Source: a virus
Taxonomy: Duplodnaviria; Caudoviricetes
Length of the DNA stretch: 64,000 nucleotides
IMG/VR virus record: IMGVR_UViG_2898710591_000002
Location: 7,401 to 71,400 of that record
Reading direction: 5' to 3' (one strand)
Shown: positions 1 to 64,000 of the stretch, piece by piece
Numbering within the stretch: position 1 is the first letter of the stretch
Layout of the letters: every line of letters starts with the position of its first letter
The notes under the pieces: generated by a model
The model's input: only the letters and a program-made list of their open reading frames with translations
What the model was told of the DNA's origin: nothing
The model's database searches: none
Position numbers and translations under genes: made by a program

Positions 1-94
1 GTTTAATACGTGCTAAGATGCCAACTTTGCCTAATGGGTCTTTAAGCTTATGCAGCCCGCGCCTAAACGCTTCGGTTTGGTTAATATCAATCAT
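1..94 (-). CDS. 5' part of a RelE/ParE-superfamily addiction-module toxin (HI1419-like), running off the window edge
   Basis: Hand translation from ATG at 94: MIDINQTEAFRRGLHKLKDPLGKVGILARIK..., which resembles the N-terminus of HI1419-type killer proteins. Not in the ORF track. Confidence 0.6.
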   Translation of the reverse strand, partial: MIDINQTEAFRRGLHKLKDPLGKVGILARIK

Positions 95-254
95 AAAGTT
101 AGATTGTTAGAAAGCTAATAATTAGTTGTAAACTTTCGGATAATAGATAACAAGTTATGATTGTACTGGCTGCGCTTTTTATGGGTCTATATAAGCATCA
201 GGCACAAAAAAACAGACTGTCATGCCTGCCCATTTAGCTTTATACCTAAGAAAA

Positions 255-482
255 GCTGCTTAAACTGCTTAAATTGGCTATAACGTATGATATGCAAGGG
301 ATTAGCTTAAGTTAGGCGTTTGCGTAAGGTTGCTTAAACTGCTTAATCTTGTCTTAAATTGGCTTGTTTTAGGCTGAGTTTAACCAATTTAAGCAAGCTT
401 AAGATTTGGCAGTCCTAACACAAAGCCCCTAACTGTATGGGCTAAGGGCGATTTAAGCAGTTTGAGTAAGATTTCTTAAGCA
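255..482. repeat. Iteron-like GCTTAA / CTGCTTAAA repeat cluster (putative satellite ori)
   Basis: gctgcttaaactgcttaaattggc (~256-279), ttgcttaaactgcttaatcttgtcttaaattggc (~330-363) and inverted copies ttaagcaagcttaag and ttaagcagttt...ttaagca (~389-482), directly downstream of the DUF3987 gene. Confidence 0.6.
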
Positions 483-488
483 TTAATA

Positions 489-2033
489 TTAATCGTATAA
501 CTTTGGATTAATGAATATCACTTTACTTCGTCCCTCCATATCTTGCCTAATATGGTTAGCAGACTCTAGTTTGTCTAACTCAATCTGTAATAACTTAGTG
601 TTCTTACGCATGGGGTTGGGCGCATTGTTAGCGATATACGTTCTATTCAGCTTATGCGGATTTTTATTACGCGCTTTATCCACCAGCCAGTTACTTAACT
701 TTTCGCTGTCGTTCAGCTCACCTGTAGGCGTGGCATCGAGGTAGCGCAAGCGCTCACTGGTGGAATACTCAACCAACATAAAGGCGCGTTTTATATCATG
801 AGTGGTTATCACTTTACGCCCCTCAAAGAATACCATCAGTGACGCTATACGGCTGGCATTTTCTGCCATGCGTGACGCATAGGCTTTAAGGTACTGTAAG
901 TCACCGCCGCATGCCTGTCTGTTTTCAATCACCTGTGTATGTTCATAAAAGGTTTGTTCGGCTCGATCGTCTGCCCACTGCATAGTTATACGCTGTGGCT
1001 GGCCTTGCGCGCTTGTAGTAGTATTATATGGCGCGGGATCAAGTAGGCTTTGGCAGCGCGTCCAATACTCTATCAAATGGGGGTTGTTGTTTGGGTCATC
1101 ACGGCGGCGCTGCTTACTCACCCAATCACGCTTACCGCGTAAGTCCTCAGGGCAAGCAATAAGTGCCCGCGCTAAAAACCCTTGCCCATTCATCATGGGA
1201 TCAGTAAGGGCGGGTTCTAAAATAATACGCTGGCCTTGAAGTAATAGTGTCATGCGAACGTCATAAGCATCGGTGCGCGGTGTGGCGTGGGCGGACCTTT
1301 GCGAGCGCACTCGGGATACTTCACCATTACTATATAGCGTGGTCAATGATGATAGCGCGCTGCCTGCTGTGTCCCCTGTCATGGTGTGACCATTAAAAAA
1401 TTGCCCTGCCTCGTCTGTCGTCCATGACGCATTGGTGATCTGTCCACTGATAAACATATCAAGGATTGGTTCTATTGTGGCCTCATTGAACAAGGCTTTT
1501 GGGTTGGCGGGCATTGGCATGTCGTTTAGGTACTTTTTTAAATCAGCGCCTTTTAAGCCTGCCTTGTCCGCCTCCCACGTAGCAAGATCTTTTAAGTATT
1601 TCTCATATTGCTGGCTCTCATGCTCTTTGATTTTAAAATGAGTAAGACCCATTGTCTGTGTTTTTCCTGACCCACTTTCGCCCTCAGTAATCAGAATTAG
1701 GCTTGTAGGCATATTATGGCCTAGTGGACTGTTTACAAAACGTTGACCTATATGTGCGAGTGCCCCTAAAACACATTGCCCCGCCATCGCAAGTGGTACC
1801 TGTGCATAATAGGCCACGGCCTCAATCACCGCCCTTAGAAGGCCCGTAAATGCATTGATCGGATAAGGTGTGGGCGTGCTTAGATCGCTGCTCAATGGCT
1901 CAGGGTCAGACCATTGCTCATTTTTTATGCTATTATTAACATGATCACTAGATTGACAGTCGCATGTGAATTTATTGTGGTCGGCAACGCTCATGCTACC
2001 AACATGAGCGTTTCTATTTTTTGTTTTATTCAT
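489..2033 (-). CDS. DUF3987/YfjI-like P-loop replication protein of satellite
   Basis: Walker A GESGSGKT, 'DEAG' Walker B-like motif, 'GFLARAL' motif and N-terminal WxxPxPL...YP pattern. Start set at 2033, overlapping the alpA stop. Confidence 0.75.
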   Translation of the reverse strand: MNKTKNRNAHVGSMSVADHNKFTCDCQSSDHVNNSIKNEQWSDPEPLSSDLSTPTPYPINAFTGLLRAVIEAVAYYAQVPLAMAGQCVLGALAHIGQRFVNSPLGHNMPTSLILITEGESGSGKTQTMGLTHFKIKEHESQQYEKYLKDLATWEADKAGLKGADLKKYLNDMPMPANPKALFNEATIEPILDMFISGQITNASWTTDEAGQFFNGHTMTGDTAGSALSSLTTLYSNGEVSRVRSQRSAHATPRTDAYDVRMTLLLQGQRIILEPALTDPMMNGQGFLARALIACPEDLRGKRDWVSKQRRRDDPNNNPHLIEYWTRCQSLLDPAPYNTTTSAQGQPQRITMQWADDRAEQTFYEHTQVIENRQACGGDLQYLKAYASRMAENASRIASLMVFFEGRKVITTHDIKRAFMLVEYSTSERLRYLDATPTGELNDSEKLSNWLVDKARNKNPHKLNRTYIANNAPNPMRKNTKLLQIELDKLESANHIRQDMEGRSKVIFINPKLYD

Positions 2034-2298
2034 AGCCACTCTCCTGTACGTTATGAACAGGATTACCATGACTTTCTAGCCATTCTAAAACTTCAGAGTT
2101 TTTCCATGCCACCATAGTTGGTGATAATCTCACACTAGCAGGAAATCTACCATCACGACTCCATTCATGTAAAGTAGTACGCCCGAATGGTAAAAATGGC
2201 AGGATATCTTTAGCCCTACTTAAGCCCTGTGGTGGGAGGTATAAAGTATTCTCTTTACTAGAAGTCCTTGAGTGAGCAGGGAAGGGTGCATTATTCAT
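2026..2298 (-). CDS. alpA: AlpA-family excisionase/regulator
   Basis: LPFGRTTLHEWSRDGRFPASVRLSPTMVAWKNSEVLEW is the typical AlpA wHTH signature. Confidence 0.85.
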   Translation of the reverse strand: MNNAPFPAHSRTSSKENTLYLPPQGLSRAKDILPFLPFGRTTLHEWSRDGRFPASVRLSPTMVAWKNSEVLEWLESHGNPVHNVQESGYE

Positions 2299-2372
2299 TA
2301 TTCATCTCCGTTCAACCCGTAACGCCATGTCACGGTATGAACGGCATGATAGAAGATATTATTAAAGATTTG

Positions 2373-2405
2373 CCCTAATTAGGGTTTTATAGGTCCTAGT
2401 TAGGA
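2373..2405. promoter_or_regulatory. Pair of palindromic operator-like sites upstream of alpA
   Basis: CCCTAATTAGGG (2373-2384) and TCCTAGTTAGGA (2394-2405), centres 21 bp apart. Confidence 0.45.
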
Positions 2406-3104
2406 TTCGATTGATATCACTTACTCTGTTCATGAGCAAGTTTTAACCAGTTTGCTATTGCATCGACACTTAAAGAGTTACCTTGACGCTCAATAGCTGC
2501 CTTAATGACTCCATTGCTTTCTTTGGAGGAAGGGAGAGTAAGATCTAACTTTAAGAGCTCGCTAGCTAAAGCGGATATTATTTTTGCAGCATTATTAGCC
2601 GTTCTTGGATGTAATTCGTCAGTAGATTTCTTGGAATTTAGCTTATTTTTTAAATCCTCTATTTGAGTATTTTGTTGACTTATAAGTCTATTAGCTTCCT
2701 TTATATCATTAGTCAATTTAGGAGTTAAATTAATACTTTCAATTCTATGAAGAAGATGATTTAAATCTTGGCTTGAAAATTTCAATTCGCAAATTTTTTC
2801 AAGTTTTATCATTTCCTGATAGTCACTATCAGGCATATGTAATACCCAGCCTAAAACCTCATCCTCTTTCAATGTAGGGGGTAGATTATCCTTATCACGT
2901 AATTTATTTTTATGGTCTAATAATATACCTGTATGATCATCTTTATTATAATCAAAAGGATTATTAGATATAAACTTCACATGATAAGATATCGGATTAA
3001 GATCATTAATACTAACTTTTAAACCTAAATTATTAAGTATTACATTATTAGGAGAGATACGAAATATACCTTCACTATAGTAGGCAATATTGTTTTTACT
3101 CATA

Positions 3105-4018
3105 AGACCTCTTGCAAAAGTCATAGGTTAAGCTCGGAATTAATGATACCAGCAAACAGCTTCATTCTAAGATCATAGCGCTGACGACGGTTGCGATATT
3201 TATGAGCCACGATTTTAAACAACTTTATTAAGCCTATTTTGTGTTCAACCACAATACGGAACTTTGCCAGATAGTGATTGGCCTGTTTGCATATCTCCAA
3301 TAACTGACCACCACGAGGTTTCTTAAATGGTGTGAAGGTTTGCTTATGTAGATTTGCTATACCCTGATAACCACTGTCTGCTAGATAGTTAGTATTCTCA
3401 GGTAACCAATCAGGACAAGTATCTTTATACAGCTTAAAATCGTGGATTGACCCTTTACAGGTTTGCACATCAAGTATCAAGCCGGTTTGCCAATGGACGA
3501 TAACCTGCGCTTTTAAGGTGTGTTGTTTTTTCTTGCCGCTGTAGTAGTCGCTTTGGTTTTTTTTGGACGCTCAATTGGGGTTTCGGTGGCATCGACAATG
3601 ACGACTGACCAATTGATGTCCTCATCAACACGACTAGGCAGCTTTTTAGGCAATTCAAACTTGCCAGAGTCAATCAGTGTGTCTTCTACTTTACGAATGA
3701 TACGGCTAGCAGAAGACTCATGAATACCAAAGTCCATACTGATATGATAAAGCGTGCGGTATTCACGCCAATAAGTCAGGGCTAGTAGTATCTGCTCCTT
3801 AAGACTGAGCACACTTGGTCTACCTGATTTGGTCTTAGATGCTTCATGCTCTTGCATGGCATCAAGCATGTCATAAAAGGTGGCTTTATGAATGCCAGTG
3901 TAGCGTTTAAAACCAGCGTCACTTTGTTTGAGTAGCTTATCTATGTTTGGCATATCTATTATGTAAGTAGCATTCAATAATATACGTTGTGTCTTACAAC
4001 TACTTTTGCAAGAGGTCT
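3105..4018 (-). mobile_element. IS5-family insertion sequence (914 bp)
   Basis: Perfect 17-bp terminal IRs AGACCTCTTGCAAAAGT (3105-3121) / ACTTTTGCAAGAGGTCT (4002-4018), flanked by ATA target duplications (3102-3104, 4019-4021). Confidence 0.92.
3121..3977 (-). CDS. IS5-family DDE transposase, expressed via a -1 frameshift at an A8 run (3557-3564)
   Basis: OrfA has an HTH and VDATE. The -1 frame gives PKKNQSDYYSGKKKQHTLKAQ...ADSGYQG...RIVVEH, the IS5-type DDE motifs. Confidence 0.85.
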
Positions 4019-4360
4019 ATATCATACTTATCTACAAAAGTAGTAAGTAGCTTTTTGGTCTGATATATTAATGCATCTATGTTTAACGAACTATCATATC
4101 TTTGTGGATTTAAAAGTTCTTTTAACTCTAAATTAAGGATGTCTTCGTTAATAGTAGCGGACAACTTTTTTATAGTATCTTCACGACTCTCTGCGTAGAC
4201 TGATGTAACACTATTAATTAAACCTTTGTAATGAACATAAGGTGTCAGTATTTGAGCATCGATAAAGCTTTTTATTTTCTGATCATTATTAAGTTTAGGG
4301 TCAGATGATTCAGCTAATTTGTTTTTAACTTCATCGAGAGTATAAAATTTTTTTAAATGA

Positions 4361-5560
4361 TCAGACATATTTGTTATCCTTTTCTTGAAAGTTACTTAAG
4401 TAGTCCGCCCACTTATTCATCATATCTCGACGATAATCTAAATGTTGAGCACCGTTATATGCTTTACTAATTTTGTTCTCTTGCTCATGGGCGAGTTGTA
4501 GCTCTATAGCCTCATGCATATAGCCCTGTTCATGAAGGGTGGTGCTTGCCAGCCCTCGGAAACCATGCCCCGTCATTTTGTATTTATAACCCATCTGATA
4601 AAGCGCGTTAATAAAAGCATTTTGACTATAAGGTTTGCGAGTGGATGGGTTATAGAATACATACTGCTCTGAAAAATTCAGCTCTTTAATTTGTTGTAAT
4701 ATATCTATGACCTGTGGTGCAAGAGGCACAATGTGAGGTCTATCCATCTTCATTTTGTCTGCAGGTATACGCCAAATTTTATCCTTCCAGTCGATTTCTG
4801 ACCATTCCATAAATCTGATCTCATTAGTTCGTACAAAGGTATAGCATAAGAACCATAGACCTAGTTTGACTGGGATATGGCCAGTGTAGTCATTGATATC
4901 CTGTAAAAGTTTTGGTAACTCTTTTGACGTAATACGGCTGTGATTTTTAGTCTTATGCGGTTTGATTGCCGCTGATAAATCTGCCGCAGGATTTGACGTT
5001 GCTATACCTATGCGAATAGCATGTTTAAATATCTGTCCAACCTCTGCCATAATTCGTCGTGCCATCTCATTAGCGCCACGTGCTTCAACATTCTTACCGA
5101 TTGTCAAAATGTCGGGTGGGGTAATATCATCAATCAGTTTATGACCAATAATTGGTTTTACATCACGAGTATAGGCTGAATAATTTCGGCTAAATGTACT
5201 GGCTGCTAAAAAGGTTCTGCGGTCTGCATACCAAGCCTGAGCAATAGTATCAAAAAGCTTCGAACCATCCTGCTCAGCGCGCTGTTCTTTTTTCTTATCT
5301 TTTGGGTTAATACCTTCATTGATCAGCTGCTTTATTTCTAGATTACGCTGGCGTGCCTGCTGTAATGTAATAACTGGATATTTGCCCAAAGTGAGCGATT
5401 GCTGTTTACCCTGCCAGCGATAAGCGCTGACCCAGACTTTGTTCCCAGTATGTCTTACCCATAGCTGTAGACCGTCACCATCACTATGCTTGTCAGGGCG
5501 GCTAGGGGTACATTTTTCGCTTGGGGCTAACTTATTAATGATAGTATGAGTTAATGGCAT
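4361..5560 (-). CDS. int: P4-like tyrosine integrase of the satellite
   Basis: N-terminal arm-binding domain (DGDGLQLWV...LGKYP) and catalytic R (VRTNE), HGFR, LAH and AY motifs. Confidence 0.92.
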   Translation of the reverse strand: MPLTHTIINKLAPSEKCTPSRPDKHSDGDGLQLWVRHTGNKVWVSAYRWQGKQQSLTLGKYPVITLQQARQRNLEIKQLINEGINPKDKKKEQRAEQDGSKLFDTIAQAWYADRRTFLAASTFSRNYSAYTRDVKPIIGHKLIDDITPPDILTIGKNVEARGANEMARRIMAEVGQIFKHAIRIGIATSNPAADLSAAIKPHKTKNHSRITSKELPKLLQDINDYTGHIPVKLGLWFLCYTFVRTNEIRFMEWSEIDWKDKIWRIPADKMKMDRPHIVPLAPQVIDILQQIKELNFSEQYVFYNPSTRKPYSQNAFINALYQMGYKYKMTGHGFRGLASTTLHEQGYMHEAIELQLAHEQENKISKAYNGAQHLDYRRDMMNKWADYLSNFQEKDNKYV

Positions 5561-5636
5561 GTTGGTATATCTCCGCGTTGGTATAATCTATACCAACAAA
5601 TATACCAATATTCTATATGGTTCGCCACATACCAAG
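5561..5636. repeat. Arm-type integrase binding repeats (TTGGTATA / TATACCAA)
   Basis: gttggtatat, gttggtataa, tataccaac, tataccaat and cataccaag between the int start and the att core. Confidence 0.6.
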
Positions 5637-5663
5637 ATATTCGTAAATCTCGCAAAACCCCAT

Positions 5664-5700
5664 AAAAAAAGGCTTGCCGCATCGCTGCGAACAAGCCTGA
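5664..5700 (-). terminator. Rho-independent terminator just after the tRNA 3' fragment
   Basis: Minus strand: aggcttgttcgcagcgatgcggcaagcc followed by T7. Confidence 0.65.
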
Positions 5701-5708
5701 TTCAATAT

Positions 5709-5756
5709 ATGGTGGGCCCAGTAGGACTTGAACCTACGACCAAAGGATTATGAGTC
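5709..5756. repeat. Prophage att core, left copy (duplicated 3' 47 nt of the tRNA plus 1 nt)
   Basis: ATGGTGGGCCCAGTAGGACTTGAACCTACGACCAAAGGATTATGAGTC, identical to 59182-59229. Confidence 0.95.
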
Positions 5757-5931
5757 TTATACTCGGTTAAAATACATACTAATACATATCAATAAATGGC
5801 AATAGATAGCAATAAAAACACTTTTAATTCATACACTTAAGTGAGACATAACGATAAATGGCAATATATAATTATTGTGTAACGATAATTACAGAGTGCC
5901 CAAGAAGTTCTCATGGGTACTTTTGCTTGCC

Positions 5932-5968
5932 AAAAAACAGCCCTACGGCCAGACATGGCCGTAGGGCA
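5932..5968 (-). terminator. Terminator ending the early-left operon after xis
   Basis: Hairpin gccctacggcca-gaca-tggccgtagggc with a T-run on the minus strand. Confidence 0.7.
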
Positions 5969-6016
5969 GGGCAGGAAAACCGTAACGACCTTCTAAGAAA
6001 GATTTGCAGGCCGCCG

Positions 6017-6295
6017 CTACGCATATTGCGCGGTACACTGGTAGGCCTCGTTGGTTAGGTAGTCGTCCAGATCGCGTTTGTAATAAACGATACACTTGTG
6101 GCGCGGCTTAAAAAACGGTATGCCCTTGGTGTTTGTGCAGCGCATTTTTTGCAGTGTTGCGGTGGACACACCAAGGTAGCTGGCCGCGTACTCAGGCGTC
6201 AACGGTGTGTCGTCCGGATTGTTAATAACAAACTGCTTCATCTTCATTTTTTCGTCTTCAGTGACGTTTTTCCATAGCTTCTTAGCCATTATCAT
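6017..6295 (-). CDS. Excisionase-like HTH protein
   Basis: LTPEYAASYLGVSTATLQKMR...GIPFFK...YYKRDLDDYL (MerR/HTH_17 pattern); last gene before att. Confidence 0.75.
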   Translation of the reverse strand: MIMAKKLWKNVTEDEKMKMKQFVINNPDDTPLTPEYAASYLGVSTATLQKMRCTNTKGIPFFKPRHKCIVYYKRDLDDYLTNEAYQCTAQYA

Positions 6296-6301
6296 TCTCC
6301 A

Positions 6302-6445
6302 TCAAGCCATATTAAAAGTTACTGATGCCTCAACATCAAATTCAGTGCCGCACTTCGTACAAGTAGCGGTCACAATGTCACCGTCACATACCAAGTCTTC
6401 GCAGGTATAACCGCCGCCGCACTCAGGACAATTAGCATCACCCAT
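6302..6445 (-). CDS. 47-aa zinc-ribbon protein
   Basis: Hand translation MGDANCPECGGGYTCEDLVCDGDIVTATCTKCGTEFDVEASVTFNMA has two CxxC pairs and fills the gap between neighbours. Below the ORF-track cutoff. Confidence 0.7.
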   Translation of the reverse strand: MGDANCPECGGGYTCEDLVCDGDIVTATCTKCGTEFDVEASVTFNMA

Positions 6446-6713
6446 TGGACGCCTCGTCTAAACATTCACGCGCATTCTTGATGTGAGCGCGTAACTTAAT
6501 ATTTTCGCCAGCTAAATTTTGAATCTTCTGACGTAGTGCGATTAAGTCTTGCTGGTCCTTCTTGCGTGCGACCTCATAATCATGACTGACCGCGCTTTCA
6601 ATCATGTCGGCAAACTGCTTGGTGCCTGGTAGCAGGGTGTAACTTCCATCGTCTTCTTTGCTTGCCGCCATGAAGCACGCTTTTGCCATTTTTACCAATC
6701 TTTCATCATTCAT
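6438..6713 (-). CDS. Phage hypothetical protein (coiled-coil)
   Basis: Operon-consistent ORF with a GGAG RBS. Confidence 0.65.
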   Translation of the reverse strand: MNDERLVKMAKACFMAASKEDDGSYTLLPGTKQFADMIESAVSHDYEVARKKDQQDLIALRQKIQNLAGENIKLRAHIKNARECLDEASNG

Positions 6714-6745
6714 AAAGAAAAGCTCCTATATTAAAATGTTTGCTG

Positions 6746-7249
6746 TTACTGCTTTTTGTCGGTTATCACTCGCTCAGACAAATCCACATAGCAACCCGCT
6801 ATCTTCATGTTTTTAAGGTATTCAGCGTTTTCTTTACCGTAAGCCACTAGAACACTTGGCGCTCCGGCTGTACCACCTTTCTCACCTTCTACCGTGTAGA
6901 AACTCAGGCGACCTTTGATAAAAAATATCGCGTCGGCTTTTCCCCATACTGAGTTAAAAAACATTCGCGTTTCAGTGCGAGCAAAAACAAGTCCGATTGC
7001 ATTACCATAGTCGGCACACTTATCTAGCCACTTCTGCGTTTCTTTACCGTAGGGCGGATTGCAGAACACACGCCCTTCCCATTCTTTGTGCAGCCCTTCG
7101 TCCTCTATCGTGTAATGTTTCTTGGCGGTATCCCACGGCCTACCAATAGGCGAGCATGGGTCTAAATCAAACTCGCCCAATGCAGCCAGAATATGTGGCG
7201 GCGTTAGCCACTCGTCTTTTTGTGCTTCACGCTCAAAACTTACATCCAT
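6746..7249 (-). CDS. Phage DNA N6-adenine methyltransferase (small Dam-like type)
   Basis: DEWLTP, FDLDPC, VFCNPPY and ARTET motifs. Confidence 0.85.
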   Translation of the reverse strand: MDVSFEREAQKDEWLTPPHILAALGEFDLDPCSPIGRPWDTAKKHYTIEDEGLHKEWEGRVFCNPPYGKETQKWLDKCADYGNAIGLVFARTETRMFFNSVWGKADAIFFIKGRLSFYTVEGEKGGTAGAPSVLVAYGKENAEYLKNMKIAGCYVDLSERVITDKKQ

Positions 7250-7260
7250 TTCTGTATTCC

Positions 7261-8019
7261 TTACACGTTGATATTAATATTTCTGGTTATGGCATCGAGA
7301 CACGCCTTAACCAGATAAGCGTTGTCATGGTTTTTTATAATCCACTGCAAGTAACTGCGATCAGTGACCGCTACATCTTTGATGGCCTTGCCTTGGTGCT
7401 TACCAAACGTAAAAGTAAGCGGTATTCGCGCCTCTTCGCTGGCAAGGTATAACTGTTCCATACTCGTGATATTGCCTAGCTCGCATAAGTGCTCAAGCAG
7501 CCATAGCGTAAACGTCACATCGTAACCAGCATTGTGAGCATTGCGGCAATACTGACGCGCCAGATCAGGATTAATCGCGTAGGTGAGTGCGCCTAGTGAG
7601 TGACTGTCCAAGTCTGGCAGTAATCGACGCGCCAGCGCTTGCGTGCAAATCGCTTTGTACTGGCTAACATCGACACCAGCATTGGCCGCGACTTGAATGT
7701 CGAAATCCACGTTATGGCCGATAATATACGCTTCACCGACTGGCAGATATTGCGGCACCACAAGCTTATGGTTTCGGTAATCCTTTACGTCGTCTGGCGT
7801 GATGTGACTGACTGCCATTGCGCCGTAGCTGATTGTGCGGTCAGGACAGCAATTAATGGTGTGGCTAGGTATTCCGTCACCAATATCGCTATACATCATT
7901 TCAGCGACAATATAACCATCTTCATGAAAGCGTATGTTTCGATACCCAAGCTGCGTCGCTTCCGCTTCCTTGCTAACATCGGTTGCTTCAAAATCAATTA
8001 TCATTGCTGGCGTGTTCAT
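7261..8019 (-). CDS. DEDDh 3'-5' exonuclease (ExoX-like) with C-terminal FGKHxG domain
   Basis: IDFEAT, GHNVDFD and AHNAGYDV motifs; C-terminal FTFGKHQGK...YLQW. Confidence 0.85.
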   Translation of the reverse strand: MNTPAMIIDFEATDVSKEAEATQLGYRNIRFHEDGYIVAEMMYSDIGDGIPSHTINCCPDRTISYGAMAVSHITPDDVKDYRNHKLVVPQYLPVGEAYIIGHNVDFDIQVAANAGVDVSQYKAICTQALARRLLPDLDSHSLGALTYAINPDLARQYCRNAHNAGYDVTFTLWLLEHLCELGNITSMEQLYLASEEARIPLTFTFGKHQGKAIKDVAVTDRSYLQWIIKNHDNAYLVKACLDAITRNININV

Positions 8020-8552
8020 GCTTTTTCTTCCTTAACAAATTCTTCCCATAGGTAATCGTAAGAGAACGGCTTAACCAACCCCATAACTGGCTTTGGTTTA
8101 TCGCGCTCAGCCTTAAGTGCTTCAACGTCAATTTCTTTAGGAAACTTAGACATGTCTTTTTGCGCTCGTACTACAACATACGACTTACTCATAATGACAG
8201 CGCCGCTACCGTTACGCGCTGCATCAAACGCCATGTTTGCAGCATCCGGTATGGTGCGCTTATCACCATAGCCTTGATAATCAATCGTGGCACAGTACAT
8301 CTCACCATCCGCCATACATACATGGCCGGTCACAACAAACTTGCGTGGCGACTCTAGTATCTCTTTGCGCTTGTCAAAGCTCGTCCAATCATCAAAATAC
8401 TCGGTCCGACTCTTGACTTGATCACCAGTAAGTGAAGCATCGAGGGGTATCTTCATATATCCTTCGTACATTTCAGGCTTACTGGCTTTAACCTGGTTCG
8501 CCTTTTTAATTGCCGCCTTCTTACGCTTATCACGGTTTTTAGCCTTAGCCAT
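8016..8552 (-). CDS. Phage hypothetical protein
   Basis: Overlaps both neighbours; basic N-terminus. Confidence 0.65.
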   Translation of the reverse strand: MAKAKNRDKRKKAAIKKANQVKASKPEMYEGYMKIPLDASLTGDQVKSRTEYFDDWTSFDKRKEILESPRKFVVTGHVCMADGEMYCATIDYQGYGDKRTIPDAANMAFDAARNGSGAVIMSKSYVVVRAQKDMSKFPKEIDVEALKAERDKPKPVMGLVKPFSYDYLWEEFVKEEKA

Positions 8553-9144
8553 GCGCTACCTCCAGACTTAACTCATACCAATCCTGCATCGTGTGCAGGT
8601 CATTTAAAACACTGACATGCCCAAATATCTCGCGCATAAACCCAATGTCGTGACGGCCATGCCAGTTGTGCGGCATACAAGCGATAGCGGTGTTTTCGCA
8701 AAACTCATAAATCAGCGTCGCTATCGTGTAGCTACCAAGTTTTGGGTAGAGTTTTTTGATGACCGATGACATGCAAATAAAATCAAAAGCATCGACCGGC
8801 ACGCCAGCGTTAGACAATAACTGCATGATCTGCTTTGCGTTGTGGCAGACGATATAATCTGTCTCAACATCGGCCATAACGTCGTTTAAGACGTTCTTGT
8901 AGTAGTCAGCGCCGTCCAGCTCTCTGTGGTGAATGCCATACAAGCCCTTTTGCTCGCTTGTGATTGAGCGCCTTACATAACAAAGGCGGTGGCTTTCTTC
9001 CCAAGGCTTCTTAGGGTTTGCCTCAATAACGCCCTGACTTGTATCAGTAAACATGATCTGCGACGATGCCACCTGCGTTGCTTGGGCGTACCTGGTTCTG
9101 TCAGTCGCCTTGATATCGATAATTGTTGCTGCTTTTGTGTTCAT
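8545..9144 (-). CDS. Degenerate DEDD exonuclease paralog (probably inactive)
   Basis: MNTKAATIIDIKATD...ATQ parallels MNTPAMIIDFEATD...ATQ. The catalytic E is replaced by K, and CHNAKQI lacks the ExoII Asp. Confidence 0.65.
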   Translation of the reverse strand: MNTKAATIIDIKATDRTRYAQATQVASSQIMFTDTSQGVIEANPKKPWEESHRLCYVRRSITSEQKGLYGIHHRELDGADYYKNVLNDVMADVETDYIVCHNAKQIMQLLSNAGVPVDAFDFICMSSVIKKLYPKLGSYTIATLIYEFCENTAIACMPHNWHGRHDIGFMREIFGHVSVLNDLHTMQDWYELSLEVAHG

Positions 9145-9176
9145 AATGTTTTTTCCGTAGTAGAGAAAATAGGGGC

Positions 9177-9521
9177 TTAGTGCGTACCGGCCGCCTGATA
9201 TGGCTCAGGCTTTGTTTTTTGATCTCTAAACTTACTTATCGATTCGTCCATGTGACGGGTTAATTCAGTAATAATCTCAATCATAAGTAGATTGGGTTTT
9301 TCAATCGCGCCCTGTTTAAGCAAGTAGTCGAAGTTTTGAGCTATCGCGGTAGCTTGCATCCCCATCATTGCTGAAGCAGTGCCGGCACAGTGAACCAACA
9401 CCGTTCCCTTTTGATTTACATCGGTCGAAATAACAACCATTGCGTGATTTACATCGTCACCAGTGACTTCATTGAAGCTATTGATCAAATCCTGAGACTC
9501 TTTTTCAATATTCTTATTCAT
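9177..9521 (-). CDS. Phage hypothetical protein
   Basis: ORF in the early-left operon; start chosen at 9521 because of the shared leader motif. Confidence 0.65.
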   Translation of the reverse strand: MNKNIEKESQDLINSFNEVTGDDVNHAMVVISTDVNQKGTVLVHCAGTASAMMGMQATAIAQNFDYLLKQGAIEKPNLLMIEIITELTRHMDESISKFRDQKTKPEPYQAAGTH

Positions 9522-9552
9522 AATCATTTTTCCGTAGTAAATTGAATAGGGT

Positions 9553-9645
9553 GTTTAGGCTGGCAGTTGCCCTTTCAAACTACCTCAGCGTCATAGCCTT
9601 GGTGAGCCATCACCTCACCAACTAGCTGATACAAGTCACCTAAAC
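9553..9645 (-). ncRNA. Candidate structured intergenic RNA (three-way junction)
   Basis: Stems GUUUAGGU/GCCUAAAC, UCAGC/GCUGA enclosing UUGGUGAG/CUCACCAA, and GGUAGUU/AACUGCC. Confidence 0.45.
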
Positions 9646-9668
9646 GATTGATGGTTTATTCCAAAAAG

Positions 9669-10493
9669 TTAAAACTGACCGTCAAAATAGGGGGCAAACG
9701 GGATATCGTCATCTACTGGACCACCGCCATTCATAGCAGGGTTGTTGGCTGGCGCGTTGTTTTGGTTTTGATACCCTTGCTGGTTCTGAGTAGCTGCGCC
9801 ACGCTGATAGCTTACGCTACTGCTCTGCATTGGGTTCCCACCATTCATTTGGTTGTTGAAACCATTTTGCGGCTGTCCATTCATCGCCGCTTCGTTTTCG
9901 GCCTTTTCTTTGGACTTGGCGCTATACTTGATCATCGCCTCGGTCACAGTGTTAAAGGCGTCTGGGTTGGCTGGCTGGTTATTGGCCTTTTCAAACGGTA
10001 GCTGGCGCGTATCAGCATCAAAGACATTAAACAACTCAGGCGCACCGCGCTTTACTTCATACTTTGTCTTATGAAAGTAGTATCTGTCCGTCAAGAACAT
10101 GCCAACTTTCTTGCCAGCCAGCTCAGGCGCAACCATACCGCTAACTGTTACGTCTTTTTGCTCGTCATAGTTATATTCTTGGTAAGAGCCTTGCACTTGC
10201 GAAAGTGACGGTGTGTTGGTGCAAAGCATCATGGCGTTGATAATGTTTTCACCAGACCAACTTCTGCCTGATTCGTCCGCATAAGGAATCTCGATCATCG
10301 TGGTTGATTTGTCCGCGTTCATAATATGGACAGTAAGGTTGTGGACTGCCGGACTCATGCGCGTGTTAGTTTTCCATGCCGCGCTAATGATCTTATAAAC
10401 ATCGCTGGTATCGCCAGTAATGTAGTTTGACTGGCCGACCTTCGCAGCCTTTGATTTGTCCAACTGCCAAACTGATTGTGATTGCTGATTCAT
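9669..10493 (-). CDS. Phage single-stranded DNA-binding protein-like
   Basis: Q/N/G-rich linker and acidic DDDIPF tail; lies directly after a Sak4-like gene. Confidence 0.65.
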   Translation of the reverse strand: MNQQSQSVWQLDKSKAAKVGQSNYITGDTSDVYKIISAAWKTNTRMSPAVHNLTVHIMNADKSTTMIEIPYADESGRSWSGENIINAMMLCTNTPSLSQVQGSYQEYNYDEQKDVTVSGMVAPELAGKKVGMFLTDRYYFHKTKYEVKRGAPELFNVFDADTRQLPFEKANNQPANPDAFNTVTEAMIKYSAKSKEKAENEAAMNGQPQNGFNNQMNGGNPMQSSSVSYQRGAATQNQQGYQNQNNAPANNPAMNGGGPVDDDIPFAPYFDGQF

Positions 10494-10515
10494 GGGTGTT
10501 TCTCCTGATTAAAAA

Positions 10516-11175
10516 TTAAGCCTGTTCTGGCTGCTGGTTTGGGTTTTTTGCAATGCCGTAGTATTCGCATATCGCGTCATCTACCGCGTTAAGGTCATTC
10601 GGGATAAGCTCAGACTGGAACATATCTTCAGGACTTTTAACGGTGTTAAAGCCATTGTTTTGCGTCATGAAGAAGTGGCCGTCATCACGGAGTGTTGTTT
10701 GAAGTACAGTGGACACAAGACCTTCCAGTACAATCTTGTCATCTAAAACCTTACCCATTGTCTTGATGCGCTGGCGTCCATTATCTTCTTGAAGGTGAGC
10801 TAGTATGTAAACGCGCTTGTCATTACTAACGTGATTGATTGCAGTATCAAACACGGAAAAAGCGTTGTATGACAAAATGTTATAGCGATCAAAAGCAGCG
10901 CCTTTCTCATACTTCTGATTGTTGCCACGTATGTACTCAAGACTCATGATGTATTGAAAGTCGTCAATGACAATAACAGGGGCCTTGCTTCTAACTAGCG
11001 CGTCGCAAATCTTAGGGGCGCTATCAGTTGCAAGCTTTTTAAAATCCTTGCCACCACGAAAGGGTAGTGGTTTGTTGACGACATTGATAACACCAGTTTG
11101 GCTTGGGTCTAAATGTTTTAGGCTGTAGGACTTGCCTTCGCCACTATTGCCTAGAATTAAAGTCACGATAGCCAT
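10516..11175 (-). CDS. Sak4-like (AAA_24) recombination ATPase
   Basis: Walker A GNSGEGKS, VIVIDD Walker B, and ILAH and VKSP motifs. Confidence 0.75.
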   Translation of the reverse strand: MAIVTLILGNSGEGKSYSLKHLDPSQTGVINVVNKPLPFRGGKDFKKLATDSAPKICDALVRSKAPVIVIDDFQYIMSLEYIRGNNQKYEKGAAFDRYNILSYNAFSVFDTAINHVSNDKRVYILAHLQEDNGRQRIKTMGKVLDDKIVLEGLVSTVLQTTLRDDGHFFMTQNNGFNTVKSPEDMFQSELIPNDLNAVDDAICEYYGIAKNPNQQPEQA

Positions 11176-11357
11176 CAGCTGCCCTCCCCATCCATCATAA
11201 AAATACTGTCAAAGTCAGCAAGCAAGCGGTCACTTACTTTCTTGTCGGTCGGCTGGCGCGTGCTTTCTTTGCAACCGCTGCCAATGCAGGCTGTTAGGCG
11301 CAGCTCATCTTCTAGCGCCCACTCCCACTGAGCTTGTGGCTGTTGGTACTCACTCAT
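11175..11357 (-). CDS. Small phage hypothetical protein
   Basis: Start/stop overlaps with both neighbours. Confidence 0.55.
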   Translation of the reverse strand: MSEYQQPQAQWEWALEDELRLTACIGSGCKESTRQPTDKKVSDRLLADFDSIFMMDGEGS

Positions 11358-11635
11358 AACTCTCTCCCATACGCCGCAGCGATTACTTTATTTGCATGAG
11401 CCGCTTCCTTAGCCTGCTGGCTCGCTTCGTACTCTTCCCAGCTCATATCGTCCTCGCTGGCAGGATCGGTGTTTTCCTCAAGCCAAAGCTGGTGCTCTAA
11501 GTGCGTGCGGTCTTGCGACTCGATGCCAGTATCAATGGCGTTTGCGCCAGTGACGACTATCGCGCTGGCGAGTAGGGCGAACAATGCGAGCTTTGCTGTC
11601 AGCTCGGCATTGACTAACTTTAATAATTGTTTCAT
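11354..11635 (-). CDS. Phage protein with N-terminal membrane/signal helix
   Basis: LALFALLASAIVVTGANA hydrophobic stretch; RBS GGAG. Confidence 0.65.
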   Translation of the reverse strand: MKQLLKLVNAELTAKLALFALLASAIVVTGANAIDTGIESQDRTHLEHQLWLEENTDPASEDDMSWEEYEASQQAKEAAHANKVIAAAYGREL

Positions 11636-11638
11636 AAT
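11610..11638 (+). promoter_or_regulatory. Sigma70 promoter antisense to the early-left operon
   Basis: TTGACT (11610-11615) - 17 bp - CATAAT (11633-11638). Confidence 0.65.
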
Positions 11639-11644
11639 GGGTTC

Positions 11645-11694
11645 TCCGTAGTAGGTAAGCCCTGATCAGTTGCGTCTGATTGGGGCTTTTTTTA
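11645..11694 (+). ncRNA. Predicted ~50-nt small antisense RNA (5' UCCGUAGUAG seed plus terminator hairpin)
   Basis: Lies between the 11610-11638 promoter and the intrinsic terminator aagccctgatcag-ttgcgt-ctgattggggc-T7. Confidence 0.55.
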
Positions 11695-11850
11695 TGCCTG
11701 ATCGTTAAGCGCTTTGATCAGCGCGTCTGCCAAACGCACTGCTTTAACAGCGACCTGGTGAGTAGTGAGACGGTTATCAGTTGCCGCGACTTGCATAGCA
11801 GCTATTGCTATTTGATCGCGTCGGCTTAACGGTTCTGATTGATTACTCAT
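11692..11850 (-). CDS. Small phage protein, first gene of the PL operon
   Basis: MSNQSEPLSRRDQIAIAAMQ...AVRLADALIKAL, a recurrent small phage protein pattern. AAGGA RBS before ATG 11850. Confidence 0.65.
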   Translation of the reverse strand: MSNQSEPLSRRDQIAIAAMQVAATDNRLTTHQVAVKAVRLADALIKALNDQA

Positions 11851-11924
11851 AAGATGGTCCTTATGTGGTTGAGGGTAATAAACAAAGCGATTGCTTGCAG
11901 GGCGATTGCCGTTTTGATGCACCT

Positions 11925-11994
11925 ATTATGCGCATACGCATTTATAAATGCAAGTATTATTGCATTAAAAAATGCACTATATGCACAAACGCAT
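11925..11994 (-). promoter_or_regulatory. PL promoter and OL operators
   Basis: Minus strand TTGCAT-17-CATAAT (11953-11925); operators ATGCGCATACGCAT (11928-11941) and ATGCACAAACGCAT (11981-11994). Confidence 0.7.
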
Positions 11995-12006
11995 GACCAC
12001 AGACAC

Positions 12007-12033
12007 AAAAAAACCACCTGCAATGAGGTGGTT
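12007..12033 (-). terminator. cI terminator
   Basis: aaccacct-gcaatg-aggtggtt hairpin with a T-run on the minus strand. Confidence 0.65.
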
Positions 12034-12067
12034 ATCAAGTTTTTCTTATTCTTATTTGATATTGCGC

Positions 12068-12760
12068 TTAGTGACCAGCTCTAAAATACTGTCGGCCTAT
12101 TATAATTAGGCTTTCGTGATTGTCGGCTGTAATTATCTTGTCCGGGTACTTATCATTAAAGCTATGCAGTCGTAAATTGCCGCCGCCTTCCAAAAAGACC
12201 TGTTTAAACATGCGGTCCCCATCTAGCAGCAAGGCATAAACCTGACCGTCTTTTAGTTCTTTGTCGCTGAGTATGACGCCAACTTCATCTTTATCATTGA
12301 TGTAAGGAGCCATACTATCATTGACAGCGCAGACCAACTTAAAGTCTTCCGGCCTCACGCCTGCCTTAATAAAAAATTCTTCTTCAAAATCCCTGTAGCC
12401 CTTTATTTCCTCAAAGCCAAAGTCTTTGTTTCCATCGCCACAGCAGAAAACCACGCTGTAAATCGGTATTGATATCAACTCTCTTCTCCTTTCTTTTACC
12501 CGAACATTATTACTGTTAACAATAGGCGTTAACAGACTTTTATTTTCCTCGTTTGTAAGGTCGTTATATCTCAAGTCCGCAACAGACACGCCGAAATAGT
12601 CCGCGTACTTCTTTAGGGTTCGGTCACTTGGATTGACCGTGGTTCCGTTCAAAATCCGAGATGTGGTTGTTTGTGGAACGCCAATATCATCTTGAAGCTG
12701 GGTGGCGTTCGTCCTTTTGCTGTGCATTAGGTGATCTAGGTTCTTAATAAGAGTGTTCAT
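12068..12760 (-). CDS. cI: CI-like repressor (HTH + S24 autopeptidase)
   Basis: XRE HTH (IGVPQTTTSRILNG), Cys-Gly cleavage-like site (FCCGDG), and catalytic Ser (NDSMAP) and Lys (MFKQV). Confidence 0.9.
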   Translation of the reverse strand: MNTLIKNLDHLMHSKRTNATQLQDDIGVPQTTTSRILNGTTVNPSDRTLKKYADYFGVSVADLRYNDLTNEENKSLLTPIVNSNNVRVKERRRELISIPIYSVVFCCGDGNKDFGFEEIKGYRDFEEEFFIKAGVRPEDFKLVCAVNDSMAPYINDKDEVGVILSDKELKDGQVYALLLDGDRMFKQVFLEGGGNLRLHSFNDKYPDKIITADNHESLIIIGRQYFRAGH

Positions 12761-12806
12761 ATAAACCCCAGCGGTTAATTGGCTAATATTTTGTGTTACT
12801 TATTTT

Positions 12807-12876
12807 ATGCGTTTACGCATATCTTTAATAGCGTCAATGCAAAAGTGGTTGCTTTAATGCGTAAGCGCATTATAAT
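12807..12876 (+). promoter_or_regulatory. OR operators and PR promoter
   Basis: ATGCGTTTACGCAT (12807-12820) and ATGCGTAAGCGCAT (12857-12870), the latter between TTGCTT and TATAAT (12871-12876). Same 14-bp palindrome family as OL. Confidence 0.72.
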
Positions 12877-12908
12877 AAGCGTATCGATATAAAAAAGAGA
12901 ATCCAATC

Positions 12909-13160
12909 ATGCTACCTCCTCATATCTGCCTAGAAAAGCTAGAAGAGGCTGGTATCAATCAAAAAGATATCAGCTCAAAAGTTGGCGCCAATCAGTCAAG
13001 TATCTCTCGCATCCAACGCCAGTTATTCAAGAATTCTGGCTGGCAGACGGTAGAGAGAATTCAAAGTCTTTACCAACACGTCTGTGTAAATAAAGAAAGT
13101 ATCGATAGTTTCTTGGATTATGAGGAATACATCAAAACCCAAGATATCGAACATGCTTAA
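12909..13160 (+). CDS. cro: Cro-like HTH protein
   Basis: INQKDISSKVGANQSSISRI HTH; divergent from cI. Confidence 0.78.
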   Translation: MLPPHICLEKLEEAGINQKDISSKVGANQSSISRIQRQLFKNSGWQTVERIQSLYQHVCVNKESIDSFLDYEEYIKTQDIEHA

Positions 13161-13184
13161 CCACTACTACTACGGAGTTAAATC

Positions 13185-13826
13185 ATGTCCACAAATCAAT
13201 TATCACTCGAAAAACAGCGCCAGTCACGCAATATGCAATCAGACATCTTGCACGCAGTTGCAGAGACTAGGCAGGTAAATGTCGCTAAATGCCTTGGCGT
13301 AGAGTCAAGTACAGTCGGTCGCTGGCTAGATGCAAAAAACCCAGAAAGCCAAGTTGTGCGCTTTTGCGACATGCTCGCACTTTGCGGCCTAAAGATCGTG
13401 CCAGCTAATGCGAAATGCTATGACGCGGCAAAAATCGAAATACTGTTTCGTATATCAAAGGACCATTTTCAGCGTTTAGATGCAGTTGATGACTTCTTTC
13501 AAAACGACGCTGGCATGACTGACAGCACTGACGCTCGTTACAGTCGTGCTTGTGCGCTATCAAACGTAAACACCTATCCAAGCCGCTTATCTACAAAGCT
13601 TGCCAGCCTTTATGCCGCAATCAAGCGCTCAATAACTGCTAAGAATGATGTTATTAGACCGCCAACATTGGTCGCAAGACAAGCGGCACGCGACGAGATA
13701 GAAGAAGAGCGTCAAGCACTCACTGCCGACGAACAGAAGTTTTGGAACCTGTTTTATATCTTTATTCACGCTGTATTGGTACTGGTCGTACTGTCAGCAA
13801 TTTATAGATTTTGGGGTGAATCATGA
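13185..13826 (+). CDS. CII-like regulator with long C-terminal extension ending in a TM helix
   Basis: Located after cro; N-terminal ~100 aa has a CII-like pattern (VAKCLGVESSTVGRW...LALCGLKIVP); C-terminal FWNLFYIFIHAVLVLVVLSAIYRFW. Confidence 0.65.
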   Translation: MSTNQLSLEKQRQSRNMQSDILHAVAETRQVNVAKCLGVESSTVGRWLDAKNPESQVVRFCDMLALCGLKIVPANAKCYDAAKIEILFRISKDHFQRLDAVDDFFQNDAGMTDSTDARYSRACALSNVNTYPSRLSTKLASLYAAIKRSITAKNDVIRPPTLVARQAARDEIEEERQALTADEQKFWNLFYIFIHAVLVLVVLSAIYRFWGES

Positions 13827-14749
13827 TCGAAGAAATGCACTTTGCCAATGTTAGCACGCGTGCAAAGCTCATCAAAAAAGAGTGGGCGGCAGCGGTTGCG
13901 GAATACTTAGAAGAAGTTGGCGCAACCGACCTCGATGACCCAAACGCACCAAAACGCAAAACACCGCGCACCGACGCACAGCTACGCGAGCTTGAAGGTA
14001 TTGAGCGTAAAAAAGCCGACGAGCGAGCACAAGCAGAGTACAAAGCGGCAATGGAGCGCTTGAACAACGGCACCGCGGTACTGCGTCAGCCCAAAGAGCG
14101 CACGCCGGTAGTGGTCACTAAACCAAAAGGCAAGGAGCTGGCCAAAAAGCCGACCAAGCCGCGCAAAGCGAGAGCTAAAAAGCCAACCAAGGTGGTTTTG
14201 ACAAAAAACTATCATCAGCTGCGCGAAGCGGCGGTAAATAACCGCATTAAATCCATGCTCAAGATGCTAAACGCTGGCGGGAAAATTGAAATGTTAGTTT
14301 CGACAGACCGCAAAAACCATGCGCTTTACTGTTTACAGCGTAAAGACATCGTGCGCCTCAGAGAGCGTGCCAGCGAAGACCTTATCCGCGTTAAAAACAT
14401 TACTAGCGGGAAAAGCTACTTCGTACTTGATCGTTACCCGCGTTACAGCGCTGATACACCGATCAACATACTAGAGCCAAAAGCATTATTGCGAGCGCTT
14501 ACGAGCGGCAAGCTGGTGCGCGTTGATAGCATCAAGCAAAACCTTTCGCATGTCTATAAGCACATTACCGAACTGGTCAAGTCTTACGGCTTTAATATCC
14601 ATTCAATACATGCAGACAACAAGCAAGTGATTGGCTGGATTTTACTAGAGGATGAATCAAAAGAAGCTGCTTATAAAGAGTTTGAAGCTATCGCGGCAGG
14701 GATCGGCGCAACCGTCAAGCAGGTAATCGCTGCGGGCAACGGGCAATAA
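13823..14749 (+). CDS. Phage hypothetical protein (basic)
   Basis: 308-aa ORF with ATGA overlap. Confidence 0.7.
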   Translation: MIEEMHFANVSTRAKLIKKEWAAAVAEYLEEVGATDLDDPNAPKRKTPRTDAQLRELEGIERKKADERAQAEYKAAMERLNNGTAVLRQPKERTPVVVTKPKGKELAKKPTKPRKARAKKPTKVVLTKNYHQLREAAVNNRIKSMLKMLNAGGKIEMLVSTDRKNHALYCLQRKDIVRLRERASEDLIRVKNITSGKSYFVLDRYPRYSADTPINILEPKALLRALTSGKLVRVDSIKQNLSHVYKHITELVKSYGFNIHSIHADNKQVIGWILLEDESKEAAYKEFEAIAAGIGATVKQVIAAGNGQ

Positions 14750-14844
14750 AAAACGCTCATCAATGCGACTTGATGAGCGTTCAACTAACTAAACACGTAC
14801 TGGATACGCAAGAGGATTATGACATGAGTTATCAAGATATACAA
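14746..14844 (-). ncRNA. OOP-like antisense RNA unit (promoter, ~60-nt RNA, terminator)
   Basis: Minus strand TTGTAT-17-CATAAT (14844-14816); terminator aacgctcatcaa-gtcgca-ttgatgagcg-T6 ending ~14748. Confidence 0.55.
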
Positions 14845-15306
14845 CAAGAAGCGCAATCAGGATTCATTTTTCAACAAGGCGAGCTTAGAGAGCCTATAGG
14901 CGAACCACAGCACTACGAATGTCAGATTTGTAGCAATGAGGCAAGCGGCAACTTCTACGGTACTGGTTTTATGCTATGCGTCTTGTGTGCTGACTATGTG
15001 GCCAATGTTTACACGCATTTGCGTACTGGAAAATATGCCACATGGGATATAGAAGATGAATCGACCGCAGCAAGAAAGGCAAAAAGAAAGGATGTGATTA
15101 CTCAGTCCTTAAGAACACAAGTTTTTGAACGCGATCAGTACCGCTGCATTAATTGCGATTCCCATAAAAAACTATGTGCCGATCACATTTACCCTGAGTC
15201 AAAAGGTGGTGCTACCACACTAGAGAACCTACAAACCCTATGCCAGTCGTGCAATAACTCAAAAGGCACTAAGACGATGGAAGAATGGTTAGGGGGTGCA
15301 AAGTGA
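14824..15306 (+). CDS. HNH endonuclease with N-terminal Zn-binding CxxC pairs
   Basis: VFERDQYRCINC...DHIYPESKGG...NLQTLCQSCNNSKG. Confidence 0.88.
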   Translation: MSYQDIQQEAQSGFIFQQGELREPIGEPQHYECQICSNEASGNFYGTGFMLCVLCADYVANVYTHLRTGKYATWDIEDESTAARKAKRKDVITQSLRTQVFERDQYRCINCDSHKKLCADHIYPESKGGATTLENLQTLCQSCNNSKGTKTMEEWLGGAK

Positions 15307-16340
15307 AATACTCAACTGACATAGTAGAGCAGCTAATGGAGCAATACTTGAGAGTACCCGTAAACCTTCTAAAGATGCAGAAGGTTATTAAAAACCCTAG
15401 TGCGTATCTTTGCTTGCAATTTATATGGGCAAAAACGAGCTGGAAGAATAACTCTGACACGATTTCTTATTCTCAGTTTAAAGATGATGATCGTTACGGT
15501 ACTGGCTTAAGCATTAAAACTATCCAGCGCTCAATCGAAAAATTAGAAGAACTAAAGCTAATTATTGTTAAACCTAGTTTTAACAATATGCACCAATTCT
15601 CTATAAATATAGCTGAAATAAATCGTTTGGCTGATGACCAAGCCCAGTCAAAAAGCACACAAGCCAAGTCAAATAGACCTGACTTGGAAGATACAAGCCC
15701 AGTCAATTTGTCTATAAGCCAAGTCAATTTGACCTACAAGCATGGTCATTCTGTCTATAAGCCTAGTCAAATTGACCTACACATAACTACTTCTACATTA
15801 CTACCTTTTAATACTTATACATTAACTACTAGAAAATTATTTAACACAGATAATTCTACGGTTAAAAAACTATCACCAGCAAAACAAGAGCGAGAGATTT
15901 TAGTTAAATCGCTTTTTGAAAAATGGCTTGAGTTGTCTGGCCAAAGAATCAAGCCATCCAAAAAACGCCTTAGCCACATCAACGCACGATTGGATGACGA
16001 CTTCACGGAACAGCAAATCATAGATGCCATGACCTACGTTGCTACCGATAGCTGGCATGTAGCCAACGGTCAAAATCTAATTGAGATTGCTGTTCGGTCA
16101 ACTGAGCAGTTAGAAAAGAAATTAATCAAGGTGGCTTCACTCGCTAATCAACCACCAGTCAACCACCAGTCAAGCAAGCCACAGCGCTCAACGCCTGATC
16201 CTCTTGCAGTCAACGCAAAGTACGACGTACCAAGCGAAATGACCGACGAGCAGAAACGCGCATGGTTCGCAGGTGGCGCAGACAGCAATATGCCAAGCGA
16301 TATCGCACCAGACAACAGCCACGACTACTACTACGGGTAA
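15303..16340 (+). CDS. Phage replication initiator (O-like)
   Basis: N-terminal wHTH (ISYSQF...TGLSIKTIQRSIEKLEELKLI), internal iterons, followed by a DnaC-like gene. GTG start overlaps the HNH stop. Confidence 0.8.
   Translation: MKYSTDIVEQLMEQYLRVPVNLLKMQKVIKNPSAYLCLQFIWAKTSWKNNSDTISYSQFKDDDRYGTGLSIKTIQRSIEKLEELKLIIVKPSFNNMHQFSINIAEINRLADDQAQSKSTQAKSNRPDLEDTSPVNLSISQVNLTYKHGHSVYKPSQIDLHITTSTLLPFNTYTLTTRKLFNTDNSTVKKLSPAKQEREILVKSLFEKWLELSGQRIKPSKKRLSHINARLDDDFTEQQIIDAMTYVATDSWHVANGQNLIEIAVRSTEQLEKKLIKVASLANQPPVNHQSSKPQRSTPDPLAVNAKYDVPSEMTDEQKRAWFAGGADSNMPSDIAPDNSHDYYYG
15640..15780 (+). repeat. Replication-origin iterons inside the initiator gene
   Basis: Six ~21-22 bp copies of AAGCC(C/A/T)AGTCAAWTWGWC(C)TA-like sequence, followed by an AT-rich tract. 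Confidence 0.8.
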
Positions 16341-16346
16341 ATCATC

Positions 16347-17240
16347 ATGAACACAGCATACGAAAACGCATCACTCAGAAACCCTAAGCCCGAATTGCTT
16401 GAGCCTACACACACGGCAGGTCGTGGTAACGCGCTAGATAACATCATGAGCCGCATGCCAGCGTTTAATACCGTCCCAGTTACCACAGACTGCCCAAAAC
16501 ATGGCAAGCAGCGCTGGCAGGTCACAGAAGCAGTTGCTAACGCTGGTAACGTGCAGTGCCAAAAGTGCCAATGGGAGCATGACGCGCAGCAAGCCAAGCT
16601 ACAAGAGCTAAAGGGCGACATGCTTGCCAGCCTAGATATACCAAGCGAGCACATCAACGCTGATTTTAGTCAATGGACGGTAGGCGGTGATGATCAGACT
16701 CGCGCACGCATTGCCAAGATCATCAATTTTGCCAAAGGTTACGCAGCAAACTACCGCAAAGGCCATGCCAACATCTTACTCACAGGCAACACAGGCACAG
16801 GCAAGACCAAGCTTGCGTGTTTGATTATCAACGAAATCGTGCGTCAGCGCTACTACGCACAGATGACCGTGGCATTTAAGCGCTCAGGTCAGATTCAGCA
16901 CGAGATAAAAGCCACTTGGGATAAGACCAGCAGTGACAGCGCAGCGAGCTACATTGAGCGTCTGAGCCGTTCTACCGCTTTGATAATTGATGAAGTAGGT
17001 GAAGGTGATACGTCAGCAGTGGATAAATGGGCTGATAAAGACCGCGAGCAGTTATCAGCAATCATCGATAGACGATACCAGCTACGCTTGCCAACGATTA
17101 TCACTACCAACATGACTGATAAAGAATTTTATGACCATATTGGTGATAGAGCGTCAGACCGCTTGAGACAGAACATCGTGCAGATACCCTGCGTGTGGCC
17201 CAGCTATCGCGTGTTGACTGGTCGAGTGAGGACGTTATGA
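16347..17240 (+). CDS. DnaC/IstB-like AAA+ helicase loader
   Basis: CPKH...CQKC Zn motif, GNTGTGKT, LIIDEVG, IIDRRY...PTIITTN and DRL. Confidence 0.88.
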   Translation: MNTAYENASLRNPKPELLEPTHTAGRGNALDNIMSRMPAFNTVPVTTDCPKHGKQRWQVTEAVANAGNVQCQKCQWEHDAQQAKLQELKGDMLASLDIPSEHINADFSQWTVGGDDQTRARIAKIINFAKGYAANYRKGHANILLTGNTGTGKTKLACLIINEIVRQRYYAQMTVAFKRSGQIQHEIKATWDKTSSDSAASYIERLSRSTALIIDEVGEGDTSAVDKWADKDREQLSAIIDRRYQLRLPTIITTNMTDKEFYDHIGDRASDRLRQNIVQIPCVWPSYRVLTGRVRTL

Positions 17241-18085
17241 GCATCAAGCCTTTAATGCGGTACCACGGCGCGAAATGGCGTTTAGCCCCTTGGATTATCA
17301 GCCACTTCCCGCAGCACCATTGTTATGTAGAGCCTTTTGGCGGTAGTGCTGCGGTGCTTATTAGTAAAGAGCCGTCAAGTCGTGAGGTTTATAACGACAA
17401 GAATTTTGAGATTGTAAATCTGTTTAACGTCATTCGTGATGACGAAATGCGAACGCAGCTGCTGCGCTTACTTGTTATGACGCCTTATTCACGCACTGAG
17501 TTTGAATTTGCAAAAGAAGTTGGTCAATACGATACGCCAGTGATGATCGCGCTTAAATTACTGGTACGTGCTCAAATGGGCTTTGGTAGTGCTGGTGCAA
17601 CTCGCGGCAATACTGGTTTTAGATTAGACACAGCTCGAGGCGGCACCTCGTTACAGTCGCTTTGGTCAGACTTACCAGCAAACGTACTTAATGTGACCGA
17701 GCGCTTACGTAATGTCGTTATCGAAAATACCGACGCTTACAACGTGATTAAGCAACATGACCGCAGCAACACGCTGTTTTATCTTGATCCTCCTTATACG
17801 CTAGACACGCGCACAAACAAGGACAGTTACGGAAAGTTTGAAATGCGCGAGTTTGAACATACTCGTTTACTCGAGCTGACTCTAAAATCAAAGGGTATGT
17901 TTGTGATTAGTGGTTACGACAATGAGTTATACAACGACACGCTGGCTGGCTGGACTAAATCATCAAGACAGACAGCTATCAGTAGTCGCAATGGTAGCGG
18001 TAAGCGCACTGAAGTGCTTTGGATATCGCCTAATTGTGAGCAGCAACAGACAGACCTTTTTGGTTTCGAGGAGATAAGTGCGTGA
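17237..18085 (+). CDS. D12-class (Dam-like) DNA adenine methyltransferase
   Basis: RYHGAKW, YVEPFGGSAAV, EVYND and FYLDPPY. Confidence 0.9.
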   Translation: MSIKPLMRYHGAKWRLAPWIISHFPQHHCYVEPFGGSAAVLISKEPSSREVYNDKNFEIVNLFNVIRDDEMRTQLLRLLVMTPYSRTEFEFAKEVGQYDTPVMIALKLLVRAQMGFGSAGATRGNTGFRLDTARGGTSLQSLWSDLPANVLNVTERLRNVVIENTDAYNVIKQHDRSNTLFYLDPPYTLDTRTNKDSYGKFEMREFEHTRLLELTLKSKGMFVISGYDNELYNDTLAGWTKSSRQTAISSRNGSGKRTEVLWISPNCEQQQTDLFGFEEISA

Positions 18086-18351
18086 ATTGGAATGATTTAA
18101 CGGATTTGATTGAGCGTAACGGCGAAACGCAGTTGACGCAAAAGGTTTTTAAGGACGAGCCAGCCAAAATAAAAAGCGCGGTCATGGACTCGCAAGGCAG
18201 AGTGTTTTTATTTGAGTGTAATAAGAGTCACTTAACGCCCAATCATCGGTCGTGGGTATCTGATATCGAGACGGGCTTTTACTTCTACGGCGGTGGTTTT
18301 GATACTACCGATTGGCAGAACAGCGCGATAGATAGGGAGGTGAGCGCGTGA
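18082..18351 (+). CDS. Phage hypothetical protein
   Basis: GTGA overlap and GGAG RBS. Confidence 0.65.
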   Translation: MNWNDLTDLIERNGETQLTQKVFKDEPAKIKSAVMDSQGRVFLFECNKSHLTPNHRSWVSDIETGFYFYGGGFDTTDWQNSAIDREVSA

Positions 18352-18593
18352 GTAAGTTTATAGCTAGGCAATCATTAATTTTAAATGATTACGAAAGTCA
18401 TCGCTCGCTATCGTTTCAGTTTTACGAACGCGGCGTGATTATTAAGAGCAAGCAAGACGAAGTAAATAACAAGGAAAGTGGTGGTAGTCCAAATCATTTC
18501 TCATGCTTGATAGCTTCACACCTAAACAACGAGGAAGCTATCAAGCTGCGTGACCGTCTTTTAGCTCGCTATCCCCTTGAGTCTGACAAATGA
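18348..18593 (+). CDS. Phage hypothetical protein
   Basis: GTGA overlap and GGAGG RBS. Confidence 0.65.
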   Translation: MSKFIARQSLILNDYESHRSLSFQFYERGVIIKSKQDEVNNKESGGSPNHFSCLIASHLNNEEAIKLRDRLLARYPLESDK

Positions 18594-18898
18594 AAAAATC
18601 CCCATCTGACTACACGCCAGGCGAGCGCAAATTTGCTGATCTAGTAGCAGCGCTCAAGGCTGGCAAGCCAAACGCCTACACGTACCGCGTAAATAGCGCG
18701 GTTACTAAGGATGGTGATTTTGTAATAGGTCTGACGTACCACAGCGGGCGTCAGATTTACTCAGCAACCGCGATTGAGATAGACGGCGTGAGAGACAACG
18801 GCAAATTGTGTGAATGGGATGCAGAGGGTGGGGCGCTAGAATGCGATTTAAGCGCACTTAACATTGATTCGGTACATACGTCGGTCAGGACGATTTAA
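18590..18898 (+). CDS. Phage hypothetical protein
   Basis: ATGA overlap. Confidence 0.65.
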   Translation: MKKSPSDYTPGERKFADLVAALKAGKPNAYTYRVNSAVTKDGDFVIGLTYHSGRQIYSATAIEIDGVRDNGKLCEWDAEGGALECDLSALNIDSVHTSVRTI

Positions 18899-18921
18899 AA
18901 CAAGCGTAGGGGTGAAATTGA

Positions 18922-19446
18922 ATGATTTTGATAGGGATAGACACAGGGGTGAGCACTGGTTTTGCGTGGAGTATTAACAGTAAGTTGCAAAGCGTCGATA
19001 CCGAGTCGATTTTGAGCGCTCAAGATAGAGTGTTAAACATCATTAATTCTACTGATAGCGCTGGCATGGACGTTATTGTCTGTATCGAGGACGTGAGACT
19101 GCGTAAGTGGGTGCCAAAAGGCGTGGGCAAGGAGCGCATGCAGGGTGTTGGTTCGGTTAAGCGTGATTGCTCAATATGGCAAGAGTTTTGTGAGCGACAC
19201 GGCATACGGCATATCTTTGTCGCACCAAAAGCAATACAGACTAAGCTTAGCGAAAAAGATTTTCACATGATTACTAAGTGGCCATACAAGACGTCTGAGC
19301 ACGCACGAGATGCAGCGATGATGATCGATAAAGTCTATCGGCTATTAAAGCGCAAGCATATCAACATGCCAGCCAAGTTTGAGCCAAAAATTAAGAAACC
19401 GCGCAAGCCAGCGCTATACAAAGTTAAAAAGGAGAAGCTGTTGTGA
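18922..19446 (+). CDS. RuvC-like Holliday junction resolvase
   Basis: ILIGIDTG...TGFA, VCIED and HARDAA acidic motifs; nin-region position. Confidence 0.7.
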   Translation: MILIGIDTGVSTGFAWSINSKLQSVDTESILSAQDRVLNIINSTDSAGMDVIVCIEDVRLRKWVPKGVGKERMQGVGSVKRDCSIWQEFCERHGIRHIFVAPKAIQTKLSEKDFHMITKWPYKTSEHARDAAMMIDKVYRLLKRKHINMPAKFEPKIKKPRKPALYKVKKEKLL

Positions 19447-19550
19447 TTAATCTAATTGTTTTGGCGTCTCTTTTGTTTGCAGTGGTTTTGATGGTATTGG
19501 CCATCGTGTTTTTAGCGGTCGTGTGGTCGGCAAACGGTGGTGATCACTAG
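19443..19550 (+). CDS. 35-aa single-pass membrane peptide
   Basis: GTG overlapping the previous stop, AGGAG RBS. Translation MINLIVLASLLFAVVLMVLAIVFLAVVWSANGGDH. Not in the ORF track. Confidence 0.6.
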   Translation: MINLIVLASLLFAVVLMVLAIVFLAVVWSANGGDH

Positions 19551-19558
19551 CAGAGAAT

Positions 19559-19597
19559 AAAAAAAACCGCCCAGAGCTGGCAGGCAAGGGCGGTTTG
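19559..19597 (-). terminator. Terminator facing leftward (antisense to the early-right operon)
   Basis: A-run followed by ccgccc...gggcgg hairpin; the T-run is on the minus strand. Confidence 0.6.
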
Positions 19598-19659
19598 GCT
19601 GGCAAGTAACACGGCAATGTTATTCGCAAAATCATTATACATTATTTTGGGGATAGCTG

Positions 19660-20106
19660 ATGAGTGATACGATTGATAAAACAGTTGATTTGCTAGAGGT
19701 GCAAGGCTGGCTGACTGGGTGGGGAGACTTTTGTAATCGTGAGACAGTAGGTGGTCATCTGGGCTATCAATCGCCGTGTGCGATCATCATGCGCGATAAC
19801 GTAGAGCAGCAGAGCGCAAGCGTTCGCCCGGTGTTGTGGAATATGGACGATCAGGCGTATTACACACTGATAGACCGCGAATTGGCTGGCATGAGACAGT
19901 CAGGTGACAAAGAACTTATGATGTGGGCCAGTCTGATACGACGCTATTACTTGTACGGCATGTCTTATACTCGCTTGAGCAAGTCGGTCGTGAGTGAGTA
20001 TGAGCATGGCGAGGGCACGACTAAGCGCAGTCATGTGCGAAAGGTGCAGGAGCATTTAGCTAATGCTGAGAAGCATATTTATGAGGCGATATTGGAGTTG
20101 AGCTGA
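19660..20106 (+). CDS. Q-like late antiterminator
   Basis: WLTGWG N-terminal motif and LIRRYYLYGMSY C-terminal HTH-like region; precedes a promoter/terminator and the late genes. Confidence 0.6.
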   Translation: MSDTIDKTVDLLEVQGWLTGWGDFCNRETVGGHLGYQSPCAIIMRDNVEQQSASVRPVLWNMDDQAYYTLIDRELAGMRQSGDKELMMWASLIRRYYLYGMSYTRLSKSVVSEYEHGEGTTKRSHVRKVQEHLANAEKHIYEAILELS

Positions 20107-20489
20107 TGGGTAGGCAAAGACCAGTAGTGAGAAAGCCGTTTATGATCATTGGTGGTCAGAATGATAGTCGAGACGGTGAAATAATCTATCAGGATTGCTT
20201 CTATGGTGAGCTAAGACCGATGACGCGCAGTGTGTTCTTGCCTGATCCTGTCACTGAGCTTGATAAAGTGATGGACCTAGGTTTTTTATTGAGGTACGGC
20301 ACGCCAGAAATAGAACAAAGAGAGTCGGTATATTATGAGTATGAAGCTGATTGTGTTGCTCGATATGGTCCGGGCGTCTCAAAGTATTGGTTTTATCGCT
20401 TAGTTGGTGACTTGACTTACAAAGAGCGCTATACGGCAGACCATATATGGCAGCGATTGCATGAATTTTATAAAAGTCTTGATGATTAA
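20106..20489 (+). CDS. Phage hypothetical protein
   Basis: Start overlaps the previous stop; GGAG RBS. Confidence 0.6.
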   Translation: MGRQRPVVRKPFMIIGGQNDSRDGEIIYQDCFYGELRPMTRSVFLPDPVTELDKVMDLGFLLRYGTPEIEQRESVYYEYEADCVARYGPGVSKYWFYRLVGDLTYKERYTADHIWQRLHEFYKSLDD

Positions 20490-20589
20490 GCCTGCTTAGC
20501 CCACACGCCAGCCAGCAATTCAACCCCATGCAAACAAACTTCAAGTGTTTTATTGTTAATTTTCATCACAGCGTTAAAAAAACCTTGAT

Positions 20590-20732
20590 TATTGGCACGA
20601 CTTGAGGTAAGTTTGTGATATCGTGAACGGGTAGGTCGATGGATAAGAGGTTGTGTGTAGCAACCTGCCAGACTTACCGCACTAAACATATTCTAAAAAG
20701 CTCATACCTTAATTGGTGTGGGCTTTTTTTGT
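20590..20732 (+). promoter_or_regulatory. Putative late promoter, structured leader and terminator (pR'/tR'-like)
   Basis: Extended -10-like TGATATCGT (~20616-20624), hairpin ggtaggtc...aggttg/caacct...gacttacc, then terminator aagctcatacc-ttaatt-ggtgtgggc-T7 before the late genes. Confidence 0.5.
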
Positions 20733-20742
20733 GGGTGATTTT

Positions 20743-21033
20743 ATGGCTATTGAACAAGTGTCGTTGACTGTTAGTGATAGCTGGACAAAGTTATCAGTCG
20801 GTGATTGTGTGATCCAGACGCCTAGCAATCAACAAAAGAGTATTGAGTTTGCTATTAGCGACACTCAGCCGGGCGCTGGCGTGAAAGCTTTTGCTGCTAA
20901 TTTTGGCGAGCCGACAACCATTGGCGCGTTGGGCAGTAGTGTCTGGGTGCGTAGAAAGGCTGTGAAGCAGACGCCGGGTATTACAGTGAGCGCTTCTAAT
21001 GCTGATATCGTCGTTGCTAGAGCACCGTTTTAA
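20743..21033 (+). CDS. Small beta-rich virion accessory protein
   Basis: First late ORF; start at MAIEQV. Confidence 0.55.
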   Translation: MAIEQVSLTVSDSWTKLSVGDCVIQTPSNQQKSIEFAISDTQPGAGVKAFAANFGEPTTIGALGSSVWVRRKAVKQTPGITVSASNADIVVARAPF

Positions 21034-21824
21034 TGAATCGCGTCGGTTTTGGACAAAGCAGCTTTGCGCTTAAAGCTCTTGGCTTTACAAGTAAAGTAAA
21101 CCCCGATGACGCAATACTCGCCCTGTTTACAGGCGGTAAACAGGGCGTATGGTACGACCCATCAGACAAGTCAACACTGTTTCAAGACGTAGCAGGGACG
21201 GTGCCAGTCACGGCTGACGGTGACCCTGTGGCATTGATGTTAGATAAATCAGGCAATAACAACCACGCAACGCAGACTGTGAGTACGTCAAGACCTGTTT
21301 ATATGACAGATGGTGAGCTTCACTGGTTAGAGTTTGATGGGGTTGATGACAGTCTATCAATACCAGATTATGATATTCCTGATAAAGATAATTATATACT
21401 TGCGTTGACTATACGAAGTGTAAGCAGCTCTATTGGAGCACATGAAAGGATTTATTACTATAACAACTCAAATGTAGGTAACATACAAGTAAACATCAAC
21501 AACTCCCATAAGTTAAGCTTCACCCATGGTGATAGTATCTACGTACCTAACGCCTCGACAAGGGACGCGGTCAAAGATAAAGATTTAGTAGTGGTAACTA
21601 CCGCAACAAAATTATTTGTTAATGGTGAACAGGCGGTAGCTCCGGACATGGGTGCACCAACACCAGTAGGCGAGGGACACTTTTTAGCAACTAGGGCGGA
21701 TAAAGAGGTTTACTATAAAGGACGTATCTACTCGTTAATTGCATCAACACCTAATACTGTAGATGACAGAACTACGGTTGATATAACGAATTACTTAATG
21801 ATTAATGCAGGAATAGTAACATGA
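21033..21824 (+). CDS. Putative virion spike/fibre protein (LamG/ConA-like beta domain)
   Basis: GVWYDPSD...DKSGNNNHATQ...LEFDGVDD pattern typical of phage LamG-like accessory proteins. Confidence 0.55.
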   Translation: MNRVGFGQSSFALKALGFTSKVNPDDAILALFTGGKQGVWYDPSDKSTLFQDVAGTVPVTADGDPVALMLDKSGNNNHATQTVSTSRPVYMTDGELHWLEFDGVDDSLSIPDYDIPDKDNYILALTIRSVSSSIGAHERIYYYNNSNVGNIQVNINNSHKLSFTHGDSIYVPNASTRDAVKDKDLVVVTTATKLFVNGEQAVAPDMGAPTPVGEGHFLATRADKEVYYKGRIYSLIASTPNTVDDRTTVDITNYLMINAGIVT

Positions 21825-22219
21825 GTGACTACAAGCACAGAATGAGCCTAGCCGTACCGCAAGCACTCATGCCACAAGCCAATCAATTAGCGTTAATCGT
21901 AGGTGTGTCTGAGCACGATGATAAAACGTTTACATCTGCTAACTGGCAGGACAAAGACGGAAATCTGTACGCTGTCTGCTCAACAGTAATTAAGCCTGTT
22001 GTGTTGTCACTTGCTGATGTATCACTTGCAGATAGCCCTCTACAAACTAAAGGTGCTGATTTGTCTTTAGCACAGCAAGCACTAGATAAAGTTGTGAGGT
22101 ACAAACAGGGCGATAAGGTAAGTTCAGATACGATTATGTGTGCTATTGATTTTGAGCCGTTGCAAGTGTTTAGCGATATGGGGTTAATGACGACCAACAA
22201 CGAGCTAGTCGAAATATAA
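21821..22219 (+). CDS. Phage hypothetical protein (possible chaperone of the preceding gene)
   Basis: ATGA overlap. Confidence 0.6.
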   Translation: MSDYKHRMSLAVPQALMPQANQLALIVGVSEHDDKTFTSANWQDKDGNLYAVCSTVIKPVVLSLADVSLADSPLQTKGADLSLAQQALDKVVRYKQGDKVSSDTIMCAIDFEPLQVFSDMGLMTTNNELVEI

Positions 22220-22265
22220 ACAACAAACAACCATGTTTTTAGGTGGTTTTTTACGGGTGATTTTT

Positions 22266-23084
22266 ATGGCTATTCAGCAAGTTGATTTAAAAGTACCTAA
22301 CGGCGATACGCCGCGCTCAGCCTTCACAAAGGTTAATGCTAACTTTAGCGACCGAAGCCATGCGGCGAGTCGGTTAGTTGGTATAGACAGCATTGGAAGT
22401 TTGCCGCCTGTTGAAATGTTTTCAGAAGCTTTTTATTCACCTTTGAGCGTTACAGGTGTCATGATTGACTCGGAGTACGACGCAAACAATTTTGGCTACG
22501 GTCGGCATTACACAAGCGGCAGCACGATAAATGGTGTCGGCTGGGGGTTTATAACAACAGAAGAAACAGCAGGTAACGGAAGGTATCAGACGTATAGGGG
22601 TTCTATAAAGTTAGAATTGAAAGTCCGACTCAGACCAAACAATTCAGATGTCTGGACTCCGTGGGCAACAATTTACCACAGTGAAAACACAACAAAAGAA
22701 GCAGCTACAGGCTACCTAGTCGCATCAAGCCCTGTTTTAAAAGTGCAACATGATAACTTTGAGAAAGTACATGAAGCCGAGCAATTAGACATTGACGTGC
22801 AGCGCGTAGCGACAGGTGTTTATGAAATCACAGGAACGACAGGACTGCGTGATAATGACGGTTGGTATCTCAAGCCACCAAAAGACATTAACGGAAACGT
22901 GCTGTGCATCTGTGAAGCGACACAAGACGGCGATGTTATCACGCTCAAGACTTACAAGAAAAAGTTTGATTTTGAAACCGTGTCTATTGTCGCAGATTAT
23001 GAGCAACCCACAGATATTCCCGAGGGTGCTGAGGTAATGCTACGTTTTAATGATTTGCCGATTGATGACGCGCCAGCCCTATAA
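22266..23084 (+). CDS. Tail fibre protein
   Basis: NGDTPRSAFTKVNANF N-terminus, WTPWATIYHSENTT...ASSPV junction, and C-terminal PTDIP...LRF domain typical of phage fibres. Confidence 0.7.
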   Translation: MAIQQVDLKVPNGDTPRSAFTKVNANFSDRSHAASRLVGIDSIGSLPPVEMFSEAFYSPLSVTGVMIDSEYDANNFGYGRHYTSGSTINGVGWGFITTEETAGNGRYQTYRGSIKLELKVRLRPNNSDVWTPWATIYHSENTTKEAATGYLVASSPVLKVQHDNFEKVHEAEQLDIDVQRVATGVYEITGTTGLRDNDGWYLKPPKDINGNVLCICEATQDGDVITLKTYKKKFDFETVSIVADYEQPTDIPEGAEVMLRFNDLPIDDAPAL

Positions 23085-23168
23085 CCTTACAACCAACCCT
23101 TTTGACTCATAAGTATCTGTTTGCTGTGAGTCTTTTTTACATGCGAGGTAAGCTAGAGAGGTATAAGC

Positions 23169-23837
23169 ATGGCAGATAATATTTGCGGTGCTAAGACTCG
23201 CTCAGGCAAATCTTGCCAAAACAAGCCGATTGCTGGCAAGAAGCGCTGCCGTTTACATGGTGGATTATCGCCAGGCGCGCCCAAAGGTAACAAAAATCGT
23301 CAGACTCACGGTATTTATAGCCGTATCTTTGATGACGCGCAGATAGATGATGCGATTGCGATGCAGGGCAATGTGAGTCGTGAGCTGGCAATCGCTCGCA
23401 TACAGCTTGCTAATTTGCTTGCTTATCGTAAGACGCAAGAGGACACGCCAGCGCTTGCAGAGATCAAAGACGAAACGCTGGCTGACGAAGAAGATGAAGA
23501 GACGGTCAAAAAGGCGCGGGCAAGAGACGCTGCGCGCTGCGGTGAGTATTATGATCCGAACGAAGATGACTACGGCGGGCAAGAGTCAGAGCCGTTAAAG
23601 CGTACCCGCGTTTATAAGACACGCGATTGGGCGAGCGAAGAAGCAAGGCTGATTAATCTAATCGCTAAACTTGAGTATCAGATACCTAAGCAAGCAGCGG
23701 TCATGTTGGAGCTTGAAACACGGAAGAAGGAGCTTGAGAGAAATCCGGTAGGCGGCGCTAAGACGAAAGACTTAGAGAGCATGACAGACGAGGAGTTAGA
23801 TGAGTATGCTCTTGGATTGCTCAGCGGAAAGCCTTAA
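23169..23837 (+). CDS. terS: Terminase small subunit (HGGxSTG-type N-terminus)
   Basis: CGAKTRSG..C....RCRLHGGLSPGAPKGNKN; directly upstream of terL. Confidence 0.7.
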   Translation: MADNICGAKTRSGKSCQNKPIAGKKRCRLHGGLSPGAPKGNKNRQTHGIYSRIFDDAQIDDAIAMQGNVSRELAIARIQLANLLAYRKTQEDTPALAEIKDETLADEEDEETVKKARARDAARCGEYYDPNEDDYGGQESEPLKRTRVYKTRDWASEEARLINLIAKLEYQIPKQAAVMLELETRKKELERNPVGGAKTKDLESMTDEELDEYALGLLSGKP

Positions 23838-25302
23838 AGCCTTACTGCCAGGTCTTAATGCTGCTAATAAACGGGCGCTTATCGCGGTCATCAAAGAGCG
23901 TGAGAAGCGTAAGAACTACAAGCTGTATAGCTTCTTCCCTAACGATGGGCCATTTGCCCGTCATGGCTATACCAAGCACCTATCGTTCTTTAAAGACGGT
24001 GCGTTTTACGGTTCACGGCTATTTATGGCGGGCAACCGCGTCGGCAAAACGATTGCTGGCACGTATGAGGACACCTTGCACGCCACCGGTCTTTATCCGG
24101 ACTGGTGGAAGGGTAAGCGCTTTGATCATCCAACCAAAGGCTGGATTGCTGGCAAGACCAACGAGACAACGCGCGATATTTTGCAGGTTGAGTTGTTTGG
24201 TAATGTTATCTACAAAGACGGCGGAAAGAAAAAGACTATAGACGGCACAGGCATTATTCCAATCCACCTGATTGATGAAAAGTCTATCAGGTGGAAGTCT
24301 GGCGTCGCTGACTTGATTGATACGGTCAAGGTCAAACATGCCAGCGGCGGGTGGTCGTACATTGGCCTAAAGTCGTATCAACAAGGCCGAGGAAGCTTTG
24401 AAGGTACGGCAATGCACTACATCCATTTGGATGAGGAGCCGCCCGAAGAAGTTTATACCGAGTGTCTGACACGTACAGCGACAACACGCGGTCTGATTTA
24501 CATCACGTTTACGCCACTGATGGGCGTGACACCGATGGTCAAGAACTTCATCGAGAAAGCCGATGAGGGTATTAACAGCGTTACTCGTGCGACGTGGGAC
24601 GATGCGCCTCACTTAACCGAAGACGATAAGGCTAATTACCTAGCACTATTCCCCAAGCACGAGCATAAAGCCCGTATGCAGGGTATTCCATACGCAGGTA
24701 GCGGTCTTATCTACCCAATCGATGAAGATGAAATTATCATCGAGGCGTTTGACGTGCCAGCCCACTGGCCGCGCATTAAAGGCTTGGACTTTGGTTGGGA
24801 CCACCCAACATCATGTGTCGAGCTGGCATGGGACAGAGATAATGACATTATCTACGTCATTAACGAATACTCAGCAAGAGAGCGTACACCGCAAGAGCAC
24901 GCGCCGCATATCAATGATAGCGGGTCGTGGCAGCCGGTCGCATGGCCTCACGATGGCTATCAGCACGACAAGGGTAGTGGTAAGACGTTAGCAGAGCAGT
25001 ACGAGGCTCATGGCGTTAATATGCTTGATGAGCGTGCGACGCATGAGGACGGCAGTAATGGCGTTGAGGCTGGACTCATGGAGATATTGACGCGCATGGA
25101 GCAAGGCCGCTTTATGGTCTTTGATCACTGTACCGAGTGGCAGGACGAGAGACGCACGTATCACCGCGACAAGGGCAAGATTGTTAAGCTGTACGATGAC
25201 TTGATGGACGCCACGCGCTATGCGGTGATGATGCTTAGATATGCTCAGGTTAAGCCTAGAGCTGCTGGCAAGAAGGCCAATAATAATAGAACGGTTATAT
25301 AA
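23800..25302 (+). CDS. terL: Terminase large subunit (P22-like)
   Basis: MAGNRVGKT Walker A, HLDEEP Walker B, TFTP, GLDFGWDHP nuclease and DDLMDATRY. Confidence 0.93.
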   Translation: MSMLLDCSAESLKALLPGLNAANKRALIAVIKEREKRKNYKLYSFFPNDGPFARHGYTKHLSFFKDGAFYGSRLFMAGNRVGKTIAGTYEDTLHATGLYPDWWKGKRFDHPTKGWIAGKTNETTRDILQVELFGNVIYKDGGKKKTIDGTGIIPIHLIDEKSIRWKSGVADLIDTVKVKHASGGWSYIGLKSYQQGRGSFEGTAMHYIHLDEEPPEEVYTECLTRTATTRGLIYITFTPLMGVTPMVKNFIEKADEGINSVTRATWDDAPHLTEDDKANYLALFPKHEHKARMQGIPYAGSGLIYPIDEDEIIIEAFDVPAHWPRIKGLDFGWDHPTSCVELAWDRDNDIIYVINEYSARERTPQEHAPHINDSGSWQPVAWPHDGYQHDKGSGKTLAEQYEAHGVNMLDERATHEDGSNGVEAGLMEILTRMEQGRFMVFDHCTEWQDERRTYHRDKGKIVKLYDDLMDATRYAVMMLRYAQVKPRAAGKKANNNRTVI

Positions 25303-25311
25303 CCAAACACC

Positions 25312-25342
25312 AAAAGCCACCTCATCGAAGGTGGCTTTTTTG
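25312..25342 (+). terminator. Intrinsic terminator
   Basis: aaaagccacct-catcga-aggtggc-T6. Confidence 0.65.
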
Positions 25343-25536
25343 TGGGAAAAATAAGCATGACGCATTACCAGATACCCAATAGCGTACTGTTTGGCAGAGC
25401 GAAGGCTGGCAAGCACAGCGGAGTGAGTAAAGAGCTGCAAGCCTACAGCTTAGAGACGCTACAGAAGCGTGCGAACAATGGTAATGCGGAAGCTAAGCGG
25501 CTCATTAAGCAATTAAAGGACAAGCAATGTCACTAA
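25342..25536 (+). CDS. Small phage hypothetical protein
   Basis: Fills the terL-portal interval; start uncertain. Confidence 0.5.
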   Translation: MGKISMTHYQIPNSVLFGRAKAGKHSGVSKELQAYSLETLQKRANNGNAEAKRLIKQLKDKQCH

Positions 25537-25964
25537 CAATACGATACGGCGTGCCAGCCCCAGCGGTTGTCCGCAAAGGCTATGGCTTGCAAGCGTTTGT
25601 CTCAAACGTGTTTTTTGAAGCCGACGAAGGTGCAACCGCTAACGATGCTGCATTGATACTGTGCCGTCGTGCGTTTGGCCTTGGTAAGTCTTATATTGCT
25701 GTGCGCCGCAATCAAGCGTACCAGTTGCGCGACAAAGACGGTGCATTCTTGGCAGACACCGCCGAGGACTGCGCTCAATACTTATGGAATGGTCACGCAA
25801 CAGACCGTGAAAAGCATGTAATCATGGATTGCTTGCTTGAAAACATTGATCAGTTAGTCATGCACAAGCCCGAAGGCGAGGACTTAAACCGCAAGGCGCT
25901 TGATAAATATTTTGAGGGTGAAGAGACGTTTACCCACGGATTAATGGATATTGCCAACTCATGA
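25527..25964 (+). CDS. Phage hypothetical protein
   Basis: GAGGA RBS; overlaps the portal start. Confidence 0.7.
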   Translation: MSLTIRYGVPAPAVVRKGYGLQAFVSNVFFEADEGATANDAALILCRRAFGLGKSYIAVRRNQAYQLRDKDGAFLADTAEDCAQYLWNGHATDREKHVIMDCLLENIDQLVMHKPEGEDLNRKALDKYFEGEETFTHGLMDIANS

Positions 25965-28339
25965 GTAATCAAGCGACACACGGCCTTGCCGATGACTTTA
26001 AGCTAACAAAAGACGGTAAGTTTCTTGTGTGGGCGCATGATATGTATGAGTACGAGCGCGAAGCACAAGCAGAAGGCCGAGCACTGCGGGCACGCGATGA
26101 GCGCTTTTATGATGGTCATCAATTCAGCGACGAAGAAAAGCAGGTTTATGCAGAGCGCAATCAAAAGCCGCGCACGTACAACGAGATCAAGCCAGCCGTC
26201 GATTGGATTATTGGTAGTGAGCGCCGCGCACGTAGCGACTGGAATGTGCTACCGCGTACCGCTGATGATGTCGAGCCAGCCCAATTAAAGACCAAGCTTA
26301 TTAAGTACATTGACGATATCAACAAAGCCAAGTGGCAGCGCAGCACAGCGTTTGAGGATTGCGTCAAGACTGGTGAAGGCTGGACCCGTATCAGCGTAGA
26401 GCCAAACGAAGATGGTGAGCTGATGATTCAGCTTAACTATGAGAACTGGCAAAACGTACTGGTCGATGGTCAATCGGTCAAAGCGGATATGTCTGACAGC
26501 CGCTATATGTGGGTATCTAAGATTGTTGATTTAGAAACCTTGCAGGCGTGGTTCCCCGATAAAGAAAGCGAGCTTGAGCTGGACGCTGGCGAGTATCAAG
26601 AGCTTGAGGATGACTTGAAGTCTGACCAAACAGGCGATGACGGCAACGACTTGTATAACAATGGCTATCGTGCGCGTGGCTGCGGTGATGCTGCTATTAA
26701 TGTGGTGCGCTCAGGCTCAATGAGCATCACGGGCGGCTACTACTCATCAACCCGTCGTGCAGTGCGCGTGTGGGAAATGTGGTACCGCAAAACAGAGCGA
26801 GTCACGCTACTGGCTAACGCAGGTGGCCTAACAGGTCAGATATTCGACAGCAACAAGCAAGAACATCAAGCAGCATTGCAGTCTGGCGCTAAAAAACGCG
26901 AGACAGTACGCGAGCAGATGTATATGGCTATCTACACTGCGACGACTGTACTGTTTCATGGCAAGTCAATCTACAAGCATAACCGCTATCCGTTTGTCCG
27001 TCGCTTGGCCTTTATTGACAAGACAACCAAGTCGCCTTATGGCGTGGTACGTCAGATTGTCGATCCGCAGTCGGATTTGAACCAGCGTCGTAACTATGCG
27101 CTATATCTCATGGCCACACGTCAAGTGATTGCCGAGGAAGATGCGGTAGATGATAAAGATGAAGCCATCAAAGAGGTTGCTAAGGTCAATGGTTATATCG
27201 AAGTTAAGAAAGGCAGACGCTTTGAGATACGCGACAATCAATCGCTGGCAGGTCCTCATGTGCAGTTTGCTGAAATGGACAGCGCTTACTTAAAACAGAT
27301 CAGCGGTGTAACCAGTGAAAACCGTGGTATGAACCAAAATGCCATGTCTGGTATTGCTATCCAGTCATTGCAAGAACAGGGCACTGTCATCACCACACCT
27401 ATCATCGACAATCACCAACTGGCCCATCAAATTGAGGGCGAGATTGTATTGTCATTATGCGAGCAGTACATCAACCGTGAGATGCAGTTTAGGGTTACAA
27501 GCGATATTAAAAACCCCAGCAAGAAAGACTTTGTGGTGCTTAATGAGTCACCAGAGACGGACATCACTGCAACACAGGCAGACTTTGTTATATCAGAGCG
27601 TGATTATCGTCAGACGATGCGTCAAGCACTGTCTGAGCAGCTAATCAACGTCTCAGCACAGATTACGCAAGCCACAGGCAACCCAATGTTAGCGATTGCC
27701 TTTATCGAAATGGCAGTTGATTTACAAGATTTGCCCAACAAAGAGCGCTTACTCAGCAAAATTCGCGAAGCCACAGGACTACCACCCCTTGATGAAAACG
27801 ACGAGCAGAAACAAGCGCGTGAAGAAGCACAAGCGCAAGAGCAAGCGAAACAACAAGCCATGCAAGAGCAAGCGCTTGAGTTGGAGATTGCGAAGAAACA
27901 ATCGGCAATCAACCTCGACAACTCACGGGCTAATCAGTACAACCGCGAAGGCGAGCGCGAGAAAGCCAATGCGCGCCGCGCTCAAGCTGAAGCAATGGTC
28001 AAGTACCTTGAAGCGGCTGGCGTGGTCGTACAAAACGCTGAGCTTAGCAGTATTGCTGATGATCTTATTAACAATATGGACAACATCATGAATGGTACGC
28101 AACCGGCCAGCTCGCAACAGCCGGTACAGGGCCAGCCAATAGAGCAAGCGCCAGTGCCGATGCAGGTTAACATGCCAGCACAGCAAGAGCAGACGCAGCC
28201 CACACAAGAACAGCTAGTCATGCCAGAGGGTGAGGCACCCGCTGGCGAGAACGGACAAGAACCAATGTCACCAGAAGAAGCCGCCATGATGGAGCAAGCA
28301 TTAATGCAGCAACAATCAACCGAACAACCCAATCCATAA
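25961..28339 (+). CDS. Portal protein (P22/933W-like)
   Basis: FYDGHQ...YNEIKPAVDWIIGSE, PYGVVR...DPQ..LN and SGIAI motifs; long C-terminal helix. Confidence 0.88.
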   Translation: MSNQATHGLADDFKLTKDGKFLVWAHDMYEYEREAQAEGRALRARDERFYDGHQFSDEEKQVYAERNQKPRTYNEIKPAVDWIIGSERRARSDWNVLPRTADDVEPAQLKTKLIKYIDDINKAKWQRSTAFEDCVKTGEGWTRISVEPNEDGELMIQLNYENWQNVLVDGQSVKADMSDSRYMWVSKIVDLETLQAWFPDKESELELDAGEYQELEDDLKSDQTGDDGNDLYNNGYRARGCGDAAINVVRSGSMSITGGYYSSTRRAVRVWEMWYRKTERVTLLANAGGLTGQIFDSNKQEHQAALQSGAKKRETVREQMYMAIYTATTVLFHGKSIYKHNRYPFVRRLAFIDKTTKSPYGVVRQIVDPQSDLNQRRNYALYLMATRQVIAEEDAVDDKDEAIKEVAKVNGYIEVKKGRRFEIRDNQSLAGPHVQFAEMDSAYLKQISGVTSENRGMNQNAMSGIAIQSLQEQGTVITTPIIDNHQLAHQIEGEIVLSLCEQYINREMQFRVTSDIKNPSKKDFVVLNESPETDITATQADFVISERDYRQTMRQALSEQLINVSAQITQATGNPMLAIAFIEMAVDLQDLPNKERLLSKIREATGLPPLDENDEQKQAREEAQAQEQAKQQAMQEQALELEIAKKQSAINLDNSRANQYNREGEREKANARRAQAEAMVKYLEAAGVVVQNAELSSIADDLINNMDNIMNGTQPASSQQPVQGQPIEQAPVPMQVNMPAQQEQTQPTQEQLVMPEGEAPAGENGQEPMSPEEAAMMEQALMQQQSTEQPNP

Positions 28340-28350
28340 GGATAATTGAT

Positions 28351-29304
28351 ATGACAGTAGATACACACGATGACGACTTTGACATCGACACCACAGAGCT
28401 AGACAACCTGCCAGCCGATGAAGTAGATGCTGACGATGACCTTGATGAAGATTTTGGCCTAAGCTACGACGGTTTAACCCAAGCTGAAATCGATGCTATC
28501 AATGCTGACACTGATGAAGGTGGCAACAGTGATGAAGATGAAGATACCGAAGCTGATGCTACTGACGATAGCGATGCTGGCGATAACGATACAGCCAACG
28601 ACGCTGAGACTGACGGCACTGATGACGCTGATACTACTAATCAAGACGATTATCAACAAGAAGCCGCGACGATAGCAGAAAAGCGCGCCGCTATTGATGC
28701 AGAGTTTGACGCTAAACTTGCTGAGCTTGAAGCGCTAGGTAAGCAGTACGATGATGGTGATATCTTAGATGGGGCGTACAATACCGCTAAGGTTCGTATT
28801 GAGCGCGACTTAAAGCGTATTGAGGCGCGAGAGGCGGAGCTTGTCACAAAAGAAGATGAGATTGCTGAGCGCGAAACCAGTAAGCAAGAGCAGTTTCAAA
28901 ACGACTTTGCTGTCGCAGTAAACGACTTTATGGCGCGTCCTGAGAACAAACCTTTTGTCGAAGGCAGCCCTGAGTTTGCCGCGCTTGACCAACAGCTAGG
29001 CGTCATTGCACAAAGTATGCCGCCTGGCACGCCGTTTGATGTATTGCTAAACAAAGCTCGCGCCGCTGTATCGTCTTATATGGACCTGCCTGATGCTGGC
29101 AAGAAAGAGGATAAGCCTGCTGACAAGTCGGTCAAACCAGACCCAGAGACGATGCCTAGTATCTCGAACATGCCAGCGGTCGTTGCTAACAGCAACGATA
29201 ACGGCAAGTTTGCCCACCTAGACAAGCTTGATGGGCCAGCGCTAGAGCGTGCAATCGCTGATATGAGCGAAGCGCAGCAAAACGAATACCTGCTAAATCA
29301 ATAG
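28351..29304 (+). CDS. Scaffolding protein
   Basis: Highly acidic and coiled-coil; between portal and capsid. Confidence 0.65.
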   Translation: MTVDTHDDDFDIDTTELDNLPADEVDADDDLDEDFGLSYDGLTQAEIDAINADTDEGGNSDEDEDTEADATDDSDAGDNDTANDAETDGTDDADTTNQDDYQQEAATIAEKRAAIDAEFDAKLAELEALGKQYDDGDILDGAYNTAKVRIERDLKRIEAREAELVTKEDEIAERETSKQEQFQNDFAVAVNDFMARPENKPFVEGSPEFAALDQQLGVIAQSMPPGTPFDVLLNKARAAVSSYMDLPDAGKKEDKPADKSVKPDPETMPSISNMPAVVANSNDNGKFAHLDKLDGPALERAIADMSEAQQNEYLLNQ

Positions 29305-29318
29305 GTTAAAATATATTT

Positions 29319-29522
29319 ATGAATAAGATACGCTATCGAGACTGTAGCATAGGCGATGTTATCGAGGTGACTGGCCCTTGTACGATTGTGGTGGAAAAAA
29401 AGAGCGGGCGTTCACCAAGACTAAAAGTGATAACCGATCAAGATAGCGACGTGAGTTTTTTAACGGGTGAACAAGCGCATACGTGCTGTGATACCAAAAA
29501 TAGTCTGACTAAAGGAGACTAA
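29319..29522 (+). CDS. CsrA/RsmA-like small protein
   Basis: IGDVIEVTGPCTIVVEKKSGRSPRLKV parallels CsrA [27 protein letters not shown]; same slot as csrA-like genes of Bcep22-like phages. Confidence 0.5.
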   Translation: MNKIRYRDCSIGDVIEVTGPCTIVVEKKSGRSPRLKVITDQDSDVSFLTGEQAHTCCDTKNSLTKGD

Positions 29523-29526
29523 TATC

Positions 29527-30657
29527 ATGGCACAGACTAAAATCAACGACAGCCAAGCTGTCAAAAAATGGGCAGGTGCGTTATTCGGTGCCGCTTTCGT
29601 AAAGTCTTTTTACGGTAGCAAGCTGATGGCCTCTACCAAACTGGTGGGCAAAGCCGGTCAAATGGCAAACGCGCCCATTGGTGTTATCAATGACTTAGAA
29701 AGCGGCGCAGGTGACAACGTATCATTCGATATGTTTGTTCAACTCAAAGGTCGTGGTACTTATGGTGATGACGTTCTTGAGGGTAACGAGGAAGATTTAA
29801 CCGCGTTCACGGACGAAGTTAAAATCAACCAAGTTCGACATGGTGTGACGCCTGGTGGCAAGATGAACCAAAAGCGCACTATCAATGACTTACGCGCAAT
29901 CGCCAAGGTCAAGCTTGAGCGCTGGCACGCGAACCACTTTGATGATGTCGTGATGACAACGCTGGGCGGTGGCCGTGGTCATGCGAAAGACTTGTATATC
30001 CCGCTGGGTGCAACGGCGCCTATCCGTGGCACCATGGATTACCAGAAGTACGATGAAGATAGTATTGTCTATGGCGGCTCTGCTACATCAAAGGCCAGTA
30101 TGACGACTGCTGACACCATGTCTCTTGATCTTATTGATGAGCTGGTACTCAAGTCTAAGCGCGGCGGTAAAGCTGATGGTGAGTTTCGCATGGAGCCACT
30201 AGAAGAGTCGGCAGAAGAATACTACATGCTGACGCTATCGCCTGAGCAGATTCATGACTTGCGCAAAGATACTGGCACTGGTGGCTGGCTTGATATCCAA
30301 AAAGCGGCGGCTGCTGCTAACGGTTATCAAAACCATATCTTCAAAGGCTCGGCTGGCGAGTACAACAAAGTTCACATTAAAGAGGTGAATAGTGTTGTGA
30401 CGTACAACGACTTTGGTGCTGGCAACAACGTGAAGGCGCATACAGGCGTATTCATGGGCCGTCAGGCTGCTGTGGTCGCCTTTGGTAGTGCAAGCGATAA
30501 GAATATGCGCGCCAACTGGGAAGAGAAAGAAAAAGACTATGGCAACCAGGTTGGTATCTCTGCTGGCATGGTGTACGGCACCAAGCTACCAGCGTTTGAT
30601 GGTAAAGTTGTCAACTCAATGGCAGCTTATACCGCAGTGAGTAAGTCACGCGCTTAA
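29527..30657 (+). CDS. Major capsid protein (N4 gp56/DUF4043-like)
   Basis: AVKKW, DLESGAGDNVSF, LEGNEEDL, IFKGSAGEYN and DYGN motifs. Confidence 0.88.
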   Translation: MAQTKINDSQAVKKWAGALFGAAFVKSFYGSKLMASTKLVGKAGQMANAPIGVINDLESGAGDNVSFDMFVQLKGRGTYGDDVLEGNEEDLTAFTDEVKINQVRHGVTPGGKMNQKRTINDLRAIAKVKLERWHANHFDDVVMTTLGGGRGHAKDLYIPLGATAPIRGTMDYQKYDEDSIVYGGSATSKASMTTADTMSLDLIDELVLKSKRGGKADGEFRMEPLEESAEEYYMLTLSPEQIHDLRKDTGTGGWLDIQKAAAAANGYQNHIFKGSAGEYNKVHIKEVNSVVTYNDFGAGNNVKAHTGVFMGRQAAVVAFGSASDKNMRANWEEKEKDYGNQVGISAGMVYGTKLPAFDGKVVNSMAAYTAVSKSRA

Positions 30658-30686
30658 TCTGATACACAAGGTTGGATTTCAAATCC

Positions 30687-30719
30687 GAGCAAGTTGGTCA
30701 TGCCAGCTTGCTTTTTTAT
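30687..30719 (+). terminator. Terminator after the capsid gene
   Basis: agcaagttgg-tcatg-ccagcttgc-T7. Confidence 0.65.
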
Positions 30720-30763
30720 TATCTATTTTTTCTGTTTAGTATCTCTATAAAGGACACAAGACT

Positions 30764-31216
30764 ATGGCCAAGTTCCAGTCTGAGCGCTATTTGCATAACA
30801 CGCAGATTCAAAGCTCAATGATTAGCGGTGTGACTAACACACCAACCATTACCCACAAATTCCTTGCCGAAACCACTGTGGCTGTCGGCGATTTTATCCT
30901 GATGTGCAAATTACCTGAGCGCTCAGCGATTCTGGGTATTGAAGTGGTGTGTAGTGCACTAGGTGCTGGTATCACTGCCGACGTGGGCGTCATGGATGCC
31001 GATGAAACCGATATCGCCGCCAAGTTTATTGCTGATGGCGACCTTGCCGCGCAGAAATGGATTAAGATTAATGACAATGTGATTGAAGGCCGACTAGCTA
31101 AAGTAGTAGATCGCCCAACAACTATTGCCATTAAGCTAAAAGGCGCAGGCACGATTCCGAAAGGCTCGTTCATTCACATCACACCGCATTACCGTCACGC
31201 CAGCAACGACGAGTAA
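30764..31216 (+). CDS. Virion protein (decoration/cement-like)
   Basis: Beta-rich, directly after the capsid gene; AAGGA RBS. Confidence 0.55.
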   Translation: MAKFQSERYLHNTQIQSSMISGVTNTPTITHKFLAETTVAVGDFILMCKLPERSAILGIEVVCSALGAGITADVGVMDADETDIAAKFIADGDLAAQKWIKINDNVIEGRLAKVVDRPTTIAIKLKGAGTIPKGSFIHITPHYRHASNDE

Positions 31217-31301
31217 GCAACTACTGGTAAGTCATTAAAACCCACAACGCAAGTCGCTGTGGGTTTTTCCATTTCATCTACTTATTAAAAGGAGCCATGT
31301 C

Positions 31302-31862
31302 ATGGCTGACGACAAAAAGAATAGCGATACTCAAGAGAGTGTTGAGCAGCAATCAACGCCTATTCAATGCCTACTGCGTCGCAAGGGCGGCACCAAGGTC
31401 ACATTTGGTCACAACCTTGTGAACCAAAAGACTTATCACTTCAAGCCGCTAGACAGTAGCGATGAAAATTCACCGCATGTCTGTAACGTGGACAATGAAG
31501 AGCACGCAGACCGACTACTATCAATCCGTGAGTCATATCGCTTGTATCGTGGCGATGCAAGTTATGTCGATAAGATTGAGGTCACTAAAGGCGCGGCTAT
31601 TGATGAAGATGCGTTTACCAATCGCTTTGATGACATCTTGTCTATCGACTTTGACACCGCTGAAAACGACACGGTAAAAGATTGGGCCAAAGAAACGTTG
31701 GAGCTTACCCCGTCACACAGCGCCAAGATTCGCGAAAAAGCCGCCAGTCTCGACGTTGAAGAGAAGAAAGGCGACAACATGAATGAGCTGCTACGCAAAA
31801 TCGGTAAAGCCATGCAAGAAGAAGAGCGCGCTGCTAACGATCAAGCCAGCAAAGGTAAGTAG
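31302..31862 (+). CDS. Phage hypothetical protein
   Basis: AGGAG RBS; RKGGTKVTF...YHFKP...HVCNV...HADRLL pattern. Confidence 0.7.
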   Translation: MADDKKNSDTQESVEQQSTPIQCLLRRKGGTKVTFGHNLVNQKTYHFKPLDSSDENSPHVCNVDNEEHADRLLSIRESYRLYRGDASYVDKIEVTKGAAIDEDAFTNRFDDILSIDFDTAENDTVKDWAKETLELTPSHSAKIREKAASLDVEEKKGDNMNELLRKIGKAMQEEERAANDQASKGK

Positions 31863-31906
31863 TGTAATCACTGCTTGATACAAACCCATATTAGGATGAT
31901 ATCGCT

Positions 31907-32551
31907 ATGTTTAGCAGTCAAGATTTATTAAATGGCGTGCGCATGACGCAGCTAAATGACCCAGAAGCAATCACTTGGTCGGACTCAGCGCTGATTATCG
32001 CGCTTAATCAAGCCTTGCTTATGCTCTCGCTTGTGCGTCCTGATGCAACCTCAAAGATTGCGACGCTAGAGCTTGAGGCGGGATCAAGACAGTATATTCC
32101 CGCTGATGGCGAGCGTCTGCTACGTGTGGTGCGCAATATCACCGATACGGGCGGTACGGGCCGCGCTGTGCGTTTGGTGCAGCAAGAGGATATGGATAGC
32201 ATGTCACCGGATTGGCATAACACTAGCGGCACAATCGTCAAAGAGTATATGTTTGACGCAAGGTCGCCTAAGCACTTTTATATCTACCCCACAGTACCCG
32301 TAGGCAGCAAGGTAGAGATTGAGTACAGTAGTTACGCTGATAGCGTGACCGAGCTGAATGTTGGTGATGCGCTTCCTGTATCGGCTGTGTTTGCTCAGCC
32401 TATCCAAGAGCTTATGCTCTATAAGCTCTTGTCTGGTGATGCTTCAAACGGTGTGTCAGGCACAGATCATTTGCGTGTGGCTCTTGAATTGTTGGGCGTG
32501 AAAGACGTGCAAGATGAGCGCGTATCATCTGCCCGTCGCACGTCAATGTAA
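31907..32551 (+). CDS. Head-tail adaptor-like virion protein
   Basis: LND...WSD..L...LN.A......RPDA...FYIYP pattern of podovirus adaptors. Confidence 0.6.
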   Translation: MFSSQDLLNGVRMTQLNDPEAITWSDSALIIALNQALLMLSLVRPDATSKIATLELEAGSRQYIPADGERLLRVVRNITDTGGTGRAVRLVQQEDMDSMSPDWHNTSGTIVKEYMFDARSPKHFYIYPTVPVGSKVEIEYSSYADSVTELNVGDALPVSAVFAQPIQELMLYKLLSGDASNGVSGTDHLRVALELLGVKDVQDERVSSARRTSM

Positions 32552-32561
32552 TAGGTGATTT

Positions 32562-33185
32562 ATGGTAGCTCTTGATGAGTTTGTAGATGGTGTAAGTGTT
32601 CATTTGGGCAACAACGACGCGAGCAATGTACCAAGACTCGCTGTCGTCTTTGCCGCAAGGCAAGCACTCAAAAGGTTTTGCGATGAAAGCTTTGCTTATG
32701 TTGTCAATGCCTTTGATCCGCTGGCAGGTACAAGTCAAGTGCTATCGCCCAACGACTTCCACCTAAGTATTACTGATAGGCGCTGCGAGATTGCCATACC
32801 TGATGATACGCACATTATCAAAGTGTGGCAGTTATCCGATGAATGCTGCGACGCGCAAGGGCTGTTAGATAGCATTCATAGCTATCCTAATATTATTAAC
32901 CTGCCAGCCGATGATAGCAAGACGGATAACGTAGTAGTATCACTGTCTATCAACCAGACAACTGAAAACTGTCCTGATTTTATTTACCAGCGATACTATG
33001 ACGGTCTGCTGTCAGGGACTATTGCCTACTTGCAACTTATGCCTAATAGAGAATGGTCAGAGCCAAACATGGCGCAAGTGCACATGGCGGCCTTTGATGA
33101 AACGATCCGTAAGGCTAAGTCTCATATTAGCAATGGGTTTTTGAAGGGCAGGCCTTCAACATCTATACCCGCTACTTTTGGGTGA
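32562..33185 (+). CDS. Virion structural/adaptor protein
   Basis: FC...GTIAYLQLMPNREWSEPNMA pattern; structural operon. Confidence 0.55.
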   Translation: MVALDEFVDGVSVHLGNNDASNVPRLAVVFAARQALKRFCDESFAYVVNAFDPLAGTSQVLSPNDFHLSITDRRCEIAIPDDTHIIKVWQLSDECCDAQGLLDSIHSYPNIINLPADDSKTDNVVVSLSINQTTENCPDFIYQRYYDGLLSGTIAYLQLMPNREWSEPNMAQVHMAAFDETIRKAKSHISNGFLKGRPSTSIPATFG

Positions 33186-33272
33186 ACAAAAACAAGCCAC
33201 CCAAGCGGTGGCTTTTCTGTATCTAATTTATACATCCGCATATGTGGCTGTCTTTGAAAAAAAGGAGCGACT

Positions 33273-33809
33273 ATGCTCGGATTTAATAAAAGCTTGTGCA
33301 TAAAAAAGCGAGCGCTATTGCTTTTTGCACTAGCTCTAACTGCCATGACAGACGTTATGGCTCGGATTAGTTCCAACAGCACAAGCATCACCGCCGAAAC
33401 TGTTATCGTCGTTAACCGCTACGGTATGGGCGCGCCGTTCTTGGTGTCCTGGATTCCTATTTGGTTTTTTGCGCTGGCAGGCGGCATTGGCGCTAACTTC
33501 ATCAAGATACCTGAGATTGATAAACACTTTAGGTTTCTAATGCTCGCTAAGCCGTTTCTTGGTGTGTTCGGCGGTATCTCGCTATGCGTGCTTATCTCAG
33601 ACGGCAGCGATCCCCCGCAGGTTGCTATGACGGCCTACGCTTTCGTTGCGTCTTTGCTATCAGCTCCGTTGCTGCAAGCATTACTAGCCGCCACCTCAAT
33701 ACCTCGCAATCAAGCCAGCCTATTTAACGCTGTCAATCCATTTAAGTTTAAAGTTGTCGTAGCAGACAGCAAAGAGAAGGAGCGCCACAATGTCCACAAT
33801 AACGACTAG
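33273..33809 (+). CDS. Multi-TM membrane protein, holin candidate
   Basis: About four hydrophobic helices; upstream of the endolysin. Confidence 0.55.
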   Translation: MLGFNKSLCIKKRALLLFALALTAMTDVMARISSNSTSITAETVIVVNRYGMGAPFLVSWIPIWFFALAGGIGANFIKIPEIDKHFRFLMLAKPFLGVFGGISLCVLISDGSDPPQVAMTAYAFVASLLSAPLLQALLAATSIPRNQASLFNAVNPFKFKVVVADSKEKERHNVHNND

Positions 33810-34083
33810 CGTAGTATTGTGCGCCATTGGTGCGCTGTATGGGATGTTCGTGCTTATCAACCACTTAAAGGTAGCGCGCTGCGATGTATCGACAAGGGTT
33901 ATCTATGCCTTCCCGATTATTTGCGGCACGCTGGCATGGGCGAGCGCGTCTTATACTTTTTATGTGACCGGTGCGGATAGCCGAATCGATATGCAGCGCA
34001 TACTAATGATAGTGAGCTGGTGTATGTTGGCAAGACAATACCGGCAAAAATACAAACACTGTAGCGGCCGCAAGCGCAGATAA
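33790..34083 (+). CDS. Small multi-TM protein, holin/antiholin candidate
   Basis: Two to three TM helices and a basic C-terminus. Confidence 0.55.
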   Translation: MSTITTSVVLCAIGALYGMFVLINHLKVARCDVSTRVIYAFPIICGTLAWASASYTFYVTGADSRIDMQRILMIVSWCMLARQYRQKYKHCSGRKRR

Positions 34084-34141
34084 ATGGTTTGAATATCGCC
34101 CCATTTTTGGGGCTTTTTTTTGGTCTGATTTTGAGGTGGGA

Positions 34142-34723
34142 ATGAAAGAGTCAACTATCAAAAACCTACAAGCCACGATGAAGCTGCATGGTTTTTATGA
34201 CGGCTTGGTAGATGGTAATTGGGGCAATCAGTCACATGCAGGTTTTTATGCTATGGCTGAGGCAGCTATACACTGTAAAGCGCATAGTGATGATAATGCG
34301 GTAAACAAGGAAGATAAGCCGGTCGAGCCAGCGGGTCAGTACAAGTTGTCAGATAAATCGCTGGCGCGACTTAATGGCCTGCATCCTGATTTGGTCAAAG
34401 TCGTTGAGCGTGCCATTGAAATCACAGACATTGATTTTAGCGTAGGCGAAGGTCTGCGCTCAATCACTCGGCAAAAAGAGCTTTACGCTCAAGGCGCTAC
34501 AAAGACAATGAACAGCCGGCACCTAACCGGCCATGCTGTTGACTTGTTCGCGCTCGACGAGGCCGGCAAGGTTACTTGGGACTGGAAGTATTACCGCCCA
34601 CTAGCTGATGCTGTGAAGCAAGCTGCCGTGGATGTGGGTGTGTCGCTTGAATGGGGTGGGGATTGGAAAAGTTTTAAGGACGGCCCCCACTACCAGCTAC
34701 CTTGGGCAAAATACCCTGGATAA
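34142..34723 (+). CDS. Endolysin, M15 (L-Ala-D-Glu peptidase-like) with PG-binding-like N-terminus
   Basis: EGLRS..RQKEL, SRHLTGHAVD and WGGDW...DGPHYQL; N-terminal GFYDGLVDGNWG. Confidence 0.88.
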   Translation: MKESTIKNLQATMKLHGFYDGLVDGNWGNQSHAGFYAMAEAAIHCKAHSDDNAVNKEDKPVEPAGQYKLSDKSLARLNGLHPDLVKVVERAIEITDIDFSVGEGLRSITRQKELYAQGATKTMNSRHLTGHAVDLFALDEAGKVTWDWKYYRPLADAVKQAAVDVGVSLEWGGDWKSFKDGPHYQLPWAKYPG

Positions 34724-34743
34724 GTACAAATAAGGCAATCAGT

Positions 34744-36627
34744 ATGCACATACGTATCAATGATTTTGCTGGCACGCTGCCGAAGTTACACCCAACGAAG
34801 CTACCAGATTATGCCGCTCAGTCGTGCCAAAACGTCATGGTTGAGCATGGCGTTTTAACCCCTAGTAATCAAGCTAGTAACAGTTATGCGTCTAACATTG
34901 TTGGTGCTGAAAACTTTGTTAGCGCCATGTTTTTTGACCATGACGGTAAAACCTATAAGAAGTTTAGTAATGAGCTTGCAAAGTTTGCCTTCTCACCAGT
35001 CCATGACGCTTACCGTCTTTATTGGACGACGGAGGATAAGAAAGCGCCACTGATGTTTAACGATTGGGATGTGGGCGGTGCAAGCGACGAGTACGAGCTT
35101 GTGACTGATAATTTTGACTACATTGCAGGCTTGCCAGCGCCCGAAGTTAAAGACACCGTTATAACAGGCATTACACCGCCAGTTGTTGAACAAGAACCCG
35201 TCGAAGGTGAAGAGCCTGCTGAGCCTATCACTTATGCGTCAATCACAGACGCTATCAAAGATATGTTCAAAAAGGCAATGGACGGTCAAAACTCGTCAGG
35301 CGTTGATAAGAAAGAGGGTGAGATTAGCGATGCAGTGGCAGAGATAATCGCTAACATGCCCGATGATGTGGAAGCGCGTGTCTATGCTTTGACGTATGTT
35401 AATCGCTTTGGTGACGAGTCAGCGCCAGGCGTGATTGAAGAGGTCTTATATCTAACCAAAGGCGATGAGCCTATTCTCACCATTCCTTATGCAGAAGGCA
35501 CGCGCACCAAACTGACAAGAGACTATGGGATAAATGCCATTAGGCTTTATCGGTCAGTCACTAACTCTATTGGTGTCGCACAATTCTTATTTGTCAAAGA
35601 ATATCTGCTGACCATGACAGGAGATAGTGTCACCCTTATCGATGATATGCCGTATGGGTCCACTCAGATAGGCGAGCCGTTGGTAACAATGAATTATGAT
35701 CAGCCAAGAGTTGGCATGAAAGGATTGGGTGTTACCAACAGTGGGGTGGGTTACGGTTATGTCGATAAAACAATCTGTTTATCAGAACCATACACCTTGT
35801 ACGCATGGCCACGGTTTTATGAACTAATTTCGCAGCATACCATTATGGGCTTGGGTCACTACGATAATACGATTGTGGTCGCCACTACAGGTAATCCAAT
35901 ACTGATTAGTGGTAGTGATCCTGAGTCGATGAGCGTTCTTAGTTTACCGCTATATGAAGGCTGTGTATCTCCGCGCAGCATGGTCAATCTCAATCATGGC
36001 TGTATGTACGCAAGCGAAAATGGCCTTGTTCTTGTCACTACCAACAGCGCAAAGCTACTCACAGAAAGCGTATTTTCTACGCGCGACTGGCAGGATATTA
36101 AACCGTCAAGTATTCACGCGACTGCTTATAAGAATGGTTACTTATTCTTTTGGGATAACGGTGGCGATAAAGGTAGCGGTTATATTGATCTTAATGACGG
36201 AAGCAAAGGTGTCTTGTGGTTCGATGAGTATGCGCTAAATACCTTTTTAGATGGCAACTTGGTGCAGATGATCAATAAAGACACCGCAGCAATGGGCGGC
36301 ATTATTTCTAAGCACACCTCATTCAACCCGGAGTACGGTGAACCCTTTACTAGCAAAACCTTCAAATGGCGCTCAAAGACTTTTAATGTGGACACGCCTA
36401 GACGTATGCTTGCCGCGCAGGTGGTCGCTGACAACTATCCGGCAGATGCAATAACATTTAGGGTTTACGCTGATCAGGTTTTATTGCATGAATCTAAAGT
36501 TAAGAGCAACAAGCCATTTAGGGTTAAAAATCATAGCGTTAAGCGCGATTTTTCTATTGAGATTGAATCAAGTGTGGCTATTCGTGAAGTGGTGCTGGCT
36601 GAAACCATGCGCGATACTATTTTATAG
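34744..36627 (+). CDS. Tail tubular/nozzle (stabilisation) protein
   Basis: YVNRFGDESAP, LSEPY..YAWP, CVSPRS...YASENGLV and WRSKTF beta-propeller-type patterns. Confidence 0.7.
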   Translation: MHIRINDFAGTLPKLHPTKLPDYAAQSCQNVMVEHGVLTPSNQASNSYASNIVGAENFVSAMFFDHDGKTYKKFSNELAKFAFSPVHDAYRLYWTTEDKKAPLMFNDWDVGGASDEYELVTDNFDYIAGLPAPEVKDTVITGITPPVVEQEPVEGEEPAEPITYASITDAIKDMFKKAMDGQNSSGVDKKEGEISDAVAEIIANMPDDVEARVYALTYVNRFGDESAPGVIEEVLYLTKGDEPILTIPYAEGTRTKLTRDYGINAIRLYRSVTNSIGVAQFLFVKEYLLTMTGDSVTLIDDMPYGSTQIGEPLVTMNYDQPRVGMKGLGVTNSGVGYGYVDKTICLSEPYTLYAWPRFYELISQHTIMGLGHYDNTIVVATTGNPILISGSDPESMSVLSLPLYEGCVSPRSMVNLNHGCMYASENGLVLVTTNSAKLLTESVFSTRDWQDIKPSSIHATAYKNGYLFFWDNGGDKGSGYIDLNDGSKGVLWFDEYALNTFLDGNLVQMINKDTAAMGGIISKHTSFNPEYGEPFTSKTFKWRSKTFNVDTPRRMLAAQVVADNYPADAITFRVYADQVLLHESKVKSNKPFRVKNHSVKRDFSIEIESSVAIREVVLAETMRDTIL

Positions 36628-36635
36628 GTGAAGCA

Positions 36636-39440
36636 ATGAGTAGTAAAAAAATATCACTGCCAAGTGTTCCTAAAAATGCAGATCGTGACACGACGGTATT
36701 TCTACAGTCGCTTAAAAAGGCAGTAGAAAAAATGTCAGCCGATGAGTTGGTCGGTATCAACAAAGCGGTGCAAAGCTATGTACTGAGATCAAGTAAAAAG
36801 ATTCGTGCAGACTTGGTTGGCGTGATTGGTGATGAGACGGGTGTGGGGCCTATACTTGATAAAATCAGAGGTCATATTACCGAGTCAGAGCTAAGTAAGG
36901 AGTTGGGCACACGTATTGAAAAGATAACCTCAAACGAAAACGCTATCAGTGAGGAGCGCTTGCAGCGCGTGGCTGACGTTCTTGCAGCTAATGAAGCAAT
37001 AACCCAAGAGCGTCAAGATCGCGAGCAGTCGATTACAGATAGCTCGAATCTATTACAGCAAAACATTGAAGCTGAGGCGCTTGAGCGATTTAACGTGGAT
37101 GAAGGTTTGCACCAAGACCTAGTGCAAGAGATACAAACGCGCTCAGATGAGACGGGTCAGTTGATTAGCGACTTTAATGGAATCTATGCACAAGTCAATC
37201 CTGATATGGCGGGCGATACCGACAAATGGGCGGGCGATGATAGTTACTTTGCAGGAGTTTGGAGCGAGCGCAGCGCCATCATTGAAAAAGACATGGCGAT
37301 GTCTAAGCGAACCGATGGCTTGTTGTCTAGTATCAATGACAATAAGGCATCAATAACACAGGTAAATAAAACGCTTGTTACTAAAAACGAGGTAGTGGCC
37401 TCGCAGATTAATCGCTTAGCCGCGCAGATGGTCGGCGGTTATGATGGAGACGACTTGTCGCAAGTAACATCGGGGCTTATTCATCAAGAACGCACCGCAC
37501 GAGCCACGGCGGTTGAGGGGCTGGCTGAGCAGGTGAGCCTTCTATCGGCTGGCGTGGGTGAGCAGTTTGATAGCTTTGAGATTTGGCATTTTAATAAAGA
37601 CAAAGATGGCTGGGTAAACGGCGTCTATGCCAATGGCTGGATCAATGTACGCACTGAAACCATTAATAGTCCAGTAGTAGATATTGATGGCGGCATGTAT
37701 CGACACGTCAAGCTGCGCATTCAAAAGATAGGTACGCCTACGTGGGATGCGGTACTCACTTACACTGGCGGCAGTCTTAGCGCGCCTGAGCCTGAGTACA
37801 CCCCAGAAGGTTTTGCAATCGTTAATTTTTATATGGAGTGGACGGGCACTATCACAGGGTTTAGCATCAAGCTTGCCAGCAGCGCTGACAACCTAAACTA
37901 TTTTAAGATTGACTGGATAGCGGTGGGTAGGCCGTCACCAGGGGCAAGCCATGCCGCACTACTGCGTGAGGAAAAAGCGCGAGCTGATAAAGACAGGGCG
38001 CTTGCGCAGTCAATAACCTCATTAGACAGTCAGATAAATGGCGATGGGGTCAGTTCATCATCGTCCATCGTGCAGAAGCTCAACACGACTGCCGGTAAAG
38101 CGGACACCACAGCAGAGGATTTATCAAACCTAACATCGACCTTTAATAACGAGGTGATGGGCGCTCAAGGTATTGTGGCGCGCAATGCAGAGACAGCCGC
38201 CAGTGCCAGCGCCGCTAACGCCAGTGATATCAGTGGTGTATTCGCGCAGGTCAACCCGCGTATGGCGGGTGATACCGATTGGCTGGCAGGTGACGACTCA
38301 CCAGAGAGCCTAGTAGGGGTTTGGAGTGAGCGCAGTGCGCGCATGGAGTCAGACCTTGCTACTAGCCAAAAGTTTGACGCAGTACAGGCAGAACTCAACG
38401 ACAACAAAGCAGCCATATCGAAAGAGTCTAAAACACGAGTCGATGAAATAAAGGCGTTAGCTGAGCAGACGGAAACGATTCGTTCTGATTTTGAAAATAA
38501 TGCTGGCGTAATGCAGACACAGATCGAGGCGAATGCCACAGCCCACAGCGCCCTAGCCAAGCGCACCGACACCATTCAATCAAGCGTTGGCAAAAATACA
38601 GCCTCGGTTAAGACAGCGCAAAGCGCTATAGATGGCATTAACGCTAAGTGGTCGATTAAGACTGATGTGAATGGCGTCGTTGGTGGACTAGCGATTGAGA
38701 ATGACGGGCGCACAGTTGATTTTATTGTTAGAGCAGGTAGTTTTGCGATACAGGGTCAGAGTGGTAGTAAGAGCGTGCCTTTCGTGTCTTACCCTGATGG
38801 CACTATCATTGATGGTGAGGTTATTCCAGCAGGGAACTACCTAGATGATACCTATATTCGTCGTGCGTCTATCGACACGCTAGACATAAAAGGCAATGCA
38901 GTAACGGTTCCCGTGTCAGCGTTTACAGAGGGCAGTATAGCAGTAGGTACGTCGTATAAGACAATCCAGAGTCTAGCAGTGCCTTCTGATATGGGGCACA
39001 CCATGTTGAGCTTTAGCGCTATCTTTAACTTTCCAGGCTATGCTCGCGTGCAAAGCATCTTATGTAGGATTGTGAAGGGTGGCGTCGTCATTGCTGATAA
39101 TATAGAGGTGTTTTTCAGTGAAGCGAGGTCTGAGACGAGAACCAGTACCTCCTACGATCCAGCCGGACATAATCATAGTGCATCATTCTCAGGTGGCACT
39201 TATGGCCCTAATGGTTATCAATCTGTAAGTGGTAATGTCACGGTGAATCACGCCAGCACAGGACCTCACAGCCACCGAGTGGACATCGCCAATGATAATC
39301 GTAACGCTGGCACATTCTCTTTGTCTAGGCACGACAGTACAGGTGTTGCAGGTATTTACGAACTACAGATGCGCGTATCAAATGGTGGTACAGCAAACCT
39401 ATCACAACGATATATCCATGCCATGACCATGCGGAGGTAA
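36636..39440 (+). CDS. Tail fibre/host-specificity protein (DUF1983-like segment)
   Basis: Coiled-coil shaft; AKWSIKTDVNGVVGGLAIENDG...FIVRAGSFAI...PFV pattern; internal duplication. Confidence 0.7.
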   Translation: MSSKKISLPSVPKNADRDTTVFLQSLKKAVEKMSADELVGINKAVQSYVLRSSKKIRADLVGVIGDETGVGPILDKIRGHITESELSKELGTRIEKITSNENAISEERLQRVADVLAANEAITQERQDREQSITDSSNLLQQNIEAEALERFNVDEGLHQDLVQEIQTRSDETGQLISDFNGIYAQVNPDMAGDTDKWAGDDSYFAGVWSERSAIIEKDMAMSKRTDGLLSSINDNKASITQVNKTLVTKNEVVASQINRLAAQMVGGYDGDDLSQVTSGLIHQERTARATAVEGLAEQVSLLSAGVGEQFDSFEIWHFNKDKDGWVNGVYANGWINVRTETINSPVVDIDGGMYRHVKLRIQKIGTPTWDAVLTYTGGSLSAPEPEYTPEGFAIVNFYMEWTGTITGFSIKLASSADNLNYFKIDWIAVGRPSPGASHAALLREEKARADKDRALAQSITSLDSQINGDGVSSSSSIVQKLNTTAGKADTTAEDLSNLTSTFNNEVMGAQGIVARNAETAASASAANASDISGVFAQVNPRMAGDTDWLAGDDSPESLVGVWSERSARMESDLATSQKFDAVQAELNDNKAAISKESKTRVDEIKALAEQTETIRSDFENNAGVMQTQIEANATAHSALAKRTDTIQSSVGKNTASVKTAQSAIDGINAKWSIKTDVNGVVGGLAIENDGRTVDFIVRAGSFAIQGQSGSKSVPFVSYPDGTIIDGEVIPAGNYLDDTYIRRASIDTLDIKGNAVTVPVSAFTEGSIAVGTSYKTIQSLAVPSDMGHTMLSFSAIFNFPGYARVQSILCRIVKGGVVIADNIEVFFSEARSETRTSTSYDPAGHNHSASFSGGTYGPNGYQSVSGNVTVNHASTGPHSHRVDIANDNRNAGTFSLSRHDSTGVAGIYELQMRVSNGGTANLSQRYIHAMTMRR

Positions 39441-39443
39441 GTA

Positions 39444-39626
39444 ATGGCGCACTATGCGGTTTATAAAACAGACACAGGTGAGATAGTAAAGACAGTAGAA
39501 GGGCCGTCTTGGTTTATTGAAGAGATGCCGCTAGGTGATGATGAATCGATTATTCCAATTGATAGGCAAGCCAACGATGCGAGCGAGTACGTTAAAAACG
39601 GAATGCTTGTTGATAAAGAAGTATGA
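39444..39626 (+). CDS. Small tail-fibre-associated protein
   Basis: GGAGG RBS; YAVY..DTGEI pattern directly after the fibre gene. Confidence 0.6.
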   Translation: MAHYAVYKTDTGEIVKTVEGPSWFIEEMPLGDDESIIPIDRQANDASEYVKNGMLVDKEV

Positions 39627-39801
39627 TTGCTACATTAATTTGTTATACTAATTGCATAATAAAAGCAAAACACTTGTAGCATTTAGGCAGTCTTTGCCAC
39701 CTCACAACAAACAGATACCTAGTCATCAATAGATGGTTGGGTTTTTGTCGTGTCTAAAATTTATCAACATTAAATACATAGTAAATATAAGCGAGGGTGT
39801 T

Positions 39802-40533
39802 ATGGGTTTTTTAAGCGGATTGTTGGGCGCGGCAACTGGTTTTTTAACAGGCGGCCCAGCAGGTGCGGTTATTGGTGGTGTCAGTGGCATCATGAGTGAT
39901 AACGAGAAAGATAAGGCGCAGAAGTCTGCCGACAAAGCTAATGCTGCATCGATAGCGCTACAACAACAGCAACTTGCCAGCGCCAAAAAAAGGGAGGAGG
40001 ACTACGACGAGTTTTATAAGCCGATTGAAGATAATTACCTAGCCGCCGTCAGGAAGGGTGTAACACCAGACTATGAGCAGGTAACGCAGGACGCTATCGG
40101 TGATGTGGAGACGCAGTTTGCCAATTCGGGCGCTGCAAGTCTAAGGAGTATGCAGCGACTAGGGATTAACCCCAATAGTGGGCGCGCTGATGCTATCGGG
40201 CGCGACTTATCTTTATCCAAAGCGCTTGCTAAGGTAGGTACTATCAACAACGCACGTCGTCAGGAGTCTAACCGAGCAGAAGATTTAACCTTTGCACGCC
40301 AGCAGGACGCCTTAACACTAGGGGTAAATAAACTCAACAACGCGCAAGCCGCCTCATCAAGTGCCGCAACCGCACTATCACAAACCTACGCAGATCGCGC
40401 CAAGCAAGCAAGATATGACGGCGCATCTGCCGTTAATCAATGGGCCGATCTTGGCTCAACTGTCTATCAGGCGTGGGATCAGTATAAAAACAAGCCAGCA
40501 AAAACGACCGTCGGCACAGGCGTGTGGATGTAA
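39802..40533 (+). CDS. Putative ejection (internal virion) protein
   Basis: Gly-rich hydrophobic N-terminus with Ala/Gln-rich helices; first of three ejection-type genes. Confidence 0.6.
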   Translation: MGFLSGLLGAATGFLTGGPAGAVIGGVSGIMSDNEKDKAQKSADKANAASIALQQQQLASAKKREEDYDEFYKPIEDNYLAAVRKGVTPDYEQVTQDAIGDVETQFANSGAASLRSMQRLGINPNSGRADAIGRDLSLSKALAKVGTINNARRQESNRAEDLTFARQQDALTLGVNKLNNAQAASSSAATALSQTYADRAKQARYDGASAVNQWADLGSTVYQAWDQYKNKPAKTTVGTGVWM

Positions 40534-40545
40534 TAGGGGATTGAT

Positions 40546-42459
40546 ATGAGTAGCTTAACCGGAATTGCGCAGTTTACCAACCGCTTTGCTCAAAACATCA
40601 TGGGCTATAACCAGGACAAAAAAGACGAGGCTGAGCGTGTAGCGGACAAGCAGTACAACCGCAACCGCCAACAGCAGCAAGACTTACGCGCGCAGCAAAA
40701 CCATGACGTCAACCTTGAAGGCAAAAAGATAACGCTGAATCAAAACAAGATTAAGAACGATGAGTTTAACGACTCAGTAACCTTTGAAGAAACGCGCAAT
40801 AAGCTTGCTTACCTAGACGGCATCGGCGCTGACGAGCAGCAAAAAGTTGATGTGTTAGCCAAAGCGGTTAATAGTAACAACAAGCTACCGTACAAGATTG
40901 AGTTTGAGCGCGACGCAACCACGGGCAAAATCATTCAGCGACAAGGGCCAGACGGCAAGCCGTTCTATTTTCAAACCATCATCGACAAAGAGACTGGTCA
41001 AGAGCTTGGGCGCAAGGGCACAACATTTGAAGAAGCAACCAGTAACTATAACAAGTTGCAAAACGCTGGCGCGATTGAAGATGAAATCAGAGCGGCAGCA
41101 GCGGCGCGCGCGGCTAAGGCTCAAGAGATAGAAGATAAGCTAACCCTAAAAAGAGGCGAAGCGGCTATTGATGACGCTAAAGACGCAAGCAAGCAACGGC
41201 GCGAACATATCTACAAAGTTGATGAGATGGGCGTCAAGCATGGCTATACCATTGACGAGCTAGGCGTGAAACACGGGTTCTTGATTGACGAGTTAGGCGT
41301 GAGACACGCGAACGCCGTGGACCTTGCGAACGTCAACGCGCAAAACAACATAGGCATTAGAACGGCGCAGTCTGATCTTGATGCAGGCGGCACCCCTATT
41401 GTTGGTGGGGCGGCATGGGGTAGTTTTGATGCTCTTATCGGCCCTGAGAGTAATGGCCGGCAGCTTAACTCAAAAGGCCAGCCGCTAACGTCATCGGCTG
41501 GCGCGATTGGTATTGCACAAGTTATGCCTGAAACCGCTAAGTATGTGGCAAGAAAACACGGAATTGCTTGGGACGCCAATAAGTACAAGACAGACCCTAG
41601 CTATAATTACAATCTAGGCAAGCTTTACTATCAAGAGCAATTAGATAAGTATGGGCACCCAGCGCTTGCTTACGCTGCTTATAATGCAGGCCCAGGTGCG
41701 GTTGATAAGTGGATTAAGAAAAACCCAGCTATGAGAAACCCTGACGCAATGGGTATGCAGAACTTTATCAACGCCATTCCTTTTAGTGAAACCAAGAACT
41801 ACGTCGCTAAAATCCACAGACAGTCAAATGGCGTTCAAGTGCAGCGCTCAGTGCCAGCCGTTCCAAAGCTACCAAAAGGCAGTAGCAAGCAGGGCAATTC
41901 TGGCAAAGGCATCGTGACCGCGCAAGACTACAACGTCAGTATCGATAAAGGCGTCAATACCGCAATCAAAGACGCCAAGCAACTAGGCATCAAGTCGGAC
42001 GCTGCAACAACAGCGGCCTTTGCGCGTGCTGGCACGAAACTAAAAGAAATGGGCCGAGCGCAAAACGAACAAGAGTTTTTGGACTTGTATGGCGATGCGT
42101 TTGACCTAGTTATCAGTGCAGTGCCAGAGCGCACCCGAAACAAAATGAGCAAGGCGGATAAGAACGCGCTAGGGCATAAGGTACTTTTATCAATGGTAGG
42201 GGCGTCGTCTTTGGGCAACCTTAAACAGATTGTTTATAAAATAAACCCTAATGCCAGAGGTGGTGGCAATACCGTGACCGCTGGCGGGTTAACCTTGCCG
42301 GGCCAGCAGCCTACTCCGTTAAAACAAACCGCCCAAACGCCGCAGACTAGCAAGCTAAAAGCGCTGTATGCACGCGGCTTGCCAGCGCCGCAGACTGATC
42401 CGGCAGCCGCAGAAAGCTTTGATTATATGAACAATTTAAACGATAACATGGACTGGTAG
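40546..42459 (+). CDS. Ejection protein with lytic transglycosylase (SLT) domain
   Basis: PESNG...SSAGAIGIAQVMPETA...AAYNAGPG...ETKNYV. Confidence 0.82.
   Translation: MSSLTGIAQFTNRFAQNIMGYNQDKKDEAERVADKQYNRNRQQQQDLRAQQNHDVNLEGKKITLNQNKIKNDEFNDSVTFEETRNKLAYLDGIGADEQQKVDVLAKAVNSNNKLPYKIEFERDATTGKIIQRQGPDGKPFYFQTIIDKETGQELGRKGTTFEEATSNYNKLQNAGAIEDEIRAAAAARAAKAQEIEDKLTLKRGEAAIDDAKDASKQRREHIYKVDEMGVKHGYTIDELGVKHGFLIDELGVRHANAVDLANVNAQNNIGIRTAQSDLDAGGTPIVGGAAWGSFDALIGPESNGRQLNSKGQPLTSSAGAIGIAQVMPETAKYVARKHGIAWDANKYKTDPSYNYNLGKLYYQEQLDKYGHPALAYAAYNAGPGAVDKWIKKNPAMRNPDAMGMQNFINAIPFSETKNYVAKIHRQSNGVQVQRSVPAVPKLPKGSSKQGNSGKGIVTAQDYNVSIDKGVNTAIKDAKQLGIKSDAATTAAFARAGTKLKEMGRAQNEQEFLDLYGDAFDLVISAVPERTRNKMSKADKNALGHKVLLSMVGASSLGNLKQIVYKINPNARGGGNTVTAGGLTLPGQQPTPLKQTAQTPQTSKLKALYARGLPAPQTDPAAAESFDYMNNLNDNMDW
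41221..41310 (+). repeat. Three 33-bp (11-aa) coding tandem repeats
   Basis: DEMGVKHGYTI-DELGVKHGFLI-DELGVRHA. Confidence 0.75.
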
Positions 42460-42466
42460 AAACAAC

Positions 42467-45400
42467 ATGAGCTTAAACGATAGATTATTTAGTATTGCTA
42501 GTTCAGCCGTTGAAAAGCAGCGCAAGACTCGCGATAGCCGCAGTGCAGTATCAAAAGGTTTTGATGTGGCCACTAATAAAAGCTACGTCAATGAAGATAA
42601 AAAGGCGGCAGCCAAAGCCTTGCGCGAGTGGGAAAATAAAACTTGGAAGCCTAAAGTTGAGGCCAGGCTCAAGCAAGAGCTAAGAGCGCGTGCACCTCAC
42701 TTAAAGCCGGGCAGCCCAAAATACAATCAGACTTATGAAAGCCTATTTAATAAAAACTATCAAGACTTGCAGGCCGCCAAAGCGCAAGTACAACAAAAAA
42801 TTGGTACGCTACGCAAGCCTAATCAAACGCAGCGCGAGCTTGATAACGAGTACCGCACCAATGAGTCTATCCGTAATGATACGGTAGGTACTCAGGCAGC
42901 CGCACACGCAGCCCGTGACACAGTATCAGCCGTGGGCGGTGCACTTGCTACTGGTTCATCACGTTTGTTACGCGCACCATTACAGCTTGCCGCTGACGTG
43001 GGCGAGAATGACGACGGTGGTATCTTTGACCGTGGCGCAAAAGCGCTAGAAAGCTATGAAGATGATATATCTAATAACGTCTATCAGGCGTATGGCGATA
43101 TTCAGCAGAACGGCAACTTCTCACAAAAGCTTGCTGTATCAGCCGTTGAGCAGGTGCCGTCACTTGCCGCCAGTTTTGGGGCAGCCGGTGCAGCCGCTAA
43201 AAGTGTTCAGGCGGCAGGTGCAGGTGCCAAAGCAACGGCAGCCGCTTCTTATGGTGTGGCTGGTGCGTCCATGTACCCACAAGCTTATCTTGATGGTAGT
43301 GATAGCACCAAAGACGAGCTGGAAAATGCAACGTCAGAGCAGCTTGCCAACGCTGAACGCTCGCAAGATATCTACAAAGGTATGTTTGACAAAAACGTCA
43401 AAGCTGGCATGAGTGAGGATGAGGCGCACGCGAAAGCGCGTGATCAGACAATCAGCGAGATTGCCGAAGAGTCAGGCGAAAACGTCGGCCTTGCAACATT
43501 GGCGCTTAGCATGATGGCGCCAGGCGTCGGCTCATTCACTGCCAACCGAGCCGCAGGCGGTGCGGTGAGCCAGTGGGGTCAAAAGGTGTTCAACAAGCTT
43601 GCGGCGCGCGCTGATGCAAGCAAGGCTGGCAAGTATGCAATACCAGCAGCCGTTGGTGTGGGTATTGCTGGTCTTAACGTCGCTGAAGAAGGCGCGCAAG
43701 AAGGTTACACCGATTATGTGGCTCAAAAAGCAGCCGTTGATGTGGGCGTAAAAGACAAGATTGACACCGCACAGAACACAGAAGCGGTCCTAATGGGTGG
43801 TATTTTAGGCGGTCTGATGGGCGGTGCCACCTATGCCGGTACACGCAATTCAAAGTTTAAGCAGGCACAAGATGAGCTCAAATCCGCGCAGCAAACCTAT
43901 GCGGAGGTTGCAGGACAAATACCGCAGCTACAAGAGCAGATTCAAACAGTATCACCAAGATCAGAAGAAGGGCAAGCATTAACGGCGCGTGTGGAAGAAG
44001 CTCGCAGCACCCTTGATGCTATGGCAGCCGAGGCAGAAAAAGTAGGCATTCCTCGCACGTCGCTAGCACGTCGCGCACCACGCATTGACCCAACCAACAG
44101 TTTTGATAGCGATTTTGATGGTCAAGTCGAGGGCGCGACGGAGTTAAGCGAACAAGAATTTGAGAATGCGTTAAACCCAGACGGCACGCCAGCCGCGCCA
44201 GTACAACCAGTCGTTGATAGTCAACCTAGCGAACAAGAGCTTGACGCGCAAGATGCGCAGATCGCTGAGCTTATCGCAGAGCAAGCAGCACTTGATGAAG
44301 CGATTGAAGATGGTAGTAACGACAAGCCAGTTGAAGAGTCACTAGCAGCAGCGCAAGCGTGGTATGACAACAAGCGCGGTGAGAACAAACAGGGTTTATC
44401 AGGAGTTGTGAGCCGAGCAGCCGCCAAGGTGGAAGATGCAGCGTTCGCAGAGCAGCAACAAGCGATTGCAGGTACAGGCGCAACGATTAACGATTACATA
44501 GCCGCACAGCGCGCACAGCAGGCGCAGATTGATGCCGAAATTGAGCAGGCAGCAGAAGCCGCTAAAACAGAGCGTGAACGTAAAGCCATCGAGCAAGCAA
44601 AGCAACAGCGTGAGATTGAGCGTGCAGAAGCAGAAGCCGCGATTACCAAGCGTGCAGAGCTTGCACAGCCTTATGAGGGTGAGTCGTTTGATACTACCGT
44701 TGTCGGTGCTGATGGCACACCTTTTAACTTAGCGCGTTTTTGGGATAGCACCATGCCGGCCGCAGCCAAGGCGAAAGCAATCGCGGATGCGTTTGGCGGG
44801 CAGGTTGAGCAGAACGTCGCTAAGGCTGATTGGCAGTCTATGCCAGAGGGCGTGCAAAAAGAGTTGCACCAGTGGATGACTGGACAGCTTGATGCGGTAC
44901 GTCAAAGACGTGCAGGTGGCGATACTCAAGCGCAGCCTATCAGTGAGCCGCCATTAGCGCCACAATCACAGCAATCAGTAGCACCTACTGCTAGTGGTTT
45001 AACCATGCCAGTGCGTGCCGAACAAACACCAGCGGCACCAGTAGAAGCAGAGCCACAAGCAGAGACTGTCACGCCAGTAGCACCAGTAGAGACAGATACA
45101 GCCACACAGCTTACCGATGAAAACCCTACTATCAATATTCCGGTGCCGACGCAATCTAAGACTGTAGCACCTAAAGACCGTGAAGGCTTGGCAGAATATT
45201 TTGCCAAGAAGCTAGATGCTCAGGGCCGCATTTATTCACAGGAAGAAACCGAAAACGCCATACGTGAGGAAATGAATGTAGAGTTTGACTTTAATAATCC
45301 AGTCGCTTATGACGCAATGGAGTCAAGTGAAGCCTATAGTCAGTTTGCTAAAGAGGTTTTAGGCAAGCGCAAGGTTGATATAACAGGCAGAAAGTCAAAA

Positions 45401-48400
45401 CAGACAGGCATAGCTTCTACTGATGATAAAGATATCTACAAGAGTAAGCCCGCCGCCAAAGCTGCTATCAAAAAACAAAAGCTTGATCCTAACAGCGTGA
45501 CCATTAAACAGGTAAAAGGCGGTGGTTTTGAGATTGTACCGAACGCGCCAGCAAAACCAAGTTATGCACAGGCACAAGAGCAGGCAGCAAACGAGTTAGG
45601 CTTGTCGCTTGACGAAAATGGTGAGTATGGCGGCACAGACGCAGAGTTTGAAGCATTTGCTAATCGCGTCGATGAAATACAAGGTCGCTCGTTAAACAAC
45701 AGTACGCCTACACCAGTGGCAAAAACTAAGCCAGCACCTAACAAAGATGTCGCTATCGGTAAGGACGGAAAGGCTAAGTGGTTCGGTAAGCAGGATAAGG
45801 CGCAAGCGTTTATTGACAAGAAAGGTATTAGCGATACGCATGAGGTGGTACAGGCTGGCAAGCGTTTTGAGATACTGCCGAAGGCACAAGCAGCACCTCA
45901 AGCCGATGTAGCAAAACCGGAAACAGTGCCCGCCAGCCCAGTAAAACCGCCTCAGTCTTCTGTAGTGAAACCGGAAACAGCACCGGAAAAACAAGATGAC
46001 TCTAATCGGAAGTTGGTTGTAGGCGATAGAGTTGTAGCGAAAAATAATAATGAATACAAGATCACTGATGTCGAATTTAATAGTAGCGGCGGCGTAGAAT
46101 CAGTCAGCACGCTTCTTATTCCTGACGCAAGTTCGCCGCTAGCAGGTAAGAAACGCTCACCCCAAAAGCGCAGTATTGCCGAGTTTAATAGTATGTTTGG
46201 TTCTGGCGTGGGTGACTTTGAGGTACCGTCCGCGACCAAGAAATCATCAGGCAAAAACATCACTGACGAACAGTTTGCAGAGCTAACCAGCAGTCGTACC
46301 ACACCTTCTACACCAACTGGTGTGCAGTCAGCGCCAGCCAAACGAGCCGCAGCGAAGAAAGCTAAAAAACAAAGTGATGCGACAGCAGAGCCTAAAAGCC
46401 GCTTTGCTGATAACAAGCTATTCACTGAAGATAAAGTAGCAGCGGCACGCGCTCGTCTAAAATCCAAGCTAACACAGGTTAACTCAGGGCTAGACCCCGA
46501 AATACTAATGGACGGCATAACGCTGGCAGGCGCGTACATAGAAAGCGGTGTTCGCAAGTTTGCGGATTATGCCAAGATGATGATGGAGGACGTAGGGCCA
46601 GAGGTTAAGCCGTATCTACTGTCTTTTTGGAATAGCGCCCGTGACTATCCGGGATTAGATAGCGAGGGCATGACCAGCGAAGCAGATAGCCGCGCTGAGT
46701 TTAATAAGTTAATGGCAGAGCCAGTCAGCCCAGCCTTGACCAGCGACGAAAAGGCGGTACAAGAGGTTTTTGGTATGCCGCTATCTAACGTCTCTAATAT
46801 TGTGTTCAAGAAATCGGAACGCTTAGAGATAAAAGCCAAGCGCACGCGCAATCAAGACGATCAGGCAGCAGCCAACAAAGCCAAGCGTGAAGCAAGGCAA
46901 AATATTATGGATGTTGAGCAAGCTGTTATAGATTATGCTAAGCGTAAAATGACATTAGGTCGGTTCTTAGATTCAAAAGCAGGGAGATACCAAGATCTTA
47001 TTGATGCAGCTTATGAGGATAGAGATAAGCAGGCAGGTTTTACTGGCAACAAAGCATCTGATACTAAACCAGCAAGCGAGCCTGCCAAGACAGAGCAGTC
47101 AAAATATCCGCAAACCGTAGGCAGTGGCCCGCAAATGAAAACCTTTATAGGTGAAAATCAGGCGGGTTTACCGCTTTATGAAAATGAAAGTGGTGTACGT
47201 GCTATTGAAGAATACGGTATATTCAACAATGAAACGGTATCGATCACCCCTACTGGCATCGAGCAGCAACCAAGAGAAAATCGCTATCTAACCAAAGAAG
47301 AACTGGCGGCCAAAACCAAACACCCAGAATCTATCGACGTGGGTGACGACAAGCGCCTATTTGTTGGTGAAAACATGGATGGCGAACCTATCTATGAAGA
47401 TAAAAACGGTATAAGATCAAAGCCAGAAGGTAACTTTATGGCAAGCGAGCCAGTAGGCATCAATCTAGGTAGCGAAGGTCCTGCCTATGATGTGAGCCGA
47501 CGCGCTGACAAATTCAAGACGGTAGAAGAATTAAACGAGGATAGTAACGATGACACCGGAACAAGTAATCAAGACGATAGAGCGCGTGCTGAACTCGACA
47601 GAATACGCGAGTTTGACCAAGCGGATGAAAAAAGATGGAACGCTGGATCAGCTCAAGCAAAATCTACTAGCGACGTGGATGCAGTCGATGGACGTAGCGA
47701 CAGATCAGATACTAACCCAAGTGATGCAGATTCAAAATCCGCAGCAGCGAGTCAGCGAGCAGGTGCAAATGATAGCAGCAGCCGAGCAGACAGCGTTGAA
47801 TCAGATGATAGAACAGCTCAAGCGTCAGATGCGACGCCTACAGTAAAGCCTAAAAACCATGTTATTGACGCCGATCAAACCAGTGGCAAGCTAAGCTGGC
47901 AAAAAGTCGCTGAACGCAATGTTGATATTATCGAGCTATTAAAACAACTGGATAGTGAGGGCAGACAGGCCACCAGCGACGAACAAGCGCTATTAGCGCA
48001 GTATGCAGGGTGGGGATCAAGCGAGATTGCTAACGGCATATTTCCTAATCCCGATACCGGCAAATATAAGTCCGATAGCTGGCGAGCACTTGGCGAAAAA
48101 CTAAAATCACTACTCACTGATAGCGAGTACGACACCGCACGCCGTACCACTCAGTACGCCCACTACACACCGCCAGTGTTGGTTAATGGTATTTATAAAG
48201 CCTTAGAAGGTTTTGGCTTTAAAGGCGGTCAGGTGCTAGAGCCTGCCAGCGGCATTGGTGTGTTTAACGGCCTAATGCCAAGCAAGCTTGCCAATAGCAG
48301 CACCTATGTGGGATTGGAGCTGGACCCAATCACCGGGCGTATCGCACAGCAGCTATATCCTGAGTCTAGCATGAGAATTGATGACTATATCAAAGCCAAA

Positions 48401-51400
48401 CTACCAGACAATCATTTTGATGTGGCGGTAGGCAATCCACCGTTTGCGGGTATTAGCGTTGACTATAAAGGCGCCGGCAAGAACAGCACCAAACAATCAA
48501 TGCAGCTACACGATTACTTCTTTGCTAAAACGCTGGATAAGCTAAAGCCTGGCGGCGTCATGGCGTTTGTCACCTCAAAAGGCACGATGGACAAAAAGGG
48601 TAGCAGCGTCCGTGAGTACCTAGCAGAGCAAGCAGACCTTATCGGCGCTATTCGCTTGCCGCAGACTGCCTTTAAAGAAAATGCAGGCACCGAGGTTGTC
48701 ACCGATATTATCTTTTTGCGCAAACGTCACGAGGGCGAGCAGCCAAGTGATACCGCATGGGCAAGCGTGAAGTCTATCAAGGCCAGCGGAAAACCTACCG
48801 CTATTAATGAATACTTTGTTAATAATCCAGACATGGTATTAGGTGAGCACGCTATTGTCAGTGGCCGGTTTGGTGATACCTATACCGTCACCCCAAACAA
48901 AGGCGACTTTGCCAAACAGGTAGATAATGCTATTGCCAAGCTACCTAAAGACGTTTTCAATCCACAGCGCGGCAGCCAAGCAGAAGCAGTCAAGGTGATG
49001 GATTTGGATTACGATCCAGCCAGTGCCGCTAACAAAGAGGGTGGCGTTTACCTAAAAGACGGCAAGCTTATGCGTGTGGTTGATGGTGTGGGTAAGCCGC
49101 TGACCCAGCGTTACGGCACCAACGGTAAGGCTATCAACCTAAGCGCCAAAGACATTGCCTTTATGACCGACTATGTGGGCGTGCGTGACGCACTTAAACA
49201 GGCGCAGCGTGACCAGCTAACAGACAGTGACACATGGGAAGATTCACTCGCTAATCTAAATGAGGTGTACGACGCCTTTGTTAAGAAGCATGGGCGACTA
49301 ATGGCGCACAGTGTTAGCGAGCGCGAGAACGCTGACGGCACCACCACAGTGACCAAACGCTTTAAAAATAAGCAGCGCTTATTCCTCGATGTTGAAGGCG
49401 TGCTGGCAAGCGCGCTTGAGAATGTCATTGATGATGGCAAAGGCACCGTGGTTAAGGGTAGCTTCTTTGAAGGCCGCAGCTTGCGTAAGCCGAAAGCACC
49501 TACTATTAAGAGCACACAAGACGCCCTGGTCTATACGCTTGATGAAAAAGGTGTGTTGGATATTGCGCGTATTGCCGCGCTAACAGGCAAGACAGAGCCA
49601 CAAATCATTGAAGAGTTAGGCGAGCAAATCTACAACGATCCTCAGTCAAAGCAATGGGACTTGGCAGAAACCTACTTATCCGGCAATGTAGTTGATAAAC
49701 TCAAAAAAGCTGAGATTGCAGCTAAAACCAACAAATCCTATAGCCGTAACGTCGCGGCATTAAAAGCGGTCCAGCCAGCACCTATCGCACCGAACGACAT
49801 TGCAAGCAATATGGGTGCGGCATGGATCCCAGGCAGTGTGATCAATGAATTTAGTCAGCAGGTGCTAGGCGCCAATGTAACTGCCAAGTATTCTCCGGTA
49901 GTTGGGCTATGGGATGTGGGCGGTACCTCAAAGTCATCTGACTACTCAACAGCAGATAGAAGCGCTGTTCAGCTGGTCGAGTCTATCTTAAATAGTAGAA
50001 AGATTAGCATATCTCGCAAGTCGCCCGATGGTAGTACCTATATCGACTCAGTGGCAACCGAGCTTGCTAACGAAGTGGCGCGCAAGATTAAGACTGAGTT
50101 TAAGAATTGGCTGTGGTCTGATGATACGCGCGCGCAAGAGCTTGCCGACTACTACAACAAGACGTATAACAATATTGTGCCACCTACCTTCAATGGCGAC
50201 CACTTAACGCTGGCTGGCATGTCAAACAAGATACAACTGCGCGCACCGCAAAAACGCGGTATCTACCGTGTCATTCGTCAGGGTGATGTCTATCTGAATC
50301 ACGCCGTTGGTGCCGGCAAGACCTTCACGATGATTGCGGCTGCAATGGAAGAGAAGCGCTTAGGGTTGATCAACAAGCCTATGTTTGTGGTACCCAATCA
50401 CATGCTGGACCAGTTTAGCCAAGAATTTTTAATGCTTTATCCTGCCGCTAATATCATGGTCGCTGATGAGCAGAACTTCCATACCCATAATCGCAAGCAG
50501 TTTGTGGCACAAGCAGCCCTAAACACACCAGACGCTATCATCATCACTCATTCAAGTTTTGAGCGTATCGGTGTAAAGCCTGATACTAAAAAAGCCTTTT
50601 TAGAAGATAAGATCGCAGAATGGCGCGCGGCTCTTGAACTCACTAAGGCGAGCGACGGTGACAATCGCATATCAGTCAAGCAGCTTGAGCGCAATATAGA
50701 GAGCTTAGAACGCAGCCTAGAGGACATACTAAACGCCAAAGAGAAAGACGGTGCGGTATTCTTTGAAGATATGGGCGTCGATAAGCTATACATTGATGAA
50801 GCGCACGAGTTTCGCAAGCTAAACTTTGTCACCAAGATGGGTAATATTAAGGGGATTGACCCGGCAGGCTCGCAAAAGGCGATGGATTTAGACTTAAAGC
50901 TACAGCTACTCAGAGAGAATAATCCGTCGCGTGCCTTTGTTGGTGCGTCAGGTACGCCAGTCACCAATACGATGGGCGAGCTTTATACTATTCAGCGCTA
51001 CTTCCAGCCGGACCAGCTAGAGCAAGACGGCCTACATCATTTTGACAGTTGGGCTAACCAGTTTGGTGAAGTGGTTGAGGGCTTAGAGCAGAACGCAGCA
51101 GGTAACTATGAAGTCGTGCCGCGCTTTGCAAGATTTGTCAACGTGCCGGAGCTGATGAGCCGTGTGCGCTCATTCATGGACGTATTGACCAGTAATGACT
51201 TATCGGATTATGTGACACGTCCTGAAGTAAAAACAGGTGGTCGAGAGGTTGTGGCTATACCAACGCCTGATGGGTTCAAGGAATATCAAGCCAGTCTTGC
51301 CGCACGTATCGAAGCCATACGCAAGCGCAGTGGCAAGCCAGAAAAAGGTGACGATATTATCCTAAGCGTTATCGGTGATGGTCGTTTTAGTGCTATCGAT

Positions 51401-54400
51401 ATGCGCTTTGTTGACCCAACATTACCTAGCGACCCTAATAGCAAGCTCAATACTGTTATCAGAGATATGGCAGAAGCTTATCACGCTACTGCCGATAATG
51501 AGTATATGACTGATGGCGCAGTCGATGATATAAACGGCGGCGCACTAATGATGTTTACCGACATCGGACTTGGTGAGCAGTCAGCAGCCAGTCGCGGCTT
51601 TGATATGAAACAGTGGATTACTGACGAGCTTGTACGCTTGGGCGTCGATCCTGATCATATTGCCTTTATGCGTGACAACAAAACCCACGCCAAAAAAGGT
51701 AAGTTGTTTGATGATATGCGTCAAGGCCGTAAGCGTATTATGATCGGTGGTAAGGACATGGAGACAGGCGTTAATGCGCAGAAGCGTTTGACGCACTTAT
51801 TCCACCTTGATGCACCTTGGTTCCCAGCGTCGGTTGAACAACGTGAAGGCCGCATTATTCGCCAGGGCAACCAAAACAAAGAAGTGGTTATCAGAGCTTA
51901 CGCCACCAAAGGCAGTTATGACAGTACCATGTGGTCAATGGTCGCTCGTAAAGCACGTTTCATTGAGCAAGCCATGCGCGGTGATATGACTGTTCGCAGC
52001 ATGGACGATGTGAGTGAGGCCAGTGCGTTTGAGCAAGCATCTGCATTGTCGTCAGGCGATCCGCGCTCGTTACAACTGGCAGGACTCAGACAAGATGTTG
52101 AGCGCCTAAACCGTCAGCTATCAGGTTTTCAAAACGAGAAGTTTAAAAACCAAAGTCAAGCCAAGCAAGCACGTCAAACACTGGCCAGAGCCGAGCGAGA
52201 GTTAGACGCCATTAATAAGCTGCTACCTACTCATAAAACAGTAGAGACAGGCGACGTGATAGGTAAGGTTGGCAGTAAGTCTTTCGATAACCGTACAGAG
52301 TTTGGGCAAGCGATTATCGCTGAATACAATAAGTATGCTAAAGACTACCATATTGGCGAGCAGGTACTAGGAACCGTTGCTGGATATGACGTGGTTTACA
52401 ATGGCGTGATGATGGGCGGTGGTAACTTTTACGCAGATGCCAATATCAATATCCCAAAAGCAGATGATGCCGCCTTATTTGATACTGACAATGTGAAAGA
52501 TACACGGCCTGATGGTCTGACCACTCGTATCATTAATCGTGTCAACAAGCTGGCTGATTATAAAGCCAAGGTCGAAGCGGTTATCGAGCAGGCGCAGACT
52601 GATGCTGCAAATTTTGAGCGTCGTGCTGGCAAGTCGTTTGACGCACAAACAGAGCTTGATGAGAAAACAGCCGAGCTGATAGCGCTTGAAGAAGAGCTTG
52701 CAACAGAAGCAGAGTTGCTAAAAGCTGCTAGTGAAGGTAACGGCCTTACCGAAGAAGATCGCGTGCCTGGTACTGAGGAGCCTAAGTTCTCTAAAGCCAA
52801 CCCAGCCAAAGGATTGACTGGCACCACAGCCAAGCAAGTCATTAGTTTGCTGCAAGATCGTTTCGGTAAAGAAGCAGTCGCCCAGCTTATTAAGGCTGGC
52901 AAGCTACGAGTGCGCACGCTCAATGATTTTGTTGATAACAACGGTCGATTGCTTATCCCAAGTGATGCAGAAGGCTTTTACTATGACGGCAAGGTAACGC
53001 TGATTGCCGATAACCTAACCCCAGAAACAGTAGTTGCAACATTGCTTCATGAGCTTGGCGGTCATGCTGGTATTCAGTCAATGCTTTCAACCCAAACTTA
53101 CATGGGGCTTATGGAAAACTTCTATGGCCTAGTGAAGTCCGGTAACAAGTATGCAGTAAGAGCCAAGCAGCGCGCAGAGGCAAGCACACACAGCGCTAGT
53201 GAAGCACGCGATGAATATATCCCGTATCTCATCACTGAGTATGCGCAAGCCACTGAGCGCGGTGGTCCACTGGCAGTTATCAAGCGCTTTGTGAATCGCG
53301 TTATGGCTGGCGTGCGGGCATGGGTTCGCAATCATACCGGCGTGCAGTTAAAGATGACACCTAATGATATGGTGCAGTTAGCTGAACGCATGGTTAAGCG
53401 CTTGGCAGAGCAGAGTATGGATAGCGTGACTATTGCTGGCATGGATAATACCGCAGCAATGCCGCAGTATAGTCAGGAATCCACCAACCAAACAGCCACG
53501 CCAGCGTTTAAAAAATGGTTTGGTGATAGCAAGGTGGTAGATGGTAACGGTAAGCCGCTTGTGGTCTATCACGGCACCAATGCTAACTTTAATACGTTCA
53601 GCGCATCTGACGTAGGTATTCATGTTGGTACAGAAGATCAGGCTAACAGCCGAGCCGAGCAAAAAGAAGGCGGCGACTTCAAACTAATGCCGCTTTATGT
53701 GAAAGCTGAGAACCCATTGCGACTGAAAGACGCTAGATCGTGGAAAGACCCGGAGTGGTATTTACTTGAGTCTGGCATTTCTTCTTACTTGCCAGCATCC
53801 TTGCAGCAGAAGATAAGCGATTTTGCTCAAGAGAATAGAGCAGCGAAGGACCTAAATACGCCAGAAGGTCAGAAGAAGGCATACAAAAAGGCTATGGCTA
53901 TTAATAGCGAAGTTGCTAGGTTCTTAAAGGATGAATTGGGTTATGACAGTATAGTCTATGCAAACACCCACGACGGTACCACGCAAGACAATAAGGTAAA
54001 AGCTGATGATTCATGGATAGTTTTTGATCCAGAACAAATCAAATCAGCCACCAATAATATTGGCACGTTTGACGCTAACAATCCTGATATCCGCTTTAGC
54101 CGTCGCTATTCAAATTTAGGCATCGACACCAGCCCAACCACCGCGAAAGAAAAAGCGATTGATGCCGCTAAGCAATCAGCAGCTACCGCGCTGTCATCTA
54201 AGTTTAACTTGAGTTTGTTGCTGCGTCGTCATCTAGCCACACCGCTACACGTCGGCATGTTAAACCCAAGCTTCAAAAAGTTCTTTGAGAATGTGCAGGC
54301 GCGTATTGCTTATGAGAACAACGAAGCAGGACGTATTCAAGAGTATATGCCTGAGATATGGGACACCAGGCTGATGGTGGGCAAACGCAAAGAAGCAATC

Positions 54401-56854
54401 GATAAGGTCAGTCGTGCTTTGTTTGATGGTACGATGGCAGATGAGGTATGGACGGATAGCGAGCTTGAGACAAGGTTTAATCTTGATGAAAATCAAAAGG
54501 ATATGTACCGCCGTGCTCGCGCTGCTATTGACTCGTCTGTGAGTCACATGACAGTCGATACACTATCATCATTGGCTAAAGGCACTAAGCTGATAAATAT
54601 CCATACCATCAATAGATTAAAGCTAGCAGAGCTCGCACCCATTGATCATAAACTAGCATTACAGCAACACATGGTCGATGAGTTGGCAAGACTGGCTCAG
54701 TCTGGCAGTATCACGCCAGCCGCAGAGAGACGCCTACAAAACCAATTAGATGAAGTGTTTGATGTGATGGACGGCATCGCGGTCAAGTACGATGACCTTG
54801 TTGAAAAAGGCTATGCGCCATTGATGCGTTTTGGACACTATGCCGTTGAGGTGCGTGATAAATCCACAGGCGAGTTGGACTTGTTCGAGCTTTACGAAAC
54901 CAAAGGCCAACAGCGCAAAGCCATCAAAGAGCTTAAAGAAAAGTATGACGAGAATGATTTTGAGGTCGGTACTGGTACGCTTAACCCCGATGCGTTTAAG
55001 CAATTTACCAATAAAGGGCTATCCCCTGAGACGGTACAGCTATTTGCCGCTGAGCTTGGACTTGATAATGACGGTGCCTATCAAGCGTACCTCAAAGTAG
55101 CAGTTAGCAACCAAAGCGCACTAAAACGCCTGATTCATCGTAAAAAAGTGCCAGGGTATAGTGAGGACTTGCCAAGAGTCCTATCATCATTCGTCATGAG
55201 TAATGCGCGTTACAGCGGTCGCGCCTTATACAATGGCGAGATTGAGAACGCCATACAAAAGATTGAGGACGGTAACTTGCAAGGCGAGGCGCAGAACGTC
55301 TTTGCTAACATGGAAAATCCACAAGAAGAGTTTGCAGGCGTGCGCGGATTGCTCTTCCATTACTACATGGGTTTTTCTACTGCATTTATGGCGCTCAACC
55401 TTACTCAGCCGCTTACTCAGACCATACCTAAGCTGACCGCTTATGTTGGTGCAGCGCGTGCGCATAGAGACATGACGCAGGCGCTAGGCATTGTCGCTAA
55501 GTACGCAGGCAAAGCGACGTTTGAGCTTGGCAAAAAAGTCACAGGCAACGCCACGCCCAACTGGAAGGGTTTTGAGGATCACTTGCCGGCATGGGTGAGA
55601 CAAGAGGACTACTTGCGCATGACTCGTGAGGGTCATCTTGATCCGCAAAATATCTGGATGATCCGTGGGCTTGAGCGCGGCAAGGCTGGCGTGATTAGCG
55701 GTCTATGGGGCAATTTATCGCGTGCCGCTGGTTGGGCCGCTGAGGTGTCAGAGACAATCAACCGTCGTGGCACTATGATAGCCGCCTTTAAAGCCGCTCA
55801 GACAATGGGTGATACTGAGCTGAGAGCGAAAGGCTTTAATAGCCGTTATGACTTTGCGGTATCAATCATTCAGCAGACGCAAGGGGTTTACAACAAGGGC
55901 AATCGCTCAGGGCTTGCGCGTGGTACTGGTAAGCTTGGGCAGTTTGGGCCGCTGGTTATGGTATTTAAGCAGTTTAGTATTAATTATGCTGAGCAGATGA
56001 TCCGTCACGGGCGCGATAAAGAAGTTAAATCAATCGCAGTCGCTATGACGTGGCAGTTTTTATTGGCTGGCGCGTTAGGCTTACCATTCACTGATGATTT
56101 GCGTGATATTGTAGAGGGCTTGCTATATCGCCTATTTGGACGCGCAACCAACCTTACGGCCTTTTTGCAAGATGAGCTGGGCAAAGAGAACGCAGACGCG
56201 CTCATGTATGGACTGCTAAGCGAGAAAACGCGATTTGATATGTATGGTCGCTCCAGCATGGGTAACTTTATCCCTGGCACTGACTTTGCTAGACCGAAAG
56301 AGGGCGATTGGGCAGAAGTTATCGGAGCGTCAAGCGGATTCTTTGAAAACTTCTTTACCGCTGGCGATATGATCACGAAAGGCCAGTACAAAGATGCAGC
56401 CGTTATAGCAGCACCGCGTTATGTTCGAGATGCGGCAGCAGGTATTGAGATTTGGAACAATGGCGCGTATCGCAACCAAAAAGGCGATAAGGTGATGGAT
56501 ATGGACCGCACTGATGCTGTCATCAAAGGTGCGTTACAGTTCAACCCAGCATCAAATGCACAGCAAGGCCGTGAACGTAGCGAGAAGTACCACATGAAAA
56601 ACATGGTGCTTGACAAGCAAAATCAGTTTGCTCTACAGTTGACAGAGGCGCTATATCAAGAGGACTACGATAGAGTTGACGAGCTTTATAATGACATGGA
56701 CGCCTGGAACGAGCGCAACCCTGAACACTTTAATGTAGATATTGATAAGATTGAAGAGTCGGCAGAGCGTCGTTTGGATAAGAAGGACTTTACCAGCGAT
56801 GATCGTCAGAGACTACCGGAGCAGTTAGATGACTATTTCACCGAAAGAGAATAA
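42467..56854 (+). CDS. 4795-aa DarB-like large polyvalent protein (N6-MTase, SNF2 helicase, zincin peptidase, ART-like and PLxRFG domains)
   Basis: LEPASGIG/VGNPPF; HAVGAGKT/DEAH/SGTP/QREGRIIRQGN; LLHELGGH; FKKWFGDSKVVD...YHGT...IVFDPEQIKS; GYAPLMRFG. Confidence 0.88.
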   Translation: MSLNDRLFSIASSAVEKQRKTRDSRSAVSKGFDVATNKSYVNEDKKAAAKALREWENKTWKPKVEARLKQELRARAPHLKPGSPKYNQTYESLFNKNYQDLQAAKAQVQQKIGTLRKPNQTQRELDNEYRTNESIRNDTVGTQAAAHAARDTVSAVGGALATGSSRLLRAPLQLAADVGENDDGGIFDRGAKALESYEDDISNNVYQAYGDIQQNGNFSQKLAVSAVEQVPSLAASFGAAGAAAKSVQAAGAGAKATAAASYGVAGASMYPQAYLDGSDSTKDELENATSEQLANAERSQDIYKGMFDKNVKAGMSEDEAHAKARDQTISEIAEESGENVGLATLALSMMAPGVGSFTANRAAGGAVSQWGQKVFNKLAARADASKAGKYAIPAAVGVGIAGLNVAEEGAQEGYTDYVAQKAAVDVGVKDKIDTAQNTEAVLMGGILGGLMGGATYAGTRNSKFKQAQDELKSAQQTYAEVAGQIPQLQEQIQTVSPRSEEGQALTARVEEARSTLDAMAAEAEKVGIPRTSLARRAPRIDPTNSFDSDFDGQVEGATELSEQEFENALNPDGTPAAPVQPVVDSQPSEQELDAQDAQIAELIAEQAALDEAIEDGSNDKPVEESLAAAQAWYDNKRGENKQGLSGVVSRAAAKVEDAAFAEQQQAIAGTGATINDYIAAQRAQQAQIDAEIEQAAEAAKTERERKAIEQAKQQREIERAEAEAAITKRAELAQPYEGESFDTTVVGADGTPFNLARFWDSTMPAAAKAKAIADAFGGQVEQNVAKADWQSMPEGVQKELHQWMTGQLDAVRQRRAGGDTQAQPISEPPLAPQSQQSVAPTASGLTMPVRAEQTPAAPVEAEPQAETVTPVAPVETDTATQLTDENPTINIPVPTQSKTVAPKDREGLAEYFAKKLDAQGRIYSQEETENAIREEMNVEFDFNNPVAYDAMESSEAYSQFAKEVLGKRKVDITGRKSKQTGIASTDDKDIYKSKPAAKAAIKKQKLDPNSVTIKQVKGGGFEIVPNAPAKPSYAQAQEQAANELGLSLDENGEYGGTDAEFEAFANRVDEIQGRSLNNSTPTPVAKTKPAPNKDVAIGKDGKAKWFGKQDKAQAFIDKKGISDTHEVVQAGKRFEILPKAQAAPQADVAKPETVPASPVKPPQSSVVKPETAPEKQDDSNRKLVVGDRVVAKNNNEYKITDVEFNSSGGVESVSTLLIPDASSPLAGKKRSPQKRSIAEFNSMFGSGVGDFEVPSATKKSSGKNITDEQFAELTSSRTTPSTPTGVQSAPAKRAAAKKAKKQSDATAEPKSRFADNKLFTEDKVAAARARLKSKLTQVNSGLDPEILMDGITLAGAYIESGVRKFADYAKMMMEDVGPEVKPYLLSFWNSARDYPGLDSEGMTSEADSRAEFNKLMAEPVSPALTSDEKAVQEVFGMPLSNVSNIVFKKSERLEIKAKRTRNQDDQAAANKAKREARQNIMDVEQAVIDYAKRKMTLGRFLDSKAGRYQDLIDAAYEDRDKQAGFTGNKASDTKPASEPAKTEQSKYPQTVGSGPQMKTFIGENQAGLPLYENESGVRAIEEYGIFNNETVSITPTGIEQQPRENRYLTKEELAAKTKHPESIDVGDDKRLFVGENMDGEPIYEDKNGIRSKPEGNFMASEPVGINLGSEGPAYDVSRRADKFKTVEELNEDSNDDTGTSNQDDRARAELDRIREFDQADEKRWNAGSAQAKSTSDVDAVDGRSDRSDTNPSDADSKSAAASQRAGANDSSSRADSVESDDRTAQASDATPTVKPKNHVIDADQTSGKLSWQKVAERNVDIIELLKQLDSEGRQATSDEQALLAQYAGWGSSEIANGIFPNPDTGKYKSDSWRALGEKLKSLLTDSEYDTARRTTQYAHYTPPVLVNGIYKALEGFGFKGGQVLEPASGIGVFNGLMPSKLANSSTYVGLELDPITGRIAQQLYPESSMRIDDYIKAKLPDNHFDVAVGNPPFAGISVDYKGAGKNSTKQSMQLHDYFFAKTLDKLKPGGVMAFVTSKGTMDKKGSSVREYLAEQADLIGAIRLPQTAFKENAGTEVVTDIIFLRKRHEGEQPSDTAWASVKSIKASGKPTAINEYFVNNPDMVLGEHAIVSGRFGDTYTVTPNKGDFAKQVDNAIAKLPKDVFNPQRGSQAEAVKVMDLDYDPASAANKEGGVYLKDGKLMRVVDGVGKPLTQRYGTNGKAINLSAKDIAFMTDYVGVRDALKQAQRDQLTDSDTWEDSLANLNEVYDAFVKKHGRLMAHSVSERENADGTTTVTKRFKNKQRLFLDVEGVLASALENVIDDGKGTVVKGSFFEGRSLRKPKAPTIKSTQDALVYTLDEKGVLDIARIAALTGKTEPQIIEELGEQIYNDPQSKQWDLAETYLSGNVVDKLKKAEIAAKTNKSYSRNVAALKAVQPAPIAPNDIASNMGAAWIPGSVINEFSQQVLGANVTAKYSPVVGLWDVGGTSKSSDYSTADRSAVQLVESILNSRKISISRKSPDGSTYIDSVATELANEVARKIKTEFKNWLWSDDTRAQELADYYNKTYNNIVPPTFNGDHLTLAGMSNKIQLRAPQKRGIYRVIRQGDVYLNHAVGAGKTFTMIAAAMEEKRLGLINKPMFVVPNHMLDQFSQEFLMLYPAANIMVADEQNFHTHNRKQFVAQAALNTPDAIIITHSSFERIGVKPDTKKAFLEDKIAEWRAALELTKASDGDNRISVKQLERNIESLERSLEDILNAKEKDGAVFFEDMGVDKLYIDEAHEFRKLNFVTKMGNIKGIDPAGSQKAMDLDLKLQLLRENNPSRAFVGASGTPVTNTMGELYTIQRYFQPDQLEQDGLHHFDSWANQFGEVVEGLEQNAAGNYEVVPRFARFVNVPELMSRVRSFMDVLTSNDLSDYVTRPEVKTGGREVVAIPTPDGFKEYQASLAARIEAIRKRSGKPEKGDDIILSVIGDGRFSAIDMRFVDPTLPSDPNSKLNTVIRDMAEAYHATADNEYMTDGAVDDINGGALMMFTDIGLGEQSAASRGFDMKQWITDELVRLGVDPDHIAFMRDNKTHAKKGKLFDDMRQGRKRIMIGGKDMETGVNAQKRLTHLFHLDAPWFPASVEQREGRIIRQGNQNKEVVIRAYATKGSYDSTMWSMVARKARFIEQAMRGDMTVRSMDDVSEASAFEQASALSSGDPRSLQLAGLRQDVERLNRQLSGFQNEKFKNQSQAKQARQTLARAERELDAINKLLPTHKTVETGDVIGKVGSKSFDNRTEFGQAIIAEYNKYAKDYHIGEQVLGTVAGYDVVYNGVMMGGGNFYADANINIPKADDAALFDTDNVKDTRPDGLTTRIINRVNKLADYKAKVEAVIEQAQTDAANFERRAGKSFDAQTELDEKTAELIALEEELATEAELLKAASEGNGLTEEDRVPGTEEPKFSKANPAKGLTGTTAKQVISLLQDRFGKEAVAQLIKAGKLRVRTLNDFVDNNGRLLIPSDAEGFYYDGKVTLIADNLTPETVVATLLHELGGHAGIQSMLSTQTYMGLMENFYGLVKSGNKYAVRAKQRAEASTHSASEARDEYIPYLITEYAQATERGGPLAVIKRFVNRVMAGVRAWVRNHTGVQLKMTPNDMVQLAERMVKRLAEQSMDSVTIAGMDNTAAMPQYSQESTNQTATPAFKKWFGDSKVVDGNGKPLVVYHGTNANFNTFSASDVGIHVGTEDQANSRAEQKEGGDFKLMPLYVKAENPLRLKDARSWKDPEWYLLESGISSYLPASLQQKISDFAQENRAAKDLNTPEGQKKAYKKAMAINSEVARFLKDELGYDSIVYANTHDGTTQDNKVKADDSWIVFDPEQIKSATNNIGTFDANNPDIRFSRRYSNLGIDTSPTTAKEKAIDAAKQSAATALSSKFNLSLLLRRHLATPLHVGMLNPSFKKFFENVQARIAYENNEAGRIQEYMPEIWDTRLMVGKRKEAIDKVSRALFDGTMADEVWTDSELETRFNLDENQKDMYRRARAAIDSSVSHMTVDTLSSLAKGTKLINIHTINRLKLAELAPIDHKLALQQHMVDELARLAQSGSITPAAERRLQNQLDEVFDVMDGIAVKYDDLVEKGYAPLMRFGHYAVEVRDKSTGELDLFELYETKGQQRKAIKELKEKYDENDFEVGTGTLNPDAFKQFTNKGLSPETVQLFAAELGLDNDGAYQAYLKVAVSNQSALKRLIHRKKVPGYSEDLPRVLSSFVMSNARYSGRALYNGEIENAIQKIEDGNLQGEAQNVFANMENPQEEFAGVRGLLFHYYMGFSTAFMALNLTQPLTQTIPKLTAYVGAARAHRDMTQALGIVAKYAGKATFELGKKVTGNATPNWKGFEDHLPAWVRQEDYLRMTREGHLDPQNIWMIRGLERGKAGVISGLWGNLSRAAGWAAEVSETINRRGTMIAAFKAAQTMGDTELRAKGFNSRYDFAVSIIQQTQGVYNKGNRSGLARGTGKLGQFGPLVMVFKQFSINYAEQMIRHGRDKEVKSIAVAMTWQFLLAGALGLPFTDDLRDIVEGLLYRLFGRATNLTAFLQDELGKENADALMYGLLSEKTRFDMYGRSSMGNFIPGTDFARPKEGDWAEVIGASSGFFENFFTAGDMITKGQYKDAAVIAAPRYVRDAAAGIEIWNNGAYRNQKGDKVMDMDRTDAVIKGALQFNPASNAQQGRERSEKYHMKNMVLDKQNQFALQLTEALYQEDYDRVDELYNDMDAWNERNPEHFNVDIDKIEESAERRLDKKDFTSDDRQRLPEQLDDYFTERE

Positions 56855-57029
56855 TTTGCCTGCCAGACAAAGTAAGTTTATAGAATATCCAGTGCGCTTT
56901 ATCGTGGGCGCAGTGGATATCTATGCGCGACTTGCAGTGATTGCCGTGGTTATTGGTATCGCCTTGTCGATACTTTACACAGTGATCTTCTTGCCGCTGG
57001 CATGGTTGTACGGTGTGGCCTATAAATAG
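56829..57029 (+). CDS. Small membrane protein
   Basis: Hydrophobic C-terminal half; start uncertain (TTG at 56856 possible). Confidence 0.45.
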   Translation: MTISPKENNLPARQSKFIEYPVRFIVGAVDIYARLAVIAVVIGIALSILYTVIFLPLAWLYGVAYK

Positions 57030-57069
57030 CTACACTTAGCTACACTTAGCTAGGTTTAGCTGTTATAAT
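57027..57069 (+). promoter_or_regulatory. Extended -10 promoter overlapped by four TAGCT repeats at 10-bp period
   Basis: TAGCT at 57027, 57037, 57047 and 57057; TGtTATAAT at 57061-57069. Confidence 0.6.
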
Positions 57070-57072
57070 TAA

Positions 57073-57125
57073 TTGTCGGATAGGGTAGCTCCCGAAAGCA
57101 AGTGACGCTAACTTGTTTCCGACAA
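57073..57125 (+). ncRNA. c4-antisense-like three-way-junction RNA candidate
   Basis: Closing stem TTGTCGGA/TCCGACAA; hairpins GGG-TAGCT-CCC and AAGCAAGT-GACGCTA-ACTTGTTT. Confidence 0.5.
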
Positions 57126-57158
57126 CTAACTAATAGCGATTACTGAGCGAGTAATGAT

Positions 57159-57548
57159 ATGACTAAGCATAAAGACATATACTTTCAAGACGCAGAAGGC
57201 GCTACTACTGCAACTAAAGACGGTGACAAAGTAACACTTGCTTTAAACAACCCACCTTCTTTTTTAAATAAACTGCGCTTTTATACTGTTGTTTTTAACT
57301 ATGGCAACGAGTGGCAGCAATACTTAACAGAAGATGAAAAAAATGGGTTGTGTTTTGCGAACGGTGATAAGTATCCGATGAGGGTTTACGATAGTTATGA
57401 GCAAGCCAAGCAAGTAATGGGCAAGCTGTCAGATGCATCATTCCCAAACGAGGGCGTCTTGCAAGTGTGCTCATTAGAATTAAGTGCAGTCGGAGAGCCT
57501 AGCAAGGGTAATCCTGATTTTCTAGGCGGCATCCTTAAGAGTAAGTAG
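57159..57548 (+). CDS. Moron-like hypothetical protein
   Basis: 129-aa ORF with its own promoter, leader and terminator. Confidence 0.7.
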   Translation: MTKHKDIYFQDAEGATTATKDGDKVTLALNNPPSFLNKLRFYTVVFNYGNEWQQYLTEDEKNGLCFANGDKYPMRVYDSYEQAKQVMGKLSDASFPNEGVLQVCSLELSAVGEPSKGNPDFLGGILKSK

Positions 57549-57586
57549 GTAGCATGAAGCAACAGAAGTAATATAATAATTAAACC

Positions 57587-57617
57587 AAAGACCTCACCTA
57601 AGCGTGGGGTTTTTTTA
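57587..57617 (+). terminator. Intrinsic terminator
   Basis: agacctcac-ctaagc-gtggggt followed by a T-run. Confidence 0.65.
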
Positions 57618-57639
57618 TTTGTCTATATTTAGCTACATC

Positions 57640-57729
57640 GAGGTGTAAAAATGTCTAAAACCTACCCATTAATGTCTAATATGGGTAAAAAATGTCTAAA
57701 TTTACACCTCAATGTCTAAATTTAGACAT
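57640..57729. repeat. ATGTCTAA array with self-complementary spacers
   Basis: ATGTCTAA at 57651, 57672, 57692 and 57712; inverted copy at 57722-57729. Confidence 0.75.
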
Positions 57730-57754
57730 AAAAAAGCCCTACAGTTAAACCTTG

Positions 57755-59011
57755 CTAGTGTATTTTATACAATCTTTCGATAACCTCGTCTTGCGTCATG
57801 CCAGCCTCACTGAAGGCAAAGTTTTCAATATCATTCATAGCGGCACGCAGTCTTTTTTGACTGACCTGAATGTACTGTAGAGTAACATCGTCGGACGACT
57901 TCGATGCTCTGTGATTCATTAGACGCTTAATGACCGATATATTTAGGTTTAGGATATCACCAATGGTTGAGAAGGTGCGACGCAGATCGTGTGGTGTTAT
58001 ATGAATGCCAGCGATATCGCCAATGTTTTTGTATTGCTTCGATATGTCAGTCAAGTTACCATCGCACTCTTTTAAACGAGAGGGGAATACCCACGGCTCG
58101 CCTTGGCTGTAGTGATAACGGTGAGCAAGCATAGCGCACATGACTTTACCTAATGGCACATGCAAAGTGTCACCATTTTTGGTTTCGTGAATGGTCATAG
58201 TGCCGTGTTTTAAATCGATATAATCCCATCTGAGGGTATAACCTTCGCTGGCACGTATGCCAGTGCATAAAAATAGCAGCATGATATCGCGTGCGTTGTT
58301 GCTATGCGGCTGCATGGTGTGAAAATCTTCGCTTTGAAAATCTAGTAGCACGCGCACATAATTACCCATCGTATCTTCGTTTAGGTACTTGGTGCGTGGC
58401 TTAACAGTATTCCATAGTTTTTTGGCTGTCAGTATCTCAACCGGGCTGGGTTTGATAATAGGGGATTCAGTCTTATCTAAAAAACTCAGGCGCGAGAAAT
58501 TCCACACCGCATTAAGCGCCCGAAAAGTAGCGTTGGCTTGTGATGGGCTGAGCATCGTCAACTCTAAATGCTTTTCGGTGACATTGCTTTGCATGATCTC
58601 ATTCATCGATCTGTCCATCCACTCGGCAAGCTTGCCAGGTATCTGTCTGTTGTAAGTGGCTATGGTCGCTGGCTTAAGCCCAGGCTTGTGAGTAATGTAA
58701 TACTCATAAGCTTCGCCAAGCGTTGGGACCACCACATCTTTTGAGTCGTCGCTGAACGGATCCTTACCTTGCATCAAGTCAGCAATAATAGACATGGCTT
58801 GTTCGCGCGCATCCTGCAATGTCATGACCGAGCAATCACCGATAGACTTGCGGATCATCTTGCCGCCAATTCGCTTGCTAATCATGTAAGTCTTTGTTGT
58901 CTTGTTGGTGCGAACCGCAAAACCATTAACCAACTCGTCTTGGTAAACGTCCGCTTTATCTGAATATTCAAGGCCGTCTATAAACCTCTTTGTAAGCTTA
59001 ACCCGCGCCAT
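57755..59011 (-). CDS. int: Prophage tyrosine integrase
   Basis: Arm-binding N-terminal domain; TGIRASE, TKNG, HDLRRT, LMNH and QY catalytic motifs; adjacent to att. Confidence 0.93.
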   Translation of the reverse strand: MARVKLTKRFIDGLEYSDKADVYQDELVNGFAVRTNKTTKTYMISKRIGGKMIRKSIGDCSVMTLQDAREQAMSIIADLMQGKDPFSDDSKDVVVPTLGEAYEYYITHKPGLKPATIATYNRQIPGKLAEWMDRSMNEIMQSNVTEKHLELTMLSPSQANATFRALNAVWNFSRLSFLDKTESPIIKPSPVEILTAKKLWNTVKPRTKYLNEDTMGNYVRVLLDFQSEDFHTMQPHSNNARDIMLLFLCTGIRASEGYTLRWDYIDLKHGTMTIHETKNGDTLHVPLGKVMCAMLAHRYHYSQGEPWVFPSRLKECDGNLTDISKQYKNIGDIAGIHITPHDLRRTFSTIGDILNLNISVIKRLMNHRASKSSDDVTLQYIQVSQKRLRAAMNDIENFAFSEAGMTQDEVIERLYKIH

Positions 59012-59142
59012 GACAGCCTCCTATGTCGTTAATTTTCTTGGTTATGATATCTGATAAGCGGCGTGATAAGAAGTTCCCATATAGTGCCCATAAGAGTGTT
59101 TTTGGCTATTTAAAACACACCAAAACATAAATTTTAGACAAT

Positions 59143-59179
59143 AAAAAACCCTTACAGGTCAATGGCTGTAAGGGTTTGA
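59143..59179 (-). terminator. Phage-supplied terminator downstream of the tRNA
   Basis: aaacccttacag-ccattgac-ctgtaaggg-T6 on the minus strand. Confidence 0.7.
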
Positions 59180-59181
59180 AG

Positions 59182-59229
59182 ATGGTGGGCCCAGTAGGAC
59201 TTGAACCTACGACCAAAGGATTATGAGTC
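59182..59229. repeat. Prophage att core, right copy (within the intact tRNA)
   Basis: Identical to 5709-5756. Confidence 0.95.
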
Positions 59230-59259
59230 CTCTGCTCTAACCAACTGAGCTATGGGCCC
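59183..59259 (-). tRNA. tRNA with CAT anticodon, probably tRNA-Ile2 (lysidine-modified)
   Basis: GGGCCCATAGCTCAGTTGGTTAGAGCAGAGGACTCATAATCCTTTGGTCGTAGGTTCAAGTCCTACTGGGCCCACCA folds as a cloverleaf with encoded CCA. The acceptor stem resembles ileX-type rather than Met tRNAs. Confidence 0.92.
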
Positions 59260-59355
59260 TAACGTTAGACGCATAATGATACCTGATTTTTTTTAATTTT
59301 CAAGTAAAAGATAGCCTGTCAGACAGATATTATTCAAAATCAGCTATTTTTTTGA

Positions 59356-60168
59356 TCAAACACTACCACCTGCCAAAGTCAAATGGCGTCCACCATCGAT
59401 GGTGATGATCTCGCCTGTGACATAGCTGGCCTGTGCTAGATACAGCACGCTATGGGCTATCTCATCAGGGCGACCAATACGCTGCATCGGTATAGAGCTG
59501 AGAATGTTCTTTTGTTCATCATCATTGAGAGCCTGATCACTATCAGCGTCGGGCAGTATATTGACGCCTGGCGCGACACCATTGACCCGTACGCTAGGTG
59601 CCATCTCAAGCGCCAAGGACTGCACCATCATACGATGCGCTGCCTTTGCCATATTATAAGCGCTATAGCCTTTAAATGGCCTATCATGAGCATGGATGTC
59701 TAGCAAGCTAATGATGCAGCCGTGCTGAGTTTGCAGATAAGGCAAGAATGCTTGACTGAGTAATAACGGCGCTTTGGCATTGGTCAGAAACAGCTCGTCC
59801 CACTGCTGAGTATTAGTGCTACCAAGGGGAGTAGGATAAAAACGCGAGGCGTTATGCACCAATACATCCAACTGACCAAAACAGGATATGATGTTCGCTA
59901 CAAAGTCGTTTAGGCGCTTAGGCTCATTGACCAGCTTTAAGTCAGCGACGATCATCGCCGCGCTATCAGGACGGCGGCGATTGAGATCGGCAGTGAGCGC
60001 CTTTGCTTGCTGCTCACTGTGACGACAGTGGATAATGACTCGGTAGCCTTGAGTATGCGCCGCTTTAATAATAGCGGCTCCGATACGTTTGGCGCTGCCA
60101 GTAACGAGCATGACAGGCGCGTCTGCGTTGGCAGTTGCCGACTGAATAGGGATAACGGCTTGATTCAT
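59356..60168 (-). CDS. Pteridine reductase/FolM-like SDR
   Basis: TGSAKRIG, HNAS.F, YNMAK and VNGVAPG. Confidence 0.85.
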   Translation of the reverse strand: MNQAVIPIQSATANADAPVMLVTGSAKRIGAAIIKAAHTQGYRVIIHCRHSEQQAKALTADLNRRRPDSAAMIVADLKLVNEPKRLNDFVANIISCFGQLDVLVHNASRFYPTPLGSTNTQQWDELFLTNAKAPLLLSQAFLPYLQTQHGCIISLLDIHAHDRPFKGYSAYNMAKAAHRMMVQSLALEMAPSVRVNGVAPGVNILPDADSDQALNDDEQKNILSSIPMQRIGRPDEIAHSVLYLAQASYVTGEIITIDGGRHLTLAGGSV

Positions 60169-60266
60169 AGTCTATCTGTATTTTTGGTATAAAGGAGTAA
60201 AGTCGCAGCAGTACTATATCTTAGGAGTTATATCAGGACGCACTTTGACGGTTCGGTTATCCTCAC

Positions 60267-61454
60267 TTAAGAGGGGTGCTGAGTGTCCAGATGATCTATG
60301 CGCGCTTGCCGTAATGCTGCACCAATTTCTGGCCCTCGAAGTCCGGCTTCGATATCCTCCATACCAATCGCGTGAAAACTATTGAGAGCCAGCATCATTT
60401 GCCGATGCTGCTTTGCCAACTGAAAAGTATGACTACATACCAACAGCTGTGAGAGCTTCTCAGGTGCTTTATGAGCGCCGCAGGCTTGTATGAGGTCAAT
60501 TCTTTCAGCGGCATCCAGCTCATTGATAGCGGCTAGGGTAGGGAGCTGCTGGACAAATAAATTGGCAAATTGAGTATGTACTTTGGGCACTTTGACCATG
60601 TTGCCAATTTGGTTGATATTTTTTGTCGCAGAGGCAGTCTCAACGCTAGAGTCTGTGTGAGCGTTTGTAAACACATCAGCGCTCAGGCTCGTCATCAGTA
60701 GCGCCCAGCGCTGTGATAAATTCAGCTGCATTTGACCAGCAAAATATAGTGCCGTCTGCACCGTCTCTCTTATATGCGTATTATTCCAAGCCCCATGTAA
60801 TGGCGCAAAATACTCGGTAAGTGCACCGATATCAAACAACTGCTGCCAGTACACATGCGGGGAGAGCTGCATCATCGCGCGGCTCGATTCTTGCCAAATG
60901 CGCTCACTACTGAGGTGAGCAAGCTCTCCTGAGTGGACCAGTTGGCGCATCAATGCCAGTGTCTCCTCAGCGATGGTAAAGCCCAAATCATAATAACGCC
61001 CATAAAATCGTGCGGTGCGCAGTACCCGTAAAGGGTCTTCACTAAACGCAGGTGAGACATGACGCAAGGTCTTATTCGCAAGATCATCCAATCCGCCGTA
61101 GTAGTCAAGCACCTCGCCTGTCAGCGGCGTGTCATCGGTTAGGCTAGTGACTTCTATCGCCATTGCATTGATGGTCAGATCACGGCGCTGCAGGTCTTCT
61201 TGCAAAGTAACATCGATGCTGGCATGGATACTAAATCCTTGATAGCCGACGCCTTGTTTGCGCTCAGTACGCGCTAGCGCATACTCTTCATGCGTTTTTG
61301 GATGCAAAAACACCGGAAAGTCTGCGCCTACTTGTACAAACCCAGCACTGAGCATCTGTGCTACTGTCGCGCCCACGACGACGTAGTCTTTGTCCTTGAT
61401 AGGTCGTCCTAGTAGCTGGTCGCGGACGGCTCCGCCAACAAGATAAATCTGCAT
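60267..61454 (-). CDS. cca: CCA-adding tRNA nucleotidyltransferase
   Basis: YLVGGAVRD...[26 protein letters not shown] and EDPLRVLR. Confidence 0.93.
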
Positions 61455-61512
61455 GATAGCCTCGTATTATCGCGCAAGTTAGGACTGATATGTGCCATCA
61501 GTCAATGACAAT

Positions 61513-61553
61513 AAAAAGCCAGCCATCGCACTGAAATGGCGATGGCTGGCTTT
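61513..61553 (-). terminator. Terminator after maeB
   Basis: agccagccatcgc...gcgatggctggct hairpin with a T-run on the minus strand. Confidence 0.7.
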
Positions 61554-61666
61554 AGTATAACAGAGGAGCGCTATCCATAGAGGTTAGCGTCCTTTACGTT
61601 GGTACAATATTTGAAATTTGAAGTAACGAGTGAAGGGATGTCGATGCGACAAACATCATCAGCCCG

Positions 61667-64000
61667 TTATTGGTTTTCGTTCTCCAAATCCTGAGCTTCC
61701 GTCACGGCAAGTGCTGTCATGTTGACCACACGGCGCGCAGTTGCTGATGGTGTTAGGATATGGATAGGCTTACTGCTACCCAACAGGATAGGGCCGATAG
61801 AAGCGCTATTTGTCGCGGTTTTTAGTAAGTTGAAGGCAATGTTTGCGGCATCTAGCGTTGGCAATATCAGCAGGTTCGCCGCGCCTTTTAGTGGGCTTGA
61901 TGGCATGTCTTCTAGGCGAATGTTTTCGTTCAACGCCGCATCACCTTGCATCTCACCTTCAAATTCAAAATCGACGTTCATGTCGGTCAAGATTTGATAG
62001 ACTTTGCGCATTTTCACCGCGCTGTCACGGTTTGAGGTACCGAAGTTTGAGTGTGATACGAGGGCGACACGAGGCGTAATACCGAAGCGACGTAGCTGCT
62101 CAACGGCCAAGATGGTCATCTCAGCCAATTGCTCTGCTGTTGGGTCTTCGTGGATATAAGTATCCGCGATAAAGATGTTGCGATTTTGCATCAGTACCGC
62201 ATTCATCGCATAAAAGTCGCTAACACCTTCTTTTTTGTCAATGACACTTTGGACATAGTCTAAGTGCAATTGATAATGACTAAACGTACCACAAATCATG
62301 CCATCTGCATCGCCATTGTCTACCAGTAGCGAGCCAATTAGCGTGGTCTTGCGACGCACATCACGGCGGGCAAGCTCGATACTGACGCCGCGGCGTTTGT
62401 TTTTCTCGTAGTATCCTTGCCAGTAGTCTTTGTAGCGTGGATCGTCGTCTTGATTGACGATAGTGATGTTTTCACCATCTTTTAAGCGCAGACCGAGTCT
62501 TTTGATATGATCTTCGATGACAGCTGGGCGACCGACCAAGATAGGGTGGGCAAGCGCTTCGTCGACCACAACTTGCACTGCCAGTAGGACGTTGTTGTCT
62601 TCACCTTCACAGTAGACGATACGCTTTGGTGCTGCTTTGGCACGCGCAAAGACAGGCTTCATCACAAACGCTGAGTTATAGACAAACTCAGATAGGCTCT
62701 GACGATAGGCGTTCATATCAGCGATAGGCAAAGTGGCAACGCCTGAGTCCATGGCGGCTTTGGCAACGGCAGAGGCAATCTCGATGATGAGGTTTGGCTC
62801 TAGTGGGCCTGGAATTAAGTAATCACGGCCAAAGCTCTTCATCTGCTCGATGTTTTTAACGTTGCTGGTTGGGGTGGCTTCGACATGTGCCATAGCAGCG
62901 ATTGCTTTTACACAAGCGATTTTCATCTCTTCGTTGACTGTGGTTGCGCCTACATCTAGAGCGCCGCGGAAGATGTATGGGAAGCAAAGGGCGTTGTTTA
63001 CTTGGTTTGGATAGTCTGAGCGGCCAGTCGCCATGATGACGTCAGGACGGACAGCATGCGCAAGCTCAGGCATGATTTCAGGGGTTGGGTTGGCAAGGGC
63101 AAAGACGATTGGGTCTTTTGCCATACGGCGAACCATATCTTCGGTCAAGGTGCCGGGCATTGATAAGCCCAAGAACATATCGACATCGTCCATGACTTCT
63201 TCGATAGACGTCGCGGTGATGTCACGAGCATAGCGCTGTTTGGTTTCGTCTAGATTTTCACGGCTGGTGCTGATGATACCGCGAGAGTCGGATACGATGA
63301 TGTTGTTTTTATCGACGCCAAGCGCGCAGATGATATCTAGACAAGAGATGGCAGCGGCACCTGCGCCTGAGCACACCACTTTGATTTCTTCGATTTTTTT
63401 GCCAGTAAGTAATAAGGCATTGAGCATGGCGGCCGCGACGATGATAGACGTGCCGTGCTGATCGTCATGGAACACCGGAATGTTCATACGCTCGCGCAAT
63501 TCGCGCTCGATTTTGAAGCATTCTGGGGCTTTGATGTCTTCTAGGTTGATACCACCAAAGGTTGGCTCAAGAGAGGCAACTGCTTCGATAAACTTGTCCG
63601 GATCGTTTTGGGCAATCTCGATATCAAAAACATCAATGCCAGCAAACTTTTTGAATAGTACCCCTTTACCTTCCATCACAGGCTTAGACGCCAAAGGCCC
63701 GATGTTACCCAGACCTAGGACGGCAGTACCGTTGGTGATGACGCCGACCAAGTTGTTGCGAGCTGTATATTTGGCAGCAAGCTTTGGATCTTTTTCGATT
63801 TCAAGACAAGGTACTGCTACCCCTGGCGAATAAGCCAAGGCCAAGTCACGCTGGTTTGCCAACTGTTTGATAGGGGTGACTGAGATTTTACCTGGGCGCG
63901 GAAACTCGTGATAGTGCAAGGCAGCTTGTTCAAACTGCTCTTTTTCTGAACTGTGGGTATCCGTATTCAAAGTGGTATCGTCATTCATAATAATTGCCAT
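61667..64000 (-). CDS. maeB: NADP-dependent malic enzyme with PTA domain
   Basis: [26 protein letters not shown] and GAGAA, plus a C-terminal phosphotransacetylase-like domain. True start may be 63988. Confidence 0.95.

What the first reader, a model, noticed from the sequence alone, without database searches (positions are those of the whole stretch)
9142..16349. Candidate phage multi-target small-RNA regulon: a ~50-nt RNA complementary to a motif at the RBS of five early genes
Seen: YTACTACGGR lies 8-9 nt before the ATG of five genes on both early arms. These are the inactive exonuclease paralog (9154-9163, minus), ORF 9177..9521 (9531-9540, minus), ORF 11354..11635 (11645-11654, minus), the cII-like gene (13167-13176, plus) and the DnaC-like loader (16328-16337, plus, inside the YYYG end of Rep). 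Chance gives about 2 copies of an 8-mer in 64 kb over both strands, and not at a fixed distance from ATG. At the 11645 copy, the opposite strand has TTGACT-17-CATAAT (11610-11638) and an intrinsic terminator (~11657-11694). This predicts the RNA 5'-UCCGUAGUAGGUAAGCCCUGAUCAG...CUGAUUGGGGCUUUUUUU, with an unpaired 5' seed that can pair 9-10 nt with all five leaders. Known: cis-antisense RNAs such as lambda OOP and P22 sar act on one target. Inference: this RNA acts in trans to co-repress translation of the lysis/lysogeny regulator, the replication loader and early-left genes, forming a second, RNA-based control or immunity layer outside CI operators.
Basis: partly seen in the sequence, partly recalled or inferred. 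Interest (0 to 1): 0.88.

Follow-up and report, generated by a model that had tools for sequence, protein, structure and literature searches.

The report
Phage antisense small RNA matching early-gene ribosome sites
A Psychrobacter temperate phage and its relatives carry a conserved gene-like unit for a roughly 50-base antisense RNA, and the RNA's front end matches a phage-only sequence tag at the ribosome-binding sites of several early genes, so one small RNA may switch many early genes off together, though this is not yet shown.

Summary
YTACTACGGR occurs 5 times (0.26 expected by chance), each copy 9-10 nt before the ATG of an early gene.

The promoter-plus-terminator unit at 11610-11695(+) is the best sigma-70 match in an 8-kb scan. 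It is present in all 29 related loci that cover the site, and in 2 further Psychrobacter genomes. The promoter hexamers are conserved, the terminator hairpins differ and show compensatory changes, and the T-run always lies on the antisense strand. A sar-like cis-antisense RNA over the RBS of the 93-aa gene is therefore likely (~0.75).

The RBS tag (core ACTACGGAG) is specific to this phage family and to early genes. Five complete relatives carry 1-7 copies, and the reversed-pattern control gives 0. In two host genomes every CTACGGAG-N6-9-ATG match lies inside the prophage.

Action in trans on the other tagged sites is plausible (duplex energies -16 to -20 kcal/mol against a median of -7.8) but unproven. 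I found no seed/target co-variation. The cII tag is replaced by an ordinary SD in many relatives that carry the same RNA unit. No RNA data were available.

Verdict: partly supported, and a new variant of phage antisense control.

The parts
11610..11638 (+). Predicted sigma-70 promoter of the antisense RNA. The -35 is TTGACT (11610-11615), the spacer is 17 nt, and the -10 is CATAAT (11633-11638). The promoter lies inside codons 1-9 of the 93-aa gene on the other strand, and the -10 contains the complement of that gene's ATG.
   Evidence: One search gives a 10/12 match, the best in 9000-17000. TTGAYT-17-CATAAT is kept in all 29 related loci plus G011 and G087. Variable columns are 1 of 12 in the hexamers against 9 of 17 in the spacer.
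11644..11695 (+). Predicted antisense RNA of about 50 nt. The 5' end is inferred to lie 6-8 nt after the -10. The 5' single-stranded part is (U)CCGUAGUAG, followed by a hairpin and a U-run.
   Evidence: Searches give the fold and predicted lengths of 49-54 nt in all lineages, with a seed P(unpaired) of 0.60-0.86. No expression data exist.
11657..11695 (+). Intrinsic terminator: a 13-bp stem, a 6-nt loop and T7, with the T-run on the + strand only.
   Evidence: One search finds 9 consensus pairs, 3 of them with changes on both sides. Several different hairpin sequences occur among relatives.
11645..11654 (-). RBS tag of the 93-aa gene. This is the cis target and is fully complementary to the RNA.
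11354..11635 (-). The 93-aa gene, second gene of the leftward early operon. It matches no Pfam or PHROG family. By eye, its N-terminus looks like a signal peptide.
9154..9163 (-). RBS tag before the exonuclease-like paralog 8545..9144. A candidate trans target.
   Evidence: (-17.5 kcal/mol).
9531..9540 (-). RBS tag before ORF 9177..9521. A candidate trans target.
   Evidence: -16.6 kcal/mol.
13167..13176 (+). RBS tag before the cII-like gene 13185..13826. A candidate trans target. This is one of two alternative cII RBS alleles in the family.
   Evidence: -19.6 kcal/mol.
16328..16337 (+). RBS tag before the DnaC-like loader 16347..17240, inside the last codons of the O-like gene. A candidate trans target.
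   Evidence: -16.2 kcal/mol.
11692..11853 (-). First gene of the leftward operon (53 aa). Its stop codon starts the A-run that is the T-run of the terminator on the other strand.
11860..12000 (-). Inferred leftward early promoter and operator region, with repeats of the ATGCG-N4-CGCAT type that are also seen at 12805-12862. It converges on the RNA promoter about 250 nt away.
   Evidence: Read. This is inference and was not tested.

Best explanation
The window is a lambdoid temperate phage of Psychrobacter. A constitutive sigma-70 promoter sits inside the first codons of the 93-aa gene, the second gene of the leftward early operon, and fires backwards. It makes an RNA of about 50 nt that ends at an intrinsic terminator in the spacer upstream of that gene.

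Shown by sequence and comparison: the unit is conserved as a promoter-seed-hairpin-U-run module.

Inferred: the RNA pairs over its full length with the leftward early mRNA, covers the RBS of the 93-aa gene and blocks its translation. The duplex may also be cleaved, which would lower expression of the downstream recombination genes. This is how P22 sar acts on ant.

Also inferred, and less certain: the unpaired 5' end, (CU)CCGUAGUAG, additionally pairs 8-11 nt with the same tag at the RBS of other early genes and dampens their translation. In this phage those genes are the exonuclease-like gene, ORF 9177..9521, the cII-like gene and the DnaC-like gene. In a lysogen, or at low early-mRNA levels, one RNA would then hold down early genes on both arms. 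After induction, strong convergent transcription and excess target mRNA would titrate it.

The confidence given is for the whole statement, including action in trans. For the RNA gene with cis action alone I put about 0.75.
For: (1) Unit. It is the best promoter match in 8 kb, together with a strong terminator on the + strand, where no + strand gene lies upstream.

(2) Conservation. The unit is present in 29 of 29 related loci that cover the start of the gene, which give 18 distinct sequences, and in 2 more Psychrobacter genomes of a third lineage. In that lineage the protein is only 45-47% identical over residues 32-92. Hexamers vary at 1 of 12 columns, against 9 of 17 in the spacer and 50 of 90 further into the gene (Fisher p = 0.019 and 0.002). 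Hairpin sequences differ and carry compensatory pairs, and the T-run is always on the antisense side.

(3) Tag. There are 5 copies against 0.26 expected. Five complete relatives have 1-7 tag-ATG matches and 0 for the reversed control, and in the three records without terminal repeats that carry more than one copy (G003, G004, G007) all copies lie within 6-12 kb of a 55-62 kb record. Tags precede non-homologous ORFs and have differing flanks.

(4) Host control. In two 3.4-Mb host genomes, 6 of 6 CTACGGAG-N6-9-ATG matches lie in the prophage. In 154 Psychrobacter genomes, every genome with 3 or more matches either carries the unit or is the fragmented G115. In G087 one of the three matches lies on a different contig from the unit.

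(5) Pairing. Duplex energies of the 16-nt 5' part with 215 translation start regions rank the cis site first (-27.3). The four other tagged sites lie at -16.2 to -19.6, against a median of -7.8 and a 5th percentile of -12.4.

(6) Informative relatives without the unit also lack the tag: L024, L025 and phage pOW20-A.
Against: No transcript evidence was available.

The complementarity of the RNA to the tag is automatic, because the RNA is antisense to one tagged RBS. It is therefore not independent evidence for action in trans.

There is no seed/target co-variation. The mean contiguous match of a phage's own RNA to its tags is 8.6 (n = 57), against 8.0 for RNAs of other lineages (n = 1354). The two seed variants, CUCCGUAGAAG and CUCCGUAGUAAG, are not compensated at the other sites.

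Target membership is unstable. cII carries an ordinary SD in L012, L013, L015, L016, L021 and L026, although the same unit is present there. The tag allele travels with a particular cro 3' end, as expected for mosaic exchange.

In lineages a and b the position 7 nt after the -10 is a pyrimidine. In lineage c the U-run has only 4 U.

The -35 lies in conserved (V/I)-N codons and the -10 in ATT-ATG, so part of the promoter conservation could come from coding or RBS constraint.

Single tag-like RBSs occur in unrelated Psychrobacter loci with no unit nearby.
Confidence: 0.42

Rival explanations
1. Cis-only antisense RNA. The RNA exists and represses only the 93-aa gene and its operon. The shared RBS tag is there for another reason. 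One possibility is a copied or exchanged RBS/linker cassette at module boundaries that eases mosaic recombination. Another is a translation signal read by something else. Under this view the short matches at other RBSs have no regulatory effect.
For: The unit is always attached to the 93-aa gene. Tags sit at mosaic joints. cII has two RBS alleles that go with different upstream genes, and first-operon ORFs of 52-107 aa follow the same leader. There is no seed/target co-variation. The left-arm copies share a longer upstream element, CCCTAYTT, which suggests copied cassettes.
Against: Across non-homologous genes only the 8-9-nt core is shared, while the flanks differ. That argues for selection on the core rather than recent copying. 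The core departs from an ordinary SD and is absent from host gene starts. An abundant RNA with a free complementary 5' end of 9-11 nt would be expected to have some effect.
Confidence: 0.33
2. Protein-read tag. The tag is the binding or cleavage site of a phage-encoded protein that shuts off early mRNAs, in the way T4 RegA and RegB act on early ribosome-binding sites. That comparison is from my own recall. Under this view the antisense unit is irrelevant to the tag, or absent.
For: The tag is specific to early genes and to this phage family, sits at a fixed distance from the ATG and includes the SD core. Many early ORFs have no known function.
Against: PHROG and Pfam scans of 32 distinct early ORFs found no RNA-binding, translational-repressor or endoribonuclease family. 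No candidate protein was identified, whereas a conserved complementary RNA unit is present.
Confidence: 0.1
3. No RNA gene. The hairpin is an mRNA structure or an insulator against stray antisense transcription. The promoter-like hexamers are by-products of conserved codons and of an A/T-rich spacer before the ATG.
For: The -35 overlaps conserved (V/I)-N codons, and the -10 overlaps ATT-ATG, which also occurs before other tagged genes. In the 8-kb scan the number of promoter-like sites is not above chance (10 found against 12.5 expected).
Against: The 17-nt spacing and both hexamers are kept in three protein lineages, while the spacer varies. The T-run is always on the antisense side, directly after a GC-rich stem that changes sequence but keeps its pairing. 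There is no + strand gene upstream to terminate.
Confidence: 0.12

Closest known systems
P22 sar RNA (68/69 nt antisense repressor of the antirepressor gene ant)
   Same: A small RNA made from a promoter inside the 5' part of its target gene. It covers the target's RBS and stops at a terminator in the upstream spacer, and it faces a convergent stronger promoter. Size and function of sar come from passages of a review (PMC12197685) and from passages of PMC2629481. The promoter and terminator placement of sar is my own recall.
   Different: The target here is a 93-aa gene of unknown function in the leftward early operon, not ant in an immI region. The RNA is shorter (~50 nt). Its 5' end matches a tag repeated at other early RBSs, which is not described for sar. 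No sequence relation was tested.
Lambda OOP RNA (77 nt)
   Same: A short antisense RNA of a lambdoid phage that lowers expression of an early regulator and works outside the CI operators (passages of PMC12197685, and PMC5415839).
   Different: OOP overlaps the 3' end of cII and acts through RNase III cleavage. Here the RNA overlaps an RBS in the other arm, and cII would be reached only in trans through a 10-11-nt match, and only in some relatives.
P1/P7 c4 immunity RNA
   Same: A phage RNA that blocks translation by pairing short complementary stretches around a ribosome-binding site, and that contributes to immunity (passage of PMC12197685).
   Different: c4 acts on one operon (ant). No Rfam family, c4 included if Rfam holds it, matched the region at E <= 1.
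Trans-acting phage sRNAs that target host genes (Qin DicF; lambda LPR1/PreS)
   Same: Short phage-encoded RNAs that act by seed pairing on several mRNAs. DicF appears in a table passage of PMC12197685. For LPR1 I saw the abstract of bioRxiv 10.1101/2024.10.31.621285.
   Different: Those RNAs regulate host genes. Here the candidate targets are the phage's own early genes, marked by a common tag.

Membership tests
sar-type cis-antisense RNA over an RBS (a functional class) | Promoter inside the 5' coding part of the target gene, firing antisense | tested here: met
   TTGACT-17-CATAAT at 11610-11638(+) lies within codons 1-9 of 11354..11635(-). It is conserved in all relatives.
sar-type cis-antisense RNA over an RBS (a functional class) | RNA spans the target RBS and ends at an intrinsic terminator in the upstream spacer | tested here: met
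   Searches show the hairpin 11657-11688 plus T7, with compensatory changes.
sar-type cis-antisense RNA over an RBS (a functional class) | Transcript of the predicted size exists and represses the target | not testable with these tools
   No RNA run holds the region.
P22 sar (the family itself) | The target is the antirepressor gene ant of an immI region | tested here: not met
   The target protein matches no Pfam or PHROG family and lies in the leftward early operon next to Sak4/SSB genes.
Seed-type trans-acting sRNA (Hfq-class architecture) | Unpaired seed plus a Rho-independent terminator with a U-tail | tested here: met
   Mean P(unpaired) of the seed is 0.60-0.86 across the 13 predicted unit RNAs. 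A 14th, unrelated regex match in L053 gave 0.48. The tail is U7 in lineages a and b but only U4 in lineage c.
Seed-type trans-acting sRNA (Hfq-class architecture) | Several mRNAs carry seed matches in their translation start regions | tested here: met
   The four non-cis sites lie at -16.2 to -19.6 kcal/mol, against a median of -7.8 over 215 start regions.
Seed-type trans-acting sRNA (Hfq-class architecture) | Seed and targets co-vary among relatives | tested here: not met
   Own against foreign RNA gives 8.6 against 8.0 contiguous matches, and the variant seeds are not compensated. Power is low because the seed hardly varies.
Seed-type trans-acting sRNA (Hfq-class architecture) | Chaperone binding and regulation of the targets | not testable with these tools
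   This needs an experiment.
Lambda OOP | Antisense to the 3' end of cII | tested here: not met
   The unit lies 1.5 kb away in the other arm.
Any curated RNA family (Rfam 15) | Covariance-model match | tested here: not met
   In 8500-17500 at E <= 1 there was only a partial SSU-rRNA-like hit at 9588-9632 and a chance miRNA hit. Nothing matched at 11600-11700.

The most novel reading that the evidence does not exclude
A temperate-phage family marks the ribosome-binding sites of 2-7 of its own early genes, on both arms, with a private 9-11-nt tag absent from host gene starts. A single constitutive ~50-nt RNA encoded in the early-left operon reads that tag with its 5' end. This would be a phage-internal post-transcriptional regulon. 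It could act as an RNA layer of immunity that also reaches heteroimmune relatives sharing the tag. Genes would join or leave the regulon simply by swapping RBS alleles, as seen for cII.
Probability: 0.4. Interest if true: 0.8.

Novelty: new variant of a known kind. Interest (0 to 1): 0.62.

Why it matters
Known phage antisense RNAs (sar, OOP, c4, aQ) each act on one transcript, and known trans-acting phage sRNAs aim at host genes. A single small RNA that reads a common tag on many of the phage's own early genes would be a new way for a temperate phage to co-ordinate or silence its early programme independently of the CI operators.

It would also show how regulon membership can evolve by exchange of RBS cassettes. 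The case is directly testable, because two sequenced Psychrobacter strains carry such prophages.

Even if only the cis action holds, this is a well-conserved, previously undescribed antisense RNA gene in Psychrobacter phages. My searches found no description of it. They covered open-access papers and preprints only, and supplementary files were not seen.

Tried and rejected
(a) Expression data. The look-up of sequencing runs listed no RNA holder. Read laying was not used because only DNA contigs were on offer.

(c) Host-wide SD variant. This was rejected. In 16 of 16 non-prophage TACTACGGR copies of one host, none precedes a convincing gene start (the fetched stretches were only 209 nt, so ORF lengths are capped). 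All CTACGGAG-N6-9-ATG matches in two hosts are prophage-borne.

(d) Analogous tag systems in more distant phages. A crude count of recurrent 7-mers before ORF starts in L011 and L022-L025 found only SD-like words.

(e) Second antisense unit at the 9154 copy. It has a CATAAT and a downstream terminator-like hairpin at 9193-9210, but the -35 gives only 7/12. I did not count it.

(f) G115 has 5 tag matches but no unit by the strict pattern. Its prophage lies on contigs of 2.4-4 kb that end before the expected site, so it is uninformative.

(g) Eight single tag matches in other Psychrobacter genomes. They have no unit within 10 kb and no homolog of 11 early proteins of the window (tblastn, E <= 1e-5). 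I treated them as background.

(h) Ascertainment. The units there were collected with a pattern that required the hexamers. The gene-anchored views show that no homolog locus lacks them, so the selection dropped nothing.

(i) No structure prediction, complex prediction or large protein search was run, because none bore on the question.

Full report
WHAT THE WINDOW IS. The record is a 71.4-kb virus record. The region has lambdoid order:
- integrase 4361..5560(-)
- excisionase-like gene
- exonuclease 7261..8019(-)
- a 178-aa ORF
- an exonuclease paralog 8545..9144(-), 28% identical to the exonuclease, with aligned acidic positions replaced
- ORF 9177..9521(-)
- SSB-like 9669..10493(-)
- Sak4-like 10516..11175(-)
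- a 60-aa ORF
- the 93-aa ORF 11354..11635(-)
- a 53-aa ORF 11692..11853(-)
- an operator-like region
- CI 12068..12760(-)
- cro-like 12909..13160(+)
- cII-like 13185..13826(+)
- HNH
- O-like 15285..16340(+)
- DnaC-like 16347..17240(+)
- methyltransferase, RusA-like and Q-like genes

Close relatives are prophages in two named Psychrobacter genomes, so the host is Psychrobacter.

YTACTACGGR occurs 5 times, where shuffles give 0.26 and 0 of 100 shuffles reach 5. Every copy is on the coding strand, 9-10 nt before an ATG that opens a real ORF. Two further exact 8-mers lie in coding sequence. With one mismatch allowed there is no enrichment. The promoter TTGACT-17-CATAAT at 11610-11638(+) is the best of 10 promoter-like sites in 9000-17000. 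It is followed by the complement of the tag and by a 13-bp hairpin with T7.

THE ANTISENSE UNIT IS CONSERVED LIKE A GENE. I searched for homologs of the 93-aa protein in viral contigs, genomes and metagenomes, and for the cII-like protein in viral contigs. Together these gave 29 loci that cover the start of the 93-aa gene.

All 29 show TTGAYT-17-CATAAT, then 5-8 nt, then CTCCGTAG(T/A)A(G/A), then a linker of 3-9 nt, a GC-rich hairpin and a T-run. They make 18 distinct sequences.

A strict pattern search of 154 Psychrobacter species genomes found the unit in 4 genomes. Two of them belong to a third lineage, whose protein is only 45-47% identical over residues 32-92.

Among the 18 sequences, the hexamers vary at 1 of 12 columns, the 17-nt spacer at 9 of 17, and the next 90 nt of the gene at 50 of 90 (Fisher p = 0.019 and 0.002). 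That set was gathered with a pattern containing the hexamers. However, the gene-anchored views show that no homolog lacks them.

The hairpin occurs in several unrelated sequence versions. Three of the 9 consensus pairs show changes on both sides. The T-run is always on the antisense strand. On the sense strand the hairpin is followed by the tag, not by a T-run. No + strand gene lies upstream that would need this terminator.

Caveats apply to the promoter. The -35 falls in conserved (V/I)-N codons, and the -10 falls in ATT-ATG, which also precedes other tagged genes. Part of the promoter conservation may therefore be indirect. I put the existence of the RNA at about 0.75. Predicted RNAs are 49-54 nt, and the seed is mostly unpaired, with P(unpaired) of 0.60-0.86. 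In lineage c the seed sits in the loop of a small 5' hairpin.

THE TAG IS PRIVATE TO THE PHAGE FAMILY AND TO EARLY GENES. In relatives, the core (A)CTACGGAG, usually extended to CTACTACGG, precedes 1-7 early ORFs per locus. These include non-homologous ORFs, and the flanks differ.

In five complete relatives, ACTACGGR-N7-12-ATG occurs 1-7 times and the reversed control 0 times. Where the record is linear and holds several copies (G003, G004, G007), all copies lie within 6-12 kb of a 55-62 kb record.

In two 3.4-Mb host genomes, all 6 CTACGGAG-N6-9-ATG matches are in the prophage. TACTACGGR is rarer there than its reversed control, at 21-22 copies against 80-86. The 16 non-prophage copies of one host are not at convincing gene starts.

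Across 154 genomes, ACTACGGAG-N6-10-ATG matches 46 times in 30 genomes. Genomes with 3 or more matches are those with the unit, plus G115. In G087 one of its three matches lies on another contig. G115 is uninformative because its fragmented contigs end before the expected site. The other matches are singles or pairs. Eight that I fetched have no unit and no homolog of the window's early proteins.

Informative relatives without the unit also lack the tag: L024, L025 and phage pOW20-A.

DOES THE RNA ACT IN TRANS? Evidence for:
- The 16-nt 5' part pairs best with the cis site (-27.3 kcal/mol).
- Next come the four other tagged sites (-16.2 to -19.6), against a median of -7.8 and a 5th percentile of -12.4 over 215 start regions.
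- One untagged site, the integrase leader, reaches -16.8.
- The pairing covers the SD.

Evidence against:
- The complementarity is automatic, since the RNA is antisense to one tagged site.
- There is no co-variation (8.6 against 8.0 contiguous matches).
- The two natural seed variants are not compensated elsewhere.
- The cII RBS exists in two alleles. One is the tag, linked to one type of cro 3' end. The other is an ordinary SD, found in at least six loci that carry an identical RNA unit.

The regulon, if real, is therefore fluid, and cII is not a fixed member. A tag that is kept at the core while its flanks vary, that is absent from host starts, and that is confined to early genes needs a reader. 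The RNA is the only candidate found. PHROG and Pfam scans of 32 distinct early ORFs gave no RNA-binding or translational-repressor family. I put action in trans at about 0.4-0.45.

COMPARISON WITH KNOWN SYSTEMS. The architecture is that of P22 sar: a promoter inside the target gene, an RNA over the RBS, and a terminator in the upstream spacer. The placement details for sar are recalled. Its size and function come from passages of PMC12197685 and PMC2629481. It is not sar itself, because the target and location differ. It is not OOP, which is antisense to the 3' end of cII. It matches no Rfam family.

Multi-target phage sRNAs are known for host targets: DicF (table passage) and lambda LPR1/PreS (abstract). 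Three full-text searches and the 2025 review (passages only) showed no phage RNA that reads a shared tag on the phage's own early genes, and nothing on Psychrobacter phage RNAs. Subscription journals and supplementary files were not covered.

VERDICT. The feature is a new variant of a known kind, phage antisense control, with an unproven but testable multi-target extension.

Noticed in passing
window 9545-9668, core 9588-9632 (-): An intergenic stretch in the leftward early mRNA, between the SSB-like gene and a tagged RBS, contains a ~45-nt segment like small-subunit rRNA. The Rfam SSU hit scores 34 bits, E = 1e-6, which is below the gathering score. The segment equals nt ~233-267 of a Salmonella 16S record. 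The whole 125 nt is 90-95% identical over most or all of its length in 15 related loci (4 more keep only part of it), which is better kept than the neighbouring proteins. A ~43-nt core recurs at 87-91% identity in Shewanella, Yersinia, Escherichia, Klebsiella and Stenotrophomonas phages. It may be a mimic of a 16S helix.
   Followed up: partly
window 9164-9176 and 9541-9553 (-); relatives: The left-arm tag copies share a second upstream element, CCCTAYTT, 4-7 nt before the tag. The right-arm copies lack it and instead have CYACTA repeats. Its meaning is unknown.
   Followed up: no
window 13161-13184 and loci L012-L027: The cII-like gene has two alternative RBS alleles in the family. One is the tag, linked to one cro 3' end. 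The other is an ordinary purine-rich SD. The swap point lies just before the ATG, a clean mosaic joint.
   Followed up: yes
window 8545-9144 (-) against 7261-8019 (-): The exonuclease paralogs are 28% identical. In the alignment the shorter copy has K where the longer has the E of its N-terminal D-x-E, and it lacks the D residues after the conserved H-N. This is consistent with a catalytically dead copy.
   Followed up: partly
window 10556-10563 (-) and 16326-16340 (+): The tag sequence also occurs as coding sequence for Tyr-Tyr-Gly. One site is near the C-terminus of the Sak4-like protein and is kept in relatives. The other forms the very C-terminus of two different replication-protein alleles, where it doubles as the RBS of the loader gene.
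   Followed up: partly
window 11925-11996 and 12805-12862: Palindromes of the ATGCG-N4-CGCAT type flank the CI gene on both sides and overlap -10/-35-like hexamers. These are probably the CI operators OL and OR.
   Followed up: no
window 5561-5595 (-): The integrase leader is the only untagged start region with a predicted duplex to the RNA's 5' part as strong as the tagged ones (-16.8 kcal/mol).
   Followed up: no
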